The translations under genes were made by a program, and so were the position numbers. Below are positions 1-43,787 of a stretch of DNA of 43,787 bases, piece by piece. The notes beneath the pieces are model-generated. The model had not been told where the DNA came from. It saw only the letters and a list, made by a program, of their open reading frames with translations, and did not search any database. This DNA comes from Acidobacteriota bacterium (GTDB lineage: Bacteria; Acidobacteriota; Blastocatellia; Pyrinomonadales; Pyrinomonadaceae). The stretch's first letter is position 1. Every line of letters begins with the position of its first letter. The stretch spans positions 1 through 43,787 of the forward strand of contig JACCRD010000002.1 in NCBI GenBank assembly GCA_013813755.1. The letters are read 5' to 3'.

Positions 1-2
1 TT

Positions 3-38
3 CTTATGTTTGATGTCGAGCTTATGTTTGATGTCGAG
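3..38. repeat. Perfect 18-bp tandem duplication (cttatgtttgatgtcgag x2) at the window edge
   Basis: Bases 3-20 and 21-38 are identical when read directly. The context is an ambiguous, possibly frameshifted 3' gene end. Confidence 0.9.
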
Positions 39-288
39 AGCACCTTAATCAGGAAAAGACTCCCGAAAATTCATTCCCGGTTACGACAGGCTCTATTCGC
101 TCGCCGAAGTTTTGCTGGCGGAGAATTTACCCGATAAAGCGGGTGAATTTCGGCGATATCAAATGTTTCTTCCAAGGCTTGTGGTTTAGAGGTTGGTTGA
201 TGTCGCAGCTGTAAATCAAAGTGAATTTTCAATATCTTAAAAAAAACATTTCAAACAGCCCGCAACAAAACAATCTAAAAAAGTAAGG

Positions 289-325
289 ATGTTAAGAAAC
301 CTTAATTTTTTCTGACACTTAACAT
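289..325 (+). promoter_or_regulatory. Dyad ATGTTAAG-N21-CTTAACAT, a candidate enhancer (bEBP) site upstream of the sigma-54 promoter
   Basis: The 8-bp arms at 289-296 and 318-325 are exact reverse complements. The centre lies about 90 nt upstream of the predicted start of the 372-387 promoter, the usual range for sigma-54 activator sites. Confidence 0.3.
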
Positions 326-371
326 TACCATTTTGCTGCTTCTTACAATCTTTACAAAATCTCGCCAAAAG

Positions 372-387
372 TGGCACGTCTCTTGCT
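372..387 (+). promoter_or_regulatory. Sigma-54 (RpoN) -24/-12 promoter
   Basis: TGGCACG-tctc-TTGCT matches the consensus TGGCACG-N4-TTGCW at every specified position. It lies about 100 nt upstream of ATG 491. Confidence 0.65.
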
Positions 388-490
388 AATAACCAGTATG
401 CACATCGAAAATTGTATCGTTTGTGTAATAAATGCGCACACTCTCTCTCCTAAACAAACCGCGCATAATAAAAACACTTCAAGGAGAATT

Positions 491-859
491 ATGAGAAATT
501 TATTTAAATTAGGAATTATCGCTTTCGCATTCGGATTATTTTTTATCGGTGCGGATACAGTGAACGGACAGAGCCGTGAAAATCGCAGAGAAGCGCGGCG
601 TGAGTATAGAGATGAAGTTCGTGATGCGCGTCAGGATCGCCGGAGAGACATCAGAAACGGAACGAGCCGTCGTGAAGCAAATCGCGAATTCCGGGATGAG
701 AGACGTGATGCAAGACGCGAGTATCGCAGTGAAACGGGTCGCCGTGTCAATCGCGGTTATAACGTGAGCAAAAGCCGCCGTGCTTACCCACAACAGCAAC
801 AGCAGCAAAGATACCGTGTTTATTACCGCAACGGTCGCCGTTACGTAGTCAGATACTAA
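491..859 (+). CDS. Small secreted Arg-rich repeat protein (122 aa), unknown family
   Basis: AAGGAG at 481-486 precedes ATG 491. The signal peptide is MRNLFKLGIIAFAFGLFFIGADTVNG. I count 32 Arg in the 96-aa mature part, which also has the repeats RREARREYRDEVRDAR / RREANREFRDERRDARREYR, a Q6 run and a Tyr/Arg C-terminus. A strong terminator follows. The track's GTG 371 start overlaps the promoter and is rejected. Confidence 0.75.
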   Translation: MRNLFKLGIIAFAFGLFFIGADTVNGQSRENRREARREYRDEVRDARQDRRRDIRNGTSRREANREFRDERRDARREYRSETGRRVNRGYNVSKSRRAYPQQQQQQRYRVYYRNGRRYVVRY

Positions 860-876
860 TTTCTTAATAAAAACTT

Positions 877-910
877 AAAAAGCCGCGTCTATTACGCGGC
901 TTTTTGTTTT
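877..910 (+). terminator. Rho-independent terminator
   Basis: Stem agccgcgt (881-888) pairs with acgcggct (894-901) around the loop ctatt. It is flanked by AAAA upstream and TTTTTGTTTT downstream. Confidence 0.8.
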
Positions 911-1143
911 AAATTAAAAACATTTCGATTAGGATTTATTCGAGAGAACACAGGCAAAAAATTTAACTCAAAAAAATATATCGAATCGACAAACAGCTTG
1001 CGATAAAATTTTTCTTGAACTCAAAGGGCTTATTTTTATAAATTTTAGTTTTACCCTTTAGACTGAAATTTACCAAAACTGTTAAGCTTTTAATTCCTGA
1101 AACGAGTTTTTAAACACATTCTCAATTAGACGGAGTTTTTAAA

Positions 1144-2082
1144 ATGTCTCTGATTAATATCGATAATTTTAATGCGTCGGACGAGCGCAGAAATTCAGTT
1201 GACATCGACCGCGGAAGAGAATATTGCCGGCAGCTTGAGCAGGGAAAGATTTTTTATTTTGATCACATTCCGTTTAACTTTCCTAAGGAATATCTGACGT
1301 TCCTTTTGTCTCGTCGGCAGCAAAATACCCGCTTTCACAAAAATATCTCATTTCGTCCGCAGACTAATCTGTTGCGCGGCTTTCCCGCCTCAGAAAAAAA
1401 AGATTTTGCTCGCCTTCAGGAAATTATGCAGTTTTATTCAGGGCAAGTAACAAAATTTCTCGCCGCATTTCTGCCGCCGTACGCGGAAAAACGGTTGCTC
1501 GATTACGCAAGTTTTCGCACGATTGAAGAAAACGGGCGTGATTTACCGCTTCACAAACGCAACGAACTTCTGCACGTCGACGCTTTTCCGAACCGTCCGA
1601 CGCGGGGCGGAAGAATCCTTCGGGTTTTTACAAATATTAATCCGACGAAGGAGCGCGTCTGGCAAATCGGCGAAAGTTTTGAACGTCTGGCAGAAAAATA
1701 TGCTTCCGATGCGGGCTTAAATCGAATTGCCGTTCAAAGCGCGTCAACATCCGGCAAAATTGTGCGGCACACTTCGCGATTTCTGAAAAAAATCGGATTG
1801 CCCGTTGCTGATCGTTCCGCTTATGACCATTTTATGCTGCGCTTTCACGATTATTTGAAGGAAAACACCAATTACCAAAAGAATGGAGACAAAACGCGCC
1901 TCGAGTTTCCGCCGAATTCAACGTGGCTGGTTTTTACGGATGGCGTTCCGCATTCGGTTTTGTCCGGGCAGTTCGCGCTTGAGCAAACATTTATCATTCC
2001 GTTTGAAGCGCTTGTTTCCCCCGAAGATTCACCCGCCCGCGTCCTTGAGAAAATGTGCCGGAAATCTTTGATTGCGGTTTAA
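1144..2082 (+). CDS. Kdo hydroxylase (KdoO / PF11004)-like Fe(II)/2-oxoglutarate dioxygenase
   Basis: GGAG lies 8 nt before the ATG. The 312-aa product carries LHVDAFPNRPTRGGRILRVFTNINP (an HxD facial-triad motif) and a distal His in DGVPHSV, which I recall as typical of the KdoO family. Confidence 0.55.
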   Translation: MSLINIDNFNASDERRNSVDIDRGREYCRQLEQGKIFYFDHIPFNFPKEYLTFLLSRRQQNTRFHKNISFRPQTNLLRGFPASEKKDFARLQEIMQFYSGQVTKFLAAFLPPYAEKRLLDYASFRTIEENGRDLPLHKRNELLHVDAFPNRPTRGGRILRVFTNINPTKERVWQIGESFERLAEKYASDAGLNRIAVQSASTSGKIVRHTSRFLKKIGLPVADRSAYDHFMLRFHDYLKENTNYQKNGDKTRLEFPPNSTWLVFTDGVPHSVLSGQFALEQTFIIPFEALVSPEDSPARVLEKMCRKSLIAV

Positions 2083-2090
2083 ATTAAAAC

Positions 2091-2143
2091 GGAACGCGAA
2101 CTTTAGTTCGCATTAGTCATAAACGAACTAAAGTTCGCGTTCC
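2091..2143. other. Perfect 20-bp inverted repeat (hairpin, 13-nt loop) between the KdoO-like gene and trmFO
   Basis: ggaacgcgaactttagttcg (2091-2110) is the exact reverse complement of cgaactaaagttcgcgttcc (2124-2143). On the plus strand it is followed by an A-tract, not a U-tract, and the trmFO ATG starts 12 nt after the stem. Confidence 0.9.
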
Positions 2144-2154
2144 ATAAAAAAAAT

Positions 2155-3498
2155 ATGAAAAATGTAAATGTTATTGGAGGCGGTTTCGCCGGTGTTGAAG
2201 CGGCGTGGCAGGCGGCGGAAAGCGGCGCGCACGTCAGATTATTTGAAATGCGACCCGTCCAAACGACGCCCGCGCACCGCACAGAAAAATTGGCGGAAAT
2301 TGTCTGTTCAAATTCTCTGAAAACCGATGAAGTCGGAACCGCGCCGTATCTTTTGAAAGAAGAATTGCGGCGCGGAGGCTCGATTGTGATGGAAGCGGCG
2401 GAGGCAACCAAAGTTCCGGCTGGCGCAGCGCTCGCGGTTGATCGCGGCAAATTTGCCGAATATGTGACTAAAAAAATTGAAAATCACCCGAATATCGAAT
2501 TGATTCGTGAAGAAATCAAAACAATCGCGCCCGAAGAAATTACGATTATCGCTACCGGTCCGCTCACTTCCGACGCGCTGACGCTTGAAATTATGAAACT
2601 GACGGGCGACGACCAGCTTTATTTTTATGACGCAATCGCGCCGATTGTCGCGGCGGACTCGATTGATATGAGCATTGCTTTTAAGGCTGCGCGTTACGGA
2701 AAAGGCGGCGACGATTATATAAATTGTCCGTTTAACCCGGAGCAATACGCCGCTTTTTACGCCGCCCTGATCGAAGCGAAATCGGTTCCGCTCAAGCGTT
2801 TTGAAGATACGAAATGGTTTGAATCGTGTCTGCCGATTGAAGAACTCGCACGGCGCGGCGTCGATACACTGCGTTTCGGCTGTATGAAGCCGAAAGGTTT
2901 ATACGAGCCGCAGACTGAGCGCGAGCCTTATGCGGCGGTTCAGCTTCGGCAGGAAAATTTGATGGCGGATGCCTATTCGCTCGTCGGTTTTCAGAATCAT
3001 CTTCGTTACGCGGAGCAGGCGACAGTTTTGCGCCTCGTTCCCGGACTCGAAAACGCCGAGTTTCTGCAGTATGGACAAATTCACCGCAATACTTTTATCA
3101 ATTCGCCAAAAGTATTAAACCAGACTTTGCAGACTTTGAAAAATCCAAATTTGTTTTTTGCCGGGCAAATTACGGGCGTCGAAGGTTATGTCGAATCGGT
3201 CGGCACGGGCTGGCTCGCCGGTTTGAACGCGGCGCGTCTCTCACGCAATGAGGATTTGATCGACGCGCCGCCGACGAGCGCGATTGGAGCGCTTTGCAGA
3301 TATGTTTCAAATGTCGAGACGAAAAACTTTCAGCCCGTCAATATTACGTTTGGCTTGCTCGCCGAACCGCCGCTCGAAATTCGCAAAAAATATCGCAACA
3401 AACGCGAACGCCACACGGTGCAGGTAGAGCTGGCGCTTACCGATTGGAACGAGTGGCTTGATCAAACAGAGCCGAAAATTTTCGCTTCCATCGCTTAA
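2155..3498 (+). CDS. trmFO: Methylenetetrahydrofolate--tRNA-(uracil54-C5)-methyltransferase TrmFO (Gid)
   Basis: 447 aa with an N-terminal FAD fold (VIGGGFAGVEAAWQAA) and GidA-like motifs throughout. Length and layout are typical of TrmFO. Confidence 0.9.
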   Translation: MKNVNVIGGGFAGVEAAWQAAESGAHVRLFEMRPVQTTPAHRTEKLAEIVCSNSLKTDEVGTAPYLLKEELRRGGSIVMEAAEATKVPAGAALAVDRGKFAEYVTKKIENHPNIELIREEIKTIAPEEITIIATGPLTSDALTLEIMKLTGDDQLYFYDAIAPIVAADSIDMSIAFKAARYGKGGDDYINCPFNPEQYAAFYAALIEAKSVPLKRFEDTKWFESCLPIEELARRGVDTLRFGCMKPKGLYEPQTEREPYAAVQLRQENLMADAYSLVGFQNHLRYAEQATVLRLVPGLENAEFLQYGQIHRNTFINSPKVLNQTLQTLKNPNLFFAGQITGVEGYVESVGTGWLAGLNAARLSRNEDLIDAPPTSAIGALCRYVSNVETKNFQPVNITFGLLAEPPLEIRKKYRNKRERHTVQVELALTDWNEWLDQTEPKIFASIA

Positions 3499-3504
3499 AA
3501 ATCT

Positions 3505-4068
3505 ATGTCAACTATTGTCGTCGTGAAAAAAAATTCGGAAACAGTCATTGGTGCCGATACCCTGACTACTTACGGAAACACCAAAGAATCAGCTGAATAC
3601 GTTGTTAATCACGAAAAACTTTTCAAATTTCAGGACAATTTTCTGGGCATTTCCGGCTCGGCAAGTTTGGGAATCGCGGTTGAAGATTTTTTATCGAAAA
3701 GCAGCAAAAAAATATCTTTTGAAAGCGTTGCGAAAATTTTTCGATTCGGACTCGTTCTGCACAAAGAATTAAAGGAAAACTATTTTCTGCGCCCTGATGA
3801 CGAAGAAGATTTTGAAACCTTCAGAGGTGACATTTTAATCGCTAACCAGAAAGGAATATTCGGTTTAAGCGCGTATCGCTACGTTCAGGAATACACTCGA
3901 TTTTACGCGAGCGGAAGCGGCAGCCAATACGCGATTGGAGCGATGTTCGCCGTTTACAATTCGGGTAAAACGGCTGAGGAAATTGCGAAACTTGGAGTGC
4001 AAGCCGGAGTTGAATTTGACGACGGTTCTGGTTTGCCGATTACTCTGCACAAAATCAATATAAAATGA
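3505..4068 (+). CDS. HslV-like Ntn-hydrolase (proteasome beta / peptidase T1B-like), with no HslU partner
   Basis: MSTIVVVKKNSETVIGADTLTTYGNT aligns with E. coli HslV [26 protein letters not shown], with Ser in place of the Thr1 nucleophile. LGISGSA corresponds to AGFAGGT and ASGSGSQYAIGA to AIGSGGPYAQAA. The gene starts 6 nt after the trmFO stop. Confidence 0.6.
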   Translation: MSTIVVVKKNSETVIGADTLTTYGNTKESAEYVVNHEKLFKFQDNFLGISGSASLGIAVEDFLSKSSKKISFESVAKIFRFGLVLHKELKENYFLRPDDEEDFETFRGDILIANQKGIFGLSAYRYVQEYTRFYASGSGSQYAIGAMFAVYNSGKTAEEIAKLGVQAGVEFDDGSGLPITLHKINIK

Positions 4069-4799
4069 TTGAATCGACAGCGATTTTTATAATTTTAGCG
4101 ATTTTCGTTGTCGCCATTCTCTACTCATCCGTCGGACACGGCGGTGCGTCCGGTTATCTAGCGGTGATGGCTTTTTTTTCGGTGGCGCCGAACGTGACGC
4201 GCCCGACCGCTCTGCTTCTCAATGTTTTTGTCGCTTCAATCGCTTTTTTTCAGTTTTATCGCGCAAAGCATTTTGAATGGAAAATCTTTTTGCCGTTCGC
4301 TGCAACTTCAATTCCGTTTGCCTTTGTCGGCGGGATGATAACTTTGCCGACACCTATTTATAAATTTTTTCTCGGCGCGGTTTTGATATTTGCCGCCGTT
4401 CGGCTCGCCTGGAATTTTACGTCCGCAAAAGAGACTGTCATGCCGAAAATTTGGATCGCCTTGATCATCGGCGCGGTGATCGGTCTTTTGTCGGGACTGG
4501 TCGGCGTCGGCGGCGGAATTTTTCTGACACCGATTCTGCTGCTTCTCAACTGGACAGAGACGAAAAAGGCGGCGGGCGTTTCCGCTCTGTTTATTCTTGT
4601 CAATTCGATTTCCGGGCTGCTCGGAAATTATAAACAAGTCTTTGAGCTTTCAACCGATGTCTGGATTTGGATCGTCGCGGCGGTGGTTGGCGGCGTTATC
4701 GGCGCGACTCTCGGAAGCCTGTATTTTGATTCGCTGACTCTGCGGCGCGTTTTGGCGTTTGTTCTTTTAATGGCGGGTGCAAAACTAATTTTTACTTGA
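4065..4799 (+). CDS. TauE/SafE (DUF81) family anion-exporter-like membrane protein
   Basis: 244 aa and polytopic, with Gly-rich TM motifs (GHGGASGYL, VGVGGGIFLTPILLL). Its ATG overlaps the upstream stop as ATGA at 4065-4068. Confidence 0.75.
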   Translation: MIESTAIFIILAIFVVAILYSSVGHGGASGYLAVMAFFSVAPNVTRPTALLLNVFVASIAFFQFYRAKHFEWKIFLPFAATSIPFAFVGGMITLPTPIYKFFLGAVLIFAAVRLAWNFTSAKETVMPKIWIALIIGAVIGLLSGLVGVGGGIFLTPILLLLNWTETKKAAGVSALFILVNSISGLLGNYKQVFELSTDVWIWIVAAVVGGVIGATLGSLYFDSLTLRRVLAFVLLMAGAKLIFT

Positions 4800-4893
4800 A
4801 ACAAAAATAAAAAAGCCTGAGCTTTCAACTCAGACTTTTCTAGTAAAATAATCAGTCGCAGCTAACATAAAATCGCGTCGTCCGCATTGTTAT

Positions 4894-5469
4894 TTAGAAA
4901 GGAAGTGGAAACGGAATGCTGTTGCGCCAGTTTCCGTTATTTGTATTGCGATTGCGATTGTTGTTGCGATTATTACCGCGATTATTGCGGTTGTTGTTGA
5001 AGTTATACGCGCTTGCTAAAACCTGCAAATCCTGACGAATTCTGTTCCAGTCGTTCTGGACATTATTGTTCAGACGGGCGCGGGAAATCTGTCGATCGAT
5101 TTGCGAACCGAGAGTCAAAACGCGCTGCGCTTCATCCTGGCTGCTATTGTAGTCACGGCGATTGTCATATTGGTTATCGAGGTTTTCCGCCGCATTCGCA
5201 AAATCCTGAGCTAATTGATTAAGACGATCTTCACGTCTTCGTTCATCATATCGGCTGTTATCAAGCTCGCGGTCAATTCGACGCTCAAATTGATTGCTGC
5301 GGTTTTTCAAATTTTTAATAGTTGACTGCAAATTGCGGTTGTAATTACCGCCATTTCGGTTGTAGTCATCATTACGATTATTGCCCCACTGCGCCGAAGC
5401 GATTGCAGGCAAGCCTAAGATTAGGAGAGAAAAAGCAAAAACTGCAACTAAATTTCTAAAACGGTTCAT
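4894..5469 (-). CDS. Secreted Asn/Arg/Asp-rich protein (191 aa), unknown family
   Basis: AAGGAG (5482-5477 on the minus strand) lies 7 nt before ATG 5469. The signal peptide is MNRFRNLVAVFAFSLLILGLPAIASA. About a quarter of the mature part is Asn, with a predicted helical core between N-rich tails (NNNRNNRGNNRNNNRNRNTNNGN). The longer track ORF (to 5595) is rejected. Confidence 0.75.
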   Translation of the reverse strand: MNRFRNLVAVFAFSLLILGLPAIASAQWGNNRNDDYNRNGGNYNRNLQSTIKNLKNRSNQFERRIDRELDNSRYDERRREDRLNQLAQDFANAAENLDNQYDNRRDYNSSQDEAQRVLTLGSQIDRQISRARLNNNVQNDWNRIRQDLQVLASAYNFNNNRNNRGNNRNNNRNRNTNNGNWRNSIPFPLPF

Positions 5470-5551
5470 AATAATTCTCCTTAGACAAAAACTTTTGTCA
5501 CAACGCATATTTTCTTTTGCCTCGCGGCGCGTTATGTTCGACTTTTGAATA

Positions 5552-5567
5552 GGCAAAGTTCGTGCCA
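5552..5567 (-). promoter_or_regulatory. Sigma-54 (RpoN) -24/-12 promoter
   Basis: The minus strand reads TGGCACG-aact-TTGCC. This matches the consensus except the final W. It lies about 80 nt upstream of ATG 5469. Confidence 0.6.
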
Positions 5568-5594
5568 TTTGATTTGAGGATTTTTTGAAAAACA

Positions 5595-5620
5595 AAAAGC
5601 CCTGCAGAAAAAGGGCTTTT
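5595..5620 (-). terminator. Terminator-like hairpin in a divergent intergenic region (no gene to terminate)
   Basis: aaaagccct (5595-5603) pairs with agggctttt (5612-5620) around an 8-nt loop. On the minus strand TGTTTTTC follows. It sits 28 nt upstream of the sigma-54 -24 element. Confidence 0.4.
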
Positions 5621-5875
5621 ACAGATTTAAATTGATTTTGAATTCTTGCAAAACGAAGATGCGACTTGCAGAATGTTCCAAATGGTTGAGAACTTAACGC
5701 AGATTGTTGAAAGAAAACCTGTCAGGAGAAAATTGCCCTCGGTGTTGAATGTCGCCGAAATTTATTATCGTATAAATTTATAGTCAGATACTTTATGCAA
5801 CAAAATCCAAACATCGCCCGTAAAAATGTCAATCGTTTGGGCTTCAATTCGTTACGCTCGGAAAACAATTCAAAT

Positions 5876-8800
5876 ATGCTGCGAATAAAAAATAGTTTTA
5901 ATTTGTCTTTAGCTCTTTTTCTACTTTTTTTAGTTACTTTTTCCGCATCGGCACAAAAAAACGCCGCTTATCTGACTGAACCGGCTATTTCGCCTGACCG
6001 CAAAGAAATCGCTTTTGTGTCCGGCGGCGATATCTGGACGGTGGCGGCAGGCGGCGGTACGGCGCAGCTGCTTGTTTCGCATCCGGCAAACGAGGCGCGC
6101 CCCATTTATTCGCCGGACGGCAAACGGCTCGCCTTTGTTTCAAACCGGACGGGCGGCGGCGACATCTATGTTTTAAGTTTGGAATCCGGCGATTTATCGC
6201 GTCTGACTTTTGATAGCACGCTTGACCAACTCGATGCGTGGTCGCGCGACGGCAGATGGCTTTATTTTTCCTCGACGAGTAGTGACATTGCCGGAATGAA
6301 CGACATTTTTCGCGTTTCGGCGGAAGGCGGAACACCGATGCAGGTTAGCGCCGACCGCTACACCAATGAGTTTGCCGCAGCGCCTGCGCCGGATAATTTG
6401 AGTTTAGCTTTTACGGCGCGTGGAATTGCGAATGGGCAATGGTGGCGCAAAGGGCGCAGTCATATTGACGAAAGCGAAATCTGGCTCCGGCGCGGTGAAG
6501 GCACAAATGCCGCGTATGAACAAGTTACGCAACGCGGCGCGAAACAATTATGGACAATGTGGAGCGCGGACGGCTTGCGGCTTTATTTTGTTTCTGACCG
6601 CAGCGGCGCCCAAAATATTTGGATGCAGCCGCTCAAAGGTCAGGCGAAACAATTAACCGATTTTACCGACGGGCGCGTTTTGTGGGCAAACATTTCCTAC
6701 GACGGCAAACAAATTGTTTTTGAGCGGAATTTTCGCATCTGGCAGATGAACGCCGATTCCGGCAAGGCGAGCGAAGTTCCGGTTACTTTGCGCGGAACGG
6801 CTTCGAGTCCTCTGACGGAAAGAATAAATCTTTCAACTCAAATCCGAGAGCTTTCGCTTTCGCCCGACGGCAAAAAAATCGCGCTTTTGGCACGTGGCGA
6901 GATTTTCGCAGGCTCTTCCAAAGACGGCGGCGAAGCGGTTCGCATCACGAACACGCCCGCGCCTGAATCATTTCCCGCGTGGTCGCCGGACAGCCGCAAA
7001 CTCGTTTATAATTCGGAACGCGACGGCGTAACTTCAATTTATCAATATGATTTTGCAACCGAAGCCGAAATGCGCCTTTCGAGCAATGGCAATGACGCTT
7101 TGCCGATTTTTTCGCCGGACGGAAAATTTATCGCTTTTATCAGAAACGGGCGCGCACTTTTTGTTTATGACGTAAACTCGAAACAGGAACGCGAATTGTG
7201 CAAAATTTACAGCGATTCGCCGCCCCTTCTGAGCAAACGCAATTATGTCTGGTCGCCCGACAGCCGCTTTCTCGCTTTTTTAACTAACTCCCCCGAGGCG
7301 CGTTCTTATACAAATGTCAGCGTCGCCTCAATCAGCGGCGGCGCTTCTAATATCGCCCGTCCGATCAGCTTTCTCGCTAACTCAAACAGCAGCTCGGTTT
7401 CGTGGAGTCCTGACGGTTCATTTGTTCTTTTCGACAGCAGCCAGCGCACGGAAACCGGCTCGCTCGCTCGCATCGACCTGAAACTCCGCACCCCAAAATT
7501 CCGCGAAGATCAGTTTCGAGACCTTTTCAAACAAGAAAATCCGATGGAAAAGCCACAGCCATTGCCAAGCCCTTCACCCGCCGCGACACCGCTTCCGCAA
7601 ACATCGCCAAGCCCGAGTTCGACACCAGCTGGCGATGATAAAAAAGCTGAAAAACCGGCGGATTCTAAATTAACCGAAATCGTCTTTGAAGATATTCGGC
7701 GGCGTTTGAGCATTTTGCAGACCGGCGTTGACGTCGGCAGCCAGGTGATCAGTCCGGACGGGAAAACATTGCTTGTCTTAGCGTCCGCCGAAGGTCAATT
7801 TAATCTTTACACGATGCCGCTCGACGAATTGGCAGTCGATTCTTCGGCACGGCAGCTAACTTCTACGCCGAATTTTAAGTCTGACGCGCAGTTTTCGCCT
7901 GACTCGAAGGAAGTTTTCTATATTGAAAACGGTCGTGTCAATGTCGTCGGTCTCGATAAACGCGAAGTGCGCCCGCTCAACTTTACTTTGGAAATGAACG
8001 TCAATTTCGCGCAGGAAAAGATGGAAGTTTTTAAACAGGGCTGGCGATTTATGCGCGACAATTTTTACGACGAAAAATTTCACGGCGTGGACTGGGAAGC
8101 AACTCGCAAAATTTATGAACCGATGATTGCCGGAGCGCGCAACAGCGACGAAATACGCCGTCTGATGAATTTGATGGTTGGGGAACTAAACGCTTCGCAT
8201 TTGGGCGTCGGCGCGCCTGCCAATCCCGCGACGCAGCCCGTGCAAGTTGGCAAACTCGGTTTAAGGTTTGACCGTGCCGAATATGAATTGAACGGACGCC
8301 TGAAAATTACGGAAATTATTGCTTTGAGTCCGGCGGGCATTATCCAAAACATCAAAATTGGCGATTATCTTTTGAGCGTTGACGGGACGAAAATTGACGG
8401 CACAACAAATCTCGACGAACTGCTTGAAAATAAAGTCAATCGACGGGTTGTCATTAACGTTTCATCTCTCACGGATGGTTCAAACAAACGCGAAATCGTT
8501 GTTAAACCAATCAGCGGCGGTGCGGAGAAAAATCTTTTGTATCGGCAGTGGGTTGAAGACAATCGCGCATACGTCACGCGCATCAGCAGCAATCGGCTCG
8601 GTTATATTCATCTGCCGGATATGTCTTCAAATTCTTTGTCGCAGATGTATGTTGATTTGGACGCGGAAAACGAAGGCAAAGAAGCGGTCATCATCGACAT
8701 TCGCAACAATAACGGCGGATTCGTCAATCCGTATGTGATTGACGTTTTATCCAGACGCGGCTATTTGAATATGAAAGAGCGCGGCGCGTGGACGGTTCCG

Positions 8801-9160
8801 GCGCGTTCGGCGCTCGGTCAACGCTCTCTCGAACGCCCGACGATTCTTGTCACAAATCAGCATTCGCTCTCGGATGCCGAAGATTTGACGGAAGGTTACC
8901 GCGCTCTGAAACTCGGCAAAGTCGTCGGCGAACCGACCGCCGGATGGATTATCTTCACCTGGAACACGACGCTTTTCGACGGCACCACTTTTCGTCTGCC
9001 GCGTTCGATGATTACGGGCGGCGACGGCAAAAATATGGAACTCAACCCGCGCGGCGTAGATATTCCGGTCACGCGCCCAATCGGTGAAAGCCTTATAAGA
9101 CAGGACAGCCAACTTGACCGCGCGGCGCGTGAACTTCTTGGACAAATCGGAGGGAAATAA
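5876..9160 (+). CDS. Tricorn protease homologue (peptidase S41B: PD40 beta-propellers + PDZ + S41 catalytic domain)
   Basis: ATG 5876 gives the signal peptide MLRIKNSFNLSLALFLLFLVTFSASA. The product has repeated PD40 motifs (SPDGKRLAFVS, SPDGKKIAL, SPDSRKLVY, SPDGKFIAF), a PDZ domain (LKITEIIALSPAGI...GDYLLSVDG) and S41 motifs (ELNASHLG, IIDIRNNNGG, HSLSDAE). Confidence 0.85.
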   Translation: MLRIKNSFNLSLALFLLFLVTFSASAQKNAAYLTEPAISPDRKEIAFVSGGDIWTVAAGGGTAQLLVSHPANEARPIYSPDGKRLAFVSNRTGGGDIYVLSLESGDLSRLTFDSTLDQLDAWSRDGRWLYFSSTSSDIAGMNDIFRVSAEGGTPMQVSADRYTNEFAAAPAPDNLSLAFTARGIANGQWWRKGRSHIDESEIWLRRGEGTNAAYEQVTQRGAKQLWTMWSADGLRLYFVSDRSGAQNIWMQPLKGQAKQLTDFTDGRVLWANISYDGKQIVFERNFRIWQMNADSGKASEVPVTLRGTASSPLTERINLSTQIRELSLSPDGKKIALLARGEIFAGSSKDGGEAVRITNTPAPESFPAWSPDSRKLVYNSERDGVTSIYQYDFATEAEMRLSSNGNDALPIFSPDGKFIAFIRNGRALFVYDVNSKQERELCKIYSDSPPLLSKRNYVWSPDSRFLAFLTNSPEARSYTNVSVASISGGASNIARPISFLANSNSSSVSWSPDGSFVLFDSSQRTETGSLARIDLKLRTPKFREDQFRDLFKQENPMEKPQPLPSPSPAATPLPQTSPSPSSTPAGDDKKAEKPADSKLTEIVFEDIRRRLSILQTGVDVGSQVISPDGKTLLVLASAEGQFNLYTMPLDELAVDSSARQLTSTPNFKSDAQFSPDSKEVFYIENGRVNVVGLDKREVRPLNFTLEMNVNFAQEKMEVFKQGWRFMRDNFYDEKFHGVDWEATRKIYEPMIAGARNSDEIRRLMNLMVGELNASHLGVGAPANPATQPVQVGKLGLRFDRAEYELNGRLKITEIIALSPAGIIQNIKIGDYLLSVDGTKIDGTTNLDELLENKVNRRVVINVSSLTDGSNKREIVVKPISGGAEKNLLYRQWVEDNRAYVTRISSNRLGYIHLPDMSSNSLSQMYVDLDAENEGKEAVIIDIRNNNGGFVNPYVIDVLSRRGYLNMKERGAWTVPARSALGQRSLERPTILVTNQHSLSDAEDLTEGYRALKLGKVVGEPTAGWIIFTWNTTLFDGTTFRLPRSMITGGDGKNMELNPRGVDIPVTRPIGESLIRQDSQLDRAARELLGQIGGK

Positions 9161-9162
9161 AC

Positions 9163-9246
9163 GAGACGGAGAAGAGGAGAAGATCGAAGGCAATTCGACT
9201 TGCTCCCTGTTTCTTTGTCTCCTTATCTTCTTCTCTCGCCTTCTCC
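9163..9246. terminator. Imperfect purine-rich / pyrimidine-rich inverted repeat between convergent genes (possible bidirectional terminator)
   Basis: ggagaag (9168-9174) can pair with cttctcc (9240-9246), agaagat (9178-9184) with atcttct (9225-9231), and aagg (9187-9190) with cctt (9221-9224). There is no clean U-tract. Confidence 0.3.
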
Positions 9247-9251
9247 TTGTA

Positions 9252-10622
9252 TTATTTCGGTGCGGAAGTTCTGCCCGTGCGAGTAATGGCAATTCTTTTT
9301 TCTTTGTTCGCGCTCTCGGCGACAGACACTTTTATTTTTCGGAAATTTCCGTCGCGGGTCTCGTTTGTCGGAGCGTATGAAATTAAATACTGCGTGCGCA
9401 GTTCGCCGGAAATATCGGCGGCGATTTGTGGAAGTTCATCAATTGAATTTGGAAAATAAACTTTTCCTCCCGTTTCCTGCGATAGACGAGTTAAAAAAGT
9501 CTTTGCTTTTTCCTGACGATTTGTACCGCTCGCGTCAGGTTCTTTCTCTAAACTATTGACAAATCCAACGGCGTAAACCTGCACATTCGACGCGCGCAGC
9601 AATTCGAAAAGTTGTTGTTCCTGAAAAGAACTGCCGCGGTCTTCGCCGTCTGAAACAACAATTAGCGCACGGAGCTTAATATCATCTTTTTTCCGGGAGT
9701 TTTGATATTGGTCAACCTTTTTTGCCGCCAGATAAACCGCATCAATAATCGCCGTTTGTCCGCCCTCGACGAATAAATTATCGAGCGCATTGTTAAGCGA
9801 AGTTTTATTGGTCGTAAAATCCTGTACGACCTCGATTTTATCTTTGCTGACAAAACGAACAATGGTCGACTCATCCTGGGGGCGATTTTTACCCACTAAA
9901 ATTTTTCCGGCTTCGATAACCCTTTCAAGCTGGGAGCGAAGCGAACGCGAGTTGTCAATGACGAGAGCGTTGATTGTTGGAACTTCGACTGTTGTTAAAG
10001 AAGTAATCGGCTGCAGCACATTGTCTTCGTAAACTTCAAAGTGCGTCTGATTCAAATTGTTGACCGAGCGATTATTGTTGTCAACAACGCGGACATTTAT
10101 GCTGACTTCTTCCGTATCGACGCGAAGAATCTCTTCGTCTTCAACCGGAATTGGAGATGCCGCCGGAGAAGGCGTCGAGCTAATTGAAGGCGACGGGCTG
10201 GCAGGCGACGGGCTAACAGCCGGTGTCGCTTCTACAATCGGCGCCGGAGAAGGTGACGGATTGCCAGCCGCTACTTCTTTTACAATCGGCGCGGGAGTTG
10301 AGACGACTGTTTCCGGAGTTGGGACGATTTCTGTCTGCGGCGTTTGTTTAACTGTTTCCGCCTTTACGACCGAACCGATTGTGTCTTTGCGAATCCAACC
10401 TTTAACTGTTCTGTCCGATACGGATACGTAATACCAACCTTTTGTGTCCTGAGCTTTTTCAAAAGTGACTTTCTCTCCCTTTTGAACCGTTTGAACTTTT
10501 TCCGAATTCGAATCGGGTAATTTACGCAAAAAAGTTGACGTTACGATTACTTCCGCCTGCTTTTGAGCAAAAACTGAAAAGGTAAAAAATAAAGTTAAAA
10601 CTACGGTGATAAAAACTTTCAT
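9252..10622 (-). CDS. Secreted SH3b + Pro/Ser linker + VWA-domain protein (acidobacterial VWFA, TIGR03436-like)
   Basis: ATG 10622 gives the signal peptide MKVFITVVLTLFFTFSVFA. The SH3b-like segment reads TVQKGEKVTFEKAQDTKGWYYVSV...GWIRKD and the linker SPSPAP...SPSPASPSPS. The FEVYEDNVLQPI motif and the VWA core (ALVIDNSRS ... VVSDGEDRGS) follow. Confidence 0.8.
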   Translation of the reverse strand: MKVFITVVLTLFFTFSVFAQKQAEVIVTSTFLRKLPDSNSEKVQTVQKGEKVTFEKAQDTKGWYYVSVSDRTVKGWIRKDTIGSVVKAETVKQTPQTEIVPTPETVVSTPAPIVKEVAAGNPSPSPAPIVEATPAVSPSPASPSPSISSTPSPAASPIPVEDEEILRVDTEEVSINVRVVDNNNRSVNNLNQTHFEVYEDNVLQPITSLTTVEVPTINALVIDNSRSLRSQLERVIEAGKILVGKNRPQDESTIVRFVSKDKIEVVQDFTTNKTSLNNALDNLFVEGGQTAIIDAVYLAAKKVDQYQNSRKKDDIKLRALIVVSDGEDRGSSFQEQQLFELLRASNVQVYAVGFVNSLEKEPDASGTNRQEKAKTFLTRLSQETGGKVYFPNSIDELPQIAADISGELRTQYLISYAPTNETRDGNFRKIKVSVAESANKEKRIAITRTGRTSAPK

Positions 10623-10708
10623 AAATATCGTGAGCCACTGGTGCTGCGATTGAGGCGGCAACGACTGATTTTTGTTTAACTTAAATCTGCACAAAAAACG
10701 AAATGACT

Positions 10709-11281
10709 TTATTTAGTGACGAAAGAATTCAAATAATTGTCAATTTCGGGAGTATCTATTTCACTTTCAGGCAGAACAGCCAGCAGCAGATAAAACCGCT
10801 TGCCGTGAAAAAACATCCGCATCCGTTCCACTCGATACTTTGTTCTTACCTGACTTTCGCGTCCCGTCACTATACCGTCCGGTATTTTTATACGAACTTC
10901 ACGACCCTTCACTGTGCCGTTTGTAAATTCCTCGTCTTTAAGCAGTTGACCTTTAGCGGCTTCGACCGCATCGTCGCGGATTTTCTTATAATAAGCCTTA
11001 TAATTAGGTTTCCACGGAACGTATCTTTTTGGAGAATCTCTATAGATGACGGCAAAAAAACCATTGTGATCGCTATACGAGTAGCTGCCCATCGTGCTGC
11101 GAGACTGCTGCTGCGCCTCGCTGTCGGGCTTCAAAGCGCCGGGCGCGAGAATACTCCAAGCACCGTTGTCCGGGCTAAAAGTGTTCCAGGTTCTACCTTG
11201 AGCGAAAGCGGCGCCGCTTAAAACAAGAAGAACTCCGAGAATTTGTAATAATTTGTTCGTCCGAATCTTAACCTTAAACAT
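10709..11281 (-). CDS. Secreted hypothetical protein (190 aa)
   Basis: ATG at 11281 and a signal peptide LLQILGVLLVLSGAAFAQ. It lies on the same strand as, and between, the two VWA genes. I recognise no family. Confidence 0.6.
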   Translation of the reverse strand: MFKVKIRTNKLLQILGVLLVLSGAAFAQGRTWNTFSPDNGAWSILAPGALKPDSEAQQQSRSTMGSYSYSDHNGFFAVIYRDSPKRYVPWKPNYKAYYKKIRDDAVEAAKGQLLKDEEFTNGTVKGREVRIKIPDGIVTGRESQVRTKYRVERMRMFFHGKRFYLLLAVLPESEIDTPEIDNYLNSFVTK

Positions 11282-11324
11282 AATTTCTCACATTAATTAT
11301 TGAAACAGTTTCACGACAAAATTT

Positions 11325-11350
11325 TCGCGGGTAAGCTTCGCGGGTAAGCT
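11325..11350. repeat. Perfect 13-bp tandem duplication (tcgcgggtaagct x2)
   Basis: 11325-11337 equals 11338-11350. It sits in the 78-bp spacer between the VWA gene stop (11360) and the next gene's start (11281). Confidence 0.9.
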
Positions 11351-11359
11351 ATGAAAATA

Positions 11360-12418
11360 TTATAACTGTTTAGCGCGAAATTTTCCGCGCGTGCGAACTA
11401 CGGCTCCCGCCCGCTCAACTTTAACAGTAATATCGTGAACAGACGCGGCGTTTGCCGCATCTTTCGAGCGATAACCGAGCCGGTATTGCTGTCTCAATTC
11501 GCCGGCAACTTTTTTAAAAATTTCCTTTAACTGCGGCGTATTGCTCAGGTAAAATCTGCCGGCGGTGGCATCGGACATTTCTCTTAAAGAATTGACCGCT
11601 TCAATATCAGCCGCTTTTTCGCGAATTTTGATTTCTGAATCATCAGGCGCTCCTACCCCGGCGGGAATCCAAACCGAATATCCCTTTTTCTTTTTTTGAG
11701 GCTTCTTTTTGCGCGGCTTACTTTCTTTTTCTTCCTTAACCGTTCCGTCCGGTGCGATTACCAGATTATTAAAACCTTCGCCTGTTTTATAATGGATGGT
11801 GTAAATCAATACGTCTGATTCTTCGAGCTGGTTTAATAATTGATTTTTTGTGATCGAACTTCCGAAATCTTTACCGTCCGAGAGCAGAACAATTACTTTG
11901 CGACCTTCAATATCAGCAAACGACTTCTGAGCGATTTGCTCGACCGCATTATGAATAATCGTTCCGTCCTGCGCGGCGGTTTGAACTTTGTCGAGCGAGT
12001 CCCGGAGCGTTTGCTGATCGGAAGAGAACGAATTGAGAATTTTTACTTGGGAGTCGAATGTCGCTATCAAACATTGGTCGTTCGGATTCAATAATCCGAC
12101 AAAATCTTTGGCGGCATCTTTGATTTTTTCCAAAGCGGCTGTAGTGCTTCCGCTGGTGTCAAGCAGCAGAGCGATATTTAGCGGTTCATCATAAGTCGCA
12201 AAAAACGAAATGTTTTGTTTTACGCCGTCTTCGAAAACGGTAAAATCCTGCTTCTTCAAACCGGAAATATAATGTCCTTCGCGGTCGCTGACGGTAACCG
12301 GAACGCTGACCAGAGTCTTTTCTGGTTTTTTAATTTTCGCGGGTTCAGTGATTTGAGCGTGCAATTGAATCGGAAGAGTCAAAAGCATCGAGAAAAATAA
12401 TGTAAAAATGAATTTCAT
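11360..12418 (-). CDS. Secreted VWA-domain protein (acidobacterial VWFA, TIGR03436-like)
   Basis: ATG 12418 gives the signal peptide MKFIFTLFFSMLLTLPIQLHA. The product has the DFTVFEDGVKQNISFF motif, a MIDAS-like LLLDTSGST, and VLLSDGKDFGS. It carries a lysine-rich insert, KPRKKKPQKKKKG. Confidence 0.8.
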   Translation of the reverse strand: MKFIFTLFFSMLLTLPIQLHAQITEPAKIKKPEKTLVSVPVTVSDREGHYISGLKKQDFTVFEDGVKQNISFFATYDEPLNIALLLDTSGSTTAALEKIKDAAKDFVGLLNPNDQCLIATFDSQVKILNSFSSDQQTLRDSLDKVQTAAQDGTIIHNAVEQIAQKSFADIEGRKVIVLLSDGKDFGSSITKNQLLNQLEESDVLIYTIHYKTGEGFNNLVIAPDGTVKEEKESKPRKKKPQKKKKGYSVWIPAGVGAPDDSEIKIREKAADIEAVNSLREMSDATAGRFYLSNTPQLKEIFKKVAGELRQQYRLGYRSKDAANAASVHDITVKVERAGAVVRTRGKFRAKQL

Positions 12419-12529
12419 AACTTTTTGTTTTATTCCAAAGTATAGATTTACGAGTCTTTGGCGTATCAAAGTTTAAAATTATAGTTAATTTTTATTAAAT
12501 AAGTCCAATTCCGTTAGTTACCTGGCTTA

Positions 12530-13735
12530 TCAATCAGTTGGCACAATCCGCAGAATCCGGTCATCTTCCCGGCTTGCATCACCGCGTCCATCGCGGTTAG
12601 AGGTTGAAAAATAAATCGAGCCGTCAGGCGCTTCCGCAATTTCACGAATTCGTCCATAAGTTTTCACTAGCAGACGTTCCTGGCTGACAACTTTTCTGCC
12701 CTCAAACACAAGCCGGATGATTGCTTCGCCTTTGAGCGCGCCGAAAAAGAAATTACCCTTAAATTCGGGGAAAAGATTGCCGCGATAAAACATTCCGCTT
12801 GCCGGAGCGACGGCGGGCGAATACTCAACAATCGGCGTTTCCATTCCTTCACGTTTTGTTTTGTGACTGATTTTTGCCCAACCGTAATTCTTTCCGCGTT
12901 CGACGATATTCACTTCGTCGCCGCCGGAACGCTTAAAGAGCGACACGCCGTCAATCAGGCTCGGACCGTGTTCGGTTTGAAACATCAAGCCGGTTTCGGG
13001 CTGAAAATCCATCCCTTGCGCGTTGCGGTGACCGTAAGTCCAGATTTCGGGACGCGCTCCTTTTTGATTCACAAACGGATTATCCGCTGGGACTGTGCCG
13101 TCATCGTTTAGCCGCAAAGTTTTTCCGCCCAAAGTTTCGAGCTTTTGTCCCTGACTTTGTTTGGTCGCATCGCCGGTCGTAATGTAAAGTTTTCCGTCGG
13201 GACTAAACTTGAGGCGCGTTCCGGCGTGAAAGCGCGCTGCCGGAATCATTTCGACAATTGTTTTTGCGTCAATCAGTTCAGTGCCGGTTTCGCGGTAGCG
13301 CACGACTTTGACGTGCTGATTACCGTTTTTTTGATAAGCGTAAGCGAGATACAAAAAATGATTGCTCGCAAACTGCGGATGCAGAGCCATCCCCATCAAA
13401 CCGCTTTCGCCGGACGGTTCAACTTCTGAAATGACAGCGAGCGTTTCACTGCGCAGTTTGCCGTTTTCGATCACGCGAAGTCGTCCGGGTCGCTCGGTAA
13501 AAAACGTTCGTCCGTCGGGCGCAAAAACGATTGACCAAACGACTTCCAAATTCGTCGCCACTGTCTCGACCTTGAACTTCGGCGTGACAGCAGGCGCATT
13601 AAAAATTGATCGATCTTCTTCAGCTGACTTAGTTTCAAAAGCATCTGCAATTGGCGAAGAGGCGCAAGCGACGTTTGCCAGCAGCGCGATTAAAAAAAGA
13701 ATTCGACACGCAAACAGATTTATTTTTATCAGCAT
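12530..13735 (-). CDS. PQQ-dependent sugar (glucose/sorbosone) dehydrogenase, soluble beta-propeller type
   Basis: Motifs include GLMGMALHPQF, HAGTRLKFSPDGKLYITTGD, TLRLNDDGTVPADNPF, WTYGHRNAQG, EHGP and NYGWA. An N-terminal signal/lipoprotein-like leader is present. Confidence 0.85.
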   Translation of the reverse strand: MLIKINLFACRILFLIALLANVACASSPIADAFETKSAEEDRSIFNAPAVTPKFKVETVATNLEVVWSIVFAPDGRTFFTERPGRLRVIENGKLRSETLAVISEVEPSGESGLMGMALHPQFASNHFLYLAYAYQKNGNQHVKVVRYRETGTELIDAKTIVEMIPAARFHAGTRLKFSPDGKLYITTGDATKQSQGQKLETLGGKTLRLNDDGTVPADNPFVNQKGARPEIWTYGHRNAQGMDFQPETGLMFQTEHGPSLIDGVSLFKRSGGDEVNIVERGKNYGWAKISHKTKREGMETPIVEYSPAVAPASGMFYRGNLFPEFKGNFFFGALKGEAIIRLVFEGRKVVSQERLLVKTYGRIREIAEAPDGSIYFSTSNRDGRGDASREDDRILRIVPTD

Positions 13736-13914
13736 TTATAAAACTTCTTTCACAAAATATTAATTGCTTAATTTTGATGCGGCTTGTTAAAATTCGGCGC
13801 GCATAAATTTTTTAACAATTTTTAGTTTTAGCGATTGGGCTGAAATTATGACCGGAAACATCTCTAAAAATCTTGTGTTTGCTTAACGAGCAAAGCATAT
13901 TCTAAACTGTTCGA

Positions 13915-14463
13915 ATGCGCTCTAACTTTCTAAAATTACCTTTTTTGTTAATCTTGCCGCTGATTTTTTGGCTGCCTTGCGCGGCACAGGAAACTTGCCA
14001 GGTAGAATTAAAAGACGCACCGACGTTCTTTAATTTGAGGCTTGGGATGACTGCGCCCCAAGTGCAGAATGTTGTCGGAAAAAAGTTGAAGGTAAAAGTC
14101 AAAAAAAAGGGCGAGCGCACCTTTTTTCAAAACTTTATTAAACAACCGCCGCCGAATACTTTGAGCGGTGTCCGGGCTTTATATCTCCGCTTTTTTAACG
14201 GCGCGCTGTACCAGATTGAAATTTTTTACGAGGAAACAACCGTTTGGAAAACCGTTGCTTCTTCTGCTGAAGTTTTTTCGGCAAAGTTGAATTTAGCGCA
14301 GTCATTTCAGGAAAACACAATGAAGCGGATCGAATCAAAATGCATCGGATTTTCACTTATGGCGGATAATGTTCTGAACCCGCGAATTGAGTTGACTAAT
14401 GAAATGATTCGCGCTCAAGTTTTGGAACTTAGACGGCGCGAAGAGGAAAATAAGAAAAAATGA
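13915..14463 (+). CDS. Secreted hypothetical protein (182 aa)
   Basis: ATG at 13915, signal peptide LPFLLILPLIFWLPCAAQ and a charged C-terminus RRREEENKKK. I recognise no family. Confidence 0.55.
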   Translation: MRSNFLKLPFLLILPLIFWLPCAAQETCQVELKDAPTFFNLRLGMTAPQVQNVVGKKLKVKVKKKGERTFFQNFIKQPPPNTLSGVRALYLRFFNGALYQIEIFYEETTVWKTVASSAEVFSAKLNLAQSFQENTMKRIESKCIGFSLMADNVLNPRIELTNEMIRAQVLELRRREEENKKK

Positions 14464-14813
14464 GTATGAAGGTATTAAATCAATCAAAAATTATCAAGGA
14501 ACGCCGCCCAAACAGCCGCGTAGAAAGACAGCCGATTCGAGCGAATTGAATTGTCTGTCCATTACAAAAATAATCGCGTATAAATTTATGAAAAACCATT
14601 TGCGCGTCCTTTGTGCGGATAACGACATACTTGTGAAAATGTCGGTCGGGAAACAGAGATAATTAACATTTGAACACCGTCAATTTTGAAAACTCAAAGT
14701 TTCGTAGGAACGGCATATTTTTACGTCGCTTCTATGGAGCTCAAAAGCCCTTCGCTCTCATTTATACAAACATTACGCTCCTCCAAAGTTATTTTTTTGA
14801 ATTTTCAAATCTT

Positions 14814-15161
14814 CTAAATAATTATTTTTATCAAATTGTCTTCCACAACAACTCTGTAAGATTCGATTGAGCCATTTTTCTTCGTCAAACATTCACCGCT
14901 TCGCACATCAAAACGCCAGCTATGAAGGTCACATTTGACTACATTTCCTTTGAGGCAGGAATCTGCCAGCGGGTAAGCCTTATGCGGACAAAAGTTTTCG
15001 ATCGCGTAAAAATCCCCTCCGACATTAAAAAGCGCGAGTTCGCCTCCATCCTTCAATTTCACTGTCGCGCCGCGTCCAGGCGGAACAGAATCTTTTCGCC
15101 CGACAATTATCTTTTTCCCCGTTCGCATCGGTTTGCGTTTGTTTTCGTAAAGTTTCCCCAT
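14814..15161 (-). CDS. Small Rieske [2Fe-2S] protein, NirD-like
   Basis: It has CPH (FCPHKAYPL) and CxxH (KCDLHSW) cluster ligands in a roughly 115-aa protein. I chose the start at ATG 15161; ATG 15128 is also possible. The track's longer start was not used. Confidence 0.75.
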   Translation of the reverse strand: MGKLYENKRKPMRTGKKIIVGRKDSVPPGRGATVKLKDGGELALFNVGGDFYAIENFCPHKAYPLADSCLKGNVVKCDLHSWRFDVRSGECLTKKNGSIESYRVVVEDNLIKIII

Positions 15162-15285
15162 CCTAATGTTGATTTTGAATTTTAAATTTTGGATAGGCAA
15201 ATCACCAGCGAAAATTTCCTACTTGCTTTATTGCCGCAAGTCAAAGAAAATAATAGAAAACTATTGACGCTTTGGAGCTTTCAAG

Positions 15286-15759
15286 ATGAGCGAGAGGAAA
15301 ATTTCCGACAAATCACGAACGCGCTGCCGTGAAATTATGACCAGTAAAATTTCGGCGGCAAACGGCGAGATGACTTTGCAGACAGTCGCTAAAATGCTGC
15401 GAGACGGCGACATCGGCATTTTGCCGGTCATCGAAAAGGAAACCAATAAATTGCTCGGATTGGTGACCGACCGCGACATCGTCGTTCGCGCCGTCGCGGA
15501 AGGCAGAAATATCGAAACGCCTGTTTCGGAAATAATGACGACGACGCTCTACACGGCAAAACCGGATGATTTCGCTTTTCAGGCAATTCGCACGATGGGC
15601 GATAAGCAAGTGCGCCGCGTGCCGATTGTCGATGACGAAGGCGTTTTGCAGGGCATTGTTTCAATGGCGGACGTGGCTTTAGAAATGGAAGACGAGCGCG
15701 AAATTGCCGAAACACTCGAAGAAATTTCAAGCGGCGCGGGATTCTGGAAAAAAAATTGA
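15286..15759 (+). CDS. CBS-domain pair protein
   Basis: GGAG lies 8 nt upstream of the ATG. The product has two CBS repeats (IGILPVIEKETNKLLGLVTDRDIV; VRRVPIVDDEGVLQGIVSMADV). Confidence 0.85.
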   Translation: MSERKISDKSRTRCREIMTSKISAANGEMTLQTVAKMLRDGDIGILPVIEKETNKLLGLVTDRDIVVRAVAEGRNIETPVSEIMTTTLYTAKPDDFAFQAIRTMGDKQVRRVPIVDDEGVLQGIVSMADVALEMEDEREIAETLEEISSGAGFWKKN

Positions 15760-15833
15760 AGCAAATTTTAACGCGGGAAACAGGAAATTTTTAGCAGACA
15801 GTAATTTTCGCATTGAAAATCAAAAATCGGATT

Positions 15834-16193
15834 ATGGCAAAATCAATAAATCGTTACTTTCATTTTTTGGCTTCATCGAAGGATACAAAACCTTCGGGCA
15901 GATTGTGGTATCCGTCAGCGGACGTTTACCAAACACCAGAAGGCTGGGTTGTCAAAATCGAACTGGCGGGCGTTTCGGCGGAAGAAATCGAAATTGATAT
16001 TCAGGGTAATCAGCTTTATATTGCGGGCTGCCGGCGCGATAAAACGTGCGCCGTCGGAATGTCGTTTCAGCAGATGGAAATTACTTATAGCCGCTTTGAA
16101 AAAACCCTGGAATTTCCCGCTTCGATTGAAGGCGCGAAACTAGAACATAATTTTACGGACGGACTTTTACTTATTCATTTAAAGAAAAGATAG
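15834..16193 (+). CDS. Hsp20/alpha-crystallin family small heat-shock protein
   Basis: The alpha-crystallin domain reads ADVYQTPEGWVVKIELAGVSAEEIEIDIQGNQLYIAG...TDGLLLIHLKK. ATG 15834 is preferred over TTG 15813. Confidence 0.8.
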   Translation: MAKSINRYFHFLASSKDTKPSGRLWYPSADVYQTPEGWVVKIELAGVSAEEIEIDIQGNQLYIAGCRRDKTCAVGMSFQQMEITYSRFEKTLEFPASIEGAKLEHNFTDGLLLIHLKKR

Positions 16194-16288
16194 ATGGCGG
16201 CAAGACAAAAGTGAAAGTTACTCAGAATCCTGCTTTTATTTATTCTTAACTTACCAAAAAACTTTATTTTTGACGGCAAGAAGTTTAT

Positions 16289-18757
16289 ATGGCTGAAAAT
16301 ACAGAAAACATTATTGAACAAATCGCAACAAACGACGCAGCTTTACCAAGGCAATTTGAAATTGCCGTGCTGCCTCTGCAAAACACGACTCTGTTTCCGG
16401 AAACGGTTGTTCCGTTGGCGGTCGGACGCGAACGTTCAATAAAAGCGGTGGAATTCGCGCTTTCAACCGAAGAAAAATTGATTGCCTGCGTCACTACCAA
16501 AACGGCGGACACCACCGGCAACGACGCGAAACCTCTGGATTTGTTTGAAATCGGAACAATTGTCAGCATCAAGCGAATGACCAGAACTGACGGCGCGATG
16601 CAGCTGATCGCGCAGGGCATTGAGCGTTTTCGTATTCTTAACTGGATTCACGAACGACCGTTTCTAAAGGCGAAAGTTGAAATTCTGCCGGGTTTGACCA
16701 TCTCCGACATGGAAGAAGTCGAAGCCCTGAAACGCAATATTCAAGGGTTGGTGCAGGAAGCTCTGGCAATGCTGCCGAATATTCCGCCCGAAATTCGGAT
16801 GGCGGTGATGACGCAGACCAACTCTGTCCAACTCGCTTATTTTTTGGCTTCAGTGCTTGATCTTGGCGTTGAAACCGAGCAGAAAATGCTTGAAGCGAAA
16901 ACCGAAGACGAACTTTTAACGCTGACGCACGCGGCGCTGGCGCGTGAAGTTGAAATTATGCAGATTCGCTCGAAAATCGCGACCGAGGCGCAGGGCGAAA
17001 TGGATAAATCACAGCGCGACTATATTTTGCGCCAGCAAATGAAGGCAATTCAAAAAGAACTCGGCGAAGACGAAACCGGCGAAAAAGCGGAAGCCGCGCA
17101 GTTGCGCGAACGTCTGGAAACGGCGGATTTGCCTGGAGAAGTGCGCACTGAAGCCGAGCGCGAACTCAAGCGAATGGAACAATTGCCGCAAGCCGCGCCC
17201 GATTATCACGTGATTCGAACGTATCTCGAATATGTTCTGGAACTTCCCTGGAAAAAATCGAGCGAAGAGAAATTGGACTTAAACGAAGCTCGTAAAATCC
17301 TGGACGAAGACCATTACGGACTTGAAGATATTAAAGAACGAATTCTCGAATCGCTCGCCGTCGTCAAACTCCGACCCGATTCAAAAAGTCCGATTCTCTG
17401 CTTTGTCGGACCGCCCGGAGTCGGCAAAACTTCTCTCGGGCGTTCGATTGCCCGCGCTTTGGGGCGCGAGTTTGAACGGATGAGCCTCGGCGGAATGCGC
17501 GACGAAGCGGAACTGCGCGGACATCGCCGGACTTACGTCGGCGCGATGCCCGGCAGAATTATACAGGGTTTGCGGCGCGTCGGTGTCAACAATCCGGTTT
17601 TAATGCTCGATGAAATTGACAAGCTCGGCAACGATTATCGGGGCGATCCGGCGGCGGCTTTGCTCGAAGTTCTCGACCCGCAGCAAAACAATAGTTTCCG
17701 CGATCATTATCTGGATTTGCCGTTTGATTTGTCGAAAGTTTTCTTTATCGCGACGGCAAATCAGCTTGGACCGATTCCGGCGCCGCTTCGCGACCGGATG
17801 GAAATAATTCAGCTTTCGGGCTATTCCGATGCAGAAAAACTAAACATTTCAAAGCAATATCTGATTGAACGGCAAATCAAAGAAAACGGTTTGCAGCCCG
17901 AGCAGATTGAAATTACAGACGACGCGATCAATCTTTTAACATCGCGCTACACACGCGAAGCGGGCGTTCGCCAGCTGGAACGAACAATCGGCAATTTAAC
18001 CAGAAAAATCGCGCTCAAAGTTGCGCAAGGGGATACGGAAAAAGTATTGATTACCGCCGCCGACGTCAAAGGATATTTGGGCGCACCGCGGTTTTATCCG
18101 GAAAAAGCGCGTGACGAAAACCCGGTCGGCGTGGCGACGGGAATGGCTTGGACGGAAATGGGCGGCGAAGTCCTTTTTATCGAAGCGACGATGCTGCCCG
18201 GCGGTTCGGGTTTGACTTTAACCGGACAACTTGGCGACGTGATGAAAGAATCTGTGCAGGCAGCGCGTTCATATCTATGGTCGCACGCCGCCGAACTTGG
18301 AATTGACCCGAACAAAATTAAGGAAAACGGCGTCCACGTCCACGTTCCGGCAGGCGCTATTCCAAAAGACGGTCCGAGCGCGGGCGTGACGATGGCTTCG
18401 GCTCTCGCATCGCTCTACACCGGTCGCAAAGTGCGTTCCGATACATCGATGACCGGTGAAATCACGCTTTCGGGGCTGGTTTTCCCCGTTGGCGGCATTA
18501 AGGAAAAAGTCCTCGCGGCACATCGCGCCGGAATTCGCCGGATTGTTCTGCCGCTCAAGAACGAAGCGGATATCGAAGAAATCCCGGAAGATGTACGCGG
18601 CGAGCTGGAGATTAAAACGGTCAATCGCATTGGCGACGTGTTAAAAATGACTCTGGAAACGGAAGTTACACAGCCACTGATACTGCCTACTCTCGACAGC
18701 TCACGCCAAGGAATTGACAACAGTAACGAAGAACCACTGATTGCCAGGGAAAAATAA
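16289..18757 (+). CDS. lon: ATP-dependent protease Lon (La)
   Basis: 822 aa with a Lon N-domain, Walker A GPPGVGKTS, Walker B LMLDEIDK, and the catalytic Ser region PKDGPSAGVTM with the downstream Lys motif GGIKEKV. Confidence 0.95.
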   Translation: MAENTENIIEQIATNDAALPRQFEIAVLPLQNTTLFPETVVPLAVGRERSIKAVEFALSTEEKLIACVTTKTADTTGNDAKPLDLFEIGTIVSIKRMTRTDGAMQLIAQGIERFRILNWIHERPFLKAKVEILPGLTISDMEEVEALKRNIQGLVQEALAMLPNIPPEIRMAVMTQTNSVQLAYFLASVLDLGVETEQKMLEAKTEDELLTLTHAALAREVEIMQIRSKIATEAQGEMDKSQRDYILRQQMKAIQKELGEDETGEKAEAAQLRERLETADLPGEVRTEAERELKRMEQLPQAAPDYHVIRTYLEYVLELPWKKSSEEKLDLNEARKILDEDHYGLEDIKERILESLAVVKLRPDSKSPILCFVGPPGVGKTSLGRSIARALGREFERMSLGGMRDEAELRGHRRTYVGAMPGRIIQGLRRVGVNNPVLMLDEIDKLGNDYRGDPAAALLEVLDPQQNNSFRDHYLDLPFDLSKVFFIATANQLGPIPAPLRDRMEIIQLSGYSDAEKLNISKQYLIERQIKENGLQPEQIEITDDAINLLTSRYTREAGVRQLERTIGNLTRKIALKVAQGDTEKVLITAADVKGYLGAPRFYPEKARDENPVGVATGMAWTEMGGEVLFIEATMLPGGSGLTLTGQLGDVMKESVQAARSYLWSHAAELGIDPNKIKENGVHVHVPAGAIPKDGPSAGVTMASALASLYTGRKVRSDTSMTGEITLSGLVFPVGGIKEKVLAAHRAGIRRIVLPLKNEADIEEIPEDVRGELEIKTVNRIGDVLKMTLETEVTQPLILPTLDSSRQGIDNSNEEPLIAREK

Positions 18758-18780
18758 AGAGTCTAAAAACCTGAATCTGA

Positions 18781-18812
18781 AAAAGCGAGGAGTTTACCCC
18801 TCGCTTTTTGTT
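18781..18812 (+). terminator. Rho-independent terminator of lon
   Basis: aaaagcgagg - agtttacc - cctcgctttt forms the stem and loop, followed by TGTTTGTTT. Confidence 0.8.
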
Positions 18813-19337
18813 TGTTTAAAGTTAAAAACAAAAACTGAATTTCGCTTTCGCGATAAATAAATGATTTTATATTGTAATTTTTTACTTTGAAATAAAAATA
18901 ATATTTACTCATCTACGTAGTAATTGATTCCCGTTTTTACAGTACTTTCTTCCTTTTTCACAGGAGTTTTTTCCCTTATTTACTACAAAAAGGCAGGAAC
19001 AATTTCCTGAAAAGCGTAAAATTGTTATTGACTTTCCTTGCTATTTATGATCAATTAGCCATCGGATAAGTTTCAAACTTTCAACAATTAGTGTTCATAA
19101 AAAAGTTTTCAAGTCGAATTTTAGTTACTAATGATTTGGTTTTATAGTTTTTTAAAATCTATCTGCAATTAGATTTCTAAGTATGTTTAAGAATTTGAGA
19201 ATAATGATTCATTACTACCCCTCTCCCCAGGTGGAAGTGATAGCAATACACCCTTTCAAACTTATTATTTGAACAAACCTTGTTTAAATAAATAAATTAG
19301 GTTCATAAAATTGAGTAGTTATAACAAAGGAGACGAA

Positions 19338-20825
19338 ATGAAGAACAAAGAAAATAGAATATTTACGTTGTTAAGTATAGCGGCAATGATGTTTTTGTCG
19401 TTGGCAACAACACAAGTACAAGCTCAAACATTCAGCGGACGAGCGGTCGGCACCCAGTCGACCACGACCTCTCAGGTGGGCGCAACAACACCAGTAGAAA
19501 TAGCTGTAGCTGCTAATGCTGCTGCTCGCCTTGCTGATACGGGTGAACTTCCTCCACAAGGCGGCAGTCGTACAGCTAGTGTGGTTAATGCCAGTGTCGC
19601 TTTAGGTACAGCGCCGGTAACGGGAACTCTCAACACTGGTCTCATCACGGCGAGTACTTCGGGTAGTAACGGCACGAGCCAGTCACAAGCAAGGGTCGAG
19701 GGTCTGAATTTGCTTGTAGGTGGTACTTTAGGCACTTTCAGAATTACCGCCAATGCTATAACAACGAACACCAATTGTGTGTGTGGTGGACCGGCTGGAG
19801 CGACTGCGACCTGTACGGGCAATACCGATATAGCAAACCTTGTCGTCCAGAGCTCAACCGGAACAGTTCTCGCAAGCTTTGACGCGCGAGTTACTGCGCC
19901 TAATACAACGGTGTTTACGACTACTGCTTCAACGGATGTCGGGTCCGGGAGCACTCAGGTACAAACCACAACGACAATTACCATTATTGCTAACGAACAG
20001 ACGAGAACCCCTGATGATGGTATTCCTGCTACCGATGACATTACGGTCAACGGACTGCGCGTCATCGTAACTGAAACTGTGACTGTTGGAACTGGTGGTA
20101 ATGCTGTCACTACCACTACAACCAGTGATACTATTATCGCCCAGGCTAAATCCGACATTAACTGTACGGCAACGCCATTGACGGATTTACAAATTACAAA
20201 AACTTGTGTCAATAATGCCAACGTCATTACTTGTACGATTACCGTAACAAACATTAGCGGCAATGCCGCCACAAACGTTATTGTGACGGATAATTTGTCC
20301 AACGACACAACTTTTGCCTCGGCATCGACAAGTGGATTTACTACGCTTACAACACCGATAGTCGGCGCACGGGGAGGCACGGTAACCGGCACGGTAGCAA
20401 CGCTCGCAAGCGGAGCATCAGCAACCATTACAATTGTGTCAAATGTCGCTCCCGGCACGCCGGCTGGCACTCAAATCGCGAACACTGCCACAGTGGCGAC
20501 TGCAACCACTGACGCGGTCGTTGCAAACAATACAGCATCGGCAACGGTCACAGTTCTTGCACCAACAGCAGCGTCAGCTACTATTAGCGGACGAGTCTTA
20601 ACTTCAAAAGGACGTGGCTTACCCGGAGCGACGGTTGTTTTAACGAATCAGAACGGTGAAGTTAAATATGCGGTTACTAATTCGCGCGGTTATTATCGAT
20701 TCGCTGATATAGAGGTTGGCGAAGACTATTTCCTGAGCGTGAAAAGTAAACGTTATGTTTTTGCTACACAATCAATCTCTTTCATAGAGGAATTAACTGA
20801 TATTGATTTTATGCCAACGCAGTAA
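19338..20825 (+). CDS. Secreted surface protein: Thr/Ala/Gly-rich N-region + DUF11 (TIGR01451) repeat + C-terminal carboxypeptidase-regulatory-like domain
   Basis: AAGGAGA (19327-19333) precedes ATG 19338, giving the signal peptide IFTLLSIAAMMFLSLATTQVQA. The DUF11-like segment reads LQITKTC...TITVTNISGNAATNVIVTDNL...TATVAT...NNTASATVTV. The CarboxypepD_reg-like segment reads ISGRVLTSKGRGLPGATVVLTNQNGE...TNSRGYYRFADIEVG. Confidence 0.8.
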   Translation: MKNKENRIFTLLSIAAMMFLSLATTQVQAQTFSGRAVGTQSTTTSQVGATTPVEIAVAANAAARLADTGELPPQGGSRTASVVNASVALGTAPVTGTLNTGLITASTSGSNGTSQSQARVEGLNLLVGGTLGTFRITANAITTNTNCVCGGPAGATATCTGNTDIANLVVQSSTGTVLASFDARVTAPNTTVFTTTASTDVGSGSTQVQTTTTITIIANEQTRTPDDGIPATDDITVNGLRVIVTETVTVGTGGNAVTTTTTSDTIIAQAKSDINCTATPLTDLQITKTCVNNANVITCTITVTNISGNAATNVIVTDNLSNDTTFASASTSGFTTLTTPIVGARGGTVTGTVATLASGASATITIVSNVAPGTPAGTQIANTATVATATTDAVVANNTASATVTVLAPTAASATISGRVLTSKGRGLPGATVVLTNQNGEVKYAVTNSRGYYRFADIEVGEDYFLSVKSKRYVFATQSISFIEELTDIDFMPTQ

Positions 20826-20843
20826 AGTCATCACCATTAAGTG

Positions 20844-20882
20844 AAAAAAAACGGATGGGATTTTTCTCGTCCGTTTTTTTGT
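20844..20882. terminator. Bidirectional Rho-independent terminator between the convergent DUF11 gene and valS
   Basis: AAAAAAA-acggatg-ggatttttct-cgtccgt-TTTTTTT gives a 7-bp stem including one G-U pair, with A/T tracts on both sides. Confidence 0.75.
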
Positions 20883-20976
20883 GCAATGAAAGTTAAATTA
20901 ATCGAAACTTTTTGTTGCCGCTCAAACATTAGCTCTTTAGTTAGTATTTGGTCGTCTTTGTAATATTCTCTGAATT

Positions 20977-23793
<2,817 letters not shown>

Positions 23794-23808
23794 AATTTCA
23801 AGGTTCAA

Positions 23809-23874
23809 AGTTCAAAATTCAAAGTTCAAGGTATATAATTTTCAACTTTAACCTTAAACTTTGAATTTTGAACT
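23809..23874 (-). other. 24-bp hairpin built from GTTCAAA-like repeats, between the response-regulator stop and the valS start
   Basis: The arms at 23809-23832 and 23851-23874 are complementary at 23 of 24 positions. The single mismatch becomes a G-U pair on the minus (transcribed) strand. The loop is 18 nt, no U-tract follows, and the valS ATG lies 15 nt downstream of the stem. Confidence 0.85.
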
Positions 23875-23900
23875 CTTCAAACACTAATATTCACGGCTGA

Positions 23901-25031
23901 TTATTGTTTTAGACGTTGTTCCAGCACTTGTCTGATAATTGAATCAGCTTTTTGCTCAACGACCTGAAAGGCTACTTCCCTGACAATTTTTTCAAAAAGT
24001 TTTTCAATTATCTTCTCCGCAATCGCGTCAATCATTTCCGGCGGAAAATTCGCTGTTTGGAACACCGGAGTTTCAATAATATTTGTGTCGTCCAAACTGT
24101 TAAAAGAATATGTTTCAAATAAAGAAGCAAATTCATCAGAAACGTTTTTCGGCGACGCGGATTCGCCTTCGTCTGTCTGAATTTGCTCAGGGGAAAATCG
24201 TTCTGAAGTTTGTATGCCTTCGCTACCTGCCTGAATTTCTTTTGTCAACTCGCTTTCACGCGCCGTTTCGACGCTTACCGAATGCTGTTCGTTGATTGAC
24301 TCATCAACCGGCGTGTTTATCTGCTCCGGCTTCGTATCTTCAGTATCCGCAGTAACTTCGTAAACTTCACCCGCGCTTAGAGCTCGTGTTTTCTCCGTCC
24401 CCAGTTCGCCGACTGCCGCGTATTCGTCTGTATTTTTAAAATGAGTTTCGCGCGGGTTTTCAGATGCGCCCGGCACAAAGTCTTCGGACGGTTCGATGAC
24501 AAGTTTCGTTTCAAACTTTCGCGATTCATCCGCCGGCAGACTGCCGATTTGGTCGGTTCGGATGTTTTCATCATTCATTCGCGCAGCCTCTGGACGGTCG
24601 CCATTTTCCACATCCAAATTTGTCTCTGTCGTGGCTGAGGAAAAATTTTCGCCGCCATTCAATGGCAGAAGAGCCGAAACTTTTCTAACCAACTGACCGA
24701 TTGATTGAAAGGGTTTTGTTAAAAAATCATCGGCTCCGGCGCGGCTTGCGCGATTTTCGTCGAATGGCTCGAATGAACCGACGAGCAAAATAACCGGAAT
24801 TGTCGGCGAATCGGCGCGCTGTTTGATCTGCTCGCAAATTTCGAACCCGTTCAAACCGGGCAGATTAACATCAACCAACACCAAATCAGGAGCGAATTCG
24901 GCAACCATTCGCAGCGCGGTCGCGCCGTCGTTCGCCGTCAGAACTTCAATTCCCTGATCGGCGAATGTTAGATTGACGACCTTTTGAATCGTTTTTGAAT
25001 CATCTGCCAAAAGCAATTTTCGTTTCGACAC
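23901..25031 (-). CDS. Response regulator: REC domain + long acidic low-complexity region + short conserved-looking C-terminal helix; no DNA-binding or AAA+ output domain recognised
   Basis: The start is GTG 25031, with AAGGAG 12 nt upstream. REC motifs are LLLADDS, LVLVDVNLPG and FLTKPF. The C-terminus reads PPEMIDAIAEKIIEKLFEKIVREVAFQVVEQKADSIIRQVLEQ. Confidence 0.8.
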   Translation of the reverse strand: MSKRKLLLADDSKTIQKVVNLTFADQGIEVLTANDGATALRMVAEFAPDLVLVDVNLPGLNGFEICEQIKQRADSPTIPVILLVGSFEPFDENRASRAGADDFLTKPFQSIGQLVRKVSALLPLNGGENFSSATTETNLDVENGDRPEAARMNDENIRTDQIGSLPADESRKFETKLVIEPSEDFVPGASENPRETHFKNTDEYAAVGELGTEKTRALSAGEVYEVTADTEDTKPEQINTPVDESINEQHSVSVETARESELTKEIQAGSEGIQTSERFSPEQIQTDEGESASPKNVSDEFASLFETYSFNSLDDTNIIETPVFQTANFPPEMIDAIAEKIIEKLFEKIVREVAFQVVEQKADSIIRQVLEQRLKQ

Positions 25032-25246
25032 AAATTAAAGTACTCCTTTTCAGACTGCTAAAAATTCCGCGACAAATCGCGTGTTCTGAAAACTATCACT
25101 CGCCGCAGATTACGTCAAGAAAAGCGGATATTTATTTCAACAAGTCTTAAAACACATTTAAACCACAGATGTTGTAAGAAATTGTCTTAAAATTATTTTG
25201 TCCATTAACTTATATCCAGGCTTTTCTGCGTCAATTCGCCGGAGCT

Positions 25247-26254
25247 TTACGAATCCACCGCCAATTTTGCCGCGAGTTCGATAGCCACTTTCATACTTGA
25301 TGCATCTGCCGCGTTTTTCCCCGCGATATCAAATGCCGTGCCGTGATCAACCGAAGTTCTGATCAGCGGCAGACCAAGCGTAACGTTAACCGAAGCGCCA
25401 AACGAAAGGCATTTGACGGCAATCGTCGCCTGATCGTGATAACACGAAACAACAGCGTCGAATTCACCGCGAAAAGCTCTTAAAAAAATAGTATCCGGCG
25501 AATATGCGCCAGACACGTCGATGCCAAATTGTTCCCGACAAACGTTGATCGCCGGCGTTATTTCATCTTTTTCTTCAGCGCCAAACAATCCGCCTTCGGA
25601 AGCGTGCGGATTGAGACCGGCAACGGCGATTCGAGCGTCTTTTACCAAAAGCCGGGAAACTTCCCGGTGCGAGAATTTGATCAGATCGATTAACTTCTCC
25701 TTTTTGACAAGCTCAATCGCGTTGCGCAGAGAAACGTGCGTCGAAAGCAAAACGACGCGCAGGTTACCTGCAAAAAAGCTCATTGCGAATTCTTTGGTGC
25801 CGGTCAGATGCGCCAAAAATTCCGTATGTCCGGGATAATCATAGCCGCCGAGCGCAATCGCCTTTTTACTGATCGGCGCGGTGGCAATTGCGTCAATTTT
25901 GTTTTCTTTCCACAGACGGACGGCGGTTTCAATATATTCGGCGGCGGCTTTTCCCGTCGCGGCGGCATCTTCACCGATAATAAATTTCTCGTTGAGATTA
26001 TTTAAATTGTAGACGAGAGTTTGATCTGAACTTTTGGCAGATTCTTTATTTTCCCCAATAAAATCAAATTCAAGGTTCAAATCAATCGCTGTTTGTTTTA
26101 AAAAAGCGGAATCACCGATAATACTTGGCGAACAGATTTTTTTTAAACTTTCATCACTCAGGGCTTTGAGAACGATTTCCGCGCCGATGCCGGCGGCATC
26201 GCCCATCGTTATACCGATTCGCGGCAGAACGCGGTCTGTCTTTTTTGATCGCAT
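25247..26254 (-). CDS. pdxA: 4-hydroxythreonine-4-phosphate dehydrogenase PdxA
   Basis: Motifs include IGITMGDAAGIGAEI, GYDYPGHTEFLA, AVAGLNPHASEGG, HDQA and SVDHGTAFDIAG. The start is ATG 26254 or 26281. Confidence 0.85.
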   Translation of the reverse strand: MRSKKTDRVLPRIGITMGDAAGIGAEIVLKALSDESLKKICSPSIIGDSAFLKQTAIDLNLEFDFIGENKESAKSSDQTLVYNLNNLNEKFIIGEDAAATGKAAAEYIETAVRLWKENKIDAIATAPISKKAIALGGYDYPGHTEFLAHLTGTKEFAMSFFAGNLRVVLLSTHVSLRNAIELVKKEKLIDLIKFSHREVSRLLVKDARIAVAGLNPHASEGGLFGAEEKDEITPAINVCREQFGIDVSGAYSPDTIFLRAFRGEFDAVVSCYHDQATIAVKCLSFGASVNVTLGLPLIRTSVDHGTAFDIAGKNAADASSMKVAIELAAKLAVDS

Positions 26255-26417
26255 AATTTGTTCATTTTGTTCAAAATCCATAAAAGTTATTTTATAACGA
26301 ACTGATTTGAATAAAAAAGCCAAATTACAAAGTCAAAATTACCTTTTCAACCAGTTTAGTAAAAGTTTTCGGGCGGAAAAAACTATTAACGAATTTCAAA
26401 TTGGCGTGACTTTTTGT

Positions 26418-26481
26418 GCAGAAGTCTGCACGAAGTAAGGGCGTATTGTGGCTTGCTCCCTTACTTCATGCGGGCTTCTGC
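26418..26481. other. 24-bp imperfect hairpin (16-nt loop) in the 375-bp ftsZ-pdxA spacer; candidate structured RNA or palindromic element
   Basis: The arms are gcagaagtctgcacgaagtaaggg and cccttacttcatgcgggcttctgc, with 21 Watson-Crick pairs. As plus-strand RNA it has 2 G-U pairs and 1 mismatch; as minus-strand RNA it has 1 G-U pair and 2 mismatches. No U-tract is present on either side. Confidence 0.8.
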
Positions 26482-26698
26482 GTTAGTTGTATAATTCTGA
26501 GAAACGCTTTAAGGTCAGTGATTTTTCCCGGTCACCAAATATTCCTCTTTGATGATTTCTGGCTAAAAGTGAGTTTCGTTAAATTTAAAAAGCAGTAACA
26601 TTCTAATTTAATCGAGTGCGTATTAACTTTCAAAACATAATAAATTACAAGGATAATGATATTTCCCGATTTTTAACTATTGACTTTTACTTTCCTGA

Positions 26699-27817
26699 CT
26701 AGTCAGCCTGTCGCCTGATAAATGTAGGAACATTAATATCTTCTTCCTTTTTTACGTCTGCCGGATTAAAGACAGGCATCATCCGGCTTCCGACCGCCGC
26801 GTGATTTGCTTCAACAAGCGGCGTTTGCGGCATAACATTTTGTTTATGTTCATCGAAACCGGTGGCGATGACCGTGATTTTTACGCGATCCTGCATTTCT
26901 TCGTTAAATACCGTTCCGAAGATGATATTGGCGTCTTCATCAGCTTCCTGATGAATCAGCGAAATCGCGTCTTCAATTTCATCGAGCGGCATATTTTTGG
27001 AACCCGTAATATTAATCAGCGCGCCTCTCGCTCCTTTGATTGAATTTTCTTCGAGCAATTTGGAATCAATCGCCGCTTTCATCGCGCTGATTGCCGCCCC
27101 GTCGCCGCTTCCTTCGCCGATGCCAATCAGTGCCACACCCATTCCATGCATCACGGATTTGACGTCCGCAAAATCAAGATTGATGATGCCCGGCACGATG
27201 ATCAAATCGGAAATGCCCTGCACGGCTTGCAGCAAAATATCGTCAGCGCGGCGGAACGCTTCCATAATCGAAATTTTTTCTTCGACCTCTTTAAGCTTGG
27301 AATTTGGAATTGTAATGATCGTATCGACACAGCCGCGCAACTCGGCTAAACCTTCTTCGGCTTGGCGCATACGCTTTTTGCCTTCGACGTTAAAAGGCTT
27401 TGTGACAACGGCGACGGTCAGCGCGCCGAGTTCGATGGCGAGCGCGGCAATGACCGGTGCGGCGCCCGTTCCCGTTCCGCCGCCGAGTCCCGTGGTCACG
27501 AAAACCATATCCGCGCCTTCCAACACGTCCATTATTTTTTCGGTATCTTCGATGGCGGCTTGCCTGCCGATTTGCGGGTTGGCGCCCGCGCCCAGCCCGC
27601 GCGTCAATTCGCTTCCAAGCTGAATTTTAATCGGCGCTTTTGAATCGTTCAGAGCCTGCACATCCGTATTCACCACGATAAATTCGATGCCTTTGATGCC
27701 CGCTTCAATCATCCGGTTGACGGCGTTGCTGCCGCCGCCGCCAACACCAATCACGATAATTTTTGCGCCGGTTATTATTTGGTCATCGAAAGTCATTGTA
27801 ATTCCGTTATTTTTCAT
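26699..27817 (-). CDS. ftsZ: Cell division GTPase FtsZ
   Basis: It has [13 protein letters not shown] and the tubulin signature [12 protein letters not shown], plus the C-terminal peptide [13 protein letters not shown]. Confidence 0.97.
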
Positions 27818-27988
27818 TTGGGTTTACCGTCCGTAATTATTAATTTTTAGTTCGCCTTATGATATTTCAGCCGCTTAAATCAATCGTGATGAATTTTCGA
27901 AAGAATTTATAATTTCAACAAGATATTGTGCTTATGGGAGAGAAGCATACAACGATTTGTGATAAAAAATCTAGTCGAAATGTTAAAT

Positions 27989-29227
27989 TTATCTAAATTT
28001 CTCGCGAAAATTTTCAAACCACTCGGCAACCTTTCGTGCCTGCGATTTTCCGCCCGTATTGAGGGTGCGAATTTGTGAACGCATCGAAGAAAGCGCCAGC
28101 CCGCAAGCGACCGCCCACTCCGGATTTTGAACTTCGTCAAAGAGTCCGCCGAACAGTTTCGGCTCTAAAAATCCGAGGCGCGTCGGCGCGTCGAAAACCT
28201 GTTCGGCAATCTCGACCATTCCGCGATTGAGCGCGCCGCCGCCGGTTAAAATCACGCCGCTCGGAATCTGCCCGCGTGAGTTAAAAACTTCCTGCGCGAT
28301 GAGCTGAAGCAGTTCGATGGCGCGCGGTTGCATAATGTCAGCCAAAATTTCCTTCGACAATTGCCTCGTTTCCTGTCTGCCAACCGGCGTTACTTCAATC
28401 GATTCTTTTCGTTCCGCTTCATTCATTAAAAATCCGGCGACGCAACCGTAATGATGCTTAATTTTGTTAGCTTCGGGAATCGAAACGCGCAAACCGACGG
28501 CGATGTCTTTGGTAAAATGCATTCCGCCAAAAGGAAAAACCGTCGTATGCTGCACCGCGCCCCGTCCGAAAATCATCAAACTGGTTAATTCCGAGCCGAT
28601 GTTGACGAGCGCGCAGCCATATTCTTTATCATCATCGGTTAAAGTGCTCTGCGCCGCCGCGAGCGGTTCGAGTATCATTTTTTCAACTTCGAGTCCGGCT
28701 TGCCTGATTGCTTTGACGACATTTTGTTTGCCGGCGCTCGGACTCGAAACAACGTGAATCCGGCTTTCCAGACGCGAGCCGCGCATCCCGATCGGCTCAA
28801 CAATTCCGTCCTGTCCGTCAATAATAAATTCCTGCGGCAGACGATCGACAATTTCCCATCCGGCGGGAAGCTGCATCGCGCTGGCGGATTCAACCGCTCG
28901 TTCGACATCTTCGGTTGTAATCTCGCGCCCCGCGCCGGCAACCGCGACGACACCGGTTTTATTTTCACCGCGCAGATGTTCGCCTGAAAGATTGATGGTT
29001 ACCGCCTGAATCTCAAAACCGCTCATTCGCTCGGCATCACCCACGGCTTTTTTGATTGTTTCAATTACCGCGTCAGTCGTCGTAACAATTCCGCGCCGCA
29101 AACCGCGCGATTCAGCTTGTCCGATGCCGATAATATTCATCACACCGCCCGCGGACGGCTCACCGATTACACAGCGAACTTTGCTCGTTCCGATGTCTAA
29201 GCCGACTGCCTGTATTTCACGGTTCAT
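27989..29227 (-). CDS. ftsA: Cell division protein FtsA
   Basis: The actin-like ATPase begins VGLDIGTSKVRCVIGE, and motifs such as LTGGGALNRGMVEIAEQVF are present. It sits immediately upstream of ftsZ. Confidence 0.93.
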   Translation of the reverse strand: MNREIQAVGLDIGTSKVRCVIGEPSAGGVMNIIGIGQAESRGLRRGIVTTTDAVIETIKKAVGDAERMSGFEIQAVTINLSGEHLRGENKTGVVAVAGAGREITTEDVERAVESASAMQLPAGWEIVDRLPQEFIIDGQDGIVEPIGMRGSRLESRIHVVSSPSAGKQNVVKAIRQAGLEVEKMILEPLAAAQSTLTDDDKEYGCALVNIGSELTSLMIFGRGAVQHTTVFPFGGMHFTKDIAVGLRVSIPEANKIKHHYGCVAGFLMNEAERKESIEVTPVGRQETRQLSKEILADIMQPRAIELLQLIAQEVFNSRGQIPSGVILTGGGALNRGMVEIAEQVFDAPTRLGFLEPKLFGGLFDEVQNPEWAVACGLALSSMRSQIRTLNTGGKSQARKVAEWFENFREKFR

Positions 29228-29246
29228 TATTTTCAGTTTAATCTCA

Positions 29247-30074
29247 TTACTTAGCTCGAAAACCTAAAATCTCTTTCTGGTTGTTAAGATTTAACGATTC
29301 AATTTCCCTTCCGCGCCCGACGATAATTTCCAGTCCTTTCTGAAGCCGCTTGGCAAAATTGTCTTTCGGCAGATGAATCGTCACCATTTCGCCCGAATCC
29401 GGCACGATTGCCTGCGGCGACTGCAAATCTGCCAGATTGACCGCGCTCACCCGTTTTGAAAGGTCAAAGTCCTTCCAGTCGTTGAGCATTTTTAGATAGA
29501 TTTTGACACGTTCCTGATTGTCTTTCGTCGCCTTTTCAGATTTTGTTTCGTCCCAGCCGCGCAAAACGAACGGGGGATTTGAATCGCGCTTTTCCGCCGG
29601 CGCGAGAATAACGCCGTCTTCATCCGCCCAGTAATCGGTTTTTCCCAGACGGATGATTGCCCGCAAAACTCTCTCGTTGACGCTGACGCGCAGACCGTCG
29701 GGCAGAACGCGTGAGACAACGGCTGTTTTTACAAATCTGAGTTTTTCGACTTCATCCTTAATCTGCTTCAAATCCGCGTTCCAGACGCCTGATTTCGCGC
29801 TCTGCCGGCTGACGATTTTTTCGATTTCTTCTTTTGAAGTTCGCTCAAGTCCGCGCATTTCAACGTTTCTGACATCAAAAAACGACGAAGCCGTCACTGT
29901 TCGATAACCCATAAACATCAAAAACCCGAGACAAAAAACGATACCGATAATAAAAACGAGCGGAATCAAAAAACTGGCGGAACTCGCCGAATTATTTTTA
30001 CGCGCCGTTGAAGTTTGTCGCCTTTTAATCGCCGCGTCAGTTTTGCGTTTTGGAATTCTTTTTCGTGTCGTCAT
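29247..30074 (-). CDS. ftsQ: Cell division protein FtsQ (POTRA)
   Basis: It has a basic cytoplasmic N-tail, a single TM segment (FLIPLVFIIGIVFCLGFLMFMGY) and a POTRA-like segment (FDVRNVEMRGLERTSKEEI). It sits between murC and ftsA. Confidence 0.8.
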   Translation of the reverse strand: MTTRKRIPKRKTDAAIKRRQTSTARKNNSASSASFLIPLVFIIGIVFCLGFLMFMGYRTVTASSFFDVRNVEMRGLERTSKEEIEKIVSRQSAKSGVWNADLKQIKDEVEKLRFVKTAVVSRVLPDGLRVSVNERVLRAIIRLGKTDYWADEDGVILAPAEKRDSNPPFVLRGWDETKSEKATKDNQERVKIYLKMLNDWKDFDLSKRVSAVNLADLQSPQAIVPDSGEMVTIHLPKDNFAKRLQKGLEIIVGRGREIESLNLNNQKEILGFRAK

Positions 30075-30121
30075 AGCTTTCGATTGTTGTCTAAAAATAG
30101 CACCGGCAAATTCGTCGCCTT

Positions 30122-31504
30122 CTAATTTTTATTGAGTAAATCTAAAATTTCATCGGAAAGCTTCGTGATGCTTCCCGCTCCCAAAGTAATTAATAAATCG
30201 TCTTTTTGTAAATCCTCAATGACCCGCGCCGCCGCAGTTGTGATGTCGCCGATATACTGGACATTTTTATGTCCGAATTCTTTGATTTTTGCGGCGAGGG
30301 TTTCCGCCGTCACTCCTTCGATCGGCTGTTCGCTGGCGGCATAAATATCCAGCAGATAAACCGCGTCGGCGTTGTTAAATGAACGCGCGAAATCTTCCAT
30401 CAATTCGTTGGTGCGCGTGAACCGGTGCGGCTGAAAAATTACCACGGTGCGCTGTCCGCTCGAACCGTTTTTCGCCGCCGAGAGCGTCGCTAAAATCTCG
30501 GTCGGGTGATGCCCGTAATCATCGACAACGGTAATTCCGCGCGCTTCGCCCTTAAATTGAAAACGGCGATCGGCATTCTTAAATTTTGTAAACGCTTCGG
30601 CAATCAGCGCGAACGGAACTTCCAGCTCAAGCGCTACTGTTGTTGCGCCTAAAGCATTATAAACATTATGTTTGCCCGGCACCGGCAAATTTATTTCACC
30701 TAAAACTTCGCTCCCTCGCCAAACCGTAAAACTCGAACCGAAGGTTTCGGTATAAGAAATATTGTGCGCGGAAACATCAGCCTGCACGGTAAACCCGTAG
30801 GTCACGAGGCGGCGTTTGATAAACGGAATAATCGACTGCACGTTCGGGTCGTCGAGACAGATGACGCACGCGCCGTAGAACGGAACTTTGTTGACAAAAT
30901 CCGTAAAACACTGCGTGATGTCGTCCATTCCCTTATATGATTCCATATGTTCGCGGTCGATATTCGTAACGACTGAAATCGTCGGGTTGAGCATCAAAAA
31001 TGAACGATCACTTTCGTCCGCTTCGATCACAAACCAATCGCTCGTGCCGAGTTTCGCGTTTGAGCCGAGCGTGTCAACCACGCCGCCGACAATCGTCGTC
31101 GGATCGACTCCGGCGTGTCCCAAAATTGTCGCGACCATCGAAGTCGTTGATGTTTTCCCGTGCGAACCGGCAATACCAATCGAATACGGCTTCAAGGTCA
31201 TCAATTCGGCAAGCATTTCAGCCCGCGGAATCACTGGAATTTTATTTTCCCGTGCAAAAATCACTTCTGGATTATCTTCTTTAACTGCCGATGAATAAAC
31301 AACGACCTGCGCTTCGCCGACATTTTCCGCCGCGTGTCCTTCGTAAATTTTCGCGCCAAGTTTTTCAAGCCGGTCGGTATTTTTTGATTTTTTCAAATCC
31401 GAACCCGTCACTTGAAATTCGAGATTGCGCAAAACCTCCGCGATGCCGCTCATCCCGATGCCGCCGATGCCGATGAAGTGAATATTTTTTACGTGCCGAA
31501 ACAT
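30122..31504 (-). CDS. murC: UDP-N-acetylmuramate--L-alanine ligase MurC
   Basis: Motifs include [18 protein letters not shown], the ATP site [14 protein letters not shown] and [10 protein letters not shown]. Confidence 0.93.
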
Positions 31505-31561
31505 TTCGATTATGGATTATAGATTTTGGATTTTATGAAATCCGCAATCTCGAAACTAAAA

Positions 31562-32641
31562 TTAATTTTTTCTTTGAGCTAAACTTTCTATTAAATCAAC
31601 TGCTACGTTCGCTGCGTCTGCTTTTGCCAATTTCTTTGCCGAAGTTTCCATTGCGGTAATTTTTTCGGGCGAAGAAATCAAGTTTTTTATTTCCCGCGCT
31701 AACCCTTCACCGTTTAGATTTTTTTGCAAAATCATTTTTGCCGCGCCTGCTCGTTCTAACGCTTCAGCGTTTTTTCGCTGGTGGTCGTCAGCCGCTGTCG
31801 GAAGCGGAATCATCATCGAGGCTTTTCCCGCCGCCGCGAGTTCCGCGCACGTCGTCGCTCCCGCCCGGCAAATTATCAAATCGCTTTTAGCAAATTCGGA
31901 AACCATATCCGAAATATATTGGCGCACGTCTGCCGTTTCCCAACCGGCACGTTTGTATAATTCATCTATTTTTTCAAAATCCGCCTCGCCCGTTTGATGG
32001 ACAATTTTTAATTTGTCTTGATCCGCTTCCAAAAAAGGCAACGCGTCAGTCATCGCGTTATTGATCGCCCGCGCTCCTTGCGAACCGCCGAAAATCAAAA
32101 GATTTAACCGTGCTTCCCGCGCTTTCGGCAAAATATCAAAAAACTCGCGGCGCACAGGATTTCCCGTGACAATTCCCTTTTCGCCAAAATACGGCAGAGC
32201 TTCGTCAAATGCTAAAGCCGCTTTGGTGACGAACGGCGCCAGCCTGCGATTTGTAAATCCGGGCAGCGCGTTTGAATCCATCACGAGTGTCGGAACGCGC
32301 ATCAGGCTTGCCATCAATAAAACCGGACCGGAAACATATCCGCCTGCGCCGATTACTACATCCGGCTTAAACTCCTTGATCAACTTTCGCGCTTCCAGAA
32401 AACTTTTGGGCAAAATCAACAAGCCCTTCAGTTTTCCGAGCAGTCCGACGTTTTTTAGTCCCGCGCTGTTGATCAAAGCCAGTTCGAAGCCGCTTTCGGG
32501 AACAATTTTTGTTTCCAGTCCCCGCGCTGTCCCGACAAATAAAACTTTCGATTCAGTGTCGCGCCTTATAATCTCTTTAGCGACGGCGATTCCCGGATAG
32601 ATATGCCCGCCAGTTCCGCCCGCGGCGATTATGATTTTCAT
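31562..32641 (-). CDS. murG: UDP-GlcNAc:lipid I N-acetylglucosaminyltransferase MurG
   Basis: ATG 32641 gives MKIIIAAGGTGGHIYPGIAVA. GGSQGA and the RAGATTCAELAAAGK..I.IP motifs are present. The track's TTG 32659 extension was not used. Confidence 0.93.
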   Translation of the reverse strand: MKIIIAAGGTGGHIYPGIAVAKEIIRRDTESKVLFVGTARGLETKIVPESGFELALINSAGLKNVGLLGKLKGLLILPKSFLEARKLIKEFKPDVVIGAGGYVSGPVLLMASLMRVPTLVMDSNALPGFTNRRLAPFVTKAALAFDEALPYFGEKGIVTGNPVRREFFDILPKAREARLNLLIFGGSQGARAINNAMTDALPFLEADQDKLKIVHQTGEADFEKIDELYKRAGWETADVRQYISDMVSEFAKSDLIICRAGATTCAELAAAGKASMMIPLPTAADDHQRKNAEALERAGAAKMILQKNLNGEGLAREIKNLISSPEKITAMETSAKKLAKADAANVAVDLIESLAQRKN

Positions 32642-32685
32642 CTTTACTTTTACCGACAACAGTTAATAAATTTTTCAAATATCTC

Positions 32686-33867
32686 TTACTTCAAACCTAT
32701 TTGTCCGCGCTTTCGGCGGCGCGGCGACATTACAAACTCATCATTTCTAAGGTCTACTTTCAAAACAGCGCTTCCGGCATACTGCGAAATGTTGAGCAGA
32801 ATTCCGACGGCAAAAAGCGTAACGATGATTGATGAACCGCCGTATGAAATAAACGGCAGCGGAATTCCTTTTGCCGGCAAAATTGAAATTACGACGCTGA
32901 TGTTAAAGAGCGCCTGCGCGATTATTCCCGTCACAATACCGATTCCGAGCAGCATCGAAAATCTGTCGGGAGCCAGCAGCGCCGCGCGTGTGCCGCGCCA
33001 TAAAAGCAGACCGAATGCCAGTACGACCGCTAAAGTTCCGACTAAGCCTAATTCTTCGCCAACCACCGCAAAAATAAAGTCGGAATGCGGATACGGCAGA
33101 TAAAAAAGTTTCTGCTGCCCTTTCGCGAAACCTTCGCCGATGACTCCGCCCGAACCGATCGCGTAGAGCGACTGAACAACTTGGTAGCCGGCATCGTCGG
33201 CGTGCTTGTATGGATCGGCAAAAGCCATCAGGCGTTCGACGCGCCACGGAGCGAAAATCAGGGCGCACGTTCCGATAAAAAGCAAGCCGAGACCAACTGC
33301 TGCGAGATGGAGAATTTTTGCGCCGGCGGCAAAATACATTGCGATAAAAGCGGCGCACAAAACCATCGTTGTTCCCAGATCCGGCTCAAAAATAATCAGG
33401 CTGCCGAAAAATCCTAAAACCATAGCGCACGGCAAAACCGTTTCTTTTAAGTCACCGACCAAATCTTGGTTTTTTGTCAAAAAGTATGCGAAAAAAATCG
33501 GCAGAGCGATTTTAGCGATTTCCGAAGGCTGAAACGAAAACATAGGAAAACGTATCCAACGCCGCGCCCCGTTAATCGGCGGAAAGCCGAAAACGGCAAG
33601 CAGCAAAACGGCGGTTGCGGCGAGCAGTCCGTAAACAATTGTTTTATTTTGGTACCACCGATAATCGATTTTGCTCGTCAAAAACATAATCAAAAGACCT
33701 GCCAAAGTAAAACCAAACTGCTTGTAAAAATATGTAAATTGGCTTTCTCCTCCTGTTTCCTTCAGGGCGATTATTGCCGACGCGCTGTAAACCATTACTG
33801 ATCCAAACAGCGCGAGACTGGCGGCAATCGCAAATAAAAACCAATCAATTCTCCGCTTTTTAATCAT
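32686..33867 (-). CDS. ftsW: SEDS-family lipid II polymerase/flippase FtsW
   Basis: It is a polytopic FtsW/RodA/SpoVE family protein (QPSEIAKIALPIFFAYFL, SDFIFAVVGEELG, LPFISYGGSS) in the dcw position between murD and murG. Confidence 0.88.
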   Translation of the reverse strand: MIKKRRIDWFLFAIAASLALFGSVMVYSASAIIALKETGGESQFTYFYKQFGFTLAGLLIMFLTSKIDYRWYQNKTIVYGLLAATAVLLLAVFGFPPINGARRWIRFPMFSFQPSEIAKIALPIFFAYFLTKNQDLVGDLKETVLPCAMVLGFFGSLIIFEPDLGTTMVLCAAFIAMYFAAGAKILHLAAVGLGLLFIGTCALIFAPWRVERLMAFADPYKHADDAGYQVVQSLYAIGSGGVIGEGFAKGQQKLFYLPYPHSDFIFAVVGEELGLVGTLAVVLAFGLLLWRGTRAALLAPDRFSMLLGIGIVTGIIAQALFNISVVISILPAKGIPLPFISYGGSSIIVTLFAVGILLNISQYAGSAVLKVDLRNDEFVMSPRRRKRGQIGLK

Positions 33868-33951
33868 TTTTCAACGATAGTCCAAAGTCTAATGTTTAAC
33901 GCCCAATGTTCAATGTCTGCTGTCTAAGTTCATTCGATTTCCAAAGTAACT

Positions 33952-35319
33952 TTAAACTCTGGACTCTAAATCTTCGACGGCGTTTTTAAATACCACACCT
34001 CTTTCTTCAAACGAACGAAACATATCGAAACTGGCGCACCCGGGCGCGAGCAAAACCGAATCGCCGCTTTCGGCGCTCTGGAAACTTTTCAAAACCGCGT
34101 CCGGCATCGATCCGGCGCGAACAATTTCCGCGAATTCTTTTAACTGACTTTCAATATTGTCCGCATCCTCGCCGATTAAAACGAGTTTGCGGACATTGCT
34201 TTTTATCAAACGAGCGAGCGGCTCATACGGAGCATTTTTTCCGCGCCCGCCTAAAATCAAATTGATTTTCCCCGTCTCTTCGGCAAGGGCTTCGAGCGCT
34301 TTTAACGTTGCGTCAACGCTCGTCGCTTTCGAATCGTTGTAAAATTTCACCCCTTCAATTTCCGCTACATATTCGAGTCGATGCTCGACGGCTTTGAAAT
34401 TGCGAACGGTTTCGCGCATCGATTCGAGCGACGCGCCGCACGCGATTCCTGTCGCAAAACTTGCCAGAATATTTTCGACATTGTGCAAACCACGCAGAGT
34501 CATCTCATCCCTCGTCGTCAAAACTTTCTCCGCTCCGTCCAGACGGCAAATTAAATCGCGCCCGCGCAGAAACAAACCGCTGTCTAATTCTTTCCTGACG
34601 CTGAAGAATATAACTTTTGCCTTCAAATTTTCCGCCCAACTCCGGGTCGTTTCGTCGTCGAAATTCAAGATTGCCGTGTCGTCCGCCGTCTGATTCAAAA
34701 ACAGACGATGCTTGGCGGCGGCGTAATCGCTGAAAAAATTGTATCGGTCAAGGTGATTCGGCGTAACATTTAGAGCAACTGCAATATTCGGGCGAAAATC
34801 CCTGATCGTTTCGAGCTGAAAACTTGAAAGCTCGCACACCGTCCACGTTTCCTCGCCCGAAGTTTCCGCCAGAGTTATCAGAGCCGTTCCGATATTTCCG
34901 CCGATTTGCGTTACAATCCCAGCATTTTTCAAAAGCTCGCCGATCAAAGTCGTCGTTGTCGTTTTGCCGTTTGAGCCGGTGATTCCAATGACGCGACCTT
35001 TCAGAAACCTGTATGCGAGTTCGACTTCGCCGATCACTTCACCGTCTTTACGTCCGACATAACGCGCCGGAACAGAATTCGTCGGAACACCCGGCGAAAC
35101 AACGACCAGATCAATCTGATCGAGCAGCCACGAAGGAATTTGCCCTTCGAGTAGACCAATTTTTTCTGTTTTCAAAGAACGCGCTTTTTCCGTCCAGTCC
35201 TCGAGCGGTTTTTTGTCGTGCAGCGCGACAACCGCGCCGCGCCCGGCAAGAAATTTCGCCGCGGCGACTCCTGATTCGCCCGCGCCGAGGATTAAAGTTT
35301 TTTTCCCCTCTAAGTCCAT
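33952..35319 (-). CDS. murD: UDP-N-acetylmuramoylalanine--D-glutamate ligase MurD
   Basis: Motifs include LILGAGESGVAAAKFL, GITGSNGKTTTTTL, NDSKATSVDA and LILGGRGK. Confidence 0.93.
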   Translation of the reverse strand: MDLEGKKTLILGAGESGVAAAKFLAGRGAVVALHDKKPLEDWTEKARSLKTEKIGLLEGQIPSWLLDQIDLVVVSPGVPTNSVPARYVGRKDGEVIGEVELAYRFLKGRVIGITGSNGKTTTTTLIGELLKNAGIVTQIGGNIGTALITLAETSGEETWTVCELSSFQLETIRDFRPNIAVALNVTPNHLDRYNFFSDYAAAKHRLFLNQTADDTAILNFDDETTRSWAENLKAKVIFFSVRKELDSGLFLRGRDLICRLDGAEKVLTTRDEMTLRGLHNVENILASFATGIACGASLESMRETVRNFKAVEHRLEYVAEIEGVKFYNDSKATSVDATLKALEALAEETGKINLILGGRGKNAPYEPLARLIKSNVRKLVLIGEDADNIESQLKEFAEIVRAGSMPDAVLKSFQSAESGDSVLLAPGCASFDMFRSFEERGVVFKNAVEDLESRV

Positions 35320-35331
35320 CCAACAATCTGT

Positions 35332-36483
35332 TTACCGCAGTTTCAAAGTTGCCAAACTCATCAACGCGAAAAGTATCCCGATAATCACGAACCGGAAAAC
35401 AATCTTTGGTTCTTTCCAGCCCAAAAGCTGAAAATGATGATGAAGCGGAGCCTGTCTGAAAATTCGTGTGCCGACTCCTGTTTTCGGATTTTTCGTCCAT
35501 TTAAAGTAAGAAACCTGAATCATCACCGAAGCCGCTTCCAAAATAAAAACACCGCCGATAAACGGCAGAAGAAATTCCTGTTTCGTCAAAATCGCCACTG
35601 TTCCGAGCGCTCCTCCGATTGCTAAAGAGCCGACATCACCCATAAAAACTTCCGCCGGCGGCGCGTTGTACCACAAAAATCCGAGACTCGCGCCCACCAT
35701 CGCGCCGCAGAAAACCGTTAATTCCGCCGCCTCCGGTTTGTGCGTCATATCTAGATACGATGCCCAGCGCCCGTCGCTGGAAATATACGTCAGCGCTGTC
35801 AGAGCCGACATTGCGATAAAAGTCATACTCGCCGCCAAACCGTCCATTCCATCAGTTAAATTGACGGCGTTTGACGAACCGAGCAGAACGAATATGATAA
35901 AAATCAAATAAACGACCGGACCGATCCACGTCACCGCCTGGCTATATTCGGAAATCGCCGTCGCCTTAAAAAACGGAATGCTTAAATTCCAGGGATAATT
36001 TGCCACCCAGTAAAGACAGCCCCAAACAATTAGCGCGGTGATTAATTGTCCGAGCAGTTTCTGTTTGCCCGTTAAACCTTTACTTCGTTTCTTGACGATT
36101 TTTATGTAATCGTCAATAAATCCGATCACGCCGAACGAAGTAGTCGCGCCCAGAGCGAGCCACAGATACAAACTGTCGAGCCGCGCCCAAAGAATTGTCG
36201 AAAGAAAAACCGCGCCGAGAATTAAAACGCCGCCCATCGTCGGTGTGCCTTTTTTCGCGTGATGTTCCGCTGAAAGTTCTTCGCGTATTTCCTGTCCGAT
36301 ATTAAGCGCGGCAAGTTTTTTAATGACTTTACCGCCGAAAAGAAGCGAAATTAAAAGCGCGGTAATCGTTGCCAGCGCGGTGCGAAACGTCACATATTGA
36401 AAAACATTCAACCCCTTATAAAAATATGACTCGCCGCGCCCGTAGGTTTGAAAAATGACTTGATATAAAAGGTAATAAAGCAT
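35332..36483 (-). CDS. mraY: Phospho-N-acetylmuramoyl-pentapeptide transferase MraY
   Basis: Motifs include HHAKKGTPTMGG, GFIDDYIKI, NAVNLTDGMDGLA, MGDVGSLAIGG and APLHHHF. Confidence 0.95.
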   Translation of the reverse strand: MLYYLLYQVIFQTYGRGESYFYKGLNVFQYVTFRTALATITALLISLLFGGKVIKKLAALNIGQEIREELSAEHHAKKGTPTMGGVLILGAVFLSTILWARLDSLYLWLALGATTSFGVIGFIDDYIKIVKKRSKGLTGKQKLLGQLITALIVWGCLYWVANYPWNLSIPFFKATAISEYSQAVTWIGPVVYLIFIIFVLLGSSNAVNLTDGMDGLAASMTFIAMSALTALTYISSDGRWASYLDMTHKPEAAELTVFCGAMVGASLGFLWYNAPPAEVFMGDVGSLAIGGALGTVAILTKQEFLLPFIGGVFILEAASVMIQVSYFKWTKNPKTGVGTRIFRQAPLHHHFQLLGWKEPKIVFRFVIIGILFALMSLATLKLR

Positions 36484-36599
36484 TTTTTAGATTGTGGATC
36501 TTCGTTTTTGTATTTTGTATTCGTTCATCACCTTAAATTAACGCCTCTGCATTTTTATCGTTTCAAAAAATTTATATTTGTATGTTTTAATTTATAGAT

Positions 36600-38054
36600 T
36601 CATTGTTCCAAACGATATTTTTCAGTAAGCTTTTCAATTACTTTTTCCGTTTTTACGCCGCGCGAGCCTTTGACTAAAACTAAATCACCCATTTTTATTT
36701 GGTTTACCAGAAATTCGCCCGCTTCATCCGAACTATTGAAAAATTCTGTTTCACGCAAATTATTTGCCTTTGCGCCCTCGACTAAATCTTTCGCCAAGCC
36801 GCGTATGCCGATTAAAAAATCGATGCCGCTGGAAGCGAGTTTAGCGCCTGTTTCCACGTGAATTTCTTTTTCATTTTCGCCCAATTCGAGCATTTCTCCT
36901 GCGACGACGATAAGGCGCTGCGCTGTCTTTCCGCCGTCAACTAAAGTTTCGACCATTTCCAAAAGCGCCGGGGGATTTGAATTATAAGAATCATTAATGA
37001 CCGTAAAATTTTCTTGAAAATGCAAAACTTCACCACGTTGCGCAGGCGGCTCGATTGAACTCAGCGCGTCGGCAATCCGCCGCGCTGTCATCCCGAATTT
37101 GTAACCTACTGCCGCCGCCGCTAAAGCATTTGAAACGTTGTGCCGACCGGAAAGCCGGAAAAATACTTCGGCTTTTCCGTTCGGCACATTCAAGATAAAA
37201 CGTGTTTCGCCAAACCGCTTCATTTCAATTTCGCTTGCTCGGACATCTGCTTTATTCTCGATTCCAAAAGTAATCGTATCGCCTCTGTGAAGTTCGCGCA
37301 TTGCTAAAACGCGAGCGTCGTCAGCATTTAAAACGGCTGTACCGCGCGGTTTCATTCCTTCGATCAGTTCAGCTTTTGCTTTCGCTACATTTTCAATCGA
37401 GCCGAGATGTTCGACGTGTACGGGGAGAACATTTAATTCAACCGCCACATCCGGCGGTGTAATCCGGCACAGACGCGCGATTTCATTCGAAGGCGAAGAC
37501 ATTCCCATCTCCAAAACCGCCGCGTCAAAACTTTTATCTTTCGCCAAATTTAAAACCGTCAGAGGATGTCCCAAACCGTTGTTATAATTTTTGATGTTGC
37601 GCAAAATTTTGCGTCCTGAATACTGTAAAACGTGCGCGGTCAACTCTTTAGCCGTCGTCTTCCCCGCGCTGCCCGTAATCGCCACCACCGATTTGTTCCA
37701 TTCGAGATAAACGCCGCGGGCGAGATTCTGCAAAGCGAGGATCGCGTCGTCAACAAAAATCAGACGATCCGCAAATTGTTCTAAAACCGCTTTGTGTTCT
37801 TCAAATTTGTCAGGACGTGCGACACACGCGACAACGCCTTTTTCGAATGCTTCAGCAATAAACTGATGCGAATCTGCAAATTCGCCGTTAAAACAGTTAT
37901 TTTTATAGTCGGGCTGTGAAAGCGCGAAAAACACTTCGCCCGCTCGCGTTTCGCGTGAGTCAATCGAAAAAGATTGCACCTCGGTTTGAAGCACTGCGGA
38001 ATTTAAGTTTGACGCTTGGGCGTTCATATATTTGACGGCAGTTTTAAGTTTCAA
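36600..38054 (-). CDS. murF: UDP-MurNAc-tripeptide--D-alanyl-D-alanine ligase MurF
   Basis: IDSRETRAGEVFFAL, ITGSAGKTTAKEL and the MurF-specific NDSYNSNP identify MurF rather than MurE. The start is either TTG 38054, overlapping the ftsI stop by 4 nt, or ATG 38027. Confidence 0.9.
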   Translation of the reverse strand: MKLKTAVKYMNAQASNLNSAVLQTEVQSFSIDSRETRAGEVFFALSQPDYKNNCFNGEFADSHQFIAEAFEKGVVACVARPDKFEEHKAVLEQFADRLIFVDDAILALQNLARGVYLEWNKSVVAITGSAGKTTAKELTAHVLQYSGRKILRNIKNYNNGLGHPLTVLNLAKDKSFDAAVLEMGMSSPSNEIARLCRITPPDVAVELNVLPVHVEHLGSIENVAKAKAELIEGMKPRGTAVLNADDARVLAMRELHRGDTITFGIENKADVRASEIEMKRFGETRFILNVPNGKAEVFFRLSGRHNVSNALAAAAVGYKFGMTARRIADALSSIEPPAQRGEVLHFQENFTVINDSYNSNPPALLEMVETLVDGGKTAQRLIVVAGEMLELGENEKEIHVETGAKLASSGIDFLIGIRGLAKDLVEGAKANNLRETEFFNSSDEAGEFLVNQIKMGDLVLVKGSRGVKTEKVIEKLTEKYRLEQ

Positions 38055-40180
38055 TTTACAACGCGTATCCTTTCGTTTGAAGATTTGTTTTTAATATTGC
38101 TTTTCGTTATTTTTTTGTCCGGTGCTGTTTTAGGCTTCGCTCGATCTTTTTCTTCGATTAAAGATTTATTCGATTCTGGTTTTACATCTTTTGGCGTTTT
38201 GCTCGCCTGCAACTTTTCCTTTTCAGATTTTATTGCCGCTGCCTCCAACGGTTTTTTGACATTTTTTTCAGGCGGTTTGCTCTCAGGCATTTTGCTTTCA
38301 GGCGTTTTAATTGAAGCTTCTACATTTGAAGTTATCTTTGAAATTATTCGCGCGTCCGGTTCAACCGGCTCTTCCTGCGCGGCGGCGTTTTCTCCTATTT
38401 CATTTTCCGTGCTTTCAATGCCAATGTCCGGAGAAATACCCAGCTCAGGCAAAACTTGCTCGGCGATTTCACGAAAAATCGGCGCTGAAACTTGTCCGCC
38501 ATTGCGCAGTGCGCCCTGCGGTTCGTCCAGAATAACGGCAATCACGACCGTCGGATTTTCAGCCGGAGCGAATCCGACAAAAGACGAAACATATTTGCTT
38601 CCGCTGACTCGCTTTGTTTTGGGATCATATTTCCAGGCGGTTCCAGTTTTTCCGGCGGAGGTGTAGCCTCTGAGCGCTGCTTCTTTTCCGGTTCCTTGCA
38701 CGACTACTTCGCGCATCATCCGGCGCAGATTTTGCGCGGCTTGCGGGCTGACGACCGGTATTTGTTGAGGCGTAGTTATCGAAATCACTTCCCCGTCTGC
38801 TGCGCGAATTTCTTTGATAATATGCGGGCGAACTCTGATGCCGTCGTTGGCAATAGTCGCAAAAGACGAAGCGGTTTGCAAAGCCGTCACGCCGATTTCA
38901 TAACCGATCGACATTGACGCCAGCGAATCGCCTTGCCATTTCTCCTTCGGGCGGACCAGCCCGCGCATTTCAGCAGGAACTTCAATGCCGGTTTCTTCAC
39001 CAAAACCAAATAAGCGAATATAATCGCTGAATTTGTCTCTGCCGACTTTCATTCCGGTCTTGATCGCGCCGATGTTGCTGGAAATCGCAAAGGCTTTGGT
39101 AAAAGAAAGCGCTTTGCCGCAATGGCTGTCCGTAAATTTGTGATTGCCGACTTCGATAAATCCGTTGCCGCAGCTAAATTGCTCTTCAGGTTTGATTAAT
39201 CGTTCATTAAGCGCCGCGCCATAGGTCACAAGTTTAAAAATTGAACCCGGCGCGTAACTGTTCTGCACCGCTTTGTTCTTGTAATTTTCCGCCGGAAACG
39301 CGCTGGCGTTATTCGGATTAAAAGTCGGATAGTTCGCCATCGCCAAAATTTCACCGGTTTTCGGGTCAAGCACAACCGCTATTCCTGATTTCGCCTGTGC
39401 CGCTTTGACTCCCGCCTGGAGCGCTTCTTCCGCCTTGTACTGAATAGAATGACTAATTGTTAAAACGACATCCTTCGGCGGTTCGCGCACTCCTTCCGAT
39501 TCATCATAAACTCTGCCCAGACGATCGCGATCCTGCCAGGTTTTAACGGTCGCGCCGCGCAAATTTTCTTCCTGTGAAAGTTCGATTCCCGCCTGTCCGA
39601 TGTCGTCCGCGCCGCTAAAGCCGACGACCTGCGAGGCGAGCGCGCCGTATGGGTACGAGCGTTGGTGTTCTTCTCTCCAGTGCAAACCGGCGAGTCTCGG
39701 CTCGTCAAATTTTCTCAATTCTGGTTCTCTCAGCGCTTCATTAAGTTTTAAAACCGTGTCTTCGTCAATTTTTCGCGCCAGCCAAACAAATCTTTTGCCG
39801 CTCTTTTTGGCTTCGCTTAAATTATTTAAAATCTCATTCGGATTAACTTTGAGCGCGGCAGCAACTTTTTTCGCAGTCGCCGCAACATCATCAATTTCGG
39901 CGGGATCGGCAAATAAAGATTTGGATTTCACGCTCATTGCCAAAACGCGTCCGGAACGATCAAAAATAGTGCCGCGCAGCGTTTTGCTTTTTATTTGATC
40001 ACGTCTCTGATCAAGCGCTTTTTCGCGCAGCCAATCGCTTTGATTAACTTGCAGGTGAACAAGTCGCACGCCGATCGCGCCAATCCATAAAATAAAAAAT
40101 GCGACAATCAGCATAAAGCGCGTGAACCCCGTCTGCATCGAAGCATTTTTGCGGCTGATTTCTCGTGAGTATTCTCGCAT
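38051..40180 (-). CDS. ftsI: Class B penicillin-binding protein FtsI (PBP3-type transpeptidase) with a roughly 124-aa Lys/Pro/Glu-rich C-terminal tail
   Basis: It has an N-terminal TM segment, a PBP dimerisation domain, and the transpeptidase motifs SIFK (SxxK), SSN and KTGT. The tail begins after ...PELGISPD. It sits in the dcw position after ftsL. Confidence 0.88.
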   Translation of the reverse strand: MREYSREISRKNASMQTGFTRFMLIVAFFILWIGAIGVRLVHLQVNQSDWLREKALDQRRDQIKSKTLRGTIFDRSGRVLAMSVKSKSLFADPAEIDDVAATAKKVAAALKVNPNEILNNLSEAKKSGKRFVWLARKIDEDTVLKLNEALREPELRKFDEPRLAGLHWREEHQRSYPYGALASQVVGFSGADDIGQAGIELSQEENLRGATVKTWQDRDRLGRVYDESEGVREPPKDVVLTISHSIQYKAEEALQAGVKAAQAKSGIAVVLDPKTGEILAMANYPTFNPNNASAFPAENYKNKAVQNSYAPGSIFKLVTYGAALNERLIKPEEQFSCGNGFIEVGNHKFTDSHCGKALSFTKAFAISSNIGAIKTGMKVGRDKFSDYIRLFGFGEETGIEVPAEMRGLVRPKEKWQGDSLASMSIGYEIGVTALQTASSFATIANDGIRVRPHIIKEIRAADGEVISITTPQQIPVVSPQAAQNLRRMMREVVVQGTGKEAALRGYTSAGKTGTAWKYDPKTKRVSGSKYVSSFVGFAPAENPTVVIAVILDEPQGALRNGGQVSAPIFREIAEQVLPELGISPDIGIESTENEIGENAAAQEEPVEPDARIISKITSNVEASIKTPESKMPESKPPEKNVKKPLEAAAIKSEKEKLQASKTPKDVKPESNKSLIEEKDRAKPKTAPDKKITKSNIKNKSSNERIRVVN

Positions 40181-40260
40181 TTTTTGTCAAAGGGATAATT
40201 TTTATCAACGATGTTTCAAACTTTTGTGTCGGACGCGCCCGCATAATTAACTTAAACTCT

Positions 40261-40785
40261 TTATTTCTTAGCAACTTGCGCCGGTTTGGTTTTGTTCTCT
40301 TTGTCCTTCAGCTCCGGTAATTTTTTAACTCCGCTTTCAGGCTTTTTCGCTTCTGTTTTCGGTTCTTCAACTTTCGCAGAAGTGGGGGCAGGCGTTGGTT
40401 TAGGTTTTTCGACAAGCAACTTTTCCGGACGCGTTTTTTCCTGAGGAGCAACATTCGTCCGCGATTCGACAGTTTTGTCCGAAGGAGCGTAGGTTAAACC
40501 AATTTTTTTAGCGGCTTTTTTTATTTCCGTGTGTGAAAGCGCGATTTCCTTGGCAAGCAGAAGTCTTCGCTTGTCAGCTTCGAGTTCTTCAATCTGCTTT
40601 TTAAGTCTGGAGTTTTTGACACGAAAATCAAAAGACGCGAAATGTTGCCGAGCAGCGAAAAAGAAGCCGACCACCAAAAGCAGTCCGCAAACCAATGTTA
40701 AAAAACGGTATCGCCACGGAATGGATCGGCGTTCGGGAGAAGCGTTTTTTATTCGTTTTTTATTGGATATGTTTTTTTTGCTCAT
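40261..40785 (-). CDS. ftsL: Cell division protein FtsL-like (TM + coiled coil) with a Lys/Pro/Glu-rich tail
   Basis: It lies between rsmH and ftsI. The product has a single TM segment (FLTLVCGLLLVVGFFFAA) followed by KKQIEELEADKRRLLLAKEIALS. ATG 40785 is preferred over GTG 40800. Confidence 0.65.
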   Translation of the reverse strand: MSKKNISNKKRIKNASPERRSIPWRYRFLTLVCGLLLVVGFFFAARQHFASFDFRVKNSRLKKQIEELEADKRRLLLAKEIALSHTEIKKAAKKIGLTYAPSDKTVESRTNVAPQEKTRPEKLLVEKPKPTPAPTSAKVEEPKTEAKKPESGVKKLPELKDKENKTKPAQVAKK

Positions 40786-40834
40786 CTTTTTCACCTGCAC
40801 CGCTGATCAAATAATTTCAGACCAGATAATTCAA

Positions 40835-41788
40835 CTAATCTATTTTTCGACACGTGCGAAGTTTAGCGCTTCGGGCGCGCGGATTATTGTCCGTTTCTTC
40901 TTCGCCCGACGTAACCGGCTTGCGCGTTAAAATTTCAATTTCCCGGCTTGCTCTGCACACGCATACGGGCATTCGCGGCGGACAAAAACATTTTCCGGAT
41001 AATTTTTGCATTGTCTGTTTAACAATCCGATCTTCCAGAGAGTGAAAAGTTATTACAGCCATTCGTCCGCCAGCTTTCAAAATTTTCACGCTATCCCTGA
41101 CAAACTGTTCGATAATTTCAAGTTCGTCGTTAACGGCAATCCGCAACGCCTGAAAAGTTTTTGTCGCCGGATGAATCTTGTCTTTTTTCCCGCGCCAAAT
41201 CGCTTTTTCGACTAATTTGGCAAGTTCCCCGGTGGTCTTGACCGGTTCGCCCCGCTCTCTCCGCTCAACAATGCGCCGAGCGATACGGCGGGAAAATCTT
41301 TCTTCCCCGTATTCGTAAATAATACGAGCGATTTCAAATTCCGAAAGCGTTTCGAGCAGTTCGGCGGCAGTTTCCGTGTCCGCGTCCGCATCCATCCTCA
41401 TATCAAGCGGCGCATCAAACCGAAAACTAAACCCGCGCGTTTCGCTGTCAAACTGCAAGGATGAAACACCCAAATCGGCTAAAATACAATCCGCCTTTTC
41501 AATACCAGCTTTTTCGAGGACCAGCAGAATATCCGAAAAATTCGCGTGAAATGCCTCAAATTGATTTCCGAAGTGCGCCAGACGCTGCTCTGCAAGTTCA
41601 ATTGCTCGCGCGTCCTGATCGATACCAATCGCCTGGATGTCTCCGGAAATCGCCAAAATAGCTTCCGTATGCCCGCCTAAACCGAGCGTCGCGTCAACGA
41701 AAACTTCGCCCGGCTGCGGGTCGAGCATTTGCAGAGTTTCAGCGAGCAGCACCGGTTTATGTATGTTTTCAGCTTTATTTATAAGCAT
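40835..41788 (-). CDS. rsmH: 16S rRNA (cytosine1402-N4)-methyltransferase RsmH (MraW)
   Basis: ATG 41788 gives MLINKAENIHKPVLLAETL. Motifs include DATLGLGGHTEAIL, ADLGVSSLQFD, FHSLEDRIVK and NPRARSAKLR. The track's upstream extension was not used. Confidence 0.93.
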   Translation of the reverse strand: MLINKAENIHKPVLLAETLQMLDPQPGEVFVDATLGLGGHTEAILAISGDIQAIGIDQDARAIELAEQRLAHFGNQFEAFHANFSDILLVLEKAGIEKADCILADLGVSSLQFDSETRGFSFRFDAPLDMRMDADADTETAAELLETLSEFEIARIIYEYGEERFSRRIARRIVERRERGEPVKTTGELAKLVEKAIWRGKKDKIHPATKTFQALRIAVNDELEIIEQFVRDSVKILKAGGRMAVITFHSLEDRIVKQTMQKLSGKCFCPPRMPVCVCRASREIEILTRKPVTSGEEETDNNPRARSAKLRTCRKID

Positions 41789-42264
41789 TTTCAAAGAGCG
41801 CGGTGAAAGTTTTGACGAATGCGATTTTCTCGCACACAGAGAGACACACCGAGATAAGCTTGTCAAAAATCCGTAACAAAAATACTAAAAATTAATTGTC
41901 GTTGATTTTATGCGAAAAACCGGAATTTTTTGACCGTCCGCTTCCGTTAACGAATTCCGCATAATATCTGTTTAGAAATTTTCCGGGGAAAGTGCTTAAA
42001 CTTAAACACTGCTTAGTTAAAAAACTTTTTTGCCTAATACTTAAATCAGATTGTTATCAACTAATTATCAGCATATTACGATTATTTCTCAAACTCTGTC
42101 AAGGATAATTTTTAATTTTTTTACTTAATCAAGTGCTTAAATTTTGACATCTGTTCAGGCAGCGATTTACTATTAATTTTTGTGCGAGTTAATGTTTTCC
42201 TTTCGGCGATGTTTGCGCTAAAGTTTAGGGTCATTTGTTTTAACCAAAAACTTTTTCGCGCCTT

Positions 42265-43065
42265 ATGGACAATACGCTTATTCAACTTCTCGCTTTCGGC
42301 ACAATCGCGGCTCTTGCCAACGTGCTTGGCGGATTGATTCTTTTTCCGAGAGGCGTCCAAAAAAACTACAAAAAAATTCTGAAGTATGTTTTAGCGCTCG
42401 GCGCGGGCTTTATGCTCGCCGTAACTTTTATCGATGTTTTGCCGGAAGCGATTAAAATTTGGCAGAAGCGCGTCGGCGCGGAAAACGAAAATTTTTTAGT
42501 TTATCCGATGATGCTCCTGCTCGCTGGTTACCTTTTGACACAGTTTTTTGAACACACGATCGCGCCGCATTTTCATCTGGGCGAAGAAGTTCATCCCGAT
42601 CATCTGATTTCGCCGCGGTCGGCTTACACAGCAATCGGCGGGCTTCTGATTCACACATTTTTTGACGGCGTGTCGATTTCCGCTGCCGCGCAGGTTGATT
42701 TCAAAGTCGGAATTTTAGTTTTTATCGCCGTTTTTCTGCATAAATTTCCCGAAGGTTTTACGATCGGCTCGATGGTTCTGGCTGCCGGAAAAAACCGCAA
42801 AGAAGTTCTGCTCGCCACAACTTTAGTTGGCGCGACTACTCTGCTCGGCGTTTTTGTTTTTTATCTGGTTGGCGATGTTGGCTTTACGCTTGCCTACGCG
42901 CTTCCCGTCGCCAGCGGCGTGACACTTTACGTAGCGGCGAGCGATCTGATTCCAGAAGTTAATCATCACGGCGGAAAACGTCCGCTCGTTTCATTTGCGG
43001 TCTTCGCGGGCGTTGCGCTATTTTTCCTGATACACTACGCTTTACATTTGGTTTTAGAAAATTAG
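42265..43065 (+). CDS. ZIP-family divalent metal (Zn/Fe) transporter, ZupT-like
   Basis: It is polytopic with a His-containing loop (HFHLGEEVHPDH) and the ZIP signature FLHKFPEGFTIGS. Confidence 0.85.
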   Translation: MDNTLIQLLAFGTIAALANVLGGLILFPRGVQKNYKKILKYVLALGAGFMLAVTFIDVLPEAIKIWQKRVGAENENFLVYPMMLLLAGYLLTQFFEHTIAPHFHLGEEVHPDHLISPRSAYTAIGGLLIHTFFDGVSISAAAQVDFKVGILVFIAVFLHKFPEGFTIGSMVLAAGKNRKEVLLATTLVGATTLLGVFVFYLVGDVGFTLAYALPVASGVTLYVAASDLIPEVNHHGGKRPLVSFAVFAGVALFFLIHYALHLVLEN

Positions 43066-43128
43066 AACTTTGCGAAAATAATTTCGTATTGTTCAAGGCT
43101 GGCAAAAAATTTTGTCAATTTATTAAGG

Positions 43129-43787
43129 ATGATTAAAAGACTTACAGCATTAGAAAAAATTCGCGTATTGCTTTTCGGTTTGCTTTTATGTTTGGCGAGC
43201 GCGGAAGTCTTTGCGCAGAGCGCGAGTCCGTTTTCGCTCAATGAATCGCCGCTTCCCGCTCCGACCGGCTTCGTCAACGATTTTGTCGGTGTACTTGATG
43301 CTGGTACCAAACAGCAGCTCGAAGCGCGCATTAAGGAGTTAAAGGAAAAGACCAATCCGCAGGTTGAACTTGCCGTTGCAATCGTCGGCACTACGGGCGA
43401 GCGTCCGATTTTTGATTATTCGCTGGCGGTCGCGCGCGGCTGGAAAATCGGTTCAAAAGAAGATGATAATCCGAGCGCACTTTTGTTTATTGCGATTGAA
43501 GACCGAAAATACTTCACGCACGTCAGTAAGGATTTGGAAGACGAATTGCCCGACGGTTTAGTCGGACAACTGCAAAGACAAAATCTGGTTCCGGCTTTTA
43601 AGCAGCAAAATTACGCGAAGGGCATCAGCGATACCATCGAAGCGTATATCAGCACAATTGAAGCAAAACAAAGCGGAGTCGCTCCGGCAGCAGAACCAAC
43701 TCCTCAACAGAGAGGACGAAGAAGCTCCGGTTCATCGTGCAATTTTATGACTTGTCTAATAATTCTTTTTGTGCTTTTGATAATAAT
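43129..43787 (+). CDS. TPM-domain (YgcG-like) protein, 3'-truncated by the window end
   Basis: This ORF is not in the supplied track because it has no stop codon. My own translation from ATG 43129 is open to the window end. It has a signal peptide (VLLFGLLLCLASAEVFA), GFVNDFVGVLDAGTKQQLEARIKELKEKTNPQVELAVAIV, GWKIGSKEDDNPSALLFIAIEDRKYFTHV and a C-terminal TM start. Confidence 0.8.
   Translation, partial: MIKRLTALEKIRVLLFGLLLCLASAEVFAQSASPFSLNESPLPAPTGFVNDFVGVLDAGTKQQLEARIKELKEKTNPQVELAVAIVGTTGERPIFDYSLAVARGWKIGSKEDDNPSALLFIAIEDRKYFTHVSKDLEDELPDGLVGQLQRQNLVPAFKQQNYAKGISDTIEAYISTIEAKQSGVAPAAEPTPQQRGRRSSGSSCNFMTCLIILFVLLII

Follow-up and report, generated by a model that had tools for sequence, protein, structure and literature searches.

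Genes A and B of the stretch of DNA analysed here (43,787 nt, the window), which comes from a soil acidobacterium of the Pyrinomonadaceae, are likely, judging from the comparison of their homologues in dozens of related genomes, to be sigma-54-promoted members of a lineage-wide set encoding secreted, nitrogen-rich, cationic proteins that probably act in the cell envelope.

Sigma-54 promoters of genes A and B

The sequence-only reading had pointed to two TGGCACG-N4-TTGC matches, one before the Arg-rich A and one before the Asn/Arg-rich B, and these are indeed the only two, with TGGCACGNNNNTTGC matching exactly twice in the 43,787 nt (Table 1). In 100 dinucleotide shuffles of the window, 0.03 matches were expected and no shuffle gave two. 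A PWM built from homologous sites scored the A site at 22.3 bits and the B site at 25.5 bits; the third-best site in the window, at 12.8 bits, is over 9 bits lower. Each motif is directed at a small downstream ORF whose start lies ~100 nt away, and transcription is predicted to begin at ~398 for A and ~5541 for B.

We found TGGCA[CT]-N5-TTGC retained in 28 of 32 upstream regions of acidobacterial-type A homologues, ending 75-124 nt before the ATG, and the -24/-12 element in 69 of 70 distinct upstream regions of B homologues, ending 59-161 nt before it (median 86). The core carries 1.89 bits versus 0.37 in the flanks for A, and 1.90 versus 0.20 for B. Conservation falls exactly on the GG and GC dinucleotides and on the consensus bases next to them, the spacing is invariant, and the five intervening bases are free. 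In orthologues down to ~36% protein identity, promoter sequence, orientation and distance are kept amid intergenic DNA that has otherwise diverged, and at one locus (L093) two tandem A paralogues each have their own promoter; the element was not found upstream of high-GC distant A homologues. Because a near-consensus element is conserved across A and B homologues and its flanks are not, the conclusion that both motifs behave as genuine sigma-54 (RpoN) promoters is strongly supported.

Table 1. Features of the A and B loci, in window coordinates
Feature	Position	Strand	Basis
A-box CTTACAATCTTTACAAAA, pair of TKACA repeats phased by 10 bp; ends 13 nt before the A -24	342..359	+	
Sigma-54 (-24/-12) promoter, gene A, TGGCACGTCTCTTGC	372..386	+	exact consensus match
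5' UTR, gene A, ~93 nt; stem ACACA...UGUGU at ~400-427, near the predicted 5' end	398..490	+	anchored alignment, RNAalifold
Translation-initiation region A, AAGGAGAATTAT, strong Shine-Dalgarno and AT spacer into ATG	481..492	+	
Gene A, 122-aa precursor	491..859	+	ORF
Intrinsic terminator, gene A, 13-pair stem and T-run	876..906	+	
Intrinsic terminator, gene B, bidirectional, common to the convergent TauE-family gene	4808..4842	-	
Gene B, 191-aa precursor	4894..5469	-	ORF
5' UTR, gene B, ~72 nt; long-range stem of the type GGCAACGC...GCGUUGCC	5470..5541	-	anchored alignment
Translation-initiation region B, AAGGAGAATTAT, then TATG	5471..5482	-	
Sigma-54 (-24/-12) promoter, gene B, TGGCACGAACTTTGC	5553..5567	-	exact match; best PWM score in the window
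Hairpin (A-tract, GC stem, T-tract), terminator-like both ways, between upstream block and -24	5595..5620	-	
B-specific upstream block TTCAACAATCTGCG-N10-AACCATTTGGAACAT	5673..5711	-	

Transcription units, upstream elements and products

There is strong support for A and B as independent monocistronic units with 70-95-nt leaders and Shine-Dalgarno sequences that are unusually strong for the organism; most window genes have none. The 12-mer AAGGAGAATTAT, which had been proposed as a shared translation-initiation region, does occur in exactly two copies in the window, but its register to the start codon differs (AAGGAGAATTATG in A, AAGGAGAATTATTATG in B) and the exact sequence is not conserved, being present at 5 of 29 A loci and 1 of 69 B loci (the window's own). 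It amounts to a strong Shine-Dalgarno (GGAG) followed by an AT spacer: GGAG is retained at 24/29 A loci and 69/69 B loci, and AAGGAG at 49/69 B loci. The similar signal peptides and the mature N-termini beginning with Gln fared likewise. FAF is present in both signal peptides and enriched in the families (17/23 A, 22/25 B), but it also occurs in 20 of 183 (11%) other signal-peptide-like ORFs of the lineage; Gln at +1 is invariant in both families, but it follows a lineage-wide rule, occurring in 71% of the lineage's signal-peptide-like ORFs versus 12% of controls. Three of the four features said to link A and B (12-mer, Gln at +1 and FAF) are generic.

The claim of Arg/Asn-rich, nitrogen-rich exported products was borne out. 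Mature A has 1.16 and mature B 0.82 side-chain nitrogen atoms per residue, against 0.33 ± 0.075 (maximum 0.49) for the other 27 window proteins; A, B and a third family, C (see below), lie 4-11 standard deviations above these remaining proteins, and the composition is conserved family-wide. That the A and B products are Sec-exported, extremely hydrophilic, net-cationic and nitrogen-rich is strongly supported.

Cleavage of the A signal peptide, predicted at ..VNG/Q, leaves 96 residues of which 33% are Arg (net charge +18, pI 11.5; +9 to +24 and 10.2-11.8 across the family). Two helical R/D/E/Y repeats are followed, after a disordered linker, by a C-terminal beta-hairpin, YRVYYRNGRRYVVRY, and the AlphaFold model shows one hairpin of helices and one of strands (helices 30-55 and 60-82, pLDDT ~85; strands 108-121). 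The ~90 homologues, from Acidobacteriota/Pyrinomonadaceae and none with a family assignment, share a strongly conserved C-terminus. Gene A is single-copy, vertically conserved and chromosomal; upstream of it there is usually one particular conserved gene, which ends in ..FPFGVSIVIVAKK, and at many A loci only ~45-110 nt lie between the upstream gene and the -24.

In protein B, the signal peptide (..ASA/Q) is followed by a disordered N-tail rich in Asn, Arg and Asp, then by a four-helix bundle at residues 42-156 (pLDDT 85-93 in the AlphaFold model) and a disordered Asn/Arg-rich C-tail with a conserved PFPLPF at the C-terminus; the mature protein is 24% Asn and 15-16% Arg. It has at least 639 homologues, and its core domain, which occurs in one to three tandem copies, forms 519 clusters at 50% identity. 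Downstream of B, a convergent TauE / Ntn-hydrolase / TrmFO synteny is seen at ~22 loci. Searches for function by homology matched neither A nor B to a Pfam or NCBIfam family or to a PDB sequence, and fold comparison gave nothing significant, the PDB matches to B being generic four-helix bundles only (E ≥ 0.085).

The promoter-anchored alignment of A leaders contains a conserved block, ACACATCGAAA..TCGTTTGTGTAAYAA. The 5-pair stem that RNAalifold gives for this leader is only plausible, since it is nearly invariant and has no compensatory double changes; for the B leader, RNAalifold gives five pairs, three of them with compensatory double changes, and a weak consensus energy. Upstream of the A promoter, the A-box is kept in about half of the loci in the same kind of alignment (the window, L079, L082-85, L087-88, L094, L104-106 and L109) and is a candidate site for a regulator or for DNA bending.

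The block upstream of B, which is not an ORF, is a candidate enhancer, that is, a putative activator-binding site. About 55 of 69 B loci carry CCATTTGG or one of its close variants (CGATATCG, CGATATGG, CTATATGG), at -116 to -123 or -106 to -110 from the -24 (-114 at one locus). The pattern A[AC]CCATTTGG[AG][AG] occurs 38 times in 1.57 Mb, where 0.4 are expected, each time upstream of a B gene and correctly oriented; the block was not found upstream of A or, by eye, at C, whose upstream sequence differs. Because 14 of 49 B blocks, about a quarter, fit the ECF-type promoter pattern GGRRC-N16-CGT, the block could be a second promoter in some lineages. By eye, a hairpin equivalent to the one between block and promoter is present at ~19/69 B loci, with stems that differ but are complementary; 26/69 block-to-promoter spacers fold at ≤ -9 kcal/mol, and loci without the hairpin have an AT-rich spacer of equal length.

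The wider set of genes and its activation

In 1.4-1.6 Mb of related DNA, the motif is all but confined to genes of this kind. On both strands of 1.42 Mb of related DNA, TGGCA[CT]-N5-TTGC occurs 91 times, composition alone predicting 5.4, and 89 of the 91 lie upstream of A or B genes (27 and 62, respectively), the other two preceding similar small secreted proteins. One of these two is family C (Q/Y/G/R-rich, secreted; at least 991 homologues), which was discovered using the promoter model alone and has the promoter 81-131 nt upstream together with a GGAG Shine-Dalgarno in five of six lineages; in 155 kb of further flanks, PWM matches of ≥14 bits stood only upstream of C genes. The promoter element is also carried by B-like paralogues (L061, L070, L074) and by an anchored triple-bundle gene with the B domain (L162). 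Type IV pilin genes are classic sigma-54 targets, and the PWM trained on A and B sites gave a near match at one (L023).

Family C, the B-like paralogues and the anchored B-domain proteins lend weight to the theme of sigma-54 control over small secreted proteins of low complexity and high nitrogen content. Its narrower form, a mini-regulon of A and B, holds in that both promoters are conserved, but the closeness of the two genes is not, the upstream block is specific to B, and no activator gene is nearby; with an A homologue within 10 kb of B in 0 of 78 genomes, their pairing in the window is incidental. A, B and C have no mutual synteny, and the only homology detected among them is a short RYRVY(Y)RNG motif common to A and C (E = 0.07), internal in C. 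The best explanation is that A, B, C, the B-like paralogues and glycine-zipper-anchored multi-bundle proteins form a set that would span Pyrinomonadaceae/Blastocatellia. In the sampled DNA, nearly every recognisable sigma-54 promoter belongs to the A/B/C-type set, in a census biased by the retrieval of all loci via A, B or C, with other genes sampled only in flanks (~1.5 Mb), and with counts that exceed the number of independent events because the loci are phylogenetically related. To regard the set as the bulk of the sigma-54 regulon would be to extrapolate from A/B/C-flank DNA.

At sigma-54 promoters, the holoenzyme forms a closed complex that awaits ATP hydrolysis by an AAA+ enhancer-binding protein (bEBP). 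As the sequence-only reading stated, the window encodes no such protein: none of its six frames contains a GAFTGA/ESELFGH motif, and no ORF of ≥275 aa matches Sigma54_activat. Nor is a bEBP a conserved neighbour elsewhere; only L050 and L051 have one, ~3 kb away, that of the Pyrinomonadaceae MAG L050 being a complete NtrC-type protein. RNA polymerase-sigma-54 would thus wait in a closed complex at the A and B promoters for an AAA+ activator encoded elsewhere in the genome, which on receiving a signal would hydrolyse ATP and permit transcription. At B, the activator would most likely bind the conserved block centred ~118 bp upstream of the -24, and DNA looping would fit because the spacer varies in sequence while its length is kept or shifted by one helical turn; no enhancer was identified for A. 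As the upstream elements are distinct by family, we favour separate inputs for A, B and C. The rpoN gene was not found in any retrieved Pyrinomonadaceae locus; RpoN was present in all three Acidobacteria genomes of a published survey (PMC3372290, Table 1).

Alternative readings and a role in the envelope

A YMGG glycine zipper (PF13441) closes the B-domain proteins that are 646-783 aa long, and a distant A relative (P0210) has a glycine-zipper 2TM domain (PF05433). Because distant relatives of both A and B are fused to such membrane anchors, and because A and B have signal peptides, an envelope location is suggested for the products.

We weighed several other readings of these data. It is very improbable that TGGCAC-N5-TTGC is bound by some other DNA- or RNA-binding factor, or that the window pair is due to chance: although rpoN was missing from the retrieved loci, bEBPs are present in Pyrinomonadaceae, the shuffles and the conservation in ~100 loci exclude chance, the bases conserved and left free, with invariant spacing and constant orientation and start-codon distance, argue for a promoter, and the A/B-trained PWM picks out a pilin gene. 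A more serious possibility, though still on the unlikely side, is that the promoters are real and the genes functionally unrelated, each family having its own activator and signal and the composition reflecting tolerance of abundant exported disordered proteins. The family-specific upstream elements, the lack of synteny, the near absence of homology and the different folds of A and B would all be expected; however, it would be a striking coincidence that strong sigma-54 sites in ~1.6 Mb nearly all precede one gene type: a small monocistronic gene whose leader is long and whose Shine-Dalgarno is strong, encoding a signal peptide and a hydrophilic, cationic product rich in nitrogen. That relatives of both the A and B modules are joined to glycine-zipper anchors also speaks against this reading.

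We consider it improbable that A and B form one mini-regulon under a single NtrC-like nitrogen-sensing activator, with products that are an exported nitrogen reserve or have another nitrogen-linked function. The sigma-54 promoters at both genes, the conserved nitrogen excess of A, B and C and the frequency of FAF above background are consistent with it, and TTKACA hexamers could mark a common factor (at -85 to -5 of A promoters in 14/28 sequences versus 4.2 ± 1.9 shuffled; near B in 27/69 versus 9.2 ± 2.7; in C leaders 10 versus 1.3 ± 1.1), but their position varies (upstream of A and B, in the leader of C), they are found at 39-67% of loci, and the test ignores kinship. Also against it are the unconserved closeness of A and B, the restriction of the upstream block to B and, by eye, the different sequence upstream of C, and no NtrC-type site or glnA-type context was found. 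Nitrogen starvation tends to induce proteins that contain little nitrogen (elemental sparing), so nitrogen-costly proteins of the A/B type are unlikely products of a starvation response. Sigma-54 controls the bacterial exterior and is not specific to nitrogen control (PMC3162934). More doubtful still is that A is secreted as an antimicrobial or a competition factor, in which the Cys-free, cationic, amphipathic beta-hairpin at the C-terminus would act as beta-hairpin host-defence peptides do and the helical R/D/E part would be a pro-region. The charge and pI of the family, the strongly conserved C-terminus and the predicted hairpin with its NG turn and preceding disordered linker agree with this, and the hairpin presumably resembles arenicin- or tachyplesin-type peptides; yet A is a chromosomal gene, present in one copy and conserved by vertical descent, its conserved neighbours include no gene for immunity, transport or processing, the same motif is internal in family C, and the glycine-zipper-anchored distant relatives suggest a role in the producer's own envelope.

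Most likely, the products of A, B and C are abundant envelope proteins that are induced by a signal and work in the periplasm or on the outer-membrane surface, where their role would be stress-protective, chaperone-like or polyanion-binding. The closest analogue is the ZraR/sigma-54/ZraP system of enterobacteria, similar in arrangement although not homologous to A, B or C, in which the periplasmic ZraP is sigma-54/ZraR-dependent and responds to envelope stress (PMC4987338).

Sigma-54 promoters of genes A and B

Exactly two full matches to TGGCACG-N4-TTGC occur in the window, on opposite strands and each ahead of a gene for a small secreted protein (gene A, Arg-rich; gene B, Asn/Arg-rich), as an earlier sequence-only reading had noted. 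The pattern TGGCACGNNNNTTGC has exactly two matches in the 43,787 nt, where 0.03 were expected, and no shuffle reached two. Both sites present GG at -24 and GC at -12 inside the extended consensus TGGCAC-N5-TTGCW. Unrelated genes lie between A and B (Kdo hydroxylase, TrmFO, Ntn-type hydrolase, and TauE), and beyond gene B is a tricorn/S41 protease gene that starts at 5795, with a signal peptide ..SASA cleaved before QK. The rest of the window holds the dcw cell-division cluster together with Lon, ValRS, PdxA, VWA proteins, and one response regulator that lacks an AAA+ domain. In Rfam, no family reached the gathering threshold at any position of the window. The window opens (3-38, plus strand) with a perfect 18-nt tandem duplication of CTTATGTTTGATGTCGAG, ∼330 nt upstream of the A promoter. 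In most other A loci, the upstream neighbor is a conserved gene ending ..FPFGVSIVIVAKK; none such was seen upstream of gene A in the window.

Coordinates of the promoter elements, genes, terminators, and upstream features of A and B and of the response regulator in the window
Feature	Position	Strand	Remarks
Sigma-54 element of gene A	372-386	+	Exact TGGCACG-N4-TTGC match, pointing to gene A
Gene A	491-859	+	122 aa, monocistronic
Terminator of gene A	876-906		13-pair stem
Terminator of gene B	4842-4808		Common to gene B and the convergent TauE-family gene
Gene B	4894-5469	-	191 aa, monocistronic
Sigma-54 element of gene B	5553-5567	-	Exact TGGCACG-N4-TTGC match, pointing to gene B
Terminator-like hairpin	5595-5620	-	A-tract, GC stem, T-tract; between B block and -24
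B block (candidate enhancer)	5673-5711	-	TTCGACAATCTGCG-N10-AACCATTTGGAACAT; nearly fixed distance from -24
Response regulator	23901-25031	-	376 aa; receiver domain; strong Shine-Dalgarno, one of few here

We sampled 78 genomic loci through family B and 73 metagenomic loci through family A, each limited to ∼20 kb. All loci were reached through families A, B, or C (the last a family of Q/Y/G/R-rich secreted proteins found via the promoter model), so the rest of the genome was sampled by the flanks of these loci only. Of 70 distinct B upstream regions, 69 had a near-consensus -24/-12 element, which held down to ∼36% protein identity and in Blastocatellaceae and Aridibacter. Among the A regions of acidobacterial type, 28 of 32 had it, and in two of the four others a degraded GG/GC version occupied the expected place. 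Distant A homologues of high GC content, apparently proteobacterial, all lacked the element. The matrix built from the homologous sites (PWM) has the consensus TGGCAC-N5-TTGC with ∼1.8 bits at the GG and TTGC positions. The conserved core carries 1.9 bits per position and the 40-nt flanks 0.2-0.4; between the half-sites, five bases are free. From the end of the motif to the ATG is 104 nt for gene A and 83 nt for gene B (family medians, 98.5 and 86). Conservation, a free 5-base spacer, and a constrained distance to the ATG together form the footprint expected of a functional sigma-54 promoter, and the shuffles and the conservation rule out a chance origin of the two window motifs. The homologous loci thus bear out the proposal that both motifs are sigma-54 promoters; the promoter class, assigned by sequence and conservation, is linked to its gene family-wide, and the unit boundaries, export signals, and composition are equally firm. 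In one related locus (L093), family A is present as two paralogues in tandem, and both genes have a -24/-12 element of their own (TGGCATAGTGATTGCC and TGGCACGCCGCTTGCG).

Features common to A and B and the wider set of target genes

The nitrogen-rich composition ascribed to A and B was confirmed and is conserved throughout their families. Side-chain nitrogen per residue is 1.16 in A, 0.82 in B, and 0.63 in C, against 0.33 +/- 0.075 in the other proteins of the window, and the net charges are +18, +8, and +16, respectively. Cys is absent family-wide, and His is almost absent.

Other features that had been proposed to link the two genes proved less specific. The 12-mer AAGGAGAATTAT, taken as a shared translation-initiation region, is present at both start sites of the window but is not conserved in the families (exact in 1 of 69 B and 5 of 29 A loci); what is kept is GGAG, in 69 of 69 and 24 of 29, so the 12-mer reduces to a Shine-Dalgarno sequence and was rejected as a common regulatory element. 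Among 29 gene starts in the window, a Shine-Dalgarno (GGAG or AGGA) was found only at A, B, and a few others (1144, 15286, 23901, and 36600). Because most window genes lack a recognizable one, the strong Shine-Dalgarno of A and B is exceptional in this organism, and its conserved GGAG suggests high translation and not a common operator. Gln at +1 after the cleavage site, also claimed as a shared trait, is found in A and B but equally in C and in most exported proteins of the loci. When we counted ORFs of ≥200 aa in the fetched loci L001-L078 and L152-L161 using a crude cleavage-site heuristic, [AGS]Q stood directly past the hydrophobic core in 71% (180/254) of signal-peptide-like ORFs, compared with 12% (78/655) when the same positions were read in other ORFs; the trait is therefore lineage-wide and not a special feature of the pair. 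A Q-rule, with pyroglutamate N-termini on signal-peptidase-I substrates, has been described as Bacteroidetes-specific, apart from a scatter of high values in the remainder of the FCB group (PMC5837995). The Gln straight after the cleavage site in A, B, and C resembles that rule, but it occurs here in Acidobacteriota, as a property of the lineage and not of a regulon, which calls the Bacteroidetes specificity of the trait into question. The similarity of the two signal peptides held up to a modest degree, with FAF present in 88% of B and 74% of A members versus 11% of other signal peptides. The proximity of A and B is not conserved; tblastn of A against the 78 B loci with 10-kb flanks gave no hit. 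The neighbors that B does keep are the convergent TauE, hydrolase, and TrmFO genes, in ∼22 loci.

We counted the core motif TGGCA[CT]-N5-TTGC on both strands of 1.42 Mb of acidobacterial loci and found 91 occurrences versus 5.4 expected from base composition. B genes lie downstream of 62 of them and A genes downstream of 27. The other two precede small secreted low-complexity proteins, namely a B-like paralogue (in L074) and a 181-aa Q/Y/G/R/N-rich protein with a strong Shine-Dalgarno (L038:19222-19767). Scanning with the PWM added B-like paralogues in L061 and L070 and a type IV pilin gene. The L038 protein defines family C, represented also in L152-L161, whose members are secreted, ∼180 aa long, and rich in Q/Y/G/R/N, with a QKQQQK coiled N-part and a Tyr/Gly/Gln-rich C-part. 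This family has at least 991 homologues, with organism-named members all labeled Pyrinomonadaceae but for one exception, and no match in Pfam; one source labels it 'FliH', probably a false match due to low complexity. Of the six independent C lineages fetched, five had an element with a high score 81-131 nt upstream, together with a GGAG Shine-Dalgarno, and no other hit of ≥14 bits occurred in these 155 kb. In the exceptional lineage (L158/L159), the gene directly follows an FtsX gene. The motif census and family C establish that the theme put forward earlier, sigma-54 promoters ahead of genes for small exported proteins rich in nitrogen, is genuine and reaches beyond the window, to family C and to the B-like paralogues.

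Away from its target genes, the core motif is less frequent than expected from composition (two non-A/B occurrences versus 5.4 expected in total in the 1.42 Mb), which, the numbers being small, hints at selection against stray sigma-54 sites. At L023:12687 (plus strand), a type IV pilin-like gene (MKKNQKGFSLIELLIVV..) has TGGCACGATGTTTGT 92 nt upstream, a probable sigma-54 pilin promoter.

Upstream elements and the question of a common activator

Family B has a conserved element of its own upstream of the -24, which we call the B block. CCATTTGG or a near variant starts at -116 to -123 or at -106 to -110 in ∼55 of 69 B loci, two positions that differ by one helical turn, and the core of the block occurs 38 times in 1.57 Mb, always upstream of B genes, with 0.4 expected. 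The spacer between the block and the -24 is kept in length but not in sequence. The block does not form part of an ORF. We read it as a candidate enhancer for a dedicated activator. An ECF-type promoter could account for a minority of the copies at best, just 14 of 49 fitting GGRRC-N16-CGT, and a small divergent ORF (M..CSKW..) upstream of B was discarded as a gene because of its immediate stops and varying lengths. A hairpin resembling that of the window was seen by eye in the spacer of roughly 19 of 69 B loci, the window included, with stems that are complementary but different, and the spacer of 26 of 69 folds at -9 kcal/mol or below. B loci that lack the hairpin have phased A/T tracts and an AT-rich spacer of equal length. 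The hairpin of the window sits in a divergent intergenic region, where no transcript is obviously in need of termination.

Upstream of family A, we found no candidate for an equivalent of the B block, and the gap from the upstream gene to the -24 is often just 45-110 nt. A TKACA-N5-TTTACA box ends 13 nt before the -24 in about half of the A loci (342-359 in the window). TTKACA hexamers (TTGACA/TTTACA) are enriched at all three promoter types relative to dinucleotide shuffles, in a test that ignores relatedness, and they are often 10-bp phased: at -45 to -15 in A, at -70 to -15 in some B loci (in reverse orientation and in hairpin loops), and at +58 to +84 in C leaders. They are present in a minority to two-thirds of loci at family-specific positions and could be the site of a common factor or a source of intrinsic DNA bending.

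These elements bear on the proposal that A and B form one regulon under a common activator. If a single activator bound the same site at all members, that site should recur at each promoter type, yet we found no activator site common to the families. The B block was never found at A or C promoters, and loosely placed TTKACA hexamers, in a subset of loci, are the one common element. Strict 10-bp-phased repeats of the hexamer fare no better as a common operator, occurring in just 7 of 95 promoter regions and at family-specific positions. The single regulon is therefore not supported; on balance, A, B, and C have the sigma factor in common, and separate activator inputs are favored over one common site. 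Of the sequence-only interpretation, the sigma-54 dependence and the theme find support; the pairing of A with B, their supposedly specific common features, and the single regulon do not.

Conserved elements are also present in the 5' leaders. The A leader (400-427) has a conserved ACACA..UGUGU near the predicted 5' end followed by a GCACA..UGUGC-type stem, and in the B leader (5470-5541), GGCAACGC..GCGUUGCC form a long-range stem. No pair covaries in the A stem, which is invariant, and the B stem has three pairs with double changes and a weak consensus energy, covariation that is too weak for a claim of regulatory RNA in either leader.

The Pyrinomonadaceae lineage probably possesses sigma-54 machinery. 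Two Pyrinomonadaceae MAG loci (L050 and L051) encode a complete NtrC-type enhancer-binding protein (bEBP, the AAA+ activator of sigma-54) with receiver, sigma-54-interaction AAA+, and Fis-type HTH domains, and RpoN was found in three of three Acidobacteria genomes surveyed (PMC3372290). The rpoN gene itself is absent from all fetched loci. As had been stated, no enhancer-binding protein is encoded in the window by motif and domain searches, and among the fetched loci, a bEBP is close to B (∼3 kb) in L050 and L051 only, so a local bEBP for A and B was rejected. The response regulator of the window, whose ∼250 C-terminal residues have no Pfam match at E ≤ 1e-5, is not a sigma-54 activator.

Proteins A and B and their possible role at the envelope

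Families A (∼90 homologues) and B (at least 639) are unannotated, and their source-named members are all Acidobacteriota, mostly Pyrinomonadaceae. Neither matched Pfam or NCBIfam, and PDB sequence profiles gave nothing meaningful. The structural model of A has a helical hairpin (residues 30-82, pLDDT ∼85) of two R/D/E/Y repeats, followed by a disordered Gln-rich linker and a C-terminal beta-hairpin, YRVYYRNGRRYVVRY; Foldseek returned nothing for it (E ≥ 5). Family C has a similar motif, RYRVYRNG, but homology of A and C was rejected, as the similarity is confined to a 15-residue motif (E = 0.07). The model of B is a confident four-helix bundle (residues 42-156, pLDDT 85-93) flanked by disordered Asn/Arg/Asp-rich tails, with a conserved PFPLPF at the C-terminal end. 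Foldseek gave generic four-helix bundles only (best E = 0.085, TM 0.52-0.65), a value that is not significant, and B has no Cys, the residue that lines Csp; we rejected the metal-storage and inhibitor families of this fold (Csp and PMEI).

An exhaustive search with the B core yielded 519 clusters at 50% identity, with one to three tandem copies of the domain. Six long B-domain proteins (P0337, P0360, P0363, P0378, P0384, and P0408; 646-783 aa), from Pyrinomonadaceae where named, consist of a signal peptide, two to three four-helix bundles of the B type, a domain rich in beta structure, and a YMGG glycine zipper (PF13441) at the C-terminal end. One such anchored gene (L162:3001-5352) has CGGCACGCGCATTGCA, i.e., CGGCAC-N5-TTGCA, 91 nt upstream of its start, and another (L163:3001-4962) has a weaker CGGCAC-N5-TTGC 196 nt upstream. 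In P0210 from Sphingomonas, the sole annotated distant relative of A, a glycine-zipper 2TM domain (PF05433) comes after the same repeats as in A. These fusions indicate that both modules are used at the envelope membrane surface, and A and B of the window, having neither glycine zipper nor lipobox, represent soluble versions.

We tentatively propose, with rather less than even confidence, that Blastocatellia/Pyrinomonadaceae use a small sigma-54 regulon largely for three or more unrelated and previously undescribed protein families. Their members would be abundant, exported by Sec, polycationic, rich in nitrogen, and partly disordered, would occur in soluble and glycine-zipper-anchored forms, and would respond to a specific signal by remodeling or protecting the periplasm and the outer-membrane surface. 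If true, this soil lineage, dominant but little studied, would have an envelope response of a new kind. As the most likely mechanism, distant bEBPs would activate the A and B promoters, the B block would act through DNA looping, and the highly expressed periplasmic or outer-membrane products would serve in envelope stress protection or polyanion binding. These Acidobacteria have been reported to be abundant in soils, particularly arid soils, and to our knowledge, almost nothing is known of their gene regulation; our search of the literature on sigma-54 promoters in Acidobacteria returned nothing relevant and no description of this system. From the ∼100 independent loci come a clean model of the sigma-54 promoter specific to this lineage and, as its main targets, three large unannotated families that are all built for high-level export, and the promoters, the candidate enhancer, and the distinctive products offer handles for stress physiology in cultured relatives. 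The regulatory kind is already known; what is new is the families that it targets and that sigma-54 appears to be dedicated to them in this lineage.

The closest analogy is with ZraP, a periplasmic envelope-stress chaperone of the CpxP/Spy family in E. coli and Salmonella that depends on sigma-54 and a bEBP (PMC4987338). Like ZraP, A and B are small, helical, Sec-exported products of monocistronic genes with sigma-54 promoters; the sole promoter of zraP depends on sigma-54, and a bEBP turns it on when an envelope-related signal is received (PMC4987338). They differ from it in having no sequence or profile relation and in being far more charged and partly disordered. The zraP gene is divergent from zraSR, which encodes its activator; no activator gene lies near A or B. 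With no Cys and essentially no His in A and B, a Zn-binding mechanism is unlikely. Neither protein had a Pfam hit to LTXXQ (PF07813) or Metal_resist (PF13801) at E ≤ 1, so membership in CpxP/Spy/ZraP was rejected and the likeness is functional only. By analogy, then, the A/B system may work like ZraR/sigma-54/ZraP, which would fit the proposal that sigma-54 is a controller of the bacterial exterior (PMC4987338, PMC3162934), and an induced envelope coat, chaperone set, or polyanion binder would carry that idea into another phylum and to effectors of a new class. In L158 (3577-5795), two genuine LTXXQ/Metal_resist (CpxP/Spy-like) periplasmic proteins flank an ECF sigma/anti-sigma pair, and the only C-family gene without a sigma-54 promoter lies ∼4 kb away; recognition of the two proteins shows that the Pfam models work in this lineage and that a conventional envelope-stress module is also present in it.

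Other known systems resemble A, B, and C in part. For pilA (under PilR), the flagellins, and the psp operon, sigma-54 likewise drives abundant exported or envelope structural and stress proteins, and L023 has a pilin gene with a near-consensus element, but A, B, and C have signal-peptidase-I and not prepilin leaders, no homology to these proteins, and no adjacent assembly genes. Glycine-zipper outer-membrane stress lipoproteins, such as the OsmB and SlyB types, have domains (PF13441; Rick_17kDa_Anti, PF05433) that are fused to the distant relatives of the A and B modules, and one anchored gene has a sigma-54 element; the known lipoproteins are under RpoS or PhoPQ control and are not known to be controlled by sigma-54. 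The Ntr (NtrC/sigma-54) regulon shares the promoter class, and several of its targets are exported periplasmic proteins, but the surroundings of A and B show no link to nitrogen assimilation, NtrC-type sites are lacking, and the products are nitrogen-expensive and not nitrogen-sparing. A nitrogen-storage or nitrogen-regulated role may still apply, with composition as the one observation in its favor. Finally, A, B, and C recall hydrophilins and LEA-like proteins in being extremely hydrophilic (GRAVY -2.38, -1.78, and -1.45, respectively) and of low complexity, with partly disordered regions. Hydrophilins are defined by Gly above 6% and a hydrophilicity index above 1; A (4.2% Gly) and B (3.6%) fall short on Gly, and C (10.5%) exceeds both values. 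Hydrophilins are, moreover, mostly cytoplasmic and Gly-rich, whereas A and B have folded cores. Record and isolate names suggest that many of the loci come from soil, including desert and Antarctic samples.
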